Below are positions 1 to 59,469 of a DNA stretch of 59,469 nucleotides, in pieces (positions within the stretch are counted from its first letter, which is position 1; each line of letters begins with the position of its first letter). Under the pieces are notes generated by a model, which did no database searches, had not been told where the DNA came from, and saw only the letters and a program-made list of their open reading frames with translations. The DNA lies in IMG/VR virus record IMGVR_UViG_3300037400_001251; one strand, 5' to 3'. Origin of the DNA: an uncultured virus (IMG/VR IMGVR_UViG_3300037400_001251) (taxonomy: Duplodnaviria; Heunggongvirae; Uroviricota; Caudoviricetes). A program made the translations under genes and the position numbers.

Positions 1-1602
1 GAATCAGATACTGTAGCAGATGTAGTACATCAAATTATGGAGATCTTTACTAAGATATATAATGGAAGATCTAGTAATAAGGGTGTCTATTATATTAAGA
101 GAGAAATCAAATATACTACAGATATAGATCCTACATATTGTATAGATTTGCAATATGCCATTGGAGTAGTGCAAGATCTATATATTGATTTACCTTTAAT
201 ACAGAATCAAGACACTATATTAATTAATGGTAATATCTATAATCCAATGTTGCAAATGATAGATAAACCATTATATATGAAAGGTAAAACTAAAACTGCA
301 GTATTGCAAACTAACTTAGGTATATTTACTACAGGTGAAATAAGTAATGAAAGACTAATTAGATTCAATGCAACAGGATTTCATAATTTTCACCCGCCTA
401 TATTATTGTACTTCTTATATTATTTAGGTGGTAATCTAAAATCATTTGAAGATTATACTGGTGTTAAATATTCCTTATTACCTGGTATAGAAGATATGCC
501 ATTTAAAGATTTCGTTAATGATAAGGGAACTGAAACTAAGGATATATGTTATGTAGATTTAACTAATGTTAAACCACAATTTAAAGATCCTAAGTTTGAG
601 ATATTAGCTAAGCAGATTAATAAGTTAGCTATCTCTTATAATAACGATTTTAAATCTAAAGAATTCAATGATAAATATGCCAATATAACTGTAGGTGATT
701 TCTTTAAAGGATTATATTCTAGTGAATTCTGCCAAAGTTATATGAGTGTATTTATAACTAATAATCTATTAAAGAAGTTTAATTGCCATCAAGAATTGGT
801 AGTTAAACTAGATATCTTCTCAGCTCACTTCATGGTATATAAGACAGTCTATGAAGAATTACTAAGAGCTTTTAGTACTAGTGCTCAATATATAGATATC
901 AAAGATTTATCTAATAAGAGATTTAGATGTTATGAGTTATATTTACTAACATTTCTAAAGCATGTATATAATTTAGGAATGAATACTTTATATAGTAAGA
1001 TAGCTACAGTATCTAAAGAAAAGAGATTAAGAATCTATGATAATATTAGAGGTTCAACGAGTGCTACAAAAGATGTAGATGGTAAATCTCCAGCTTATTC
1101 TTTTGATGGCGGTAGAAATAATTCCATTATGAGATTAACTGAAATGACTAAGATAAACCAAACAGGTGAAGGTGGCCTTACAGCTGAAATGTTTGTAGGT
1201 GCTGCAAGAGACTTACATGATTCTCAATATGGAACATTATGTCCTATCACTACACCAGATAGAGAAAAGTGTGGCGTCACATTATATCTAGTACCAAGTA
1301 ATCTTACTAAATTTGATAGCATGTATTATTGGCCTTGCGATAATGAACACATGGAAGATAGAGAACCTCTTAAATCTAAAGAAGAATACGAAGTAATGTG
1401 GGCAGAACATTCTAAGACATTTAAGAAGAAAGCTGAAGAAGTTACTGCCACTGCTAAAGAAGCTTTAGGTGAAGATGAAGATGAAACTAGAGTAGTAGAA
1501 AATTCTAGTGACCATGTTGATACTGGTGATGAAGAAACTAGTGCTTCAGATAATAGATTATTCATTAATGATGAAATGAATGACCTTTGGGGTAATAGGT
1601 GA
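1..1602 (+). CDS. rpoB: Multisubunit RNA polymerase beta subunit, N-terminal half (probably 5'-truncated by the window edge)
   Basis: ARDLHDSQYGTLCPITTPDREKCGVTLYL matches RpoB/Rpb2 region D ([24 protein letters not shown]). The frame is open from base 1, upstream of ATG 37. Ends in an acidic tail. Confidence 0.85.
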   Translation, partial: ESDTVADVVHQIMEIFTKIYNGRSSNKGVYYIKREIKYTTDIDPTYCIDLQYAIGVVQDLYIDLPLIQNQDTILINGNIYNPMLQMIDKPLYMKGKTKTAVLQTNLGIFTTGEISNERLIRFNATGFHNFHPPILLYFLYYLGGNLKSFEDYTGVKYSLLPGIEDMPFKDFVNDKGTETKDICYVDLTNVKPQFKDPKFEILAKQINKLAISYNNDFKSKEFNDKYANITVGDFFKGLYSSEFCQSYMSVFITNNLLKKFNCHQELVVKLDIFSAHFMVYKTVYEELLRAFSTSAQYIDIKDLSNKRFRCYELYLLTFLKHVYNLGMNTLYSKIATVSKEKRLRIYDNIRGSTSATKDVDGKSPAYSFDGGRNNSIMRLTEMTKINQTGEGGLTAEMFVGAARDLHDSQYGTLCPITTPDREKCGVTLYLVPSNLTKFDSMYYWPCDNEHMEDREPLKSKEEYEVMWAEHSKTFKKKAEEVTATAKEALGEDEDETRVVENSSDHVDTGDEETSASDNRLFINDEMNDLWGNR

Positions 1603-2984
1603 TAGATATGGACCAAATGAATCTTACATCTAGAGAATACCAAGAATTAATAGATGAGTATGATGAACTATATATAGCTGATATATGTAGAGAAAGACAA
1701 TTACCAGATATTAATGATGGTATGAGAATAGTTCAGAGAAGATTATTTTGGTCCTTTCTTAATTTAAGTAAATCTGCAAGGAATAGCTTTAGTAAATCAG
1801 CATCTATTATAGGTGATACTTTAAAGTTACATCCTCATGGTGATAGTTCTTGTTATGGTTCATTAGTGCAAGAAGTAAATAGTCCAGCAGGTTTACTTAA
1901 AGGGAAAGGTAATTGGGGTAGTCCAAATGGTTTCATTAAGTTTGGTGCTGCCGCCATGAGATACACCGAAGTAAAATTCTTAGAAAGAGCTAACAGATAT
2001 TTTGACTTAGCTAATTTATCTATATTACAACCAGGTGAAATAGAATTACCTGAGCCTAAGTTCATACCAGTTCCATTACCTTATGCTTTAATAAGTGGAT
2101 TCTTTGGAATGGTAAAAGGCGTAGGTGTAAGTATGATTCCATCATATAACCCTAAAGACTTATTAGCTAGATTAAAGTATCTATTAAAGAAAGGGCCTAA
2201 GGTTATAATTAAACCAGACTATGGGCTTAACTTAGATGTTCAAGGAGAATTTGAAAGAATTCTTACTGAAGGTAAAGGTGAAATAATAATACCACCTACT
2301 ATAGTATTAGATGAAAAGAAGAATACTATTACTATAAGTGAAGTAAGTCCAGATCTAGCTAATGCTCAAGGTAAGTTAGAAACTTTAAGTGAGCATCCTA
2401 AATATGGTAGATATATTATAACTAAAGATTTAACATCTAAATCTACTTGTATAGTAATAGAATATACCACTAAGTATATGAAGAATATAGATGTTAAGTT
2501 TGAAGATATAGTTAAATATGTAACTACATTATTTACTACCAAGATTAATTATAACATATTAGTCTATAGAAATTTTAAAGATTATCCAACAATAAGTGTA
2601 GATGAATGGTTACTTTATAACTTCAATTTAATTTCTAAATTTAGATTAAAACAGATTAATGTTGATATTAATAATCTAAATGAAAAGATATCTTTAAATG
2701 ATGCTATTAGAGTATTAAGACCATTAATACAGGCCTATATGAATAAGTATAAGGTTATTACTCAAGATATATATCAACAACTATTAGACAAATCATTAAT
2801 AGTATTGAATAATAACACTGAATTACTTAATAAGGTTTATAGTAGTAGCATTACTAAATTATTAACTAGTGAAATTGATAATACTACATTAATAGAACAA
2901 GTTAAGAATTTAGAATTAGAAAAGACTGAAGATAAAGTAACTGCATGGTGTCTTAATTGGATAAAAGAATGGAGCAAGTCTTAA
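1599..2984 (+). CDS. Type IIA DNA topoisomerase subunit A (GyrA/ParC/T4 gp52-like, no C-terminal pinwheel)
   Basis: RQLPDINDGMRIVQRR, KSASIIGDTLKLHPHGDSS and AAAMRYTE (catalytic Tyr). Likely start is ATG 1608 after an AGGTGA SD. Confidence 0.92.
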   Translation: MIDMDQMNLTSREYQELIDEYDELYIADICRERQLPDINDGMRIVQRRLFWSFLNLSKSARNSFSKSASIIGDTLKLHPHGDSSCYGSLVQEVNSPAGLLKGKGNWGSPNGFIKFGAAAMRYTEVKFLERANRYFDLANLSILQPGEIELPEPKFIPVPLPYALISGFFGMVKGVGVSMIPSYNPKDLLARLKYLLKKGPKVIIKPDYGLNLDVQGEFERILTEGKGEIIIPPTIVLDEKKNTITISEVSPDLANAQGKLETLSEHPKYGRYIITKDLTSKSTCIVIEYTTKYMKNIDVKFEDIVKYVTTLFTTKINYNILVYRNFKDYPTISVDEWLLYNFNLISKFRLKQINVDINNLNEKISLNDAIRVLRPLIQAYMNKYKVITQDIYQQLLDKSLIVLNNNTELLNKVYSSSITKLLTSEIDNTTLIEQVKNLELEKTEDKVTAWCLNWIKEWSKS

Positions 2985-4925
2985 ATGGAAGAAGCCAAAG
3001 AAAATCTAAAAGAATGTATCGTTAGCGTGCCTGTATCTTTAAGTCCATTTTGTCAATGTTCAGATGGTACTAGATTAGGTATGGCTAGTAACCAAATGAG
3101 GCAAGCATTAGATATAGAAAAATGTGAAGCTCCATTGGTTCAAACAGGTTTAGAAGAATACTATGAAAATCATAGTGATTTAAAATTAATAGCCCAAAGT
3201 GATTATGTAATATTGGCTATTACACCAGACTTCTTAGTAGTCAAATTAGATTATAAAGAATTTGGTATAACTGATATTAAAGTAATTCCTATTGGTAGAC
3301 ATAACTATGAGATATTCTGTATAGTAGGTCAGCATTGTAAAAGAGGTGACATATTAGGCAGAGTTAAAAATAGAAATGGAAAAGGTTATAAATCTATTCT
3401 AAATGGTTGTAATCTTTTAACAGCTATCAATAGTTACTATGGGTTTAACTATGAAGATGCTATAGTAGTATCTGAATCTTGTGCTAAGAAGTTAGCTCAC
3501 CATGAAAGAGTAGTAGAAACTATTACATTTAATGCTAGGCAAGTATTGTTGTCATTAAAGGAAGATAGTTATGAACCTCTTTTAAAACCAGGTGAAGTTG
3601 TTAAAGAAGGCCAAGTAATTGCTTTAATTAAGAATAGTGACCTTAATAATATTAATGAATTAATATCTCCACCTGTAGAAAAATTAAGTCCATGTGATGG
3701 TATAATAGAGAGAGTAGATGTCTATATTAACCATTATCATGATTCCACTAGAGAATTAGCATTATATCTAAATGAGATATTAGATATCAATATGATGAAT
3801 CTAAATACACTGTTAGCTAATATCTGTAGTGTATATAATGCTAATTGTAAACCAGAAGATAAACTTAATTCTATAGATGATTTGCCTCGACACATAGTAA
3901 ATGAAATAAGTCATCTATCTGGTTTCAATAAACAGCAGAAGTGGAAATATAAAAATGTCGAGGTTGATTGTTTAGTTAGATATACAATCAAAAAGAAAGC
4001 TGAATTTAACATAGGTGATAAAATAGCTTGTCGACATGGTAACAAGGGTACTATACCATTGATAGTGCCAGATGAAGAAATGTATCAAATAGATGGTAGA
4101 CCCGTTGATATTATAATTAATATAATGGGTCTAGTTGGCAGAATGAATATGCAAGCACACGTAAGTGAATTTGCTTGTAGTAATATTGTAAAGAAAGTCA
4201 AAGCTATCTGCGAAATGCTAATGAAGAAAGGTAAAGAAGTAGAAGCTTTAGAAGTTATAAAAGACTTCTACAATAGAATGGATACTACAGATACTAAGTA
4301 TATACTTAATTCTATTGACTTTACTAAACCTGTAAGAACATTAATAGATGAATTACATTTCGTGGCACCACCATTTGATAGTATAGATATCTATAAATTA
4401 GATGAATTAAGAAAACGATATAAAGTTGCTGATATCTATGAAGTATATGATCCACATTATGGTGGTAAGATAAAGATGCCAGTGGGTTATATGTTCTGGG
4501 AAAAGCTTCATCATCTATCTGCAGAAAAGATTGCTGCTAGATCCTTAGGTGGTTATAATAAGAAATCAATGCAACCTCTAAGCGGTAAAAAGGTAAAAGG
4601 TGGACAGAAGTTTGGTGAAATGGAAGTCTGGGCATTAATTGCTCATGACGCAGATGACTTACTTACAGAAACAGTAGGTTTAAGATCTGATGATATACAA
4701 GCCAAACAATCTGTGTTAAGAAACCTTATCACTATGGGTAAAGCACATCTAATGGAATCTAGTAATAAGTCTAGTGAAGCTTTTATGATATATCTAAAAG
4801 CATTAGGCTTAAATATTGTAGATGAAACTATAGATGTAGAAGATGAAGATGATATCATTGTAACTGATATCAATGGTAAGACTCTCACCACTAAAGAAGA
4901 GAAAACATTAGAAACTAACGAATAA
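2985..4925 (+). CDS. rpoB: Multisubunit RNA polymerase beta subunit, C-terminal half
   Basis: SLSPF..SDGTRLGMASNQMRQA, GFNYEDAIVVSE, GDKIACRHGNKG, DIIINIMGLVGRMN, KLHHL..EKIAARS, QPLSGK..KGGQKFGEMEVWAL are the conserved C-terminal RpoB blocks. Confidence 0.95.
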   Translation: MEEAKENLKECIVSVPVSLSPFCQCSDGTRLGMASNQMRQALDIEKCEAPLVQTGLEEYYENHSDLKLIAQSDYVILAITPDFLVVKLDYKEFGITDIKVIPIGRHNYEIFCIVGQHCKRGDILGRVKNRNGKGYKSILNGCNLLTAINSYYGFNYEDAIVVSESCAKKLAHHERVVETITFNARQVLLSLKEDSYEPLLKPGEVVKEGQVIALIKNSDLNNINELISPPVEKLSPCDGIIERVDVYINHYHDSTRELALYLNEILDINMMNLNTLLANICSVYNANCKPEDKLNSIDDLPRHIVNEISHLSGFNKQQKWKYKNVEVDCLVRYTIKKKAEFNIGDKIACRHGNKGTIPLIVPDEEMYQIDGRPVDIIINIMGLVGRMNMQAHVSEFACSNIVKKVKAICEMLMKKGKEVEALEVIKDFYNRMDTTDTKYILNSIDFTKPVRTLIDELHFVAPPFDSIDIYKLDELRKRYKVADIYEVYDPHYGGKIKMPVGYMFWEKLHHLSAEKIAARSLGGYNKKSMQPLSGKKVKGGQKFGEMEVWALIAHDADDLLTETVGLRSDDIQAKQSVLRNLITMGKAHLMESSNKSSEAFMIYLKALGLNIVDETIDVEDEDDIIVTDINGKTLTTKEEKTLETNE

Positions 4926-4933
4926 CTTATTTA

Positions 4934-4977
4934 AGGGCAGGCCTGATTATATTATGAAGTAAGGTCTGCCCTACCAC
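4934..4977 (+). terminator. Intergenic RNA hairpin followed by ACCAC (no U-tract)
   Basis: AGGGCAGGCCT 4934-4944 pairs with AGGTCTGCCCT 4962-4972 (one G-U), directly after the rpoB-C stop. Confidence 0.55.
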
Positions 4978-5023
4978 CATGAGAAATTAACTTATTAATA
5001 TGAATGGAGGCAAAACTTAAATT

Positions 5024-5272
5024 ATGAAAGATCAGGTTATTTATAGATTAGATAAACATTCTTGTGGAAAAATTACTTGCGTAGGATTTGGTACATTAAC
5101 TGAATTTAATGAAAGATTTTCTACAAGCAATAAGAGCATGAAAACATTGGTTAAAAATCTATGTTCTAATGGTAGCTATAGCTTCGTAAGAATAGGTAAT
5201 AGAGAAGACCTATGCGAAGGAGATTTAATTACCGTAGATGGTACTAGATATACAGGTTACACATTAGAATAA
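5024..5272 (+). CDS. Hypothetical protein
   Basis: 82-aa ORF with GGAGG SD upstream. Confidence 0.7.
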   Translation: MKDQVIYRLDKHSCGKITCVGFGTLTEFNERFSTSNKSMKTLVKNLCSNGSYSFVRIGNREDLCEGDLITVDGTRYTGYTLE

Positions 5273-5381
5273 TTTTAACTAAAAAGGTTACTTAGAAACG
5301 TATAATAATTATTAAATGATTCGTTCTAGAGTCATTAAATCAAAATTTAAAATTAAAATATCTTTGAAAGGACAATTAATT

Positions 5382-6389
5382 ATGTCTAACGAAATTATCA
5401 ACAACACTAACACTACTTCTACTACTAACAATGCTCAGGCTACTACTGGTAACAACATTACCATCATTAATCTTAAACATGAAAATAACCTTAGTATTGT
5501 TAATACCCTTAGAACTCAATTCGGTAATGGTATAGATAATCTTAATATCTTCCCATATCAGAATGGTGTTAAAATGGTTCAGTTCAAATTCCATAAAGAT
5601 AATAAGAGAATGTTCGTAGAATATCCAGCATTCATGGCAATTATTACACCAGATTACACTACATTATTCTTAAAGAAAGATGGAGAACCATTCCCAAGTG
5701 TTGCTTATAGAGTTCATAAAAGAAGTGTCGCAGAAAAAGTTACAGCTAATGCTACATTAAATGAATACATCAATACTAAGGTTACAGATATTCCTACATT
5801 CTTAGAAAGTGAACTTACTAATGAATCTAAGGTTGTAATGGAAAATCTTGAAATCTCTGTATTATTAAGAATACTTGAAAAAGAAAAGACTGAAAATACT
5901 AAACTTACATATAGTAGAGTATTCGATTTAATTAGATCTAAAATTAATGAAAGCAAAGATTGTGGATATCTTGAAAAACTTTGTAAGACCTGTGTTATGT
6001 TAAATGTAACATTCGCAGATAAATCATTAGTTAACTTCAATAGTATTGAACTCTTCCCTAAAGAACAGAAGGTTGTTGCTAAAGTTGTTAAAGAACCAAA
6101 GATGCCAACAGTAAAAGAACCTAAAGCACCTAAGGCTACAACCACAGCTAAACCAAAGAAAGCTGTTGCTAAAGTTACCAAAGAAAAATTAGATACAGCT
6201 ATTAGTAAAGCTAAAGAAGATAAAGCTGTAAAGGAAGAAACTAAAAAGATTATTGAAGAAGCTAAGACTATAAAAGAATTCACTAATCCAACAGAAGTTC
6301 CTACCTTAGAAAATATTGAAACTGAAGTTAAACCACAAACTATAACTATTAACGAAAATATGGTTGACTCCATTATAGATTCTATCTAA
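5382..6389 (+). CDS. Hypothetical protein with a Lys/Ala/Pro-rich low-complexity C-terminal region
   Basis: Start moved from 5316 to ATG 5382, downstream of the TTGAAAGGACAA SD. KEPKAPKATTTAKPKKAVAK segment. Confidence 0.75.
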   Translation: MSNEIINNTNTTSTTNNAQATTGNNITIINLKHENNLSIVNTLRTQFGNGIDNLNIFPYQNGVKMVQFKFHKDNKRMFVEYPAFMAIITPDYTTLFLKKDGEPFPSVAYRVHKRSVAEKVTANATLNEYINTKVTDIPTFLESELTNESKVVMENLEISVLLRILEKEKTENTKLTYSRVFDLIRSKINESKDCGYLEKLCKTCVMLNVTFADKSLVNFNSIELFPKEQKVVAKVVKEPKMPTVKEPKAPKATTTAKPKKAVAKVTKEKLDTAISKAKEDKAVKEETKKIIEEAKTIKEFTNPTEVPTLENIETEVKPQTITINENMVDSIIDSI

Positions 6390-6405
6390 TTAAGATATTA
6401 TAAAA

Positions 6406-6452
6406 GGTACTGTAGGCGATATAATAATTAATAATATTGTCTACAGTATTTT
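6406..6452 (+). terminator. 17-bp RNA hairpin, probable terminator
   Basis: GGTACTGTAGGCGATAT 6406-6422 pairs with ATATTGTCTACAGTATT 6434-6450, with G-U pairs in the + sense. Confidence 0.55.
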
Positions 6453-6502
6453 ATAGATAGACAAAAGATTTCAATATTTAAAAAGTAAAGGAAAACTTAA
6501 GC

Positions 6503-7129
6503 ATGTTAAAACAACCATTATTCATTGACGAACTTGCTAAAAACCCGGATTTACTTAACCAAATGAAAGGGCAAGTAGCTCAGAAGATATCAGAAATTAT
6601 TGATATCATGAGATTAAAAGAAGTAGTGCCTGAAGCACATATTGAAGAAACTCCTGAAAGAGTTGCTAAGATGTATATTGATGAACTATTTCATGGGTGT
6701 TATACTAATCCTCCTGATATGAAAATATTCAAAGATGATTATACCACACCTGTATTATCTACTAATATACAGATTAAGTCTACTTGTTCTCACCATGGAG
6801 TTCCATTCTATGGTAGAGCATCTATATATTATGTGCCAAATGAAATTACTGGTTTAAGTAAATTCTATAGAGTAAGTGATTATTTCAGTAGAAGACCTCA
6901 AATCCAAGAACGTCTTAATAGACAGATCTGTGATTATATATGGGATAAGCTAAAACCTCATTTAGTTATTGTAGCTATCAAATGTAAGCATATGTGCATT
7001 TGTCAAAGAGGTGTTAATGCAGATAACCCATATACAACTACCTATTATGTAAGAAGTGAACCTGAGTATGCTCCAGATAATCAACTTATTTGGAAGATAG
7101 TAGATACCATAGATGAAAGGATGATTTGA
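6503..7129 (+). CDS. folE: GTP cyclohydrolase I
   Basis: ETPERVAKMY, STCSHH (Zn ligands), GLSKFYR, RRPQIQERL, HMCICQRGV. Confidence 0.95.
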   Translation: MLKQPLFIDELAKNPDLLNQMKGQVAQKISEIIDIMRLKEVVPEAHIEETPERVAKMYIDELFHGCYTNPPDMKIFKDDYTTPVLSTNIQIKSTCSHHGVPFYGRASIYYVPNEITGLSKFYRVSDYFSRRPQIQERLNRQICDYIWDKLKPHLVIVAIKCKHMCICQRGVNADNPYTTTYYVRSEPEYAPDNQLIWKIVDTIDERMI

Positions 7130-7130
7130 C

Positions 7131-7760
7131 ATGTGTGAAGAAATCAAAGAAGAAGTTAAAAATGAAGAATCTAATCTAGACCCTCAATTAAAAGATAAGT
7201 TAGATGAATTGTTAGAAAAGGCTCCTAAAGAAGATGCTACTGAAGAAGAAACCAATAAGTATGTAAGTGACTTAATGGGAACATTATTTGGTGCTTTAGG
7301 TGATGGTTGTTCTGCCTGCCAACCTAAGATTAAATTTATCAAGACACATGACAATGCTAAATTACCAGAATATAAGAGTGAGAAATCTAGTGGTTTCGAT
7401 TTCTATTGTCCTGAAGATTTTAGTATTGGTCCTATGTCATGTAAGACAGTAGATACTGGTTTAAAGGTAGCAGATATACCTGAAGGATATGAAATACAGG
7501 TAAGAAGTAGAAGTGGTTTAGCTGCTAAGAAACAAGTATTCGTATTAAATACACCCGGTACTATAGATAATGATTACCGTGGTAATTTAATGGTAATTCT
7601 ATTTAACTTAAGTAATAATGTAGTACAGTTTAAAGCTGGTGATAGAATTGCTCAAGGTATCGTTTCTATGTATAGTCAAGCTACACCTGTATTCGTAACT
7701 GAAGAAGAATTAACTAAAACTGAAAGAGGCGAAGGTGGATTAGGTTCTACTGGAGCTTAA
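7131..7760 (+). CDS. dut: Trimeric dUTPase with an acidic N-terminal extension
   Basis: SGFDF, RSRSGLA, GTIDNDYRG, GDRIAQG, RGEGGLGSTG (motifs I-V). Confidence 0.96.
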   Translation: MCEEIKEEVKNEESNLDPQLKDKLDELLEKAPKEDATEEETNKYVSDLMGTLFGALGDGCSACQPKIKFIKTHDNAKLPEYKSEKSSGFDFYCPEDFSIGPMSCKTVDTGLKVADIPEGYEIQVRSRSGLAAKKQVFVLNTPGTIDNDYRGNLMVILFNLSNNVVQFKAGDRIAQGIVSMYSQATPVFVTEEELTKTERGEGGLGSTGA

Positions 7761-7797
7761 ATATAATCAATTATACTAAAAAGGAGGATTCATAATA

Positions 7798-8085
7798 ATG
7801 AATCTTGAAGAAGTCAAAAAAGAATTAGAAGGTAAAGATAGAGAAGCTATGTTAGCTATAGCTAAAGAAGCTGACATACAGAAATTAGGATTCATGTTAA
7901 TGGCTTTATCTGACAATATGGGTAAAGAAGTAAATGAATTTTTATCTGGTAAAAAGATAGCTGGTGCTAGAGCTAGAAAAGTTTCTTTAGATCTACAGCA
8001 ACTCATGGGTCTTTTTAGAAAGCAATCTGTATTAGCTGAAAAGACTATGGGTAAGAAAGCTGTAGCTAACAAGCCTGCTAAATAA
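7798..8085 (+). CDS. Histone H1-like (Hc1-family) DNA-binding protein
   Basis: GKKIAGARARKVSLDLQQLMGLFRKQSV matches the Hc1 signature GNKAAGTRARKASLELEKLMKEFRK.S. Basic tail, AAGGAGG SD. Confidence 0.75.
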   Translation: MNLEEVKKELEGKDREAMLAIAKEADIQKLGFMLMALSDNMGKEVNEFLSGKKIAGARARKVSLDLQQLMGLFRKQSVLAEKTMGKKAVANKPAK

Positions 8086-8119
8086 GACATTTCGCACTCC
8101 CACATACAATATAGGTTAA

Positions 8120-8162
8120 GGGTAATCTGGTAATTTAAAATACTGGGTTACCCGATAACCAC
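8120..8162 (+). terminator. Intergenic RNA hairpin followed by AACCAC
   Basis: GGGTAATCTGGTA 8120-8132 pairs with TACTGGGTTACCC 8141-8153 (three G-U pairs in the + sense). Confidence 0.55.
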
Positions 8163-8213
8163 TCTCGACAAATTTTAACTTTAATAATTATATAATGAAA
8201 GGAAATACAACTT

Positions 8214-9119
8214 ATGTATTCTGGTTATTTAAAGGCATGTGCTATTAATATGGGTATCAATTTTGCTAAGATGAACTTTTCTATTGGTTTAGCTAAAGCA
8301 TTTAATCCTAATAGAGATATGAGGCAAAAACCTCAAAAAGGTGAAAAGGTTTATGATTGGGAAAATGCAAAATGGTTTGCTTTGAATTGGACAGATTGCC
8401 AAAAGATTAGAGATTATTTAGCAGCTGGTCAATTTAGTAATAATTTATTCTTAACTCATGACAGCGGCGGTAATTATAATTATTTTAGTTTAACTATCAA
8501 TGGTGATTCTACTTTCATTAATATTGGTCCTAAAGGTGATACAGTAGGAACTGCATTGTATGGTGAAAACTATAGTATGTTTATGGCTGGTGTTAATTAT
8601 GTACTAGATGTATTACCATACCATAATGATATGTTAAAAGAAATAGCTAAGATAGTTGCTGGCCAGTCAGCATTTAATCCTGGTAATGGTCCTGATGGCA
8701 AACCATGGAGTCAAAGTAATGGTAATAATTATAATCCTAATAATGGTGATGGCGAATGGTCTAATTCTGTAAGTTATACTCCAGGTCCAGATGCTAATTA
8801 TCAACAGCCTCAGCAACCTAAACAGTATAACAATGGCGGTGGATATCAAAAGAAACAATATAATAACAATGGTTATCAGAAAAAGCAATATTCTAATAAC
8901 TATAATAATGGTGGTAATTATCAAAGAAATAATTATCAACCTCAAGCTAATGTTCAACCACCTAGACCACCTCAACAAGCATATCAAGCTCCACAGAATA
9001 ATGTTCCGCCAACACCACCACAACCAATGGCTCAACCACCAGTTCCTACTCAGCCAATGAATAATAATCAACCACCTGTCCCACCTGCTCCTCCTGTTGA
9101 TTTTGATATGTCAATGTAA
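8214..9119 (+). CDS. Putative Whirly-like single-stranded DNA-binding protein with an N/Q/Y/P-rich disordered tail
   Basis: YSGYLKACAIN, YDWENAKWFALN and LFLTHD resemble Whirly YSIYKGKAAL, YDWSRKQVFSLS and FFHDP. SSB-like acidic/hydrophobic tip VDFDMSM. Confidence 0.55.
   Translation: MYSGYLKACAINMGINFAKMNFSIGLAKAFNPNRDMRQKPQKGEKVYDWENAKWFALNWTDCQKIRDYLAAGQFSNNLFLTHDSGGNYNYFSLTINGDSTFINIGPKGDTVGTALYGENYSMFMAGVNYVLDVLPYHNDMLKEIAKIVAGQSAFNPGNGPDGKPWSQSNGNNYNPNNGDGEWSNSVSYTPGPDANYQQPQQPKQYNNGGGYQKKQYNNNGYQKKQYSNNYNNGGNYQRNNYQPQANVQPPRPPQQAYQAPQNNVPPTPPQPMAQPPVPTQPMNNNQPPVPPAPPVDFDMSM
8841..8900 (+). repeat. Imperfect 30-nt tandem repeat encoding GYQKKQY(N/S)NN twice
   Basis: ggatatcaaaagaaacaatataataacaat / ggttatcagaaaaagcaatattctaataac. 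Confidence 0.7.
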
Positions 9120-9179
9120 AAGATTACTGGAACTTATTTAAAATATAATTAATCTAGTCAATCTTAACTTGTAAATATA

Positions 9180-9233
9180 CTGAATGCCTACTAGTAGATA
9201 TTAATCTTTAACTAGTAGGCATGTCAGCACGTG
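9180..9233 (+). terminator. Intergenic hairpin followed by CACGTG
   Basis: ATGCCTACTAGT 9184-9195 pairs perfectly with ACTAGTAGGCAT 9211-9222, extended by CTGA/TCAG. Confidence 0.55.
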
Positions 9234-9252
9234 AAAGGTAGATATATCCTAT

Positions 9253-9732
9253 ATGGAAGATAAGAACGATGTATTACGTATCTATGATTGGGACGATACC
9301 TTACAAACGATAAAAGAAATACGTTCTTCATTCATGTTCTTTTTTGATACATTATTTACTAAACTAAACATTGGTATTGAAGAACCATTAGAAACAGATA
9401 ACTTAATAGGTATATCATTAAGAGAAATATTAGAAGATGATGATAGTATTATATGTACTAGTAGATCTAAGTTATATACCTATGCTATTAGATTAAGTTG
9501 TTTCTTAAAGATACCTAGTCTTAAATGGTTTAGTAATTATAAGGTTACTACTATTAATGAAGATTTCTTTTATCATGAAAATCATAGATTAGATTTATGT
9601 GAAAAGGTAGTAAATCTTAAGATGGCAAAATGTCTTATAGATTTAGGTGTATATTATAAGAGAGCTTATAATCATATACTTTACTTCGATGAAGGTTTAC
9701 CTTACGGAAGTGAATACTATAAAGTAACTTAA
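9253..9732 (+). CDS. Putative HAD-superfamily phosphatase-like protein
   Basis: IYDWDDTL (DxDxT motif I), IICTSR (motif II), ILYFDE (motif IV-like). Confidence 0.4.
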   Translation: MEDKNDVLRIYDWDDTLQTIKEIRSSFMFFFDTLFTKLNIGIEEPLETDNLIGISLREILEDDDSIICTSRSKLYTYAIRLSCFLKIPSLKWFSNYKVTTINEDFFYHENHRLDLCEKVVNLKMAKCLIDLGVYYKRAYNHILYFDEGLPYGSEYYKVT

Positions 9733-9759
9733 CTTTAAAAATGAAAGGATAATTATAAA

Positions 9760-10299
9760 ATGTTCACAATGAATGATGTTCAAATATCACGATTTAACGA
9801 TATAGCTTATAGGTTTAAACTATTAAAGAAGTATAATAATAAGATAGAAGAGATTAAGGTTATAAAAGATGCTATATGTAATGATTTAAAAAGACTTTAT
9901 CTATCTGTAAGCGAAGCAAGTACATTATATTATGAATTAAAGAAACGTAGAAATCTTAAAACTAAAGAGCAAGAGAAAAACTTATTATCATATTTAAGAA
10001 TCTATTTAGGATGCGATAATAAGTTTAAATTTGATACTGATAATATTGTAGATCATAATTATAGTAGAGGCTACATAATTTACTTTACTTATAAGAAGAA
10101 GAAGTATTATCTACAATGCCCATGCACTGAAAGAATAGACGCTAGTGATTTTGATAATCCTAATCATTGGGTAGAAGAATTTGGTATGTGTCTATATTCT
10201 GTAGATGATAATAGCGGTAATAGTACATTGCTAGGAAGTGCATTGACAAGAGATAGTTTACAAGAATTAGTAGAAAAGGAGATTCTAAATGGACACTAA
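9760..10299 (+). CDS. Hypothetical protein
   Basis: 179-aa ORF, TGAAAGGA SD, overlaps the sbcD start. Confidence 0.75.
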   Translation: MFTMNDVQISRFNDIAYRFKLLKKYNNKIEEIKVIKDAICNDLKRLYLSVSEASTLYYELKKRRNLKTKEQEKNLLSYLRIYLGCDNKFKFDTDNIVDHNYSRGYIIYFTYKKKKYYLQCPCTERIDASDFDNPNHWVEEFGMCLYSVDDNSGNSTLLGSALTRDSLQELVEKEILNGH

Positions 10300-11461
10300 G
10301 ATATTTGTAACTGCAGATAACCATATAGGTAAACATTTAAAGAAAAGAAAATACTTTAGAGATTTTGCCATTAGGAATTTTAGAAGTATACCAAATAAGA
10401 TACCTAATGATGTAGAATATGTAGTATTTGCTGGAGATATATTTGATAAGCAAGATAGTGATATAGAATGTTACAATGCTTATATTGAAGTCTTAAGTAA
10501 AATTACTGATATGCCTAATGTAAAGAATATATTTATCATTACTGGCAATCATGATATGTATAGTAATTTCTATAATAGTGCTAGCATAGATTTAGCTAAG
10601 TCTATTAATAATTCTAATAAGATAATTATGTGTAATAAGGATTATCTTGTATGGAATGATGATAAGATATTGGTAGGCTTATTACCATATAGTAGAGATC
10701 TTTTTATCAATGATGAAATGGGTAGAAGAAAGATCTTTAATTATCTAGCACAAATACAATTTGAAGCTCGTAATTTTAATAGTGAATTTAAGATATTAAT
10801 ATCACATTTTGCTATTACAGATTGGATGCCATTTGCCACAGGTATTACATTAGAAGAGCTTATAGACAATAAGTTTTTCAATCTAATAATAATGGGCGAC
10901 TTACATAATGAAGAATATGAAAAAGTAGATCCAGAAACTACAGTATTATATACAGGCTCTACTTTCCATACATCTATAATTGATTTGTATCAGCATGAAA
11001 ATGTAAGTAAAATAATTACTATCAAAGATAACTATATAGATAATATTGAAAGAGTATATTATCCTAAACCTACTATATATAAGATTAATAAGGATAATGT
11101 AAATAATGAAATATATCAACCTTCAGAATTAGGGCAATTAGAATTGCAAGAAGTTGTCATTATCACTGATGATATTGATATTCATAATGAACTTAAAGAT
11201 AGGGTTATATTTAGTCAGTATAGTCCTAAAGCTATTAAGATGTTGGAAGGAGCTAAGAATGACGGAAGTATTCAGAATGATACTGAAAAACCTTTGGATA
11301 TTAATCAAATCTGCTTACAACGAATTAACGAAGACCAAACATTAGATGAAGATACTAAGATATATCTAACTTCGTTACTTAACATTGATACAGATTCTAT
11401 GGATAATAGTTCTATCAATGAAAAGGTAAAAGAATTAACTTTAGGAGATATAGAAGAATGA
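10289..11461 (+). CDS. sbcD: Mre11/SbcD-like (T4 gp47-like) recombination nuclease
   Basis: Phosphoesterase motifs ADNHIG, AGDIFD, TGNHD, ISHF, MGDLH, YTGS. Coupled to the Rad50-like gene. Confidence 0.9.
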   Translation: MDTKIFVTADNHIGKHLKKRKYFRDFAIRNFRSIPNKIPNDVEYVVFAGDIFDKQDSDIECYNAYIEVLSKITDMPNVKNIFIITGNHDMYSNFYNSASIDLAKSINNSNKIIMCNKDYLVWNDDKILVGLLPYSRDLFINDEMGRRKIFNYLAQIQFEARNFNSEFKILISHFAITDWMPFATGITLEELIDNKFFNLIIMGDLHNEEYEKVDPETTVLYTGSTFHTSIIDLYQHENVSKIITIKDNYIDNIERVYYPKPTIYKINKDNVNNEIYQPSELGQLELQEVVIITDDIDIHNELKDRVIFSQYSPKAIKMLEGAKNDGSIQNDTEKPLDINQICLQRINEDQTLDEDTKIYLTSLLNIDTDSMDNSSINEKVKELTLGDIEE

Positions 11462-14055
11462 GAATCAAGAAACTTAACTTAGTGAATGTTAAAATTCATA
11501 ATGAGAAAGAATTTATCTTTGATGGATCTACTATGATATTAGGTCATAATGGAGCAGGCAAATCTACAATAGTAGAATCAATATACTATGCTCTATTTAG
11601 AGAATTACTAGTACCTAATGTAGATGCTATGATTAGTAATAATATTAAAAAGATAGATAAAGAAACTGGTAAAGTTAGTTATTTAAAACCAGCTTATATT
11701 GAATTAGAATTAGAAGCTAATGATAAAAGTTATCTTATTAAATCACCTTTATGTAAGTGTAATGGGTATTTAAAAGAATTACAGAATGTAGATGGCATAG
11801 GTGAAACTTATGTAGAAATATCCAATAAGATAACTGATATGTATAGTTATATTAATAGTAAGATATTGTGTAATACTAATGCAGAATATTTTATGAATAC
11901 TATCTATACAGCTCAGATGGATATATTATCTTTAGTTAGTCAGAATGAAGCTGCTAGACAAAAAGCATTTGATAAGATAATAGGTATTACTAAATTTCAA
12001 AATATTTATGATGGTGTAACTAAGACATATACTATAGCTAATAAGTTACAGAGACCTGATATTAAAGAACTTAAAATCAAAAAGGATAATATCAAGGTTA
12101 ATATAAATGATTTAGAAATACAAAAGAATGCTTTAGAGGAAGAGATAAATAGCCTTAAAGAAGATATATCTAATAATGAAGTAGCTATTAGTGATATGCA
12201 AAAAGTTCAAGAATCTACTAATGCTACATATACTAATTTAAGTAATATCTATCAACAATTATATGAAAAGAATAGTAATTACTCTACATTAAAAAGTACT
12301 TTAGATAATGATAAAGCTAATGTAGATAATCTATTACGTAAACAAGAAGATATAGAATCTCAAGAAGTTCCTACTGAAGAAGATCTATCTATGAGATTAG
12401 AAGATATTCAAAAGATAGTAACTTCATTAAGTATAGGTATAGATAATATTAGTAGACAAAAAGAAGTCTTAGAAGAACAACGTCAATCTATTATTAATAA
12501 TACTAATAGGTATAATAGATATATTAAAGATCTAGAAACTTTAAATACCGAAGTTAAACAATATAATGAAAAGTTAAATGCTTGTAATATTGAGATAGAT
12601 AATATAACTAAGTTGTCAGAAGGTTTACCTGAAAAGATTAATGAAATAGAAAATGAAATAGATGTATTAAGTAAACAGATTAATGATTCTAATATAGAAA
12701 TGTTTAATATTATTAATAACTATAAAAAGAATCCATTAGTTAATTATGAAGAAATACAATCTTATTTTCAAGGTATGGGTGAATTAAATCTAACTCAAGA
12801 TAAATATACTTGTCCTTATTGTAAGCAAACTATTTCTAAGAAAAAGTTTAAAGATCAAATAGATAAAGATAAAGAATCTTATTATTCTCTATACAAGATA
12901 TTCGTAAATCTTAAATCAGATTTAGATCTTAAACAGAATTCTTTACTTAATATCAAAGCTACATTTGATAGTAATCAGAATATTCTAAATCAATGGGTAA
13001 ACAATAGAGATAGGTGTATTCAAGAAATCAATAGTAAAAATGATTTCATTAAAAGATTAGAGTCTAATCCTGTAGAAAAACCTGCTATAGATACTAATGA
13101 ATTATTTGCTAAAGAAGAAGAGCTAGATAGAGAATTAGATCTACTTAATAATTATATGGATATGGGTGTACTTAAATATAATATTCATGTATTGAAATCA
13201 CCTATGCACATAGATAGAGTAAAGAATATCTTTGCTAGTAATCAAATAAGACAAATGATTTATGACTATGAAAGATTAAAAGAATCATTTGATATCTATA
13301 ATAGACAACTATCTGATATTAATTCACAATTAATGTTTGCTAAGAATAATCTAACTCAAAAGCAATTACAGGTATCTAAATTAGAAAATCAAATGAAAGA
13401 TATATTATTAACTAATGGATTTAAATCTGTTAAAGAAGTATATGATGCTTTAATAAGAGAACAGAATGATTTAAATGAAGTTAATACTGATATCTATAAT
13501 AGAACAAGTGAACTTAATATTAGTAAAACTAAATTAGTAGAAAAAGAAAGAATGCTTAATCTTATCATTAATAATCTTAATAATGATTATAATGAAGTTA
13601 ATAATATTGATAAGATATTATCTAATGAAGAAAAGATTATTAATAAGATAAGAATGATTAATGTAGCTAAGGCTTATTTTAAACAAGATGGTTTAGCTAA
13701 GTATGTTAGAAAGTATTATATAGATAAGATTAACGAAAGAATGAAAGAATATGTAGGTCTATTCAATTTTGATTTCGTTCCTGTTATAACTGATACAGCT
13801 GGAATAGAAAACTATCATATGTATAGTGGTGGTCAAAAGATTGCAATAGCTATACTAATGAAAATGATATTAAATTTCATTCTTAATAATCCTATTAATA
13901 TGATGATATTAGATGAACCTACTCCTTATATGGATACTGAAAGAGTAGAAGCTATAACTGATTTAGTAACATCTATTAAAGATAAATTACAAGTAATCGT
14001 AATCACTCATGATGAAGAATTCATGAAAGTAGATTGCAATAGAATAGAACTCTAA
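11458..14055 (+). CDS. sbcC: Rad50/SbcC-like (T4 gp46-like) SMC ATPase
   Basis: Walker A GHNGAGKST, long coiled coils, zinc hook CPYC, signature SGGQK, Walker B ILDEP, H-loop ITHD. Confidence 0.93.
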   Translation: MRIKKLNLVNVKIHNEKEFIFDGSTMILGHNGAGKSTIVESIYYALFRELLVPNVDAMISNNIKKIDKETGKVSYLKPAYIELELEANDKSYLIKSPLCKCNGYLKELQNVDGIGETYVEISNKITDMYSYINSKILCNTNAEYFMNTIYTAQMDILSLVSQNEAARQKAFDKIIGITKFQNIYDGVTKTYTIANKLQRPDIKELKIKKDNIKVNINDLEIQKNALEEEINSLKEDISNNEVAISDMQKVQESTNATYTNLSNIYQQLYEKNSNYSTLKSTLDNDKANVDNLLRKQEDIESQEVPTEEDLSMRLEDIQKIVTSLSIGIDNISRQKEVLEEQRQSIINNTNRYNRYIKDLETLNTEVKQYNEKLNACNIEIDNITKLSEGLPEKINEIENEIDVLSKQINDSNIEMFNIINNYKKNPLVNYEEIQSYFQGMGELNLTQDKYTCPYCKQTISKKKFKDQIDKDKESYYSLYKIFVNLKSDLDLKQNSLLNIKATFDSNQNILNQWVNNRDRCIQEINSKNDFIKRLESNPVEKPAIDTNELFAKEEELDRELDLLNNYMDMGVLKYNIHVLKSPMHIDRVKNIFASNQIRQMIYDYERLKESFDIYNRQLSDINSQLMFAKNNLTQKQLQVSKLENQMKDILLTNGFKSVKEVYDALIREQNDLNEVNTDIYNRTSELNISKTKLVEKERMLNLIINNLNNDYNEVNNIDKILSNEEKIINKIRMINVAKAYFKQDGLAKYVRKYYIDKINERMKEYVGLFNFDFVPVITDTAGIENYHMYSGGQKIAIAILMKMILNFILNNPINMMILDEPTPYMDTERVEAITDLVTSIKDKLQVIVITHDEEFMKVDCNRIEL

Positions 14056-14084
14056 AAATTAATTTGAAAGGACAATATAACAAT

Positions 14085-15110
14085 ATGCAATTATTTCAAC
14101 AACAATATTCTTACAATAGATTTAGTATTAATTTTAATAAGGTCAAACCTGAAGATACATTTTCTAATAGAATGTATGTAAGACAAGAAGGACAATACCT
14201 TATATTAGATAATGAATGTTATCCTAGTAGATTTAAAGTATTTCAAGATAGTTATAATGAAACTGGCTTAATAGACTTTACTATATTATCTAGTGATGTA
14301 TCAGGCAATATATCTGATGATGATAGTATTAGATTTAATCTATGGGAAAACTCATATGATGACTATGTCTTACCAGGTAAGATAGAAAAGATTAATATTA
14401 ATACTGGTATGAGAAATGCCGAATATTATATTGATAAAGATCCTAGTATAGAAATCATTACCTTTGATAGTAAGCGTCAAAAAGATTTAGCTGCGATATT
14501 AACTGAAGGATTAGCTATAGATGATAACTTAAATAATCTATACCATAATTATTTAATGAACGAATTCTTTAAACAAGATTCAGAAACATTAGGTATTATC
14601 TTTGAAAGAACATCTATATCAGATATGTTATGCTATTTTATATGGTACTTTAGATATAGAAATGGTAAGAAGACTTATTTCAAACCTATGTGTTATGAAG
14701 GTATACCTTTAAATTCTAAGAAGAGAGATTGGGAATATTGGAATATTAGAGATATGGGAAAGATATATAACTTTACAGATGATTATCTAAGTATTAATAG
14801 ATTTATGGTCTATAGCAAATTAGAGCCAGATAAAATCTTTTTCTGTAAAGGTGAAGGAGAAGCTCAAGCATTATTAGCAGATCTTAAATTTAGTAATAGT
14901 ATTCCATTATTACCATGTGGATTAAGTGTCTTTGAAGATTACTATTATATGTGTATAGGTTACTATGAAATGAGAATGAATTATGTGGTAGAACCAGTTA
15001 TTCAATTATCTAAGCCTAGTAAATTGGTTAGAGAACTTAAAGACAGATTGCTAACTAGTTTGATACCATTAGTAGATAGGCAGACTAAATGCTATACATG
15101 GAATAGATAA
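14085..15110 (+). CDS. Hypothetical protein
   Basis: ATG 14085 follows the TTGAAAGGACAA SD (the ORF-track TTG start lies inside the SD). Contains SISDML, like the paralog-array motif. Confidence 0.75.
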   Translation: MQLFQQQYSYNRFSINFNKVKPEDTFSNRMYVRQEGQYLILDNECYPSRFKVFQDSYNETGLIDFTILSSDVSGNISDDDSIRFNLWENSYDDYVLPGKIEKININTGMRNAEYYIDKDPSIEIITFDSKRQKDLAAILTEGLAIDDNLNNLYHNYLMNEFFKQDSETLGIIFERTSISDMLCYFIWYFRYRNGKKTYFKPMCYEGIPLNSKKRDWEYWNIRDMGKIYNFTDDYLSINRFMVYSKLEPDKIFFCKGEGEAQALLADLKFSNSIPLLPCGLSVFEDYYYMCIGYYEMRMNYVVEPVIQLSKPSKLVRELKDRLLTSLIPLVDRQTKCYTWNR

Positions 15111-15134
15111 AATTTGAAAGGAAGGTGAATTAAC

Positions 15135-15692
15135 ATGTCAGATATATTAGTTATCATTAATCCTCAAAATGATTTTATAGAAGGCTCTTTATCTACAGAA
15201 GAATCAATTAAAGTATTACCTAATATTATTAATGTGATAAAGCAACACATTAATTTTAATGACCCTATATTTATAGTACAAGATACTCATACTAAGAATT
15301 ATAAATCTACACCAGAAGGAAAAGGTAACCCTATTCCTCATTGCTTAGTTAAGACTAATGGCTGGAAGATTAATGATAAGATACAAGCTACATTAGAATT
15401 GGCTAATCCTGGTGGTGTAAGATTAGTTCAGAAAGAAACCTTTGGTAGCTTTGACTTAATCAAACAATTAAAAGATACCGTAAGGACAGCTGATGAAAGG
15501 GTAAGAGAAATTATCTTAATAGGGTATCAAACTAATGTAGATGTATTAAATAATGCTATCCTTATTAAGAATAATTTCAAGAATATTAAAACTACCGTAT
15601 TAAGTTATGCTTGTAGTGGTAGTACTGTAGATTTACATAATCAAAGCATAGAAGTTATGAAATCTACTCAGATAAATGTAATTGGTTTATAA
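15135..15692 (+). CDS. Nicotinamidase/isochorismatase-family homolog with catalytic Asp and Cys substituted
   Basis: Colinear with PncA-like hydrolases (QNDFIEG, QDTH, EGK..PIPHC, KETFGS), but VVDMQ is IINPQ and CTDICV is QTNVDV. Confidence 0.85.
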   Translation: MSDILVIINPQNDFIEGSLSTEESIKVLPNIINVIKQHINFNDPIFIVQDTHTKNYKSTPEGKGNPIPHCLVKTNGWKINDKIQATLELANPGGVRLVQKETFGSFDLIKQLKDTVRTADERVREIILIGYQTNVDVLNNAILIKNNFKNIKTTVLSYACSGSTVDLHNQSIEVMKSTQINVIGL

Positions 15693-15718
15693 TCTATAAA
15701 TGAAAGGACTAGATTAAA

Positions 15719-16729
15719 ATGATAGTAATTGGAACTTATAAGGTAGGTAACGATCATAATGGGAAAGCAGCTTTTTTCTATAATACTATATTTCTTGGTT
15801 CTAATAATCGCGATATTAATTTCCTTGATTATTCTGGTTTATATGAGAAATTTAGCCAGATTATATTAAGTGGTAATCAAGATGAAGTTAATAATGGTTA
15901 TGCCTATACTTTAGAAGATGTAGCTGAAGAAATCATTTCTAGTAACCCAGATAACACTTATGAAATATATCTGGCTCCTGAAGATAGAAAAATGAATCTA
16001 ATAGCTATTAATGTAAAAGATGAAGGCCAATACTCTATACATAGAATACCACCTCATATAGAAAAGAACTATATACTTAATGATGTATGGAGTAATACAG
16101 AATTCAGTAGAAACTTTATGAAGTTCTATAATTATATAGAAACTAACTATAATGATTTCTATGCTTTACATGCTATTCAAAGAAGTAAAGATGATGGTAT
16201 CGTAAGAACTAGAATGTTAAGAACATGGGCCTTTTCTAGTAAGATTCATATGTTAGAATCCATGGACGAAATAGTTGACTTCTGTACTACTAATAGAGCT
16301 AGATTAATGGTATCATTAAATCCTAGATCTATTATAAAGACTGCTATTGTAATGCAAAGAACTTTATCTGATATAATAGATGCTTATGTTAGTGGCAATA
16401 AGGAAATGTGTACTATTAATAAGTTGACTAATCTATTTATGAGTTCTAGTCAAATGTATACTAGTAGATCTATGGGATTAGCTAAGAAATTACACATGAT
16501 AGATATTGATACCAAAGACCCTGATAAAGTATCTATTGTAGATAACTTACTTAAAGAATGTGGCATCAATGTAGAACTTAAAATGGAAACCGTTAATGGA
16601 TATCATTATGCTATATGTATGGGTAAAGGTTCTAAAGAATTATACGGTGGTATCCAAAGATTAGAATGGGCAGAAATTAAAAAGGACCCAATTATATTCT
16701 TAGGTAAGTTTGAGCCATCATGTAAATAA
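15719..16729 (+). CDS. Protein with a C-terminal archaeo-eukaryotic primase (AEP/PrimPol)-like domain
   Basis: MIDIDT (motif I hDhD) and TVNGYHY (motif II), preceded by ARLMVSLNPRS. Confidence 0.5.
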   Translation: MIVIGTYKVGNDHNGKAAFFYNTIFLGSNNRDINFLDYSGLYEKFSQIILSGNQDEVNNGYAYTLEDVAEEIISSNPDNTYEIYLAPEDRKMNLIAINVKDEGQYSIHRIPPHIEKNYILNDVWSNTEFSRNFMKFYNYIETNYNDFYALHAIQRSKDDGIVRTRMLRTWAFSSKIHMLESMDEIVDFCTTNRARLMVSLNPRSIIKTAIVMQRTLSDIIDAYVSGNKEMCTINKLTNLFMSSSQMYTSRSMGLAKKLHMIDIDTKDPDKVSIVDNLLKECGINVELKMETVNGYHYAICMGKGSKELYGGIQRLEWAEIKKDPIIFLGKFEPSCK

Positions 16730-16738
16730 TTATGAAAT

Positions 16739-17056
16739 ATGAAAATAAGAAGATACAATGGTAAGACATTAAAAGAACTATGTGAAGATGAAGATTATCA
16801 GACTATGATTAAACCTTTTAGGAAATCATGGTCTGGTAATATCTTTTCTAACATATCATTCATTAGAAAGAAATGGATCATAGACTTTAAATCATGCCCT
16901 TGGCAAGACTTGGTTAGAATCTATAAATTCGTGAAGATGATTAGAAAAGAAGGTGTAACTTCACCTATGATAGATAAATTAATACAAGACTGTCTAGATG
17001 AAGTTAAATGCCGAGTTAAGAAAAAGGAACTAAAGATAACTATTGAAAGGAGTTAA
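16739..17056 (+). CDS. Hypothetical basic protein
   Basis: 105-aa ORF within the operon. Confidence 0.65.
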   Translation: MKIRRYNGKTLKELCEDEDYQTMIKPFRKSWSGNIFSNISFIRKKWIIDFKSCPWQDLVRIYKFVKMIRKEGVTSPMIDKLIQDCLDEVKCRVKKKELKITIERS

Positions 17057-17057
17057 A

Positions 17058-17312
17058 ATGGGATTTAATGACATGAAAATAATTTTCTGTGCTGCTCTCA
17101 TATTTATGCTAGTAACTATCGCGATTATTGGATTAGTTGATAGTTCGAGAAGTCCAGCTAATGCTTCAGAAGGTTCTACTATAGATAGAAGTGATTGTGC
17201 ATTCGCTAAGATAACATTTGAAGGCCATGATTATTTAGCTTTAAATTTTAGGAATAACGGTCACTTTATACATTCTGAATCTTGTCCATGTAAGAAAGGA
17301 AACGTAAAATGA
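17058..17312 (+). CDS. Small membrane-anchored protein with a GH.Y...H...CxC motif
   Basis: N-terminal TM helix, FEGHDYL and FIHSESCPCK. ATG 17058 follows TTGAAAGGAG. Confidence 0.7.
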   Translation: MGFNDMKIIFCAALIFMLVTIAIIGLVDSSRSPANASEGSTIDRSDCAFAKITFEGHDYLALNFRNNGHFIHSESCPCKKGNVK

Positions 17313-17518
17313 AACAATTCATATCTGCATTCTTGATAATTATTATATCTATGCTATTAGGAGCTATATGCTTTCCTAATCTTAAAGAAGCTAATGCTGG
17401 TTTATTTTTAAATCTCTTTAAGACTGTAGAATATTCTGGGCATACTTATATCGTTCATATAAGTTCTGAATACTTCTTGCATGATCCAGATTGTAAATGT
17501 ATGAAAGGAGTTAAGTAA
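17309..17518 (+). CDS. Small membrane-anchored protein, paralog of the preceding gene
   Basis: N-terminal TM helix, YSGHTYI and FLHDPDCKCMK. Confidence 0.7.
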   Translation: MKQFISAFLIIIISMLLGAICFPNLKEANAGLFLNLFKTVEYSGHTYIVHISSEYFLHDPDCKCMKGVK

Positions 17519-17519
17519 A

Positions 17520-17735
17520 TTGCTTCAGTTAATATTCAATCTTCTATTAGTTGACGTACTATTTCATTTAGGATTATTTGGATTCTTCTTATGTTCAATT
17601 ATAGGAATTGTCTTTATAATTCTAACACTATACAATCTTATTGTAGCTATGTGTAAAACTACGATGATGTTATTAGGTTTCTTTCACTTGCCTAGATTAG
17701 AAATAGGTGATAGTAAACCTAGATTAGAACCTTAA
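17520..17735 (+). CDS. Small hydrophobic membrane protein
   Basis: 71 aa, almost entirely hydrophobic. TGAAAGGAG SD, TTG start. Confidence 0.6.
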   Translation: MLQLIFNLLLVDVLFHLGLFGFFLCSIIGIVFIILTLYNLIVAMCKTTMMLLGFFHLPRLEIGDSKPRLEP

Positions 17736-17742
17736 TTATAAA

Positions 17743-17792
17743 AGGGCCTAGTTAGTTTAGTATACTTATATACAGTCAACTAACTAGGTCCT
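17743..17792 (+). terminator. 15-bp intergenic hairpin
   Basis: AGGGCCTAGTTAGTT 17743-17757 pairs with AACTAACTAGGTCCT 17778-17792. Confidence 0.55.
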
Positions 17793-17819
17793 ATAATCTA
17801 CTTGAAAGGGCAATATGAA

Positions 17820-18347
17820 ATGAATGATATCAATATATATGCTAGAAGATTTAAGACATTAAATGAAATGACTATTCAAGAAGTATCTGATATTATTAAA
17901 GATACTACAGCTAAAGATAATTTTAAATACATCTATGACTTATCTAAAGAATTATATAAGCTAGGCGTAAATATATGGTTTTCAAGAAGCTATAAAAACT
18001 TTTCTTTATATATAAGTCATTTAAATAGTTATAGTACCGCAGGTAACTTAGAGGTTAGAATAGATCCTGATAATAATATAATTGTTCCTTTGGTTTATAA
18101 CCCTCTTACCGAATGTAACTATTTGATACATTTCTGTTCTGATAAGATATGGTTTCAATTTGATTTTCGTGATAGTAAATCTAACGAACTAGTAAGCATA
18201 TTAGAAGATAACTATGGTTATGATGATTATACTAAAGATGTTATCTTTTTTGATGTAAAGAATATATTCACTTATAAGGAAGAAAGATGTCTTAAATGGA
18301 TGAATCCTTTAGACTTATATAGATGGATATTTAAGAGTGATTACTAA
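17820..18347 (+). CDS. Hypothetical protein (possible paralog-array member)
   Basis: ATG 17820 follows the TTGAAAGGG SD. Tyr/Phe-rich, ~175 aa. Confidence 0.7.
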   Translation: MNDINIYARRFKTLNEMTIQEVSDIIKDTTAKDNFKYIYDLSKELYKLGVNIWFSRSYKNFSLYISHLNSYSTAGNLEVRIDPDNNIIVPLVYNPLTECNYLIHFCSDKIWFQFDFRDSKSNELVSILEDNYGYDDYTKDVIFFDVKNIFTYKEERCLKWMNPLDLYRWIFKSDY

Positions 18348-18981
18348 TATGAAACCTACAACGAAATATTTAAATATATCTGATATCTATGACTTTTATG
18401 ACTTAATTAAGATAGACTATGGTACTGCTAATGTCATTAAGAAAAGCTATGATGAAAGTTATAGAAAAGGTTTAGATTTTACTTATAGATTTTCAGATGG
18501 AATTAATTATGTTCACGTGATATTCAATTATACATTCAAAAGTAGAATACCATTTTCTTTTATATTAGTAGAACCTAAAAAGACACCATATAAGTTACTT
18601 GATCCTCAATTCTATAAGGTTCAAAGTATTGAAGTTGGTATAGATTGTTTTGCACCTACTTTAATGCCAGATCTCTATACTAGTTATGGTTTTGATATAG
18701 TAGCTACTTTTAAAGATACTGTATATAATACCTTTCATAGTGTTAAAATGGATTCTGTATATACAAGTGTATCCGATAAGAGGTTTGTGAATATAGCTAA
18801 CCTAAATATACGTGGAGCCTTTATCAAAGTTATATGGTTACTTGATAATTTAAATACCTATATCAATGATGAATATACTTTTATGATATTTGATGACATA
18901 ACTTTAAAAGAATGTAAGCTTAATGAACTAGGTTCTTTATCTGCTTATTATCTACAGCAAGAATTAAAAGAAAGAAGGTGA
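18337..18981 (+). CDS. Hypothetical protein, paralog-array member
   Basis: NISDIYD motif near the N-terminus. Likely start is ATG 18349. Confidence 0.7.
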   Translation: MITNMKPTTKYLNISDIYDFYDLIKIDYGTANVIKKSYDESYRKGLDFTYRFSDGINYVHVIFNYTFKSRIPFSFILVEPKKTPYKLLDPQFYKVQSIEVGIDCFAPTLMPDLYTSYGFDIVATFKDTVYNTFHSVKMDSVYTSVSDKRFVNIANLNIRGAFIKVIWLLDNLNTYINDEYTFMIFDDITLKECKLNELGSLSAYYLQQELKERR

Positions 18982-19562
18982 TTACTATAATATTTGATAG
19001 AAAAGTTCATAAGTATCGTTTAGAAAAATCAGATAGTTCTTTATCCAATATCTACGACATGTATTCTTATCTAGAAAATGATATAGCTTATCTAATTGCT
19101 TCAATAGCTAAGTATTCAGCATTTATGAATGTAGATGTCTTCTTTAACATAGCTTCTATCTTTAGTTCATCATGTATGGATTTCATATTCATATATAATC
19201 CTCCTTATCCTATTAAGATAATTGATTCAAAAGGTAAAAGGTATCTAGTTGTAAAAGAATTAGAATATGACATAAACGTAGATTATAGTATGTCTGAATT
19301 CTCTGAAGATGGATATCCTACAGGATTAGATTATACCAAATATGACATGTTCTTAGACATAACAGCTGACAGAATATTTGTAGATCAATGTAGATATCGT
19401 AGAATAACATCATTAGATAAGATTATTACTATGGCTAAATCATGTATAGATGAAATATCTTGGTTAAAGCAAAATTTCTGTTTTAAGAAAGAAGGTGATT
19501 ATATATTAAGTATTTCAGACAAATTGACAAATATATGCTTGAAAAATCTGATAGTTCCTTAA
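18978..19562 (+). CDS. Hypothetical protein, paralog-array member
   Basis: LEKSDSSLSNIYDM, shared with the next gene. Confidence 0.7.
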   Translation: MITIIFDRKVHKYRLEKSDSSLSNIYDMYSYLENDIAYLIASIAKYSAFMNVDVFFNIASIFSSSCMDFIFIYNPPYPIKIIDSKGKRYLVVKELEYDINVDYSMSEFSEDGYPTGLDYTKYDMFLDITADRIFVDQCRYRRITSLDKIITMAKSCIDEISWLKQNFCFKKEGDYILSISDKLTNICLKNLIVP

Positions 19563-20050
19563 GTCATATATTAGATATGCAATTAATCTTTGGTAATTTA
19601 CTTATAGATTTAGCTCGCATAGTTGCACATACAGCTAATGAATGTACCAGTAAAAATGTTATATGTTTCTTTAGAAGATTTGCAGATAATTCTATAAATC
19701 TCAATATTATGTATGCTGGCTATTATGATTCTGTATTTATATTTGAAGATAAGCCTATAACTATTAAGCAACTTATCTATTATATAACTATACTAAGAAC
19801 TGATAATCCTTATGGCGAATATTATAATATCAATATTTCTGCTTATCTGGATAACAGTTTCTATTATTTATCTAATTATAAAAATCAAGAACTTTTTCAA
19901 GCATTTAGATTGCCTAGACTATGTATAGAGCAGGTTCGTAAACTCTCCCAAGATAATACAGGAAACAATATAGTTACTTTTAAACCAGTTAATATTAATC
20001 TCTTTAGTTATATACGTGAATACAAGGTACAACCAAGAAAGGACAATTAA
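19535..20050 (+). CDS. Hypothetical protein, tandem paralog of the preceding gene
   Basis: LEKSDSSLSHILDM. Confidence 0.7.
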   Translation: MLEKSDSSLSHILDMQLIFGNLLIDLARIVAHTANECTSKNVICFFRRFADNSINLNIMYAGYYDSVFIFEDKPITIKQLIYYITILRTDNPYGEYYNINISAYLDNSFYYLSNYKNQELFQAFRLPRLCIEQVRKLSQDNTGNNIVTFKPVNINLFSYIREYKVQPRKDN

Positions 20051-20053
20051 ACA

Positions 20054-21187
20054 ATGCGTATTATAAAACCAACAGAAAAAGATTCTAAAATTATTCCATT
20101 ACCAGATAATTTAAATAAGGCTATATTCTTAGCTGGTCCATGTGTAAGAACGTTTAGCAAAACTAAATGTGTTTGGAGAAAAGAAGCTATAGAATATCTT
20201 AAATCTAAAAATTTCGATGGCGATGTGATAGATCCCACTAATGAATATTATGATAGTAAAGAAAAAGATTATCTTACTAAACAAGTTCAATGGGAATGGG
20301 ATGGTTTATATAAATCATCAGCTATATTATTTTGGTTCTATAGAGATAAAGAACATCCAGCTATGACTACTAATACAGAATTTGGCATGTGGTATAATAG
20401 AGATGGTGTCTTTATAGGCTGTCCAGAAGATGTAGAAAATAATGGTTATATTAAAGAGATAGCTAAATATTATAATAAGGATATATATTCTACATTAGAT
20501 AAAGCTATAGATGCTATTTTAAAAGATCTAAATAGAAGTGAAAAGAAATGGTTTCTAAGTGATACTCATCTAGGTGCTAAAAGAACACTAGAATTATCTA
20601 AAAGGCCTTTCGTTGATTTAGATGAAATGGATAGAACTATTATATCTAATTGGAATAAGTTAATTAGACCTAACGACACTGTTATACATTTAGGTGATTT
20701 TGGTAATATGGAATATTTAAAATCATTAAATTTTAATAGACTTATTTTCGTATTAGGTAATTATGAAAAGAAAGATAAACCTAAAGTTATAAAAGATTTA
20801 GAAGATGTCGCTAGATCTAAAGATATTGAAGTTTATAACTATAAAGATTATAGTGATAAACCTGGTATCTATATAGCTGAAAGAGGAAGTAAGTTTACAT
20901 TAAAAGATAATACTATAGTTAAATTAGTTCATGAACCTATTAAACCTGAATTATTAAAAGATGATGAACCTTTAGAAATTAACTATCCTTACTTTAAAGA
21001 AAACACACCTAAAGATTTATATCTATATGGGCATATACATTCTAGAACTGTCTATAAATTTAATGGAACTGATATTGGTATAGATGGTAATTACTTTAAA
21101 CCATTAGATGAAGATTATGTTATCTGGAGATTAAATGCTATTAAATTCTTAGATGATAATATCTATTATCCTATATGTCTTAAATGA
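20054..21187 (+). CDS. Nucleoside 2-deoxyribosyltransferase-like domain fused to a calcineurin-like metallophosphoesterase
   Basis: N-half: IFLAGP, QVQWE, ILFWF, TTNTEFG. C-half: SDTHLG, HLGDFG, LGNYE, HEP, YGHIH. Confidence 0.75.
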   Translation: MRIIKPTEKDSKIIPLPDNLNKAIFLAGPCVRTFSKTKCVWRKEAIEYLKSKNFDGDVIDPTNEYYDSKEKDYLTKQVQWEWDGLYKSSAILFWFYRDKEHPAMTTNTEFGMWYNRDGVFIGCPEDVENNGYIKEIAKYYNKDIYSTLDKAIDAILKDLNRSEKKWFLSDTHLGAKRTLELSKRPFVDLDEMDRTIISNWNKLIRPNDTVIHLGDFGNMEYLKSLNFNRLIFVLGNYEKKDKPKVIKDLEDVARSKDIEVYNYKDYSDKPGIYIAERGSKFTLKDNTIVKLVHEPIKPELLKDDEPLEINYPYFKENTPKDLYLYGHIHSRTVYKFNGTDIGIDGNYFKPLDEDYVIWRLNAIKFLDDNIYYPICLK

Positions 21188-21196
21188 GGTTAAATT

Positions 21197-21910
21197 ATGA
21201 AACCCAAAGATGTCATAATATGGGATAGTGTTCCTAATCCTTTAGACTTGTATCCTCCATTAGATTTTAAAGATATATCTAGTTTAATTCATAGGAAATT
21301 ACTTAGTAATTGTTATATATCTTTAAGTGATTTTCTTGATAATGAATTAGTCAAGGCTATGGATATAAGTGAAGATATTATTAAACTATGTATGTATATA
21401 CATAATCTTTTCGTTACTAATGGTATAGGACATCTATTAAAAGATTATGCCTTTACCCACAAAGGAATAATTTTATCTTACTTCTTAGATGAGAGACCAA
21501 CTAAGAATAGGCCTATGTATGTATGGGAAAACTTTCAAGATAAAAGAAGTCAAAAAGCTTATGAAGGGCCATTTGAAGATAGAGATATAATCTATAAAAC
21601 TGATAACGTAGGTTATATGTTTGATATAGGTCCAGAATATCCTAATAATGATGTAACGCATATTAGTTATACCATATTTACATTTGGTAAAGATGGCTAT
21701 AAGTATCATACTGAACCTTATAGATTTTGGGATAGTACTCTTAGTGATGTAGTTAATAACCATAATATTCTTAATGCTGAACTAAAAGAAATTATTCATC
21801 TATTAAAAAGATATGCATCTAATAATTTTGATCCTGTATGGCACTATGACTACAAGTATTCTTCTATACCTATAGCTGATAAAAAGGATTGGGTAAATGA
21901 AGAAATTTGA
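21197..21910 (+). CDS. Hypothetical protein, paralog-array member
   Basis: ISLSDFLD motif. Confidence 0.7.
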   Translation: MKPKDVIIWDSVPNPLDLYPPLDFKDISSLIHRKLLSNCYISLSDFLDNELVKAMDISEDIIKLCMYIHNLFVTNGIGHLLKDYAFTHKGIILSYFLDERPTKNRPMYVWENFQDKRSQKAYEGPFEDRDIIYKTDNVGYMFDIGPEYPNNDVTHISYTIFTFGKDGYKYHTEPYRFWDSTLSDVVNNHNILNAELKEIIHLLKRYASNNFDPVWHYDYKYSSIPIADKKDWVNEEI

Positions 21911-22421
21911 TGCTAAGAAATATGCTTCGTTATCAAATCTAATAGATGAATATCCTGGTACTATAAGAAGTATGTTAAAACTAACTAGTCAAATAGTTAG
22001 ATATGCTATATCACAAGGATTTAAACCAGATCGTATTCAAGTAGATGACAATGATTTGATATGGATAAATATACATTTTAAGAATACCAAATGGTTTGAA
22101 ACCTTTGTATTTAAAGATATAAAGAAATTTGCCAATAAGGAGAATGTGATAACTGAATCATTTTATTTAACTTTTAGATTAGAAGATTCGTATTATCTAC
22201 GTATCTATATAACCATTGGGCAACATTCTTTTCTATGTTATTATAATGATTTCAAAGAACCATTATCTTTTGATGGTATCTTTAATGAAACCATGTGGTA
22301 TATACAAGACCTAGCTAATTTAAAATGGGTACTAGAAAAATCAGATCCTATCTCAGATCGTGTTCGTTATAAACCAGATCTGCACGAAGTATTAACTAAC
22401 CATATTGTAATAGAAAGGTAG
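21897..22421 (+). CDS. Hypothetical protein, paralog-array member
   Basis: ASLSNLID motif. Confidence 0.7.
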   Translation: MKKFDAKKYASLSNLIDEYPGTIRSMLKLTSQIVRYAISQGFKPDRIQVDDNDLIWINIHFKNTKWFETFVFKDIKKFANKENVITESFYLTFRLEDSYYLRIYITIGQHSFLCYYNDFKEPLSFDGIFNETMWYIQDLANLKWVLEKSDPISDRVRYKPDLHEVLTNHIVIER

Positions 22422-22434
22422 GTGACCTTAATTA

Positions 22435-23058
22435 TTGAATGAATTTTATCTTAAGAAAAATTTCTGTTCTAAAAGCGAAATATATGATATACTAAATAGA
22501 AATATGCAAGATATAGATAAATTAAGATTAGTTAATGAATTTTATGATATAGTAAATCATACAATTAATAGATATGGTTTAAAAGATTATACTACGTTCT
22601 ATCTAGCATATTATGATACTTATATCATAATTGAAATATATCTATTATTCTACAATAAGTATTTCTATTTAGTAAGTGATAAATTTGATTCTGACGCTAT
22701 AATTAATAAGTTTCCAGAAGATATCACGCCTACTATTAAAACTAATAATTTACGTTTAGATATTAGGCTAGCTGCAGAAGCATGTGAAATTATATTAAGA
22801 ACATTTAGTTTAGATCAAAAAGAAGATATAGAAATATGCCAGACACATATAGATCTTTGTAAGAGTAAAGATAATACTAACTATAATATGTGTAGGCTCT
22901 GTATAGATCAATGGTGCGAATCGTTTAGAAGACTATTAGACTTAATTGATGATCCTAAAGAATGCATAGTATATGATAGCCCTAATGTATGTCTAGCTGA
23001 TGATTATGGCCGCTTATCATTAGAAAGACACCATGTAGACTTTATGGAATGGTGGTAA
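22435..23058 (+). CDS. Hypothetical protein, paralog-array member
   Basis: CSKSEIYD and IKTNNL, shared with 23673..24302. Confidence 0.7.
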   Translation: MNEFYLKKNFCSKSEIYDILNRNMQDIDKLRLVNEFYDIVNHTINRYGLKDYTTFYLAYYDTYIIIEIYLLFYNKYFYLVSDKFDSDAIINKFPEDITPTIKTNNLRLDIRLAAEACEIILRTFSLDQKEDIEICQTHIDLCKSKDNTNYNMCRLCIDQWCESFRRLLDLIDDPKECIVYDSPNVCLADDYGRLSLERHHVDFMEWW

Positions 23059-23062
23059 GCTT

Positions 23063-23644
23063 ATGTCAGCAATCAAATTAAATGATAAACCTAAATGGTC
23101 AATATCTGATATATTAGATTTCTCTGATATAGACTGGTTTAACAACTATGGGTTTACTAAGACATTCAATAAAGCTATTTTAATATTAGATAAATTAGTA
23201 AGACATGAATTCAATTATCTAAGAGATAGAATCGGAATTACTTGGTATTTAGGCCCTGGCAATACCTATAGATTAAAGATATATTCTTTAATTTTAAAAG
23301 ACTTATATATGTATGATAATATAGAAGTACCTAATCTTAAAATTATAGATAGAGCTGTTGAAGCCAGAGTCAAATGTAAAAGCGTTATGGTATCTTGTAT
23401 CATATATAGAGACGATTATATTCGTTTATATAATCTTAGACAATACTTTGGTTATAAGAGTGGCAAGATATATAACAATTATATACCACCTAATTCTGAA
23501 ATCTTAATCCTTAGTGATAAAGAATTGCTAGACTATTTCTATACTTTTATAGTAACTGTAGAACTTTTAAATGAACGTAAAAGATTAAGTAAAATGTCTT
23601 TTGTACCTTTTAAGGAAGGTACTTCATTTATAGAATATAGTTAA
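23063..23644 (+). CDS. Hypothetical protein, paralog-array member
   Basis: WSISDILD motif. Confidence 0.7.
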   Translation: MSAIKLNDKPKWSISDILDFSDIDWFNNYGFTKTFNKAILILDKLVRHEFNYLRDRIGITWYLGPGNTYRLKIYSLILKDLYMYDNIEVPNLKIIDRAVEARVKCKSVMVSCIIYRDDYIRLYNLRQYFGYKSGKIYNNYIPPNSEILILSDKELLDYFYTFIVTVELLNERKRLSKMSFVPFKEGTSFIEYS

Positions 23645-23672
23645 GATAACTTTGAAAGGAGGTGATAATTCT

Positions 23673-24302
23673 TTGGTAATTAAACCTAAAAAGACATTCT
23701 TTTCTAAGAGTGAACTCTATGATTTATATGTTTATCAATCATTATATAATAACTGGTTGATAAAAATTATGATAGATAAATTTCTTGCTATAAGTAAAGA
23801 TGTTATCTTAATAGACATATATAATATCACTAGATTTCATTCAAATATAGATAGCTTCGTAATAGAAATTGATTTTGATGCTAAAGATAAATGCTTTTAT
23901 TGGTATAGTTATAAAGGATTTAGTTTTATACCTGAAAGAAAATTTTCTATTGGATCTAATGATCTCATTAAAACTAATAATCTTATGTTATCTATTGCCT
24001 TTAAAATTCATAAAAATCGTTTAATCATAGACTTATATGCAACTACATATAAACTTGATAAGCACAATTCAGATGCTTCATTACTATGTATAGCTAAAGT
24101 AGATTTCTTATCTTGGGAAACTTCTAAAAATTATGTATCAGGAACATTTGCAAGTAATAATTATATCAGATATTTAAAATATCTATTTGATTTAATCACT
24201 TGGTTAAAAACTAAAAATTCTATTCCATGCATAAGTTTAGAAAAAGGCATATACGAATATCATAATGATACTTATAACTATATTGATTTTTCTATAGAAT
24301 AA
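23673..24302 (+). CDS. Hypothetical protein, paralog-array member
   Basis: FSKSELYD and IKTNNL. TTG 23673 follows the GAAAGGAGGTGA SD. Confidence 0.7.
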   Translation: MVIKPKKTFFSKSELYDLYVYQSLYNNWLIKIMIDKFLAISKDVILIDIYNITRFHSNIDSFVIEIDFDAKDKCFYWYSYKGFSFIPERKFSIGSNDLIKTNNLMLSIAFKIHKNRLIIDLYATTYKLDKHNSDASLLCIAKVDFLSWETSKNYVSGTFASNNYIRYLKYLFDLITWLKTKNSIPCISLEKGIYEYHNDTYNYIDFSIE

Positions 24303-24324
24303 CTTTGAAAGGAGAAACTCATTT

Positions 24325-24473
24325 ATGAGTAATCAAACAACATTAATCTACTTACTAGTAAAAGAACAGCTTTAGTCGAAGACGACGCGGTTTATGAATA
24401 CCAACCTCGTCTAAAAGACTTATATCCAATGGTAATAGACTTAACCAATAGAAAAGGAACTTTCTCATTTTAA
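24325..24473 (+). pseudogene. Possible frameshifted or internally deleted remnant of a paralog-array gene
   Basis: A strong SD plus ATG 24325 gives only 16 aa. A second frame reads INLLTSKRTALVEDDAVYEYQPRL..., loosely like the C-termini of neighbours. Confidence 0.3.
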
Positions 24474-24549
24474 ATAATATCTAATATGAAAGGAAGGTGA
24501 TGATTATAGATCTTATAAAAGAATTATCTGAAAGGACATAGAAATAATT

Positions 24550-25470
24550 ATGACTATCATATATAAGAATATGTTCTCTGATTCTAGCTGGTTAAGAGAG
24601 CAACTACGTAGAGATGGAGAAGATATACCAGATAATGCATATCTTCCACAAGTAAAATTACTTCATTCAAAATCTAATAATCAAAAGGAGAATGACAAAA
24701 TGTTCAACACTAATGAAATTAATAACGAAATGAATAACACTTTTACTAACATGATTGGTAAAATAGCACCAGGTATGTGCAGACTATCTATGACTGATGG
24801 TTCAATAGCTGTAAAGACATCAACAGGTTATAAGACATTCAATCCAGATACAGGTGATTTAATTAACTGCTCTCAATTCGCATTACCTATAGCAGAAGAT
24901 CTTTTCTTCGTATTACCAACTAATCATGTAGAAAAAGGCGATATTATATTAATAGGTGGTAAACCTAAATGTGTAATCGAACCTAAGAAGAATACTGTTG
25001 TAGTACAAGATTATGAAGATAGAGAAGTCAAAGAAGTAAGACATGAAAGACATATCTTCATGGGTGAGATGTATTTCTATGGTAAAATAGTTTCTTTCTT
25101 CTTCCAGAATGGTGGTAATTGCTTAAAAGGAAAGAAAGGTATGGCTAGAATGGCTCAAATAATGATGATGAGTCAAGCAGCTAAATCATTTACTGGTAAC
25201 AATAATGACGGAGGATTTGCTTCAATGTTACCTTTAATGATGTTCACTGGCAATAATCCTTTTGGCGATATATTTAATTTTGGTAATATTAAAGATAAAG
25301 AAACTGAAGATGAAGTAGAAGAAGTTACACCTGTTAATAATGAAAGTAAAAACTTAACCGAAGCTATTAGTACTCTAGTAAATGAAATCAAATCTTTAAA
25401 AGAAGTTCAATTAAAACAGAATGAAGAAATTGCTTCTTTAAAGAAATCAGCAAAAAAGACTTCTAAGTAA
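24550..25470 (+). CDS. Hypothetical phage protein with a Met/Gly-rich segment and coiled-coil end
   Basis: GKIAPGMCRLSM..GSIAVKTSTGYKT core. SD before 24550 and a second AAGGAG SD before in-frame ATG 24700. Confidence 0.8.
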   Translation: MTIIYKNMFSDSSWLREQLRRDGEDIPDNAYLPQVKLLHSKSNNQKENDKMFNTNEINNEMNNTFTNMIGKIAPGMCRLSMTDGSIAVKTSTGYKTFNPDTGDLINCSQFALPIAEDLFFVLPTNHVEKGDIILIGGKPKCVIEPKKNTVVVQDYEDREVKEVRHERHIFMGEMYFYGKIVSFFFQNGGNCLKGKKGMARMAQIMMMSQAAKSFTGNNNDGGFASMLPLMMFTGNNPFGDIFNFGNIKDKETEDEVEEVTPVNNESKNLTEAISTLVNEIKSLKEVQLKQNEEIASLKKSAKKTSK

Positions 25471-25483
25471 ATTAAGATTATCG

Positions 25484-25524
25484 AGGCCTAACTTTAAAAG
25501 ATTAAGGTTAGGCCTATTCAACAC
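25484..25524 (+). terminator. Intergenic hairpin followed by AACAC
   Basis: AGGCCTAACTTTA 25484-25496 pairs with TAAGGTTAGGCCT 25503-25515. Confidence 0.55.
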
Positions 25525-25552
25525 ATTTAAATTTGAAAGGACAATAATTAAG

Positions 25553-25789
25553 ATGTCAGAATTAAAAGAATTTAAACTTAGAGTACCAGGCTGTCCATGC
25601 ACTGGTCAATTTGAAATGGTAAATACTACATTCACAGTTACCGCAGAAGATGAAGAATCTGCTAGAGTTAGATTAGCTAATGGTAATTATGATGACTACG
25701 AATGCGAATGGGATTCTGTAGATGATTGTGAAATAGACCATTTTGATTTAAATATGAGTGAAGCAGATAATGCCGATTTAATAGAATGA
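25553..25789 (+). CDS. Small acidic hypothetical protein
   Basis: 78 aa, D/E-rich, TTGAAAGGACAA SD. Confidence 0.75.
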   Translation: MSELKEFKLRVPGCPCTGQFEMVNTTFTVTAEDEESARVRLANGNYDDYECEWDSVDDCEIDHFDLNMSEADNADLIE

Positions 25790-25804
25790 AAGGACAATAT
25801 AACT

Positions 25805-25930
25805 ATGGCTATAAAAGAAGAAACTTACAAAGAAAGAACTATTGAAGCCTTAGAATCATTAGCTGAATCTTTAAAAGGCATACATGAAGAACTAAAAGAA
25901 ATCAAATGCATTCTAAGGAGAAGTATGTAA
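25805..25930 (+). CDS. Small helical protein (41 aa, not in the ORF track)
   Basis: MAIKEETYKERTIEALESLAESLKGIHEELKEIKCILRRSM with a TGAAAGGACAA SD. Fills the intergenic gap. Confidence 0.7.
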   Translation: MAIKEETYKERTIEALESLAESLKGIHEELKEIKCILRRSM

Positions 25931-25931
25931 T

Positions 25932-26288
25932 ATGAAACACGCATGGGAAATGAACGAATCAGAATTATTAGAAGTTATGTCTGAAATAACTAAAGATGCA
26001 GTTACATTGAAAAAGAAACAAGAAGAGTTCATGAGTAACCCTAAACTTAAAAATGAAATGGAACAGATAGTAGCTGATGTAGCTTCTAGTACGTTTAAAC
26101 TTTTATCCGAAGCTGCTAAAGGTAATAATTCCTGCGACGAAGCAAGTAAAAAGATGAATGAAATATTTTCAGGAATACCTGATAAATACATGGCTATACT
26201 TAGAAAATCTAACTTATATACTGAAGAAGAATTAGAACGTTGCCGATTAATGTTAGAAGTGGGCATTATGACTAATATTAAAAAGTGA
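25932..26288 (+). CDS. Hypothetical protein
   Basis: 118-aa ORF, AAGGAG SD. Confidence 0.7.
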   Translation: MKHAWEMNESELLEVMSEITKDAVTLKKKQEEFMSNPKLKNEMEQIVADVASSTFKLLSEAAKGNNSCDEASKKMNEIFSGIPDKYMAILRKSNLYTEEELERCRLMLEVGIMTNIKK

Positions 26289-26289
26289 G

Positions 26290-26682
26290 GTGTATGTAAT
26301 GGAAGCTAAAGATTTTATAATTACTGAATATAAATTTGATGGGCATAAGTCTGAATGTAAAGAAGCTCTAGAAAATTATGTTAAGAAATTTCTGTCAGAC
26401 CTATTTAAACCTAGTTCTTTAAGTAAAGCTAAATTCATAACAATTACCAAAGCTATATTTAGAAAAAGATTAAGAGAACTTACTTTTAGGTATAGTGTAT
26501 TCATAAATCCTAAAGATGATACCGTTGATTTAAAGATATCTACAAGTAGAGAAAGTAAACTTAAACTTTCTAAGATATATAGTTATCCTATAAAAGACGG
26601 TAATATCAAAACATATGAAAAATTTGTTTTTGATTCTGCAAATAATTTTTATGCAACCTGTGATACTTTAGAAAAACTTTAA
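26290..26682 (+). CDS. Hypothetical protein
   Basis: 130-aa ORF ending just before a terminator. Confidence 0.7.
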   Translation: MYVMEAKDFIITEYKFDGHKSECKEALENYVKKFLSDLFKPSSLSKAKFITITKAIFRKRLRELTFRYSVFINPKDDTVDLKISTSRESKLKLSKIYSYPIKDGNIKTYEKFVFDSANNFYATCDTLEKL

Positions 26683-26692
26683 TCATTAATTT

Positions 26693-26730
26693 GGCATAGT
26701 AATCTTTTAAATAGGTTACTATGCCTTTTT
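26693..26730 (+). terminator. Intrinsic terminator
   Basis: GGCATAGTAATCT / AGGTTACTATGCC stem followed by TTTTT. Confidence 0.75.
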
Positions 26731-26760
26731 AACTCTTAATAGAAAGGAGCATTACTTATA

Positions 26761-27183
26761 ATGTCAAAATGTGAATTACCTGTATGGTTAGTAACTAATC
26801 AAACTAATGTTACTGACTTCTATAACGTATTAGATTTTCTAGCTTTTAGATGTACTGATAATAAGCAAAGTAATCTAACATCTATGTGTAATTGGTGTGG
26901 ATTAACTAAAACTAGATTGAAATTAATATTAAGTATATTAGTTAATTCATATATTGTAAAGAAAGCAGATATTAGCAGCGTCACAAGATATTATTATAGT
27001 TTAACTGATAAAGGTTATGAATGGCTAGAACTGCTAAGTAAGTTGTATCTGAGAGTTCTAGCCTATAAGAAAAAGACTACTGAAAATAAGATGTCTGAAT
27101 TAAGATTAACTTGCGAACGTAATAAGATTAACTGCTTAGATTTACCGAAAGGAATAGATTACTATGTCGAATACCTCAACTAA
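26761..27183 (+). CDS. Winged helix-turn-helix (MarR-like) protein
   Basis: HTH-like LTSMCNWCGLTKTRLKLILSILV and wing YYYSLTDKG. Confidence 0.6.
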   Translation: MSKCELPVWLVTNQTNVTDFYNVLDFLAFRCTDNKQSNLTSMCNWCGLTKTRLKLILSILVNSYIVKKADISSVTRYYYSLTDKGYEWLELLSKLYLRVLAYKKKTTENKMSELRLTCERNKINCLDLPKGIDYYVEYLN

Positions 27184-27580
27184 AAGGATCTTAAAGGTTA
27201 AGTTTAAGCTTTTAGAACTTATGACTTTTAAAGAAAACTTAACTCAAAGATTATTAGCTAATTCAGTAGGTTTATCATTAGGTCATACCAATAAGGTATT
27301 AGATGAATTGGCTTTAAATGACTATATCAATATTATAAAAGATACTGAACATGGTAAAAGATTCCTATACCAACTAACACCTGAAGGTGAAAGGTATATG
27401 GTTCAAATAGCTAATCAATTAGCAGTTATTCTTATAGATGAATATAATGAAGCAAAATCTAATTATTCATCTGTTATAACGATACTATCCAAATATGATA
27501 AAGATTTTAAATTAGATACTGTTAGAAGAGATATCATATCAAATTGGCTATATGATAAAATAGATAAAGAAAGGAGGTAA
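27164..27580 (+). CDS. MarR-family winged-HTH regulator
   Basis: LTQRLLANSVGLSLGHTNKVLDEL and wing RFLYQLTPEG. Confidence 0.8.
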   Translation: MSNTSTKRILKVKFKLLELMTFKENLTQRLLANSVGLSLGHTNKVLDELALNDYINIIKDTEHGKRFLYQLTPEGERYMVQIANQLAVILIDEYNEAKSNYSSVITILSKYDKDFKLDTVRRDIISNWLYDKIDKERR

Positions 27581-27829
27581 ATGAAATTGAAGCCAGATTT
27601 AATGAGGTGTATTGAAGAAAATATTAATGAAGTAACCTATAAAGATTATGATGTTGTGATAGTAGGACTTATTTTAAGCGCCTTCACAGCAATAGTAGCT
27701 GTTTTTGGACTTATAGAGACTAGAAACAAACTAGATGTATGTGAAAGAAAACTACTTGAACTTGGTTATTCTTATAATAATGAAACCAAAACTATAGAAC
27801 CTAAAGCAAAACTTGTTTTTAACAAGTAA
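27581..27829 (+). CDS. Small single-TM membrane protein
   Basis: Hydrophobic VVIVGLILSAFTAIVAVFGLI, AAGGAGG SD. Confidence 0.7.
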   Translation: MKLKPDLMRCIEENINEVTYKDYDVVIVGLILSAFTAIVAVFGLIETRNKLDVCERKLLELGYSYNNETKTIEPKAKLVFNK

Positions 27830-27881
27830 TGAAAAACTTAGTAAAATAACTTAACTTTAAATTGAAAGGACAATATTAATA

Positions 27882-29114
27882 ATGTTACACAAAACTTTAC
27901 ACGCACTCTATTCTGTTAATCTTCCTGTTATGATATGGGGTAACCCTGGTGAAGGCAAAACCGAAATGGTTAAAAAGTTTGCTGAAAGAATGAACAAGAA
28001 AACTTATCTATTCTATGCAAATAAGTGTGAACCTAGTGATATAGGTGGCATTCCATTTACTGCAGATGTGTTTGATAAAAATGGAAACTTTGTAGAAAAG
28101 ACTGTTAAACATGCTAAGCCAGAATATATCAAACTATTTGAAAAAGAAGGAGATAGAAATATCTTATTCGTAGATGAATTAACCACTTGCAATCCATCTA
28201 TTCAAGGCGCTTTACTTACAGTTATATTAGATTGTAACTATGGTGATTTTCAAATAGCTAAAGATACATTTAGAATAGGTGCTGGTAACTATAATAATGT
28301 TATTGGAACCCATAAGGTTAATATGGCTTTGATGAATAGATTTGTCCATATATTCTGGAAGTCTAGACCTGAAAGATGGGCTTCTGGTTTTATAACTGGT
28401 TTTAGTAATTCAGAAAATGCCATTATCAATAATTATGATGGACAGCATCCAGATGAAGATTTTATTGAAACTTATTCTACTATAGTAGATAATAAGGGTA
28501 ATATACTTAATACAGATCATAAAGAAAAAGTAACTAAAGATTTATATTATAAACAAGCTATAGGTAAATTCGTTGTGGCTAATCCTCAATATTTTAGATT
28601 AGAAGAATTACCTACATTAACTGATGTTAAGAATGTAGCTTATCCTACTCCAAGAACTTGGGAATACGTTCATAAGATATTAACTAAACTAGATAGAAAT
28701 ACTACTGATAAGAATACTGGTGAAAACTTATTATCTGAATTAATTAAAGGTACAGTAGGTGAAGAAGCTGGTATTGCTTTTATGAAATATCTAGAATCTT
28801 ATAACTTCCATGGTATGAATATGCCATCTTATGTAGGCCATGAAGAAACATTCGTATTTCCTAAGAAAGCTGACCATAGATATATCGAAGCTAACTTTGA
28901 ATCTCTTATCTATTACTTCAAGAGTGAGCCTAAGAAGTATGAAAAACTAACTCTGTTTGTAAGTAATCTATTATTTGATATGGCATTCAAAGGTATATTA
29001 ATGAAGTACTTGGCTTTCTTAGTATCTACATTTAGTAGAGAATTAGGATATACTCATGTAGACTTCCAAGATAAATGTAAATGGTATGACTTAATTAGAT
29101 ACGCTAGATTATAA
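27882..29114 (+). CDS. MoxR-like AAA+ ATPase
   Basis: Walker A WGNPGEGKT, Walker B LFVDE, ALMNRF (Arg finger), PTPRTWE. Confidence 0.9.
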   Translation: MLHKTLHALYSVNLPVMIWGNPGEGKTEMVKKFAERMNKKTYLFYANKCEPSDIGGIPFTADVFDKNGNFVEKTVKHAKPEYIKLFEKEGDRNILFVDELTTCNPSIQGALLTVILDCNYGDFQIAKDTFRIGAGNYNNVIGTHKVNMALMNRFVHIFWKSRPERWASGFITGFSNSENAIINNYDGQHPDEDFIETYSTIVDNKGNILNTDHKEKVTKDLYYKQAIGKFVVANPQYFRLEELPTLTDVKNVAYPTPRTWEYVHKILTKLDRNTTDKNTGENLLSELIKGTVGEEAGIAFMKYLESYNFHGMNMPSYVGHEETFVFPKKADHRYIEANFESLIYYFKSEPKKYEKLTLFVSNLLFDMAFKGILMKYLAFLVSTFSRELGYTHVDFQDKCKWYDLIRYARL

Positions 29115-29129
29115 GGAGATGTAATAACT

Positions 29130-30350
29130 ATGTCTACCTATATAACTTTAGATGATAAGATACAAGAATGTCTTAATATAATAGATAGTCATTTTGCTTA
29201 TTATCTTCCATTTGTATTATATAGTAGGATAATGCCTAGTAAAGATAAAGCTATGACTACTATGTGTATTACTCCTCAATTAAAGATATTCTATAATGAG
29301 CAATTTGTAGATCTATTATCTATAGAAGAATTAAACTTTGTCTTATTACATGAATTTAGTCATATCATATATAATCATCATAATAGATTCAAACCTTATT
29401 TAAATAGATATCCTCATGTAACATTAAATACGGTAGCTGATTTAGAAATCAATAGTTTCTTAAAAGAAAAGGTTGCTCCTAATGAATGTTGCATTAAGAT
29501 ACCTAATAATACAGGTGTATTCCCAGAACAGTTAAACCTACCTAAGTTAAAAACATTTGATGAGTATCTAGAATTATTAGAACAATCTGGTCAGATGCAA
29601 AAGATACCTATGTTAGGACAAGGTGATCCATTAGGTAATGATTGTCAACATGAATCTAGTGATGGTGAAGATGTAGGCCAAGGTAATGATGACTTAACAG
29701 TAGAACAGTTAAGTAAACTATTAGAAGATTGTGAGAATGCTACAAAGCAAAGAGGTGCTCAATCTCTATTAGGTGGTACTCAAGTTATTAAGCCTAAAGT
29801 ATTACCTTATGACTGGAGTAAGATATTAGAAAATCTTATTACTGATGTTTATAAAACTGTAGCTGGTTATGACTATTATACCTATAGTAAAATCAGCAGG
29901 AGAAATGCTAGTAGTAATGATATTATCTTACCTACATATTATAGTCTAGAAGTAGATCTTAAGGTAGTTATTATCTTTGATGTTAGTGGTTCTATGTATG
30001 AAATCAAAGATAAAGTATTTGGTTTACTAATATCTTTAAAGGATTCATTAGGTGATGGCTTACATATAAGGATATTAGAAACAGATACAGAAGTCTTAAG
30101 AGATAGGGGAGATGTTACTATTCAAGATAATACTCCTATTGATATAGTAGATGGCGGTGGGACTGATATGACAGCTGGTTGGAATTATATCAAAAAGAAT
30201 AATATAGAGGCTGATCTTATCATATGTCTTACTGATGGTTATACACCTTATCCTGATCCTCCTATATACAAAGAAAAGTCTGTAATTATGTGGACAGATG
30301 AAGAACCTAATGATAATTGTACTTATAAGAATTATCATGTAAAGATCTAA
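29130..30350 (+). CDS. HEXXH metallopeptidase plus VWA domain protein (DUF2201-like MoxR partner)
   Basis: LLHEFSH, ADLEIN, MIDAS DVSGSM, GGGTD, LTDGY. Confidence 0.88.
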   Translation: MSTYITLDDKIQECLNIIDSHFAYYLPFVLYSRIMPSKDKAMTTMCITPQLKIFYNEQFVDLLSIEELNFVLLHEFSHIIYNHHNRFKPYLNRYPHVTLNTVADLEINSFLKEKVAPNECCIKIPNNTGVFPEQLNLPKLKTFDEYLELLEQSGQMQKIPMLGQGDPLGNDCQHESSDGEDVGQGNDDLTVEQLSKLLEDCENATKQRGAQSLLGGTQVIKPKVLPYDWSKILENLITDVYKTVAGYDYYTYSKISRRNASSNDIILPTYYSLEVDLKVVIIFDVSGSMYEIKDKVFGLLISLKDSLGDGLHIRILETDTEVLRDRGDVTIQDNTPIDIVDGGGTDMTAGWNYIKKNNIEADLIICLTDGYTPYPDPPIYKEKSVIMWTDEEPNDNCTYKNYHVKI

Positions 30351-30367
30351 GAAAGGTATATCAATAT

Positions 30368-30571
30368 ATGTCATTAGATAAAGCTATCGAACATGGCAAA
30401 GAACATCGTAAAGAGTATTATGGATGTCAAGCAGTAGATCACACTTGTAGACCTCATGGAAGCTGTGACTTTTGTAAAGATGGTAGACTCCATAAATATA
30501 AGAAACGAATGTTAGAAGCTGATGAAGATGCTAAATTTGATTTTGATGACGAAGGAGAATTAGATGAATAA
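30368..30571 (+). CDS. Small Cys/His-rich phage protein
   Basis: MSLDKAIEHGKEHRKEY...CRPHGSCDFC, a putative Zn site. Confidence 0.7.
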   Translation: MSLDKAIEHGKEHRKEYYGCQAVDHTCRPHGSCDFCKDGRLHKYKKRMLEADEDAKFDFDDEGELDE

Positions 30572-30962
30572 GGATATTAAAATAGCTGTCTATTTTAAAA
30601 ATAGAGAAAAACCTATTATCTTAACAGATACTATTACTAATGAAGATACTTATGAAAATAAGTTAGACTTCTTCCATAAGTTATTAAATGGTGAAGAAAA
30701 GATTACTACTATTGATTTCTTAAAAGATAACTTTATCTTTAATACTAAGGATATTCAAAGTGTAGTAATATCTAAACCTGAATTAACTACAGATACAGAT
30801 CTTATTGTAACTGATGAAGAAGATGATGACTTAGCTTTATCTAAAGGTGAAATCATTGAATCTAAACCATTAGACTTAGGTAAGAATGAAGATGAAGATA
30901 ATGTCGATGATTTAGATGCAGATAAAGATGATAGTGAATCTGTCGAAGTAGTAGAATCTTAA
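30564..30962 (+). CDS. Hypothetical protein with an acidic tail
   Basis: 132 aa, AAGGAG SD. Confidence 0.7.
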   Translation: MNKDIKIAVYFKNREKPIILTDTITNEDTYENKLDFFHKLLNGEEKITTIDFLKDNFIFNTKDIQSVVISKPELTTDTDLIVTDEEDDDLALSKGEIIESKPLDLGKNEDEDNVDDLDADKDDSESVEVVES

Positions 30963-30978
30963 GTAATGAATTAATACT

Positions 30979-31022
30979 GGCTAGACTCTAAAGATTATAT
31001 AACTATAAGGGTCTAGCCTTTT
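30979..31022 (+). terminator. Probable intrinsic terminator
   Basis: GGCTAGACTCT / AGGGTCTAGCC stem followed by TTTT. Confidence 0.65.
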
Positions 31023-31055
31023 ACCAATCTAACTAATTGAAAGGAAATTATTATA

Positions 31056-31442
31056 ATGTTACGTAAATTTAATGTCGTAGGAAAATCATGGTTATCTAAG
31101 GTCTATAAATCTAGAGAAGTCACTGAAGGTGTTATCCATGGAAAGAAGTCTGATGTCGTTTGTAAGAGAGAAGACTTTACTAGTTTCTTAGAATTGTCTA
31201 GAAATAATGGTGACCCTGATAGAAACATTTATCAACTAGAATTAAAGAATGATATAGCTGATGCTATTATTGATGAACTAGCTGAAGATGTTAATAAGTA
31301 TTGTGAATACTCTATCCAACAGAATGGAATTAAATGGACTATAAAAGAAAACCCAATAGTTAAAACTTTTATAGCAGAAACCTTTGATGATTTACCTAAT
31401 GAATTACCTGATTGGATAGGGGAAGAAATCAAAGATGAATGA
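31056..31442 (+). CDS. Hypothetical protein
   Basis: 128 aa, TTGAAAGGA SD. Confidence 0.72.
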   Translation: MLRKFNVVGKSWLSKVYKSREVTEGVIHGKKSDVVCKREDFTSFLELSRNNGDPDRNIYQLELKNDIADAIIDELAEDVNKYCEYSIQQNGIKWTIKENPIVKTFIAETFDDLPNELPDWIGEEIKDE

Positions 31443-31538
31443 TGTTGATATCGAAAATATGGTACTAACTGAAAAGATGAAAACAATGGAATTACTTCCA
31501 CACTAATTTTAAATTAACTTTGAAAGGACAATGTTATT

Positions 31539-31739
31539 ATGCCAAGTTCATTATGGTTTGAATTAAGAGATGCAGGTTGTTTCAGTAATCAATCTTCTTA
31601 TCAGAGATCTTATGACAATGATCGTAGGAATTATATCGAAGCTAGAAATGGTTGTCATGAATTACACACTGCTTTAAATAATCTTAGAGATAGTAATAGT
31701 AATAATTCTAAAGATGATAAGGAAGATAAAGATAAGTAA
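31539..31739 (+). CDS. Small hypothetical protein
   Basis: 66 aa, TTGAAAGGACAA SD. Confidence 0.65.
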   Translation: MPSSLWFELRDAGCFSNQSSYQRSYDNDRRNYIEARNGCHELHTALNNLRDSNSNNSKDDKEDKDK

Positions 31740-31740
31740 A

Positions 31741-31911
31741 ATGACATTAGAAGAAGCCATAGAATGTTGTAAAGCTAAATCGGATAAGAATGGTAATTAT
31801 AATAGTTTGTGGCACCATCAATTATATGAATGGCTAAAGGAACTTAAGGCTCGAAGAGATAGAGAAGTTCCTAATTTTTCTAATGTTATTAAAGAACAGG
31901 AAGATTTATAA
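31741..31911 (+). CDS. Small phage protein, MTLEEAI...HxQLxxWL type
   Basis: Paralog of 49337..49534, which supports the start at ATG 31741. Confidence 0.7.
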   Translation: MTLEEAIECCKAKSDKNGNYNSLWHHQLYEWLKELKARRDREVPNFSNVIKEQEDL

Positions 31912-31913
31912 AG

Positions 31914-32237
31914 ATGGATAGTAAATTGAAAGGATTGATAGATCATTATATCATATGTAAGAAACAATTAGATGATGCTAGTGAAGCTATATGGCATTAT
32001 CTTAATTATGAGTATAATGATATTAATGATGATAGTAATGACCCTAATCTATTAATTAATAATAAGCCATCTTCTCAAATGGTAGTAACTACTTCTAAAG
32101 GTGGTTTACCTCTTATGTGTAATAATTGTGGAGGTAATCTATTTAGTTGGGATGGTAAGTTATTAAGATGTGATTGCGGTACACCTAAATGTGTAGAAGA
32201 AAATGATAAATTCTATGTTAGTTGGAGAGCTGATTAA
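31914..32237 (+). CDS. Zinc-ribbon protein
   Basis: CNNCGG...CDCG. Confidence 0.6.
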   Translation: MDSKLKGLIDHYIICKKQLDDASEAIWHYLNYEYNDINDDSNDPNLLINNKPSSQMVVTTSKGGLPLMCNNCGGNLFSWDGKLLRCDCGTPKCVEENDKFYVSWRAD

Positions 32238-32277
32238 AAGGCTTTCTAACTAATATAGTTCTGCCTTCCTACTTTTT

Positions 32278-32311
32278 ATCTCCGGGATTAATTTCTCGGA
32301 GATTTTTTTTT
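32278..32311 (+). terminator. Intrinsic terminator at the convergence of the two arms
   Basis: ATCTCCGGGA / TCTCGGAGAT stem followed by a long T run. Confidence 0.8.
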
Positions 32312-32316
32312 GCTTC

Positions 32317-34248
32317 TTAACAGACACTGAACTCTTCACTCATTAATCTATCATACATAGCAATAAGATTCTTATCCTTTTTACCACCATCTACGATAGA
32401 TTCAAAACCATCTCTAGACCATTCCATAATATCTTCCATTCTAGTAGATAGATTACCCTTATCACCAGTATCTAACAATATGGTATATATAAAGACATCA
32501 GTATCTTGTCCTATTCTATGAATTCTATCACTAGCTTGTAAGTAGTCAGTATATCTAAATGGCTTATTTAAGAATATCATTGTATTAGCTACAGTTAATG
32601 TTACACCAGTAACTAACATTTGGGTAGTAGATATCAAAGGATTAATCTTACTATCTTTAGTAAATTCTTCAACTGCAGATTTAGCATCACCATGTCCGCC
32701 ATGTAATAGTAATGCTTTAAAACCTAATTTTCTAATATGTTCATAAGCAGCTTCAACACTATCTATAAAAGAACTAAAGATAATAGTTTTCTTTATAGCC
32801 TTATTAATAATACCTTTGAAGTCTACTTTCTCTACCATCTTACTAGTCATTTCTTTTCTTAGATTAATTAATAGATTACCTATAACTTCTCCTCTTACTT
32901 TTAATTCTACATATTTAACAGCAGTCTTACTATCATTAAATTTCTTTTTAAGTTCGTTAGGTAATAGAGGGTAGATTACATTCTTTTCATAATCATTAAC
33001 TCTAGTGGCTATTTCCATTAATCTTTTATCATTAGTAGAAAAGACACTATTCTTTAATATATTGAAATCTTTTTGATATTGTTTAAATTCTTTAGTACTA
33101 GGTAAATCAGTATTATCTTTAATCCAATCAATACACATATTATAATCATTAATGTATTGTTGCATTTTAGATCTATGGTAATTTAATCTATCCTTAGCAT
33201 ATTTAATACATTCTTCTTTAACTTTATCAATAGTATATTTATCACCATCAGATATCTTTACTTTTATAGTATCTTCAGTTTTCTTAGGTAAAGATAATAC
33301 TTCTTCTTTTACTTTACGATACATAATCTGACTTAATCTAGCATGTAATATATCATTAGCTAATGTAGTATTAATACCAAAAGCCTTCTTAAATATGTCT
33401 AATGCTTCGTTATCAAAGAGTTTATCTAACATCATTAACATTGGTATTATTTCACTACCTACTGCTTTTAAAGGAGTTCCACTTAATAATAATGAATCTT
33501 TACATTTAGTATCATTAATTAATGATAAAGCATTAGTAGTTCTTTGACTTTTCTTTAAGAAGTTATGTGACTCATCTAATATTATACCAGTGTTATATTT
33601 AGTGAACATAGATTTATAAGAATCTATCTTATCCATAGATTCATAATTGTATATATAATAATCATACTCTTCACTAAAGTTTTTATCACCTACTACATAT
33701 ACACTTTTATCTTTAATGAAAGTATTTATATGCTTTTGCCATACAGTATATAACGTAGACTTAGGTGCTACTATGATAACCTTTTCTTTCTTTAAAGCTA
33801 ACATAGTAGCTAATGAGGTCATTGTCTTACCTAGACCTTGGTCAAAAGATAATATCAATCCTCTTAATTGAAATAGATCTTTCATCTTAGGATATTCTTC
33901 AATGAATTTCCTTTGATAATCTTTTAGTGTAACTGATGGCATGTAATTACTTATGTTAGATACATCTATTTTAGTAACTCTTTTACTATTAGACATCCAT
34001 GTATTTTCTATTATTAAGTTAATTAAATCAGGTGAATAATTAAACTTACGTAATAGATATACTAATTCAGGTATGAAGAATTTATGAACAATGATAGTTC
34101 TATATCCCCATACACTAAAGCCACTAGCTTGAAAAAGATTTCTTAACTTATTAGTCTTATAATACTTACCTAAATCTTTAGCAAACTGGTATACAGGAAA
34201 CCAAGTAATTATATACTTATTGCCATGTTCAGATACACTACTATACAT
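32317..34248 (-). CDS. SNF2-family (SF2) helicase/ATPase
   Basis: LKDYQ, DQGLGKT, IVAPKS, LDESH, LSGTP, GVTLTVA, QASDRIHRIGQ. Confidence 0.92.
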   Translation of the reverse strand: MYSSVSEHGNKYIITWFPVYQFAKDLGKYYKTNKLRNLFQASGFSVWGYRTIIVHKFFIPELVYLLRKFNYSPDLINLIIENTWMSNSKRVTKIDVSNISNYMPSVTLKDYQRKFIEEYPKMKDLFQLRGLILSFDQGLGKTMTSLATMLALKKEKVIIVAPKSTLYTVWQKHINTFIKDKSVYVVGDKNFSEEYDYYIYNYESMDKIDSYKSMFTKYNTGIILDESHNFLKKSQRTTNALSLINDTKCKDSLLLSGTPLKAVGSEIIPMLMMLDKLFDNEALDIFKKAFGINTTLANDILHARLSQIMYRKVKEEVLSLPKKTEDTIKVKISDGDKYTIDKVKEECIKYAKDRLNYHRSKMQQYINDYNMCIDWIKDNTDLPSTKEFKQYQKDFNILKNSVFSTNDKRLMEIATRVNDYEKNVIYPLLPNELKKKFNDSKTAVKYVELKVRGEVIGNLLINLRKEMTSKMVEKVDFKGIINKAIKKTIIFSSFIDSVEAAYEHIRKLGFKALLLHGGHGDAKSAVEEFTKDSKINPLISTTQMLVTGVTLTVANTMIFLNKPFRYTDYLQASDRIHRIGQDTDVFIYTILLDTGDKGNLSTRMEDIMEWSRDGFESIVDGGKKDKNLIAMYDRLMSEEFSVC

Positions 34249-34253
34249 GATTA

Positions 34254-35246
34254 TTATACACCTGCTGGTTTAGCATCTATGTTAGGATTATTCTTATATC
34301 TAATTCTATTTAGATATTTACCTAATAAGTTATTACCAATGTTAGGTTCATTACTAGCACATACACATATAACTTCACTAGGTACTAAGAATTCTTGAAA
34401 TATCCATGTATCAGGTATTATACCAATAGACCTATATACTTTTTGGCATAATCTATAAAAGTCATAATCATGCATCTCACCATAATAAGAATTATATACG
34501 TATTCTAATAATCTTTCTAATTTAGAATAATATGTGCTATTCTTATCAGTAACACTTTCATATATATTATATAATTCTTCAAATCGTTTTTCTATAGCAC
34601 CACGTAATAATGATCTATTAGATTCACTCTTAATATTAGTAAAGAATTTTAATAATTTAGCTTTATCATTTGGAGTAATATCTTGTTCAAAGAACATATC
34701 AATGAAGTTATTAAACCATTTCTTTAATAGATCCTTTACTTTAGGGTCATTAGAGAAACCAGATACTTCGCCAGCAAACCTATGTTGAAATTCATGAGTT
34801 AATATTCCATATATAACTTTACTAGATATGTCACCTGCTAAATCTCTTAAGTTACTAGTCATTAAAACTATTTGAGTACCATCATAGAAACCCATTATAC
34901 TACCACCAGATAAACCAACTATCTGAGTAAATATCTTTACAAAGTTTTCAGTTATATCTAATATCCATAAGTTATGAGTATATACAGGAATGACACCTTT
35001 CTTATTAATAGCCTTAATCATTAACTTCTTAACAGGATTACTGAACATCTTATTACTATTAATAGACTTAATGAATTCTTCACCTAACTCTTTAGACCAA
35101 TAACCTATTACTTCACCTTGTGCTTTAACAGGCTTCTTATTTTCACCTATAGTAGAATAGAATGATTCTAATAGGTTAGCCTTATCCTTATTATATACAT
35201 CAACAGGATATAATGTTCCTATGGTTTCTTCATTTTTAAACTTCAT
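34254..35246 (-). CDS. Putative zincin metalloprotease-like protein
   Basis: GFYDG...ILTHEFQH (HEXXH). LLES site near the N-terminus. Confidence 0.5.
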   Translation of the reverse strand: MKFKNEETIGTLYPVDVYNKDKANLLESFYSTIGENKKPVKAQGEVIGYWSKELGEEFIKSINSNKMFSNPVKKLMIKAINKKGVIPVYTHNLWILDITENFVKIFTQIVGLSGGSIMGFYDGTQIVLMTSNLRDLAGDISSKVIYGILTHEFQHRFAGEVSGFSNDPKVKDLLKKWFNNFIDMFFEQDITPNDKAKLLKFFTNIKSESNRSLLRGAIEKRFEELYNIYESVTDKNSTYYSKLERLLEYVYNSYYGEMHDYDFYRLCQKVYRSIGIIPDTWIFQEFLVPSEVICVCASNEPNIGNNLLGKYLNRIRYKNNPNIDAKPAGV

Positions 35247-35295
35247 GACATAATACCTTTAGTTATAGAGATTTCAATTATTATATTTATGTGAC

Positions 35296-35333
35296 AAAAA
35301 AGTCGCCCTCCTACTTGATATAAGTAAGAGGGC
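35296..35333 (-). terminator. Intrinsic terminator
   Basis: On the minus strand, GCCCTCTTACTT / AAGTAGGAGGGC stem then GACTTTTTT and GTCAC. Confidence 0.75.
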
Positions 35334-35415
35334 TTACGAGAAAAGGATTTTCAAAATGACAACAGTCAAAACGAAACATGAGTGTAACGCAATAATAATT
35401 TTTATATAGACTTCT

Positions 35416-36330
35416 TTAGAACATTGGCATTAAATCTAATGGCCCTTGTTTTAATATAATAGATCCATTAGCTTGTAAATAATTTTTAGTATTACACATA
35501 AAGCTTAATGTTTGGTTATTACAAGGATATGTCTTAATCTTATACATATAACCAAACTTAGTAGTCTTACTTAGTTTAGGTCTCTTAATTCTAATGTAAT
35601 CATCTATTAATTGTCTACCATCAATAATAGAAGTCTTAGTGCATATTACATAACCTTTATCAGTATCTAATTTAACATCTATATCTTTTACTAATGATAA
35701 AGTGTCTATTATCTTATTACCTTTATAGATACCAACTAGTATATCCATTTTAAAAGGAACTATACTTATAGTTTCTTTATAGAAATCATTTATCTTTTCT
35801 ATTTCTTTTTCACTTATAATATTAGCTTGTTGTAATGAACTATCCATAATATTTACCTGTATTTCTATTGTAGTATTACTATTAATAACATTAATAGGAG
35901 TAGGATCATTTAATTTGATTTCTTCATCATTAACATTAGATATAGTGGTAAAAGTATTTTCAGTAGAATCTTCTATTACCATATACATATAGCAATAATC
36001 TATACTATCATTATTATGTAATTCTCTTATTTGGTTTACTTGTGTGATAATAGATTCACCATGAATAATTATATCCTTATTGTTATCTTTGAATTTAATC
36101 TTACCACTATCATAATCATAAGTAATATTCCAATTTAATCCTAAGATATTACATACATAATTATTAGAATGATATGGTTTAAAATTATTCATATCATCAG
36201 TATTAATTTTATCATTAGCTATATATAACCATAGTTTTAATCTATCATCTTCAGTGATAGATTCATTATATTGATTCCAAAACTCTTTAAATGGTAAATA
36301 CTTCTTAGCAGTAGGACCTGGTCTTATCAT
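35416..36330 (-). CDS. Hypothetical protein
   Basis: 304-aa ORF with a TGAAAGGA SD. Confidence 0.75.
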   Translation of the reverse strand: MIRPGPTAKKYLPFKEFWNQYNESITEDDRLKLWLYIANDKINTDDMNNFKPYHSNNYVCNILGLNWNITYDYDSGKIKFKDNNKDIIIHGESIITQVNQIRELHNNDSIDYCYMYMVIEDSTENTFTTISNVNDEEIKLNDPTPINVINSNTTIEIQVNIMDSSLQQANIISEKEIEKINDFYKETISIVPFKMDILVGIYKGNKIIDTLSLVKDIDVKLDTDKGYVICTKTSIIDGRQLIDDYIRIKRPKLSKTTKFGYMYKIKTYPCNNQTLSFMCNTKNYLQANGSIILKQGPLDLMPMF

Positions 36331-36336
36331 GATATT

Positions 36337-36612
36337 TTAGTTTCCTTTCATAAGTAATGCTTTATATGATCTTCTGTTAAAATCAACGATAAAAGATTTT
36401 AATTTAGATTCAGGATATATTTTTAAGAATATGGTATCACTAGTCTTTTCTGAAGTAGTATCTATACCCATTTTAAAATTTAATATATCTCCATTTTCTA
36501 AATGCTTATTACAGATATCTACGATAGATTGTATAATCTCTTCTTGTAAACTTAATTTATGTTTACCATCTACTTCATTAATTACATCTACGATATCTTC
36601 TAGTGATAACAA
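36337..36612 (-). CDS. Hypothetical protein
   Basis: 91-aa ORF with a TTGAAAGGA SD. Confidence 0.65.
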   Translation of the reverse strand: MLSLEDIVDVINEVDGKHKLSLQEEIIQSIVDICNKHLENGDILNFKMGIDTTSEKTSDTIFLKIYPESKLKSFIVDFNRRSYKALLMKGN

Positions 36613-36689
36613 TTTCTTATGATATTCCTTTCAACACTATATACCTATTAATTATTATTATAGAATGTATAGTATATTTTAAACCTCAG

Positions 36690-36780
36690 CGTGAAAAGGG
36701 TGCCTTTAGTATATCTCTATACCAAAGGCACTAATCCATTATATTCTAATGGAGGGGCTATGTGAAAGGAAGCATAGCCC
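36690..36780 (-). terminator. Three tandem hairpins after the sheath gene, the last followed by CTTTTCACG
   Basis: Stems at 36755-36780 (GGGCTATG/CATAGCCC), 36735-36753 (TCCATTA/TAATGGA) and 36700-36731 (14 bp, G-U in the minus sense). Confidence 0.65.
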
Positions 36781-36800
36781 AAAATTCCCCTAAAGAATCA

Positions 36801-38687
36801 TTAACGTATGTATTCGTTAATTTCAATCTTTTCAATTACCTTAGTAGGCCATAGAATAATATTGACATGACACTTCTTCATCTTATATTCATATTCGTCA
36901 GCGCCTACATCTACAGTAAACTTATCAATGTTACCAGCATCTTGTTGACTCTTCAAGAATTCATTAAGTGATTTAGAAATTCTAGCATGAGTTGTTGGAG
37001 TATTCTTCTTATAGATAAAGTTATTACAGAAAGTCTTAACAGTTCTAGTAATGAATAATACTACATTAACTATGTTGATATCGCTTAAAGAACTATCCTT
37101 CATTTGAGAGGTTAACTGTTGATAAATACAAGTACCATTTCTAAACATAGCAAGGTAGTTGACTCTATCAATATACAAGTTATCCATATCACCACGTAAA
37201 GGATAATATCTTAATTCTTTAGCTTCATTACACATAGCATGGTCAAATCCAGCAGGAGCATCACCTAATGTAGCAACAGTTAAAGTATAAGGCATAGCTT
37301 GAGCCATATGATAAATTGGAGAAACCCAAATTTCTCTACCCAAGTCTATTTGTCTTACTCTACTCCAGTTACCATATATAGCAGCATACCATGTATTGAA
37401 ATTATAATACTTCTGTTTAGTTTCAATATCATCATCTGGACTAGAACTATCAGGTAATGTAATGAATGCTATACAATCTTTTCTATATAATTTAGAAAGA
37501 GCTACAGCAGCATCAGCTATATACGTAGAAGCATATGGGCAAAGTACATATGGGAAATATACATATTCAGTATCCAATAACTTAGTATCTATTAAACCAG
37601 AGTAAGCTTTGATTAATAGATCTTCAGCTACAGATGGAACTATCATATTATTTTCGCCATATAGACTACCACTTGAACCATTACCTAACATCTTATAATC
37701 TAAATCATTTGGTGATTCAGCACTAAACATTGAATAGAACATATTGAATACTGACCAGTCATCACCATCGAATAGATATCTTTCGTTAGCTTCTTCAACT
37801 AATACTACATAACCTCTTACAGGTGTATCAGCTACTTCCCATAAATTTTCACCAGCATTAAATGACATAATCATATTGTCATAGCCTACAAAAGCACCAG
37901 TTGCATTTGGAGCAGCAATATATCTATCACCATCTAATGGATCTACAGGAGGTTCACTTACTATAGCTTTAACAGGATCTACTGTAGCAAAATCTTTAAA
38001 GTTGTCTATGTTATTTAGATTAACTAAGCATTTAAGTCTAGTGTCATTAGCTTTAAGTACATCTTCGATAAACAAGCTATCACCTTCAAGGCTTAGCATG
38101 TTTTCTTTAAAAGCTACTTTGTAAGTTCTATCTATATACATATCGCCTTGTTTATCTTTTAGATATAAGTCAAGACTATAAGTATCTTCTTCATTAATTA
38201 CAGGTGTAAGGTTAATACCAATATCATTATACCATTCACCTCTACCCATACCATAGAATACCATGATAGGTTTAGTAGAAGTTAATGTAGAACCACCTAT
38301 TAAAGTTTCAATTTCTTTTTCACTATTCATGTCAGGTATACTCATTAATGAGAATACTTGTTTACCATTATCTAATGTAGTAATACCTAACATTAATGTA
38401 GCGAATGTAGCATCATCTGGAAGTAATCTTATACCGTATGAACCACCACTTATTGATAACCATCTATCTAGGTCTATCCAGCCTTCTCTGAAGTTCTTAC
38501 CCTGAACGGTAAGATCATTAACAGTGAACTCACTTCTTAATGTCTTTCTACCATTAATGTAAGCTAACTTGTTATCTATACCTTTATCAGAAAAGAATGG
38601 CATGAACACTGTAGTAACTGATGCTGCATTTACATATTCACTTTCGTCAATTATGTTGACATATACACCAGGTGAAATCTGTAACAT
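36801..38687 (-). CDS. Contractile tail sheath protein with a DUF2793-like insertion
   Basis: N-terminal SPGVYVNIIDES, WYAAIYGNW, APAGF, C-terminal VNIILWPTKVIEKIEI. Insert EPPVDPLDGDRYI...GAFVG. Confidence 0.9.
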   Translation of the reverse strand: MLQISPGVYVNIIDESEYVNAASVTTVFMPFFSDKGIDNKLAYINGRKTLRSEFTVNDLTVQGKNFREGWIDLDRWLSISGGSYGIRLLPDDATFATLMLGITTLDNGKQVFSLMSIPDMNSEKEIETLIGGSTLTSTKPIMVFYGMGRGEWYNDIGINLTPVINEEDTYSLDLYLKDKQGDMYIDRTYKVAFKENMLSLEGDSLFIEDVLKANDTRLKCLVNLNNIDNFKDFATVDPVKAIVSEPPVDPLDGDRYIAAPNATGAFVGYDNMIMSFNAGENLWEVADTPVRGYVVLVEEANERYLFDGDDWSVFNMFYSMFSAESPNDLDYKMLGNGSSGSLYGENNMIVPSVAEDLLIKAYSGLIDTKLLDTEYVYFPYVLCPYASTYIADAAVALSKLYRKDCIAFITLPDSSSPDDDIETKQKYYNFNTWYAAIYGNWSRVRQIDLGREIWVSPIYHMAQAMPYTLTVATLGDAPAGFDHAMCNEAKELRYYPLRGDMDNLYIDRVNYLAMFRNGTCIYQQLTSQMKDSSLSDINIVNVVLFITRTVKTFCNNFIYKKNTPTTHARISKSLNEFLKSQQDAGNIDKFTVDVGADEYEYKMKKCHVNIILWPTKVIEKIEINEYIR

Positions 38688-38721
38688 TCTTTTAGTTCTC
38701 CTATTCTTTTGAAAATTTTAA

Positions 38722-38771
38722 CGTGTTAAATTGACCCATACAGTTCTTTCAAAAAGAACCATATGGGCCAA
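38722..38771 (-). terminator. 19-bp hairpin between the capsid and sheath genes, followed by TTTAACACG
   Basis: 38731-38749 pairs with 38753-38771. All three mismatches are G-U in the minus sense. Confidence 0.65.
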
Positions 38772-38855
38772 TCTTAATTAACTTTGAGATTTCTAAATAT
38801 TATTTAAATGGTTAAGAATCTCATAATCCCCATTAGGTTTAACTATCTTTTAAAA

Positions 38856-40352
38856 TCAAGCAGTGATGTTAAGGAGAGCACATCCTTTTGGTCTGTAGAA
38901 CATCTTAGCATATCTGCTCATGATAGTCAAACTTGGAGTATTTCCAAGAGGATATGGACTCATAACTGCTGGTTGATATGGTGCCCATACATAGATTACT
39001 CTTAGGAAATCTGTTGGTTTGTGCATAAGGATACATTTACCTTCTGGAACTATTGGAGAACTAAATACTTTCCATCTCTGAGCAAGATTACCACTAGTGT
39101 AACCTACAGCTCCACCGTCAGAACCTTTACCATCGAAAGAGAACTTATTGAGAGATTCGAATATAGCAGCATCCATTGGGTTAGCAGCAATAACATTTGC
39201 TTCACCAATATTAGTGTCAGTATATACTCTAGCAGAAAGTTTCATCAACTTCTGAAGAATATTCTGATACCAATAAACAGGACCTAAAGTATATCCAGCA
39301 GGAGGAGTCTGAGAGAAAGTATCAATGTGAGAAGCATCTAAACCATTAGCAACTCTGAGAATATCTTTAAGAATTAAAGTATCTGTATCAAGAGCCATCT
39401 GCTGACCAAGGATATCAATAATAGCACTTTGAATATCTAAATCATAAAGTGCATTAGCATCCTGTTCTAACTGGATAGTCCAGTCAGCACTTACCTGTTG
39501 GTCTTCGATTGTCAATCTTGGTTTGTCAAGAGTTGGAGTAATCTTAGTGTTCATAGTGTTCTGTTCTAATGAGAAAGTACAGCAGTAATATAAGTATGCA
39601 GCACTAACAGCAACAGGAGTACCATCAGAAGTTTGGAATGCATTAATAGTAAAGAAACATTTACCAGTAAGCCATTCTAATTTACCATTGATTACATAAG
39701 TGTTTCCACCTTTTTCAAATTCTTCATAGAAGTTACCATCAACAGTAAGTTGCATGTCTTTTTCAAATTCAACGTCAGAACCGCCAACAGTTACTTTTAA
39801 TTTATAGAATTGGAAAGTTCTTTCAATAGAAGTAATATCGTCAGTTAAACTGTTAAGAGTAAGAATGTTAGACATACCAGGATTGATAGCTTTACCATCT
39901 TGTCTAGTAACAGCTCTACCGAATGATACAGTATCATAAGATGGTGCTACAGCTTTAGAACCATCAGATCTAGTGAAAGTATAATTCAAGAAAGGAAGAA
40001 TTGTATCTGGAGAAGTAATAGGTTTAACAGTTACTAATTCTTTAGATATAAGTCTTGGGTAGAAGTTAGAAAGGAGAGGAAGAGCCAAAGTTTCGTAGTT
40101 AGCTAATTGGTTGAAAGAATTAGATACTGATTCCATAAGAGATAATCTAGTCTTATTCATCATACCATTAACAACATTCTTTACTTCTGGATCGCCTATA
40201 GATTCAAGTAATGATGCCTTATAGGTATCAAACATTTCATCTTGAGCAAGCATATTCTTGAAATCAACTCTATCGTTGATATCAATGTTATGCATCTTCT
40301 TCATAACCTTTTTAGATTCCATTAAAATAGTACCAGTATTTGAACTAGCCAT
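38856..40352 (-). CDS. Major capsid protein (T4 gp23-like)
   Basis: LPLLSNFYPRLISKELVTVKP, SADWTIQLEQDANALYDLDIQSAIIDILGQQMALDTD, YVWAPYQP, IMSRY correspond to gp23 blocks. N-terminal LMES/LLES sites. Confidence 0.92.
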   Translation of the reverse strand: MASSNTGTILMESKKVMKKMHNIDINDRVDFKNMLAQDEMFDTYKASLLESIGDPEVKNVVNGMMNKTRLSLMESVSNSFNQLANYETLALPLLSNFYPRLISKELVTVKPITSPDTILPFLNYTFTRSDGSKAVAPSYDTVSFGRAVTRQDGKAINPGMSNILTLNSLTDDITSIERTFQFYKLKVTVGGSDVEFEKDMQLTVDGNFYEEFEKGGNTYVINGKLEWLTGKCFFTINAFQTSDGTPVAVSAAYLYYCCTFSLEQNTMNTKITPTLDKPRLTIEDQQVSADWTIQLEQDANALYDLDIQSAIIDILGQQMALDTDTLILKDILRVANGLDASHIDTFSQTPPAGYTLGPVYWYQNILQKLMKLSARVYTDTNIGEANVIAANPMDAAIFESLNKFSFDGKGSDGGAVGYTSGNLAQRWKVFSSPIVPEGKCILMHKPTDFLRVIYVWAPYQPAVMSPYPLGNTPSLTIMSRYAKMFYRPKGCALLNITA

Positions 40353-40413
40353 CGTGGATAACCCTCCGAAAATTTAAGTTAATATTAAGATTGAATTTAA
40401 TACCAAAGTTTAT

Positions 40414-40585
40414 AACTATAAAGTAAAACCCCAAAATTTTATAGTTTTTCATTAATATTTCTACTCGTTTAAGCATTTTCAATCGTTAAATCGCCTTAAA
40501 CGAATATGCTATAAAATGAAACTATAAAATTTTATAGTTTACTGCGATTTTATTACTTTAACTCGAAATTGGTGCAGTAATAAAA
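40414..40585 (-). promoter_or_regulatory. Structured, repeat-containing leader upstream of the capsid gene
   Basis: Four AACTATAAA copies in alternating orientation, a 22-bp palindrome at 40519-40540, and nested stems. Confidence 0.45.
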
Positions 40586-40619
40586 CGTTCTTGAATTTCT
40601 GAGAGTGATCAAATACCAG

Positions 40620-40661
40620 CGTGGTGAATGGGCCAGTCTATATTTTAAAATAGACCAGCCC
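40620..40661 (-). terminator. Hairpin followed by ATTCACCACG
   Basis: 40630-40641 pairs with 40650-40661 (two G-U pairs in the minus sense), just after the stop of 40671..41096. Confidence 0.55.
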
Positions 40662-40670
40662 TAATATTAT

Positions 40671-41096
40671 TCAACGACCGATTAATCTTTCTAATTTAGA
40701 TATCTGTAAATCTAATTTCTTATCACTATAATTATTTAGATCTTTCATCATAATGACCATTTCTTTTTTGGTCTTATCATTAATTGCACAAGTACTAAAC
40801 ATTTCTCCTAATATAGAAACTATTTTAATACGTTTTAGTACTTTCTGTTTTTCTACTTTTAGTTCAGTAAGTTTAGTATTTAAATCTTTAACTTCTAATA
40901 GTTTAGATTTACTATCTTCATTCTTCTTATCTAATTTAATCTTAACATCATTAATTTCATTAGATATTACAGGAGCCATTATATTATTAAGAGAATTAAT
41001 AATTCTACTAATAGCAGATAGGTCTATCTTAGAAGGTATGATTTCAGTATCATTTTTAGATTCAGTTAATATCTTATCTTCTCTTCGAATCTTCAT
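40671..41096 (-). CDS. Coiled-coil protein, putative prohead scaffold/core
   Basis: Lies between protease and MCP, heptad-rich, ILTES site. Confidence 0.5.
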   Translation of the reverse strand: MKIRREDKILTESKNDTEIIPSKIDLSAISRIINSLNNIMAPVISNEINDVKIKLDKKNEDSKSKLLEVKDLNTKLTELKVEKQKVLKRIKIVSILGEMFSTCAINDKTKKEMVIMMKDLNNYSDKKLDLQISKLERLIGR

Positions 41097-41422
41097 TCTG
41101 ATATACCTCCTGTTATTGCTTCTGTTAGCTTTTTAATATTAGCATTTAAAGTTTCATTTAAAGACTTAATATCATCTTCTATCTTAGTAGTAGATTTAAC
41201 TATTAGATCTTTAACTTGTTTGACTTTCTTACTTCTAGTTTCAGCTAACTCTTTCTTTTTATCATAAGCTTCCATTAATTGTTTTGGTGTAGCTGTTGCT
41301 TTAAAAAGTTTCTTTACTAATTGGAAAACTTTTTCTTTAGCATCATTATTAGCTACATCTTCCTTTTCTTCAACACCAGGCAACGATGCACTACTAACAG
41401 ATGTCATAGAACGAATTCTCAT
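41093..41422 (-). CDS. Coiled-coil protein, putative prohead scaffold/core
   Basis: Same position. Multiple LxE sites (LMEA, LAET, LNET, LTEA). Confidence 0.5.
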   Translation of the reverse strand: MRIRSMTSVSSASLPGVEEKEDVANNDAKEKVFQLVKKLFKATATPKQLMEAYDKKKELAETRSKKVKQVKDLIVKSTTKIEDDIKSLNETLNANIKKLTEAITGGISE

Positions 41423-41492
41423 TTTTAAATACGGACTCCTTTTACATGATATACAATATTATATAGATAATCTAAAGATAAAGAATGTAATC

Positions 41493-42275
41493 CTAAGCTC
41501 TCATCTTAGACAATACTTCTCTCTTCAGCATATCTCTAAAGTATTTGAATTTGAAATCTTGATTAATGAATAAGTATCTATTTTCTTGAATAGATATAAC
41601 CTTAGCTAACTCTTCACTCATCTTTCCTTCTTGTAACATTTCATGTCTAAGTGGAGATTCACCGTAGATATATTCTTCAAGATTAGCTACTTCTTCTTTT
41701 AATGCTTTAGATTCCATATGTTTTCTAGATGTTAATATTTCAGATAATATACAATTACTAAAGGCTGGAGTAGATACACAATCCCAAGTAACTAAGTCAA
41801 TGTTCTTATATACTTCTTGGCCTTCATTAGTATTTCTAACATCACCCATAGCTCTCATACTAAATCCAACAGGTATCTTATCTTGTACTATAAAAGCATA
41901 AAGATTTCTACCTACATCATTAGATGTATTTTCTACTATACCCCATACTTGATTACCTTCAGTATAGACTTCTTTAAAAAGATGACTTACATTCTTATAT
42001 AAGATATTTAATAATCTATTAGGAGTTGGGTCCATTGGGTGATCCATTTCTCCAACAAAAGCATTCTGTTCCATCATCTGACGTTTTTCTTCAATGGCAG
42101 GTATTAATGCAGATCTTAAATACTTCTTTCCATTATAGGAATATTCTTCCATCATTTGAAGTAATGCTTTAAATCTTACCTTATTACCTGGTAATGTTTG
42201 AACTTCTTTAGCTTCTTGTAATATAGCCATTTCTTGTATAGCATAAGTCTTACTTGACATATTAATATCATTCAT
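41493..42275 (-). CDS. Prohead maturation protease (T4 gp21-like)
   Basis: NGKKY, GEMDHP, NVSH, GFSMRAMG (catalytic Ser), TWDCVSTPA. Confidence 0.9.
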   Translation of the reverse strand: MNDINMSSKTYAIQEMAILQEAKEVQTLPGNKVRFKALLQMMEEYSYNGKKYLRSALIPAIEEKRQMMEQNAFVGEMDHPMDPTPNRLLNILYKNVSHLFKEVYTEGNQVWGIVENTSNDVGRNLYAFIVQDKIPVGFSMRAMGDVRNTNEGQEVYKNIDLVTWDCVSTPAFSNCILSEILTSRKHMESKALKEEVANLEEYIYGESPLRHEMLQEGKMSEELAKVISIQENRYLFINQDFKFKYFRDMLKREVLSKMRA

Positions 42276-42292
42276 AGTTAATATAACACTCC

Positions 42293-43084
42293 TTATCTTA
42301 CAGATTCTTTAACTTGTAATTTCATATACTTATCTAAAAATTTTAATCTAGTATCACTACTAATACCAATAGATAGATGATGTCTATACTTATTACCATC
42401 TTTTCTCTTTAAGTATATATCTACAAATTTAATAATAGTATCAGTAATATCTCTTAATTCTAACACTGTAGATTTGGCATCATCATATTCAGTATACTTT
42501 TCTACAAATCTATTAAACACATAAGTTAATGAGTCTATCTTATTAATTATCTTAGCTTCATCTTCATCTGTTTTCTTTAATAATTTTAAAGATACTTCAT
42601 TTAACTTAATTAGTTTTCTATTGATATCTTTTAGTAATACTACGTAATATTGGTCATCTGTAGGTAAGCCATCTTTGATTTCAGATTCTTCACCTTCAGC
42701 ACCACCTTCTCCACCAGCACCTTCTTCACCTTCAGCTTGTCCAAATAAGTCATCGCTAGCATTATCTTCACCTTCGGCGTTATCACCACCTTGGTCTTGA
42801 TTACCAGCATCAGCATTGGCATCTTCTTTAGGAGCAGCTTCTTGTTTAGGTTCTGCTTTAGGTTGGGCTTCATTACCTCCACCAGCATCTCCAGCATTAT
42901 CACCTTCAGCTTCCATTACAACTTTAAGATTATTTTCATCAGCTTGTTCAGCTTCTAAAAATAAGTTATCTTCTTGTATATTACCCATATTAATATAGTT
43001 TCTATGTAAATGATTATTAATGTTTAAAAGATGTTTCTTTACATAGTCACTTATAATAAGATTACTTCCATTACGTAGAGTCAT
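42293..43084 (-). CDS. Acidic head core/assembly protein (gp67/gp68-like position)
   Basis: Lies between portal and protease, G/E/A-rich disordered middle, FLEA/VMEA sites. ATG 43084 follows a GGAGG SD. Confidence 0.5.
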   Translation of the reverse strand: MTLRNGSNLIISDYVKKHLLNINNHLHRNYINMGNIQEDNLFLEAEQADENNLKVVMEAEGDNAGDAGGGNEAQPKAEPKQEAAPKEDANADAGNQDQGGDNAEGEDNASDDLFGQAEGEEGAGGEGGAEGEESEIKDGLPTDDQYYVVLLKDINRKLIKLNEVSLKLLKKTDEDEAKIINKIDSLTYVFNRFVEKYTEYDDAKSTVLELRDITDTIIKFVDIYLKRKDGNKYRHHLSIGISSDTRLKFLDKYMKLQVKESVR

Positions 43085-43088
43085 GATA

Positions 43089-45128
43089 TTAGAATCCTCC
43101 TGCTCCAGCGCCTTCTTCTTCATCAGCGCCTTCTGTACCATGTTCAAGATTTTCTATATTACGTTTAGTAACTACTTCTTGACTATAGTATTCTTGTAAG
43201 AATGGTAAATATCTATCAATGATATCTCTCTTATCTAAACCCATTTGAATTAAGAAGTCACTACTGCCACTAACGGTAGAGATATGTTCCAATTCACTAG
43301 CTGTAGATAATATAACTGGAGTAGCGAATTTAACTAAGACATGTCTAGTAGGTAAACCTAATAGATTCTTTATCTTATCAAGTAATTCTGTATAACAATT
43401 AGCAAACATTTCTTGATAGTCTATAATGGTAATAGCAAATAATTCTGATTGTAAGAATAACGTAGCTTTACTTTCAATGTTTTCTTCTAGGCCTACATAA
43501 GCAGGAGGAACATCAAGATTACTTACAGCTTCATCTCTCTTAAACTTCATATCTTCTACGCTACCACCTACAGTAGAACTAGGAGGTTCTGTTGTAAAAT
43601 TAACGAAAGGTTGACCTTCCCTAGTAGGTATATAATATTCTTCAAAGGGAGATAATACACTAGGTATGTTATCAAATGTTAGACTACCATCAAATAGAGC
43701 TTTCTTCTTTCTGAATCTTTCTTTTAATCTTTCAATAATAGATTTACTATCTCTATTTTCTATTTCAAAATTAATGATACGTCTTTCGATAGATTTGGTT
43801 AATCTTTCAATAGATGATGTAACTTTATCTGCTACCAATAATGAAGCATCAAACATTATACTATCAAATATACTAGTTCCGTAAGGTGCATATTCATCTG
43901 GGTTCAAACAGAATTCTTGCATTCTAGATGGATCTACGAATCTAAACTTCATATTACTAATAGTAATAGTACTAATATCTTGTAAGAACTTTTCACCATT
44001 TTTATCAAAAGCACCTATGCTATATATACTAGACATAACTAATTTCATTATAGCAGATTTAAGACCAGCATTATCTTCAATAGCTTCATCATTAATATTA
44101 TGCTTTAGAAAATTAATTAGATTCTTAGTTATTTCTACTCCTCTGTCATACATCTTTTCATTATATACATAGTCAGTACCTATAACATTTTGAGTAACTT
44201 GTTGTATAACTTGAGTAGAGTCAAAGATATTAATATTTTGAAATAGCATTCTTGTTCTTATAATAGATTCAGGTATTATAAGATAACCATAAGTCATATC
44301 ACCTAATGTTAATTTAATGACATTATGAGGCCTATGGAAAAATAAGGATATATCATCTAATACACTTATATCTTTATCTTCAGGATTTTCTGATTCTAAT
44401 AATGAAGCATTACTATTATTAATATCTAATGTGACATTAATAGCTTTTTGAAATTCAACTTCTTCTACTTCATTAAATTCATTCTTAATCTTTCTAGTAA
44501 ATGTAATAGGTATACTAGTTTTTACTCTAGAATTACTATCAGATTCAGATTCCATTAAGATAGATCTATTGTTAGGTAATATATCTTTTCTACTAGCTAT
44601 TTCAACGAACATATCACCATACTTTAAGGTATTATCAATAATCATTTTAAGGTTATTATATTCATTGATTCTTAATGTTCTAAATATATCTCTAGCATTA
44701 TCTATCTCAGTTTCAATATCCATATTCTTATCATATGGGTAGAATTGAAGAGAAGTATTCTTTAATGAATCACTAGCTATGATATTACTTCTTAAAACAG
44801 ATATACATCTTTTTAATCTACTAATCTTTTTAGTAATATCATTATAACAGTTATACCTACGTCTTCTCATAAAAAGGTCAAAGACTTGGTCTTGATAATC
44901 ACTATCAACATTAACTATCTTTAGTAATTCATCTTTGCCTACTCTGATAGAACCATTAGTAGATTCTTTTCTTTGATTAGCTAACATTTCAAACAAGTTA
45001 CTATAACTTGTTTTATTGATACGTTCGTCAATACGATTAATGGCATCACTAACTTCAGCGTCTTGAGTAGGTGTACCACCAAGAATCTTCTTGACTAAAT
45101 TATTAAAATATTCTCCTAGCTTAGCCAT
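43089..45128 (-). CDS. Portal protein (T4 gp20-like)
   Basis: LKYGDMFVE, PYGTSIFD, ERRIINFE, EEYYIPTREG, VEDMKFKRDEAVSNLDVPPAYVG. First gene of the head module. Confidence 0.88.
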   Translation of the reverse strand: MAKLGEYFNNLVKKILGGTPTQDAEVSDAINRIDERINKTSYSNLFEMLANQRKESTNGSIRVGKDELLKIVNVDSDYQDQVFDLFMRRRRYNCYNDITKKISRLKRCISVLRSNIIASDSLKNTSLQFYPYDKNMDIETEIDNARDIFRTLRINEYNNLKMIIDNTLKYGDMFVEIASRKDILPNNRSILMESESDSNSRVKTSIPITFTRKIKNEFNEVEEVEFQKAINVTLDINNSNASLLESENPEDKDISVLDDISLFFHRPHNVIKLTLGDMTYGYLIIPESIIRTRMLFQNINIFDSTQVIQQVTQNVIGTDYVYNEKMYDRGVEITKNLINFLKHNINDEAIEDNAGLKSAIMKLVMSSIYSIGAFDKNGEKFLQDISTITISNMKFRFVDPSRMQEFCLNPDEYAPYGTSIFDSIMFDASLLVADKVTSSIERLTKSIERRIINFEIENRDSKSIIERLKERFRKKKALFDGSLTFDNIPSVLSPFEEYYIPTREGQPFVNFTTEPPSSTVGGSVEDMKFKRDEAVSNLDVPPAYVGLEENIESKATLFLQSELFAITIIDYQEMFANCYTELLDKIKNLLGLPTRHVLVKFATPVILSTASELEHISTVSGSSDFLIQMGLDKRDIIDRYLPFLQEYYSQEVVTKRNIENLEHGTEGADEEEGAGAGGF

Positions 45129-45598
45129 TATCTAAATTCTCCATGTGTATTAATGAATGGTTGATTCTTACGTTTCTGTTCTCCCATTAAAGATGTTAAT
45201 TCTTCTAACACAGATCCTATGAACACCTTTTGGAACTTACGTAAGAATTCATATTCAATGTATTCGTTAAATATTTTTTCCTCATAAAATATTTCATAGT
45301 ACTCTTTAAGCTCATTTTTAGATAATTTGGTTTTAAAATAGCCTAGAAAATTTTTACGATATTCTAAGAATTCTTGGTTACTTGGAACTAGATGTTGATT
45401 ACTATATACATATAGATAGGATTCATAAAACATATTCCATTCTATACCAATCTTTTCATCTAGTTCACCTTTCTTCATTACTCGATATTCTATAAATTTA
45501 CTTTTAGTTTCTATTATATACTTATTACGTATAGCTAGTAATAATAATATCAAAGCTATAGTTAATGGTATACCTATTATAATTAAAGTAGGCCACAT
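45128..45598 (-). CDS. N-terminally membrane-anchored protein
   Basis: LIIIGIPLTIALILLLLAI TM helix. Coupled to the portal start (TAATG). Confidence 0.7.
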   Translation of the reverse strand: MWPTLIIIGIPLTIALILLLLAIRNKYIIETKSKFIEYRVMKKGELDEKIGIEWNMFYESYLYVYSNQHLVPSNQEFLEYRKNFLGYFKTKLSKNELKEYYEIFYEEKIFNEYIEYEFLRKFQKVFIGSVLEELTSLMGEQKRKNQPFINTHGEFR

Positions 45599-45662
45599 AT
45601 ATGATCCTTTCCATATTGATATTATATTATATATGTGGTGAAAGATAGAATGATATAAATCT

Positions 45663-46319
45663 CTATTCTAAACTATCATAAACTAAATTGAATTTATCAC
45701 CTGGTTTACGTATACCATTTTTGTCTAAGAAAAGATATAGTTCAACATCACTATAGAATGTATCAAACATGTCATCAAAGTTATACTTATAATAAGTTCT
45801 TGTTTCTCTTGAGTATATTCTTAACGATACCTTACATACAGTATCTAAAGGGTTAGGGCCAATAGGAAAATTAATATTCTTATATAAAGGAAACGTATAA
45901 GTATAATTTAACTCAATACATTTACTAGGTATTGTAAGATCTATAGTACTACTTGATCCATATACAACATTACTAAGAGATAATCTAAATAATTCAAATG
46001 TTATATACATAGGTTTTCTAACTATATTATGAATGTATATTTGCCATTCAGAATCTTCTTTGGTAAAACCAACATCTATTAGATTCTTACAACCATGCTT
46101 AGTAAAATCATTAGCTCTTTCAAATATTTCTTTTAGATACTTTTTATCTGCCCAATTATTATAATTCTCATATACATAATCAGGGAGTTTATTAACAGTA
46201 GATAAATCATAAAACCCATTACTATTAGGATATAATATATGGCCTAAATTATAATATTTGAAATTATTTATATCATAGAAACTACCTATAAATGTATGGT
46301 GATGATATCTGTTAGCCAT
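45663..46319 (-). CDS. Hypothetical protein (possible paralog-array member)
   Basis: 218 aa, Tyr/Phe-rich. Confidence 0.7.
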   Translation of the reverse strand: MANRYHHHTFIGSFYDINNFKYYNLGHILYPNSNGFYDLSTVNKLPDYVYENYNNWADKKYLKEIFERANDFTKHGCKNLIDVGFTKEDSEWQIYIHNIVRKPMYITFELFRLSLSNVVYGSSSTIDLTIPSKCIELNYTYTFPLYKNINFPIGPNPLDTVCKVSLRIYSRETRTYYKYNFDDMFDTFYSDVELYLFLDKNGIRKPGDKFNLVYDSLE

Positions 46320-46893
46320 TGATTATATCCATTATATCCTTTCTAAGTATAACAGCTTCATCAGTATTAACATTGAATTCTATATAAGGGTATTGTTTAC
46401 TATCACTATACTTACCACATATAATACTTTCTAAAGTAACAGCTTGTATAGGTTTTATCTTTAATGAATATATAGTTACATGTTCATTTTCTAAAGTAAA
46501 CGTAAGCTTATAATATAATATATCACTATGTAAATCATACCAAGATTCTAATCTTATCTCATTAGGTTTACCTAGATTAATCTTACCTTCATTATTAATT
46601 ATATCAATGTTTCTACAATAATTAGTATCTACTAAACTTAATATTAGATAATCATCTACTAATGTTAAATAGCATTTCTGATTATTCTTAATATAATCAT
46701 TAAATTGGTTTATGACATCATCGTCTTCATTTAAATATTTAGTAACTAATTGATATAACTTATCGTTCTGTATGATATTAAAATCAGACTTGCTTAACAT
46801 ACCAGTAGTACTATTAGGTTTAATATCTATGCACTTATTAGATCTACGTTCACCTGATATAGTATTAACAGCTCTATAATCTATGTTATCCAT
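46312..46893 (-). CDS. Hypothetical protein, paralog-array member
   Basis: LSKSDFNIIQND, KINLG and LESWYD are shared with the adjacent gene. Confidence 0.72.
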   Translation of the reverse strand: MDNIDYRAVNTISGERRSNKCIDIKPNSTTGMLSKSDFNIIQNDKLYQLVTKYLNEDDDVINQFNDYIKNNQKCYLTLVDDYLILSLVDTNYCRNIDIINNEGKINLGKPNEIRLESWYDLHSDILYYKLTFTLENEHVTIYSLKIKPIQAVTLESIICGKYSDSKQYPYIEFNVNTDEAVILRKDIMDIING

Positions 46894-46907
46894 TACTTAT
46901 TTTCCTT

Positions 46908-47444
46908 TCATATTAATACCATTTCTCTAGTTAATTCATCAACACAAATATCAATAGTATCTTGAACATCTTCTTTTAGAAATCTATACATAATTCTAGC
47001 TAATGTTAAAGTAATATTATAACTAGCATAATCTACATCTCTATCAGATACTAATGACATTCTATTCTTACATACACATTCCATATCATATACATCATAC
47101 CAGTATTCTAAATTAAATAAGGTACTATTGCCTAAAGATATTTTTCTACCATATTCATTTTTAAAGATTCTAATTTTAGTATTCTTAGTAGGCTTATATC
47201 TCCATATTAAGATATTGCTAGACTTCCATTTACATTTAGCTTTGACACCATCTTTAATAGCATTGTTATAATTAGATAGAATGAGTTGTAAGATAATAGG
47301 ATTCATATTAACAATACTATCAAAGTCATAGTCATTCTGTAAAATATGGAAATCAGATTTAGATAAAAGATTACTTTTAGAACTAGGTTTAATGATAGGT
47401 TCAAATTCTTCATCTTCGATAAAATTGATATATCTATATCTCAT
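46908..47444 (-). CDS. Hypothetical protein, paralog-array member
   Basis: LSKSDFHILQND, KISLG, LEYWYD. ATG 47444 follows TTTGAAAGGA. Confidence 0.72.
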   Translation of the reverse strand: MRYRYINFIEDEEFEPIIKPSSKSNLLSKSDFHILQNDYDFDSIVNMNPIILQLILSNYNNAIKDGVKAKCKWKSSNILIWRYKPTKNTKIRIFKNEYGRKISLGNSTLFNLEYWYDVYDMECVCKNRMSLVSDRDVDYASYNITLTLARIMYRFLKEDVQDTIDICVDELTREMVLI

Positions 47445-47456
47445 TTGATCTTTTCC

Positions 47457-47746
47457 TTTCAAAGATTATATAGTCTAATCAAACCCTGTCGATTTTTAGA
47501 CTATTTAAGTAAACATCTATATAGGCCTTTAAATGATGTTTTCTATTTTTACTTTCAAATTTGTCTAATACCAGCTATGCGAAAATAGGTATTTCAAGAA
47601 AAAGTAAGTAATGTCATTATAGGCCTTTTAGCAATATATTACTTTTAAAATAGATAAGATTTGTAAATCTATTTTGAAAATACCAAAAAATGAGATTAGG
47701 TCTACAAGGTATTTTAAGCTTAATGTCGGGCAGGGTTTCTTTGAAA
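47457..47746. ncRNA. Candidate structured non-coding element (multi-hairpin, pseudoknot, palindromic loops)
   Basis: No ORF in the track. Closing 9-bp stem, six internal hairpins, and long-range pairing AAACCCTGTC/GGCAGGGTTT. G-U pairs slightly favour the + sense. Confidence 0.5.
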
Positions 47747-47762
47747 TTTATCGTACAATGAT

Positions 47763-48002
47763 TTACCATGAAATGCCTGTTTCAGACGTATCTAATTTCC
47801 AGGATAAGAATTCGTCCTCTAATAGGTTATAATAAGAAGTTAGTTCATGGTTACCAGATTTCCAAGCATTCTTTATATGCCAGTTAAATAATTTCATAAG
47901 ATTAGTGTAGTTCTTAAATAATATCACTGAACCATATTAAGAAAAGTTATCATAGTAGAATCTCATATCTAGGAAGGTATCTGATTTATATTTATCAACC
48001 AT
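47763..48002 (-). pseudogene. 79-codon ORF interrupted by one in-frame TAA
   Basis: MVDKYKSDTFLDMRFYYDNFS*YGSVILFKNYTNLMKLFNWHIK...GISW, with the stop at 47937-47939. Confidence 0.45.
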
Positions 48003-48009
48003 GTTTCAT

Positions 48010-48681
48010 TCACTCACAGTTTAGATATCTAAATTCTGAAGAAAAACCAAATACTCTCATCTCGTAAGTTTCTTTGAACTCTTTTATAGATTCTTTGATT
48101 ATAGTATTCGTATACCCATAACGTTCTATTACTTCTTCTCTAAGATTAATAGTTACTGGTTTATACCTATCAAACAATGATAATATACATTCAGTTGTAT
48201 ATGTTCCAGATGTTCTAATCATATAATCAATATCAGCATCATATACATAATATATCATAGTGGTTTCTAATGGAACTATAGGTTCATCTTGCTTATTACT
48301 TAAATTGTATATAGTAAAGAAATCTATTTTAGAATCATCATAAGAAGATATAACATCTTTATAATTCTTTACTTGGCCTTTGCGAAGAACATTCACTTTA
48401 AAGCCATATATACCATTAATAGCTTTAGTAGTTATTTTAATCCAGCATTGATTTTCTATAAAATATAATGATAGATTATCTAATGGTATACCTTTATCTA
48501 TATAGAAATTAACTTTTTCAACTACATATCTTAAAGCTTTACTATTTTCATTAAGAGTTCTAGGAAGAGCAGATTCAAAATCAACTATAGATAAATGATG
48601 ACCATGTCTAGCTTTCATAGCTTCTAAAGGCCATAGTACATTCATAGTATACTGAGAATCAAAAGTATATGAATCTAGCAT
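48010..48681 (-). CDS. Hypothetical protein (possible paralog-array member)
   Basis: 223 aa, HLSIVDF. Confidence 0.7.
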   Translation of the reverse strand: MLDSYTFDSQYTMNVLWPLEAMKARHGHHLSIVDFESALPRTLNENSKALRYVVEKVNFYIDKGIPLDNLSLYFIENQCWIKITTKAINGIYGFKVNVLRKGQVKNYKDVISSYDDSKIDFFTIYNLSNKQDEPIVPLETTMIYYVYDADIDYMIRTSGTYTTECILSLFDRYKPVTINLREEVIERYGYTNTIIKESIKEFKETYEMRVFGFSSEFRYLNCE

Positions 48682-49337
48682 TTTAACTCCCTTCTTAGAA
48701 ACTTTAATTCATCTTGATAACAACTAGTTACAAAATTCTTAAGATGCGGTGCTAACCAAAATTCAGATACCATACGAACATTACCCCAACCTCTTCCTAT
48801 TTCAAAAATATTAATATAATTCGAATCATCTGGGTCTTCTACTTCAGCTATAACTATAGTATGTGTTTTACAATTACCAAATGAATATATAAATTTAGCT
48901 TCAAATATTAAGTTAATTATTTTACTATCACTATATATCGTAGGCTTAGTCCATGGTTCGGTAATACTCTTTACGTATATATTATTAGTAAAACCATCAT
49001 CTATATGTCTTTCTAAACTAACAGTAAAATAAGTTCCATCTCTAGATATCAAATCATGACTATAGTCTAAAGTGACATATTTACCTAATCCTAATTTGAT
49101 ACATTCATTATAATATTTGATAGTTTCATCTACTATTACATCAGGCATATCTAAATGTAAGAAATCTCTCTTTTCTAAGAATTGCCTACCTTCTTCATAC
49201 ATCTTAGTAGTAGGCATAGATTTAAGATTCCTTAAAATATCATTATCCATTTCTCTCATCATTTCTTGGGATAATGAATCAACTAATAGATCTGTAATAG
49301 ATTGTCCTGTAGTTGTAGGAGGATTGATGTTAAACAT
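48675..49337 (-). CDS. Hypothetical protein with a gp23-like N-terminal helix
   Basis: LLVDSLSQEMMREMDNDILRNL followed by FLEKRDF. Confidence 0.7.
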   Translation of the reverse strand: MFNINPPTTTGQSITDLLVDSLSQEMMREMDNDILRNLKSMPTTKMYEEGRQFLEKRDFLHLDMPDVIVDETIKYYNECIKLGLGKYVTLDYSHDLISRDGTYFTVSLERHIDDGFTNNIYVKSITEPWTKPTIYSDSKIINLIFEAKFIYSFGNCKTHTIVIAEVEDPDDSNYINIFEIGRGWGNVRMVSEFWLAPHLKNFVTSCYQDELKFLRRELKC

Positions 49338-49534
49338 TAGTTTGACTCCTCTGGTTCATACTTTTCTTTTAATCTCTTATAATCTTTTAACCAATTAGCT
49401 AACTGTTCATGTTCTTCAGAACAATGTATAGTCTGTAAGTTACCTTCTTTATCAAATTGTTCTACGGATAATTTACATAACCTTTTAGCATTATCTTCAC
49501 AATGTTTAATAGCTTCATCTAAAGTCATTGACAT
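49337..49534 (-). CDS. Small phage protein, MTLDEAI...HxQLxxWL type
   Basis: Paralog of 31741..31911. TTGAAAGGACAA SD. Confidence 0.75.
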   Translation of the reverse strand: MSMTLDEAIKHCEDNAKRLCKLSVEQFDKEGNLQTIHCSEEHEQLANWLKDYKRLKEKYEPEESN

Positions 49535-49557
49535 ATCTTTATAGTTGTCCTTTCAAA

Positions 49558-49767
49558 TTAATTTTTAGTCATTTCTTTTTGACAATCTGGACATATACAA
49601 GAATGGTTTTCATATAACCAGTCATGTTCTTTTAGCATCCTTTTACATTGCTCAGCACTATAGAATTCGTCTTCTTCTTCTAAAGTAAAATCATCAAAGA
49701 CATGAGTAAGATAAGCACCACATTTATCACATCTTACTCGATATATAGTTTCTTGTATTATACTCAT
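49558..49767 (-). CDS. Small zinc-finger protein
   Basis: CDKC...CPDC, TTGAAAGGACAA SD. Confidence 0.72.
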   Translation of the reverse strand: MSIIQETIYRVRCDKCGAYLTHVFDDFTLEEEDEFYSAEQCKRMLKEHDWLYENHSCICPDCQKEMTKN

Positions 49768-49928
49768 TATAGTTGTCCTTTCAATAACATCTTAAGTATA
49801 TATAGATATATACAATGTCTTATAATTCTTTCTTTTCTTTCTAATTTTTCCTTATTTAAAAATAAGTAGATTAAACTAGTATTACATATTATAACAACAA
49901 TTAACCATATTGCTACGTTGTCTATCAT
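49767..49928 (-). CDS. Small membrane protein (53 aa, not in the ORF track)
   Basis: MIDNVAIWLIVVIICNTSLIYLFLNKEKLERKER... Its stop overlaps the next ATG (TAATG). Confidence 0.5.
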   Translation of the reverse strand: MIDNVAIWLIVVIICNTSLIYLFLNKEKLERKERIIRHCIYLYILKMLLKGQL

Positions 49929-49936
49929 TATATCTA

Positions 49937-50125
49937 TCATCTAAGTATAATAACTCCAAAAAATATAACTAAAACTATAATCAATGGCAGATATAATGGC
50001 ATAGTTACATACCACCATGACCAATCTATAACACCCATTAATTTTAAACCTATAAATAAGAGGCCTAATAATTCTAAAAAACTTACTCCAGAATAAGATA
50101 CCTTTGGATTTTCATTATAACTCAT
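49937..50125 (-). CDS. Small two-TM protein (LKL.GVIDWSWW family, Tmemb_185A-like)
   Basis: LFIGLKLMGVIDWSWWYVTMPLY. Confidence 0.75.
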   Translation of the reverse strand: MSYNENPKVSYSGVSFLELLGLLFIGLKLMGVIDWSWWYVTMPLYLPLIIVLVIFFGVIILR

Positions 50126-50610
50126 TCTAAGTTATCTCCTTTCATTTCAGGTATCCATATAATAGGACTATTATAACAATCAACATCTAATTTGAATCTA
50201 GTACATATATCTTTAGATTGGCTAAACCTATCAATAACACTATTCAATTCAGAAACCATTTTTTCTAAATATTCATATGTTGGAATAATGGTTTCTTTAT
50301 CATGTCTAAAATCATTTTCATAGTTTATAACTATATGGTTAATTAAGCTTATAACCTCTTTATCAAATCTAAAATAGGTATTAGTATTCTTATATACAAA
50401 TCTGTAAGCATATCTATTAATAAGGCTTAATGATAAGTTTTCTTTAGGTACAAACTCCATAAATCTATCAAAATGAAAAATAACATTAGTATTATTCTCA
50501 CATATACTGTCTAGACTTAAAGGTATTATAGTATAGGTTCTAAATGGAAGAATACTATTTTGATAAGGTTCTTTGATAAATAACTTTTTAAGTAAATTGG
50601 CAATACGCAT
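50122..50610 (-). CDS. Hypothetical protein
   Basis: 162 aa, TTTGAAAGGA SD. Confidence 0.7.
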   Translation of the reverse strand: MRIANLLKKLFIKEPYQNSILPFRTYTIIPLSLDSICENNTNVIFHFDRFMEFVPKENLSLSLINRYAYRFVYKNTNTYFRFDKEVISLINHIVINYENDFRHDKETIIPTYEYLEKMVSELNSVIDRFSQSKDICTRFKLDVDCYNSPIIWIPEMKGDNLE

Positions 50611-50729
50611 TCTTAAAATTATCCTTTCAAATTAATTCTTAAATCTATATATTATTAGGCAGGAAGAAGTATTTCAGATATGAAACTTTTTAGTAAAGCA
50701 AAAAATTATATCTAAAAGGAGTATTTCTA

Positions 50730-51434
50730 ATGAATAGAAATGAATATATTCTTAAATTAAAGAGTTTAAAATCTATAATTGATAAACAATTATTAATAGA
50801 ATCTGAAAATGATAAATGGTATAATGCTCATTCTTCAGAAGTTCAAGAAGAAATTAACTTTTGTAAGCATTGTAAGACAGCTAGTCCTAAAGAATTACAA
50901 TCTCATTTAGAATCTGCTAGTAAATTATTAACTGAGGAAAATTATAAAGTATTAAAAGAAATAGGTCCTAAAGTTAAAGTAGGTAGTCCTAAACAAGCTG
51001 ATTATTTAAATAAGGCTACCAAAGCTTTAAAGAAAATATCTGAAAAAGTAAAGAATAATTATCATTTAGAATCTGTTAAAATGTCTAACCAAACTAAATA
51101 TAGTGTAATTATAGCAATAATATTAATTCTAATAAGCATTATATTACTTGTATTACAAGGCAATAATGAACATATAAAGAAAGCAGAGGAGATAAGACAA
51201 TCATTGTTAGATGACACCAACAAAGAAGGTGCTATAGATAGTTTGATTAAAATGCAATTACATTACCAAGAAGCAGGATTGTGTTTAGTACCAGGTATCT
51301 TAGGTCTTATGATTCTTGTAGATGTATATCTAAAATATCGTCAAGCTGACTCTCGCAATAATTTCTTATCTAATACCATGTATAAAGCAATGGGCCTGTT
51401 TAAGAATTTAGAAGGAAACGTATATTACTATTAA
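50730..51434 (+). CDS. Tagged membrane protein (YI..LK.LK..ID family), inverted relative to its neighbours
   Basis: MNRNEYILKLKSLKSIIDKQLLIES, two hydrophobic segments, AAGGAG SD. Confidence 0.75.
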   Translation: MNRNEYILKLKSLKSIIDKQLLIESENDKWYNAHSSEVQEEINFCKHCKTASPKELQSHLESASKLLTEENYKVLKEIGPKVKVGSPKQADYLNKATKALKKISEKVKNNYHLESVKMSNQTKYSVIIAIILILISIILLVLQGNNEHIKKAEEIRQSLLDDTNKEGAIDSLIKMQLHYQEAGLCLVPGILGLMILVDVYLKYRQADSRNNFLSNTMYKAMGLFKNLEGNVYYY

Positions 51435-51497
51435 TCAGAGTCTAAAAACCCCTTCCTTGAATTAAATCTCGGAAGGGGCCTTTAAGACTCTGGTTAA
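51431..51497. terminator. Bidirectional hairpin between convergent genes
   Basis: Inner stem CCCCTTCC/GGAAGGGG and outer stem CAGAGTCT/AGACTCTG, spanning both stop codons. Confidence 0.7.
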
Positions 51498-51949
51498 TGA
51501 GGTTTAATCAATTCTATAAAGAATCTCTCTTTAGTGCTATATAAGAATATACTTCTTAATTTAGTAAATGAACATATTTCTTTATCAAAAATTTTCATAA
51601 GATTAACTAATGTTTTTCTTTCTTTGTATATAAAATCTTTAGCAAATATAAATGAATCTAGTTCATCATCAGTAGGCGTTAGTGTATATTTATCACTAAC
51701 AGTATTACAGAATATTTGAAAGTCGCCTGTATTAGGCCCATGTATTCCACCTATAAAGATTATCCATTGTTTAACGTTATTTTCAAGTAATTTCCATATA
51801 GGTAAAACAATTAATTCTTTAACTTTTTTGATATCAACATCTATTATATGAGAATCCGGATACTTCTTATGCATTTCACCTTGTAGTATTTCATCATCTA
51901 TAATAGCTTTAAGATTTCTAAGTTTAAGAATATATTCTTTCTTATTCAT
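51494..51949 (-). CDS. Tagged soluble protein (YI..LK.LK..ID family)
   Basis: MNKKEYILKLRNLKAIIDDEILQGE fused to an unrelated body. Confidence 0.72.
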   Translation of the reverse strand: MNKKEYILKLRNLKAIIDDEILQGEMHKKYPDSHIIDVDIKKVKELIVLPIWKLLENNVKQWIIFIGGIHGPNTGDFQIFCNTVSDKYTLTPTDDELDSFIFAKDFIYKERKTLVNLMKIFDKEICSFTKLRSIFLYSTKERFFIELIKPH

Positions 51950-52063
51950 ATGATATTATCCTACATTTTCTAAGTATTGTCTAATAATAATGGCACAAAC
52001 TTTTACTTAACTAATTACTTAATGTATTTATATTCATTTTAGTTAAACCTGTTAGAATTAAGT

Positions 52064-52105
52064 AAAAGAGCCCCTTCCAAGATATTAATTCAAGGAAGGG
52101 GCTTT
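52064..52105 (-). terminator. Intrinsic terminator, near-identical inverted copy of the 51445-51483 hairpin
   Basis: AGCCCCTTCC / GGAAGGGGCT stem then CTTTT on the minus strand. Confidence 0.72.
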
Positions 52106-52121
52106 AATTGATCTTACTATT

Positions 52122-53699
52122 TTAAGCGTTGGCTAACATACCATCTATTTGATATTTAAGTTTCTTTAAAGTATTTACATATTTAACTGTATCAGAATCA
52201 ATATTATTAATATACTTAGAACTACCAGAATTATTCATCTTATTAGCTTCAGCATTTTCAATTAATTCCATTACACCTTTAATACAATAGTTACTTAAAC
52301 TAACAACAGGTGCTAACATAGAAACTATAAAAGCAGCTGGTCCTTCTTCAGTAAAACCATCTTGGGCTACTTTGATAAGACATACGCCTATTAAAGCAGG
52401 TGCTAACAATATACCTAAGAAAGCAACTTTACCTATAGCATTAAGAACACTATTAAAACTAAAGTTAGAAACCATTTCTTTTAATGAAGAAATAACTTGT
52501 CCAGTTACACCAACTAATAGGCATACAACTATACTAGCGGCTATTAATGTAGCACCTATAATAGTATAACCTTTCTTTAAGTTTTCTATATTAGTGCCAG
52601 CTAATTGACTAGCAGCATCAGCTACCATTAACTTGTCCATTAAAGTATTCTTAGCTTGCATCTTTTTAAGTAAGCCAATGTACTTAGCTAAATCTTTATA
52701 GTTATCACTATTCAAAGCGTTTTCAGTTAATTCTTTAACTTTGGCAATACTAGCTTTTTCTCTCCAACCAGCTATTAATGGAGCAGATACTAAAGCAGCC
52801 ACAGTTACAATAACTCCACTAATTATCTTAGCTTTACCACCGCCAATAGCTTTAACAGTTTCTTGAACAGCAGTCTTAGCTAATTCTCCACCCTTCTTTA
52901 CAGCTTCTGTTCCTTTCTTTACAGCTTCAGCAGTTTTCTGAGTTGTTTCAGCTGCTTTTTCTACTACTTTAACATCTTTAGTTACTTCAGCTATTTTCTT
53001 TACATTTTCTACAGCTTTCTTTACTTCAGGAACTTTAGAAGCAGCAGGAGCTACCTTAACATACTTATCTATTAAGTTACCCTGTCTAACTATCATAGGA
53101 TAAAACTTAGCTGGGTCTTTAGCTACATCTGTAGCCACCTTAGCTGTTTCAGCTACATTCTTAGCAGCTACATTAATAGTTGTAGTTAAAACGTCTTTTG
53201 CCTTTTTAGCTTGCTCAGCTTTCCATTGAGTTGCCGATGCAACTTGACTTAAAGCTTTCTGAACATTAATTTCTTTAAGTGCTTTAGACTCTTTGTATAT
53301 ACTATCTATAAGAGTAACTATTTGAGTATTGCCGCCTATTAGTATATTCTTAGCATTAAAGGTTTTTTTAGCTGCGTTAGCTAGTTTATCATCCTTTATA
53401 AAGATTGCACATAATTTTAGTATATCTTGTTTTACATCTTTAGTAATAAGTTCTGCGCCACTTATGCCGGTTTTCATAACTTTATCTATGCACTTGGTTG
53501 CTTCAGCTAAGAATTTAGGATTTGGCCTTCCATCTTTAGTGAACGGAACAGATGTAAACATATCTGAATACCAATTCAAGTTCTCCGCAAATCCAAATAC
53601 TATTTTTATCAGATCTTTGTTGTCTTTATACTTATTAAGAATTCTAACTACATCACTAAGATTAGGATTCAAAACACTTTCTAACAATGATTTTTGCAT
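52122..53699 (-). CDS. Multi-TM putative virion internal/ejection protein, tag at the C-terminus
   Basis: Ala/Lys/Val-rich helical middle, three hydrophobic segments, C-terminal KYVNTLKKLKYQIDGML. Close paralog of 56725..58344. Confidence 0.6.
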   Translation of the reverse strand: MQKSLLESVLNPNLSDVVRILNKYKDNKDLIKIVFGFAENLNWYSDMFTSVPFTKDGRPNPKFLAEATKCIDKVMKTGISGAELITKDVKQDILKLCAIFIKDDKLANAAKKTFNAKNILIGGNTQIVTLIDSIYKESKALKEINVQKALSQVASATQWKAEQAKKAKDVLTTTINVAAKNVAETAKVATDVAKDPAKFYPMIVRQGNLIDKYVKVAPAASKVPEVKKAVENVKKIAEVTKDVKVVEKAAETTQKTAEAVKKGTEAVKKGGELAKTAVQETVKAIGGGKAKIISGVIVTVAALVSAPLIAGWREKASIAKVKELTENALNSDNYKDLAKYIGLLKKMQAKNTLMDKLMVADAASQLAGTNIENLKKGYTIIGATLIAASIVVCLLVGVTGQVISSLKEMVSNFSFNSVLNAIGKVAFLGILLAPALIGVCLIKVAQDGFTEEGPAAFIVSMLAPVVSLSNYCIKGVMELIENAEANKMNNSGSSKYINNIDSDTVKYVNTLKKLKYQIDGMLANA

Positions 53700-53765
53700 T
53701 ATATAATTCTCCTTTAAGAATATTTAAATTAAGCTAAAATTTCCATATGTCTTCCAATAATATTT

Positions 53766-54689
53766 TTACTTAGATACTTTAATCTTCTTAATTAAGTCAT
53801 TAGCAAATCTACCTATAAGTAAAGTAGTCTTAGCTAATTCTTGATTAATAGGACCGAGTTTCTTTATAAGTTCAGCTCCTTGATTATTTTCTTCAAAATT
53901 AAATGAAGCCACTATAATTAATATGATACCAAATACAGCTGGTAATGCCAATATACCTATACCTGCGAATTTACCTAAAGCTTGTAAAGCTAATTTAAAA
54001 TTCTTTTCTTGTATAGCATCTATGATATCAGCAAATGGTTTAGTCAATAATCCTAATGCTAAGCATAGAATAGCTGATGTTAATATTAAAGCTATACCTA
54101 AAGCTATATAACCAGTCTTGATATCTGATATAAAATTACTAGCCATCTTTACAGCATCACTATTGTAAGAAGCTATCTTAAACCATTTCTTTTCTTGTAT
54201 ATTCTTTAATGCTTTCATACATTTAGAAAACGAAGAATAGTCTTTAGCACTCATAGCTAAATCAATACTAAACTTGGTGTCTTCAATAGCATACTTACCA
54301 AACAAGTCAATCTTCTTCCATAACTTTTTAACACCAACATAAGCTATTATACTGTATATAATCTTAGGAACTGCATCTAACCAATCTGAGGCAGTATTTA
54401 CTACAGCAGGACCATAGTCTTCTATTTCATTGGCTAATTGCCTAGTGCTTTTAATTACTTGGCCCATATCACTACTATCTTCCCATGCTTCATATAACTC
54501 ACTAGTTTTCTTAAAGAATCTTTTCTTATCTTTTTCTATATTATCACGTAAAATTTTGGTAGCTCCATCTTCGATGTCTTTCTTTAAGTCATTAATGCCT
54601 TGAACAGTCTTTCCTATGGTATCATTAATATCTTCTTTTAAAATACCTTGTAAAGCTTTAAGATTTTTAATGTAGATATTCTTATTCAT
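53766..54689 (-). CDS. Multi-TM putative virion internal/ejection protein
   Basis: MNKNIYIKNLKALQGILKE and the shared KTGY..LG..LI..S...C / GK.AG.GILALPAVFG domain. Confidence 0.6.
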   Translation of the reverse strand: MNKNIYIKNLKALQGILKEDINDTIGKTVQGINDLKKDIEDGATKILRDNIEKDKKRFFKKTSELYEAWEDSSDMGQVIKSTRQLANEIEDYGPAVVNTASDWLDAVPKIIYSIIAYVGVKKLWKKIDLFGKYAIEDTKFSIDLAMSAKDYSSFSKCMKALKNIQEKKWFKIASYNSDAVKMASNFISDIKTGYIALGIALILTSAILCLALGLLTKPFADIIDAIQEKNFKLALQALGKFAGIGILALPAVFGIILIIVASFNFEENNQGAELIKKLGPINQELAKTTLLIGRFANDLIKKIKVSK

Positions 54690-54707
54690 TATAATTAAAC
54701 TCTCCTA

Positions 54708-55580
54708 TCATCTTTTAAGTTTTTCTAAAACTGAAGCAATAAGTTTATCTAATTCATTTCTAAACTTATTAATTAAAGCTAGATTAAGATTTAATTTACT
54801 TAATATCTTAGTAAATATAGACTCTTCATTAAAGCCACCCATAGCTGCCATAATGAAAATGAAGCCTACTACTGCAGGTAACGCCAGTATACTTAGTACA
54901 CCTAATTTCATTACATCAGACATGAATCCTTTAAGATCCTTATTCTTGATATGTTCTATAAAATTTAAACCAGTTCCTTGTTGGCATAATCCGTATATAG
55001 TAAATAGTATTAAACTTACTAATGTTAAAAATACACCTATTACATACCAAGAACGTTTAATACTAGTCATAGCTTCATCAGCCATTTGAGAAGCCTTTAA
55101 GTCAAATCTATTATTAGGTATCTTTGAAGAAGTAGCATTTAATCTAGCATATAGTTTGCTTAGCATATTAATATTAATAGCATTCTTAGCTAATTCTACA
55201 TCTTCAGCAGTAGATGCTATAACTCTTTTTCTATAATCTAGACATATCTTTCCTAAGTCATTCCATAACTTATTATAATCAATATTAACAATTTGATATA
55301 TAATTTGAGCTGGAACAGTTACAGCATGAATACCGGTCCAATCAGTTAACCAATATGTAGTACTATCTACACCAAATTCTTCTATTAGTACAAATATTTT
55401 CCAAAGACTTCTATCGCCATTATAGATATCTTTTACATTAGATATGGTCCAGCCAAAAGGCATAGTATGCTTAGATATAAAATCTCCGATACCTTCTTGT
55501 AATCTAATCTGACTATCTATTATAGACTTAAGCTGTTTAAGGTTAAGTATATATTGCTCTTTAGTAATACTGTTAGACAT
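54708..55580 (-). CDS. Multi-TM putative virion internal/ejection protein
   Basis: QYILNLKQLKSIIDSQIRLQEG and the shared domain ILALPAVVG...GGFNEE. Confidence 0.6.
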   Translation of the reverse strand: MSNSITKEQYILNLKQLKSIIDSQIRLQEGIGDFISKHTMPFGWTISNVKDIYNGDRSLWKIFVLIEEFGVDSTTYWLTDWTGIHAVTVPAQIIYQIVNIDYNKLWNDLGKICLDYRKRVIASTAEDVELAKNAININMLSKLYARLNATSSKIPNNRFDLKASQMADEAMTSIKRSWYVIGVFLTLVSLILFTIYGLCQQGTGLNFIEHIKNKDLKGFMSDVMKLGVLSILALPAVVGFIFIMAAMGGFNEESIFTKILSKLNLNLALINKFRNELDKLIASVLEKLKR

Positions 55581-55643
55581 AACGAAATACTATTCTCCTT
55601 CTGAATATTAGTGATTATTAATTTATGCCTTTCAATAGAAGTG

Positions 55644-55692
55644 CCACGTGGTTAAAGCCCCTTCTAAGTATTTCTACAAAGAAGGGGTTTAA
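55644..55692 (-). terminator. Hairpin followed by CCACGTGG
   Basis: CCCCTTCT / AGAAGGGG core, related to the 51.4 and 52.1 kb hairpins. Confidence 0.6.
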
Positions 55693-55740
55693 TTTATAAT
55701 CTTAATTTAAACTTAAAAGGAAAACTTATATAGTATTAAG

Positions 55741-56688
55741 TTATTTTACCTTTTTAGTAGTTCTAGTAATTCTAGCAGGTTGAGCTTGTCCGCCTTGAGC
55801 AGCTGCTTCTTGAGCTAATTCTAATATAGATTTAACTGCTTGATTAGCTAATTGAACTACAGGAGCTAAAGCTTCAAGAATGTCAGCAGCTATACCTTGT
55901 TCTGGGAAACCATTTATACCTACAAATATTAGGCAGCCTCCTATAACTGCTGGTACAGCTAATACGCCAAAAACAGCTATCTTTGCCAAACCGGCAAGTA
56001 TACCTTTAATATTTAAAGATTTTATGGCTTCGATTAATGGACCAAACGTATCTACAGTTCCAGCAAATATTACGCATAATATAGCAGAAGCTATACATAA
56101 TGCAGCACCTACAGTTATATATGATTTCTTAAAAGCTTCTACATTACTAGATGCTAAATCTCTAGCACTCTGAGCAGTTGTAATCTTTGACCATAAAGAA
56201 TTATTGGTAGCAACTTTCTTCAAAGCATTAATATACTTAGTTGTATCTTGAAAGGTTTTGGCATCCATTGCTTTACCAGTAAGTTCTTTAACATTATTAA
56301 CAGATAATTTTTCTCTTAAAGAACCAAGTAATGGAGCAGTTATTAAAGTAACTAAAGCAATACCAACAGCAGCTATAGGTGTCTTATATTGAGCAATTCT
56401 AGAAAGTTTTTGCCAGAATACTGACGGAAGTTTTATAACATCTCCGCTCTTAGATGCAGTTTCTCTGGCCCTATTAAACAACTTAAGATACAATTTTTGA
56501 TAATCAGCTGTATTGCCTTCAGCTTTATATTTTAAAAGCATACCTATTTCTTCGACAGATGCTTTTAATTTCTGAGCCAATTTAGTACCTTCTGCTGTCA
56601 TTAACTCATTAGCTTCCATTAACATGATATTTATCTGATCAGATAAATTCTTTAATTTAGCAATATAAAGGTCTTTCTTCATATTCAT
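55741..56688 (-). CDS. Multi-TM putative virion internal/ejection protein
   Basis: LYIAKLKNLSDQINIMLMEA and the shared domain WSKITTAQSARD...LAVPAVIG...GFPEQG. Confidence 0.6.
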   Translation of the reverse strand: MNMKKDLYIAKLKNLSDQINIMLMEANELMTAEGTKLAQKLKASVEEIGMLLKYKAEGNTADYQKLYLKLFNRARETASKSGDVIKLPSVFWQKLSRIAQYKTPIAAVGIALVTLITAPLLGSLREKLSVNNVKELTGKAMDAKTFQDTTKYINALKKVATNNSLWSKITTAQSARDLASSNVEAFKKSYITVGAALCIASAILCVIFAGTVDTFGPLIEAIKSLNIKGILAGLAKIAVFGVLAVPAVIGGCLIFVGINGFPEQGIAADILEALAPVVQLANQAVKSILELAQEAAAQGGQAQPARITRTTKKVK

Positions 56689-56724
56689 ATTAAAAAGGAC
56701 TCCTTTAAATTATTAAGTTATAAC

Positions 56725-58344
56725 TTAAGATATTTTTTCATTAGCTAACATTTTGTCTAATTGATATTTCATAGACTTAAGAGTACTAATGTATTTATCT
56801 TTGTCACTAGAATTATTATTCATCTTATTAGCTTCAGCATTAGCTATTAATTCCATTACGCCTTTAATACAATAGTTACATAAACTAATTACAGGTGTTA
56901 ATAATGAAACTATGTAAGCAGCTGGTCCTTCTTCATTGAAACCATCTTGGGCTACTTTAATAAGACATATACCAACTAAGGCAGGTGCTAATAAGATACC
57001 TAATACAGCTAATTTACCTATAGCACCTAATATACTATTGAAAGAAGGATTAGAAATCATTTCTTTTAAAGTACCAATAACATTAGATGCTACACCTACC
57101 AATAGGCACAGTACTACACTAGCAGCTATCATAGTAGCACCACATATAGTATAGCCTTTCTTGATATCTGCCAAGTTACCTTCAGCCAATTTACTAGCGG
57201 CATCAGCTACCATTAACTTATCCATAAAGGTATTTTTAGCTTGCATCTTTTTAAGTAAGCCAATGTACTTAGCTAAGTCTTGATAATTTTTACTATTCAA
57301 AGCATTTTCAGTTAATTCTTTAACTTTAGCAATACTAGCTTTTTCTCTCCAACCAGTTATCAACGGAGCAGATACCAATGCTACTACAGCTACAACTACA
57401 CTAGTAATTATTTTAGTCTTGCCACTAGCTATAGCTTTAACAGTTTCTTGAGTTGCTTTCTTTACAACATTAGCACCTTGTTCTACTGCCTTTTCAGCTA
57501 CCTTTGCTTTTTCAGATACTTGACTTACACCTTTAGCAGCTTCGGTACCCTTTTCAACTGCATCTTTAGCAGCCTTAACTTCTTTACCTAAATCAGCTAC
57601 ACTCTTAAGATTATCGGCTACCTTCTTAACTTCTGAAACAGATTTAGCTGCAGGAGTTGCTTCAACGCATTTCTTAAATAATGTAGCTTGTTTAGTAACC
57701 ATGCTATGAAAATCAGATGGTTTCTTAGTTAAATCAATAGCGAACCTAGGTGCTTGTGAAACATTTTGAACGGCAGCTTTTACAGTTGTATTTACAGATT
57801 CAACTATCTTCTTAGCATCTTCAGTTTTATTAACTATATTGGTTGCAGTATTAGCAAGTATTTCTTGAGTTTTAATTTTTTTGAACTCTAGAGCTCTTTT
57901 GTAACAATCACGTATATAATAATACATAGCTGGAGTATATGTAGCATCTGCATCAAAAAGTTTTCCTTGTTGCTCTAAATCATACATACCTTCAAAAATA
58001 TCTCTTTTACTTAAATATGGGGCTATCTTTTTAGCTACATCAATACATTTCTTTATATCTTTACTGTCAAGCCCTTCAAAAGGATTAAACCATTTACTAA
58101 AGCCAGGTTTAGAGCTCTTACAATACCAAATGAATTTACTAAGAAACATCTCTAAGTTTCTTACAAATTTTACGTTAGGTTTTCCATTTTTCAATGGAGC
58201 ATATGGAATTATATCAGTTATGTTCACAGGCCAAACACTTGAATCTGCTGGCGACACACAATAACTTAACTCAACCACTAAACGTTTACCGACATCTGAC
58301 AAACCGCTTGTATCAATAATCTTAAGTATTTCTTCAGCAGTCAT
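56725..58344 (-). CDS. Multi-TM putative virion internal/ejection protein, tag at the C-terminus
   Basis: Close paralog of 52122..53699. C-terminal KYISTLKSMKYQLDKML. Confidence 0.6.
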   Translation of the reverse strand: MTAEEILKIIDTSGLSDVGKRLVVELSYCVSPADSSVWPVNITDIIPYAPLKNGKPNVKFVRNLEMFLSKFIWYCKSSKPGFSKWFNPFEGLDSKDIKKCIDVAKKIAPYLSKRDIFEGMYDLEQQGKLFDADATYTPAMYYYIRDCYKRALEFKKIKTQEILANTATNIVNKTEDAKKIVESVNTTVKAAVQNVSQAPRFAIDLTKKPSDFHSMVTKQATLFKKCVEATPAAKSVSEVKKVADNLKSVADLGKEVKAAKDAVEKGTEAAKGVSQVSEKAKVAEKAVEQGANVVKKATQETVKAIASGKTKIITSVVVAVVALVSAPLITGWREKASIAKVKELTENALNSKNYQDLAKYIGLLKKMQAKNTFMDKLMVADAASKLAEGNLADIKKGYTICGATMIAASVVLCLLVGVASNVIGTLKEMISNPSFNSILGAIGKLAVLGILLAPALVGICLIKVAQDGFNEEGPAAYIVSLLTPVISLCNYCIKGVMELIANAEANKMNNNSSDKDKYISTLKSMKYQLDKMLANEKIS

Positions 58345-58360
58345 ATATAAATCCCTTCTT

Positions 58361-59419
58361 TTAAACTAAACTTTCCATATATCTTCCAATAATATTATTA
58401 GATAATTGTACTACTGGAGAGAATATAGCTAAAACGGCAGGAGCTGCACCTTTTTCAGGGAACCCTGTCATACCAACAAATATCATAGCTACTCCTATAA
58501 CAGCAGGTATTGCTAATGCAGTTATAGCTACAATTTTTCCTATACCAACAAGAATACCTTTCCAATCTAATTTCTTTACAGCATCTATTAAAGGTTTAAA
58601 TGTATCTACATTAAAAGAGAAAGCAATTAAACTAATAATAGAACATAGAATCATACATATACCAATAGTAATATAGCCTTTCTTAAAAGTATTTAAACTA
58701 CTATCAGATATATCTCTAGCTTCTTGAGCTGTAGTTAATTTAGACCAGAAAGAATCATTATCTCTTATCTTACGTAAAGAAGTAATATACTTTTGAAAGT
58801 CTTTATATTTACCACTTTCTTTGGCAGATTTAACATTAGCCAATGCTTCAGCTATAGACTTATTTAAAGCAACTTTTCTACCTATTAAAGCACTTAAAGC
58901 AACAGCTACAATAATTACGATAGCTATAGGAGCACCAGTGCTTCCACCTACAGCAGCTGCTACACCACTAGCTGCGCTTTTAATTCCACCAATAATAGCA
59001 GTTCTAGCAGCTAATCCTTTTGCAGCGCCTTTCATAACTACTTCAGCTACACCAGGAGAAAGTTTAGAAGCGTATGTTAAAATAGAACCTAAAGCAGAAT
59101 TACCTAATCTTGGTATCTGGTATAGATACAATATAATTCTTTTGTAAAACGTAGGATTTCTACTTAGTAATCTAGCTATAGCTGCAGAACGTCTAGCAGC
59201 TTCTTTAGATACTTGTTCTCCACCTTTAGCTAAATAAGTTAACACTTTCGTAATATTATAATCAGTATTCCATATGTTGTAGGCTTGACTAAGAATACCA
59301 AATACACCAACAGCAGCAGCACTACTAGGAGGTATTTTTGGCTGGTCTGCTTCTAATAACATCTCATTAATATTACTTTGAATATATCTGAGATTATTAA
59401 TATATACATTTTTCTCCAT
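58361..59419 (-). CDS. Multi-TM putative virion internal/ejection protein
   Basis: MEKNVYINNLRYIQSNINEMLLEA, a Gly/Ala-rich hydrophobic stretch, and the shared domain WSKLTTAQEARD...LAIPAVIG...GFPEKG. Confidence 0.6.
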   Translation of the reverse strand: MEKNVYINNLRYIQSNINEMLLEADQPKIPPSSAAAVGVFGILSQAYNIWNTDYNITKVLTYLAKGGEQVSKEAARRSAAIARLLSRNPTFYKRIILYLYQIPRLGNSALGSILTYASKLSPGVAEVVMKGAAKGLAARTAIIGGIKSAASGVAAAVGGSTGAPIAIVIIVAVALSALIGRKVALNKSIAEALANVKSAKESGKYKDFQKYITSLRKIRDNDSFWSKLTTAQEARDISDSSLNTFKKGYITIGICMILCSIISLIAFSFNVDTFKPLIDAVKKLDWKGILVGIGKIVAITALAIPAVIGVAMIFVGMTGFPEKGAAPAVLAIFSPVVQLSNNIIGRYMESLV

Positions 59420-59469
59420 AATATTCTTATAACTCCTTTAAAAATATTTTTTATAGTACTCAAAAAAAA

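Follow-up and report, generated by a model that had tools for sequence, protein, structure and literature searches.

A conserved and repeated intergenic element of an AR9-like jumbo phage from the cattle gut is a candidate structured RNA

The locus and its neighbouring genes

The window analysed here, a stretch of 59,469 nucleotides, is the right half of a 121-kb virus record (hereafter, G000) that is estimated to be 45% complete and has a GC content of 28.5%. The record encodes capsid, protease and sheath genes together with split RNA-polymerase subunits, and its capsid protein is 19–28% identical to the capsid proteins of large phages that include AR9/PBS1 and PALS_2. The sequencing runs with the best match to G000 are bovine gut metagenomes. 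The genome that carries the element described below belongs to a cattle-gut jumbo phage resembling AR9.

An earlier note, made from the letters of this DNA, had delimited a non-coding element at 47457..47746 composed of six hairpins (A–F), a closing stem and a long-range pairing of loop A. An element is indeed found there, about 2.3 kb away from the portal-like/head genes; the proposed boundaries, however, stop about 26 nt too early, as the sequence at 47747-47772 is strongly conserved too. The features of the locus are collected in Table 1. No conserved reading frame is present: the minus-strand ATG frame spans 50 codons here and is different in other copies, and a conserved leader peptide was ruled out for either strand because the frames differ between copies. 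A tRNA/tmRNA scan of the element, which is not near tRNAs, returned none, and no clear plus-strand promoter or terminator was found within it.

Table 1. Coordinates (window numbering) and properties of the element, its predicted parts and the flanking genes
Feature	Position	Strand	Remarks
Full-length element	47457..47772	+ (antisense to flanking genes)	Probable RNA; 91% identical L131 homologue, contigs of 4/4 runs
Closing stem	47457..47465 (5' arm), 47738-46 (3' arm)	+	Perfect in this genome only
Hairpin A	47470..47504	+	9 bp, loop 47479-47495; invariant in L131
P2 5' strand (loop-A strand of long-range helix/pseudoknot)	47481..47490	+	Best partner of 47729-38
Hairpin B	47511..47541	+	Palindrome AGGCCT 47523-28 in loop; stem and loop invariant in L131
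Hairpin C	47549..47607	+	Outer stem invariant; inner stem 47567-72/47588-93 with one mismatch in L131
Hairpin D	47607..47643	+	Stem invariant, one G-U on +; loop AGGCCT 47621-26 not conserved
Hairpins E and F	47647..47715	+	Variable; neither stem holds in short copies
Repeated ~123-nt core	47656..47772	+	Near-invariant blocks ~47660-80 and 47729-70, variable middle
Invariant GGCAGGGTTT, P2 3' strand	47729..47738	+	Identical in 6/6 copies, partnered in all on +
TATATAAT box 47472-65 and generic SD TTGAAAGGA 47462-54	47454..47472	-	Of gene 46908-47444
Gene 46908..47444	46908..47444	-	Downstream hypothetical gene; no family match
Broken hybrid ORF (pseudogene)	47763..48002	-	In-frame TAA 47939-37; deletion 47867-79 fused two genes

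The element is bordered by gene 46908-47444 and by a broken hybrid ORF, the stop codon of which falls in the edge of the repeated core. L131, a single metagenome contig that carries the complete element at the same locus, was the sole full-length homologue compared. There the counterpart of this ORF is a pair of intact genes, 201 and 222 codons long, and the window therefore carries a deletion that fused them. On the other side, TTGAAAGGA is a generic SD in this phage (35 copies) and is directly preceded by the TATATAAT box, which is enriched in spacers (12 versus 2.4) and resembles the AR9 early consensus as given in the available part of PMC5312081; we regard the box as a putative promoter. 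The earlier note had offered as an alternative a switch in which the closing stem sequesters this SD on the minus strand. The proposal fails because the stem is specific to this genome, with 3/9 pairs lost in L131 and a variant at 47739/47740 of its 3' arm in 4/4 runs examined, and because the SD is generic and has the TATATAAT box directly before it.

Several further features of these genomes are recorded as separate observations. Hairpins whose loop contains TATATTAT lie between genes at window 4926-5023 and at G000:12955-13049, 59165-59296, and look like the AR9 early-promoter consensus, as far as it is covered by the accessible part of PMC5312081, placed inside a stem. A CACG(T/C) motif, possibly a late promoter, stands immediately after the T-tract in hairpins that resemble terminators (G000:13018, window 36697(-), L162:12872, 4337 and L164:14658, and by eye in L143 and L146). 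In the tRNA region of the record G001, two paralogous non-coding units of ~135 nt (L164:12302-12436 and 14943-15070; 73.5% identical) stand beside tRNA-Tyr(ATA) and tRNA-Ile(AAT); they have no Rfam match, and the one that was folded gave a z of 0.27. An ORF-free gap directly after an RNA-polymerase beta-prime ORF, outside the window (G000:47135-47549), is likewise without an Rfam match and, judged by eye, has the look of a group I intron. G000 also carries FolE, QueD-like and two QueC-like genes of the deazaguanine pathway, a Tad8-like anti-Thoeris match and a Thg1-like gene (window 6503-7129; G000:8156-10120, 27952-29721, 47550-48008, 54433-55611), as well as an intein within a beta-prime ORF. 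Window 52122-59419 is occupied by paralogous ORFs in tandem, which belong to no known family and have DNA stretches of 66–82% identity in common.

Stems, folding and constraint

All the helices listed by the earlier note pair at the positions given for them (closing stem 9/9, A 9/9, B 7/7, C 7/7, E 9/9 and F 8/8). On the plus strand, stem D is made of seven Watson-Crick pairs and one G-U pair, and the pairing of loop A with 47729-38 (P2) of nine Watson-Crick pairs and one U-G pair; base 47607 is common to C and D. The sequence TATAGGCCTTT starts at 47520 in loop B and at 47618 in loop D, and AGGTCT at 47698 in loop F, as had been described. An 11-nt direct repeat is borderline, being matched in 16 of 300 shuffles. 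Stems are in excess: eight perfect stems of at least 8 bp are observed versus 2.2 in shuffles, a number reached by 1 of 300, and 19 stems of at least 7 bp versus 7.2, reached by none of 300. Tiles of the genome contain on average 2.1 perfect stems of at least 8 bp, and 3 of 418, tiles over the element included, reach the eight of the element.

The comparison of folding energy with shuffled sequences, which had been proposed as a check, favours the element on both strands (z -2.72 on plus, -3.38 on minus), yet some GC-matched windows of the genome are as stable (17 of 152 on plus and 12 of 152 on minus), which places it in the top 8–11%. For full-length L131 the z-scores are only -1.6 and -1.4. 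In the nested ensemble the probability of hairpins B and D is close to zero because the two AGGCCT hexamers pair with each other within one molecule (p 0.97). With A–D imposed, the remainder has a folding energy of -50.1, to which the P2 duplex contributes another -14.2 if no loop penalty is counted. The minimum-energy fold reaches -59.7; the pseudoknotted model is therefore competitive.

L131 is 91% identical to the window over 47441-47898. Within the element there are 25 differences in 290 positions, versus 23 in 116 four-fold sites of the flanking genes. Across A, P2, B, C and D, a subset chosen post hoc, none of 81 positions is changed where 7.0 changes are expected (P 1.8e-4), and in the left part as a whole (47457-646) 1 of 92 helix positions is changed versus 5.3 expected (P 0.006). 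No such depletion is seen for all the helices of the earlier note taken together (11/144 versus 12.4 expected) or for the minimum-energy fold (16/172 versus 14.8). The predicted fold of A, B, C and D with the loop-A pairing is thus the one that accounts better for the L131 substitutions than the minimum-energy fold. Outside this set, stem E acquires two G-U pairs and two breaks in L131, and stem F is held by two G-U pairs on the plus strand. Covariation among homologues, a further check that had been suggested, gave nothing in favour of the helices: with only two full-length sequences to compare, none of the 77 pairs had changed on both sides in a compensatory way.

Contigs from all four of the runs examined (of 24 listed) span the element wholly or for the most part, and in two of them 554 extra letters lie between it and gene 46908-47444 (joint 47416/47441). 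The occurrence in 4/4 other populations, the stem excess and the constraint relative to L131 bear out the view that this is a real, conserved non-coding element. From the alignment, the sequence of the element is shown to be under constraint, with the predicted helices A–D and the pairing of loop A with 47729-38 kept.

A repeated core and its invariant G-rich strand

The 3' part of the element contains a core that recurs at G000:36547-36669 (copy 2) and after recA in L003/G001, L130 and L132. The units are 123–124 nt long with sharp ends, show 77–85% identity between loci, and the short copies are without hairpins B and D. A model built from six cores had true matches only in G000 (two) and G001 (one) of five records, and nothing convincing was returned from three more distant records, all of them fragments. 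Of the matches to search patterns, 1/2, 3/5 (L131 among these three) and 0/1 were true, a further pattern had no match, and two more gave one true match each, at the same locus, of 9 and of at least 121. Alignment of RecA yielded six loci, including two new full-length relatives, and the capsid protein search one locus; searching through the portal-like ORF returned no relatives, and through the 46908 gene no locus. As a separate observation, a distant relative carries, inserted antisense directly after recA, a gene of the TnpB family (PF01385) that has matching hairpins at its ends (L147:5450-6810).

The core contains an invariant G-rich strand, GGCAGGGUUU. On the plus strand its best partner in the long copies (2/2) is loop A, at -16.4 kcal/mol. 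In the short copies the partner is a segment 36–37 nt upstream, at -18.4 kcal/mol in copy 2 and at -11.5 in the three recA copies, where it ranks best in L003 and L130 and second best in L132; unrelated segments pair with the G-rich strand at -10.9, barely weaker than the -11.5 partner. G/U-rich strands pair loosely. On the minus strand, the recA copies lack this nearby partner or have only a weak one. Differences between the partner strands mostly keep pairing through G-U pairs that are valid only on the plus strand, and the same holds for the G-U pairs of P2, D, F (two) and E (two). Because most of the informative G-U pairs work only there, the plus strand is assigned, provisionally, as the RNA strand.

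Known systems, alternatives and the preferred reading

A search of Rfam 15, which includes ARRPOF, ROOL, GOLLD, riboswitches and ribozymes, returned no hits at the gathering score, and in E-value mode there was no match within 47461-47772 or on the other copies of the core; the element thus appears undescribed, as the earlier note had supposed. A match to snoR27 (47846-936, E 0.001, below threshold) was rejected, as it falls in the coding remnant. BLAST against phages and plasmids gave only short chance matches. By-eye likenesses to CRISPR repeats, bridge/TIGR guides, the FMN riboswitch and P7 of group I introns have no Rfam or Pfam support and were discarded. An rRNA-antisense phage RNA was ruled out: 12- and 11-nt words pairing with E. 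coli 23S rRNA are not above chance, and across six 23S sequences complementarity is not in excess, the observed counts being reached by 29–47 of 300 shuffles and 94–139 of 748 genome windows. No description was found in the literature searched; the motifs are absent from six of the supplementary files of PMC10690425, and the element may be among the 10,006 candidates of that viral-RNA screen.

The strongest competitor, although in our estimate an unlikely one, is a cis-acting cassette on the minus (gene) strand, in which terminator, processing or leader hairpins would be combined with a promoter and SD and would serve as a recombination substrate in the exchange of genes. It would be akin to the PeSL cassettes of T4-type phages, which are described in the available parts of PMC2839356 and PMC4122927 as repeated intergenic stem-loop units of ~100 bp. 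The present core is likewise a repeated intergenic unit of about that size in gene-variable regions, with gene gain and loss at its edge, here at three loci: its orientation relative to the flanking genes is the same at all three, a 190-codon gene is missing exactly from its end in L132 versus L003, and indels also flank the window copy. On the minus strand, copy 2 reads as an A-tract, hairpin and T-tract that looks like a terminator by eye, its CATTTTT resembling the terminator tails of this phage. A rival hairpin on the same sense strand of the core covaries weakly (4 of 500 shuffles; 3–4 independent sequences), and the TATATAAT box and SD close the element. Against these points, the core itself contains neither an SD nor a sigma-70-like promoter at constant spacing, no terminator was called over it, the stem closing over the SD is not conserved, most informative G-U pairs are on the plus strand, and only two copies occur in 121 kb. 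Unlike the T4-type phages with their PeSL units, this phage encodes its own RNA polymerases and has a long form that adds four conserved hairpins. No PeSL-like cassettes were found described for this phage group in the literature searched.

An improbable alternative places the repeat at the level of DNA, either as a site of protein binding or recombination or as a small mobile unit that is not autonomous. Its invariant blocks would then be DNA sites, and the perfect stems would have arisen by template switching in AT-rich DNA. The sharp ends at unrelated loci speak for it, as does the absence of better-than-shuffled folding of the core alone in five of six copies; copy 2 is the exception (z -3.84 on the plus strand of the core, -2.0 on the other). 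Clustered lineage-specific changes also make new perfect stems, namely the closing stem, a helix in L131 and a stem in copy 2. In the ends of IS200/IS605 elements and the omega-RNA of TnpB, a 5' loop pairs at long range with a 3' strand. The element shares with them this pairing and a sharp-ended unit, and the post-recA site of the distant relative holds TnpB. The ends of that TnpB element are, however, dissimilar to the core (16/16 alignments versus shuffles, one element compared), and there is no variable guide at a fixed end. Moreover, no TnpB match occurs in G000 or G001, the records of which are 45% and 21% complete, and the 135 G000 proteins scanned include no transposase, RT or recombinase family. 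The constraint on A–D and the one-strand G-U bias are left unexplained.

The earlier note had suggested multimerisation; that copies of the RNA assemble into dimers or rings by way of palindromic AGGCCU loops we consider very unlikely. HIV-1 DIS and phi29 pRNA oligomerise through loop-loop pairing, and the element resembles them in having a hexameric palindrome in a hairpin loop and in its distance of ~2.3 kb from portal-like/head genes; its loops are, however, 17–21 nt long, the second palindrome is not conserved, and the core recurs far from head genes. What speaks for the idea is loop B, which is palindromic and invariant in 2/2 full copies, with a self-duplex of -10.3 kcal/mol. Loop D is palindromic in one of two: it has four changes in L131, including 47622 G>A, and reads AAGCCT there in place of AGGCCT, weakening the loop D self-duplex from -10.1 to -3.4 kcal/mol and loop B–loop D pairing on the plus strand from -11.1 to -5.7. 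A published criterion for multimer loops, in the part of 10.1101/2024.12.08.627333 available, is switching from palindrome to palindrome; loop D loses its palindrome outright. The AGGTCT of loop F is non-palindromic and varies at 47700, the two hexamers can pair intramolecularly, the short copies are without B and D, and AGGCCT occurs 19 times in G000, several times in intergenic hairpins.

That the stems arose by chance in an ordinary AT-rich spacer, a caveat of the earlier note in keeping with the modest rank of the folding energy among GC-matched windows and the missing compensatory pair, is hardly credible given the stem excess, conservation above four-fold sites and the repeated core, which largely refute it.

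The reading we prefer, held at slightly less than an even chance, is a self-folding, protein-binding RNA of the plus strand with long and short paralogues, in which the G-rich strand would be kept paired. The element would be a phage gene for a non-coding RNA of ~300 nt, running antisense to the operon around it and having two short paralogues. The RNA would fold on itself, and GGCAGGGUUU would always be paired: in the long form with loop A, giving a long-range pseudoknot, and in the short forms with the strand 36–37 nt upstream. The two invariant A/U-rich blocks on either side would then be left free as a recognition surface. Its most likely role would be that of a scaffold or decoy that binds a protein, either a phage or a host factor; the core would be the minimal domain for binding and A–D an accessory domain, and loops B and D, if touching, would do so within one molecule. 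The element most likely encodes a knotted (pseudoknotted) RNA, and we infer the transcription, strand, ends, promoter and partner of this RNA. A bolder and rather improbable version is a modular family of jumbo-phage RNAs, in which a 123-nt protein-binding domain would have spread, as a self-contained unit, over several loci, the invariant G-rich strand would swap partner between a local helix (short form) and a pseudoknot of 250-nt range (long form), and the palindromic loop B could dimerise the long form only.

Among known RNAs, a close likeness is to ARRPOF, ROOL, GOLLD and OLE. In the accessible parts of the sources, ARRPOF is a 255-nt RNA of a Fusobacterium plasmid that forms a dimer (PMC12990946), ROOL is phage-borne and rumen-named, and the bridges of OLE and GOLLD include a GGCC-type palindromic loop (PMC12990946; 10.1101/2024.12.08.627333); pRNA is mentioned beside these ornate RNAs (PMC12990946). 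As far as those sources go, the element is similar in its ARRPOF-like size, multiple hairpins with a predicted long-range pseudoknot and GGCC-type palindromic loop. It differs in having no Rfam match, no palindrome switch and no covariation in two full-length sequences, in not being near tRNAs, and in having short paralogues without the loop domain.

The element is thus an undescribed candidate structured RNA with an unusual arrangement of long and short paralogues, the reach of which is so far narrow, covering a single clade of close relatives. Were it instead a cassette of the mRNA strand or of DNA, it would drive gene exchange in the manner of a PeSL. Jumbo phages with their own RNA polymerases have many unexplained non-coding gaps, and here the long and short paralogues, with an invariant strand that has different partners, would point to a minimal functional domain and offer a ready pull-down bait.
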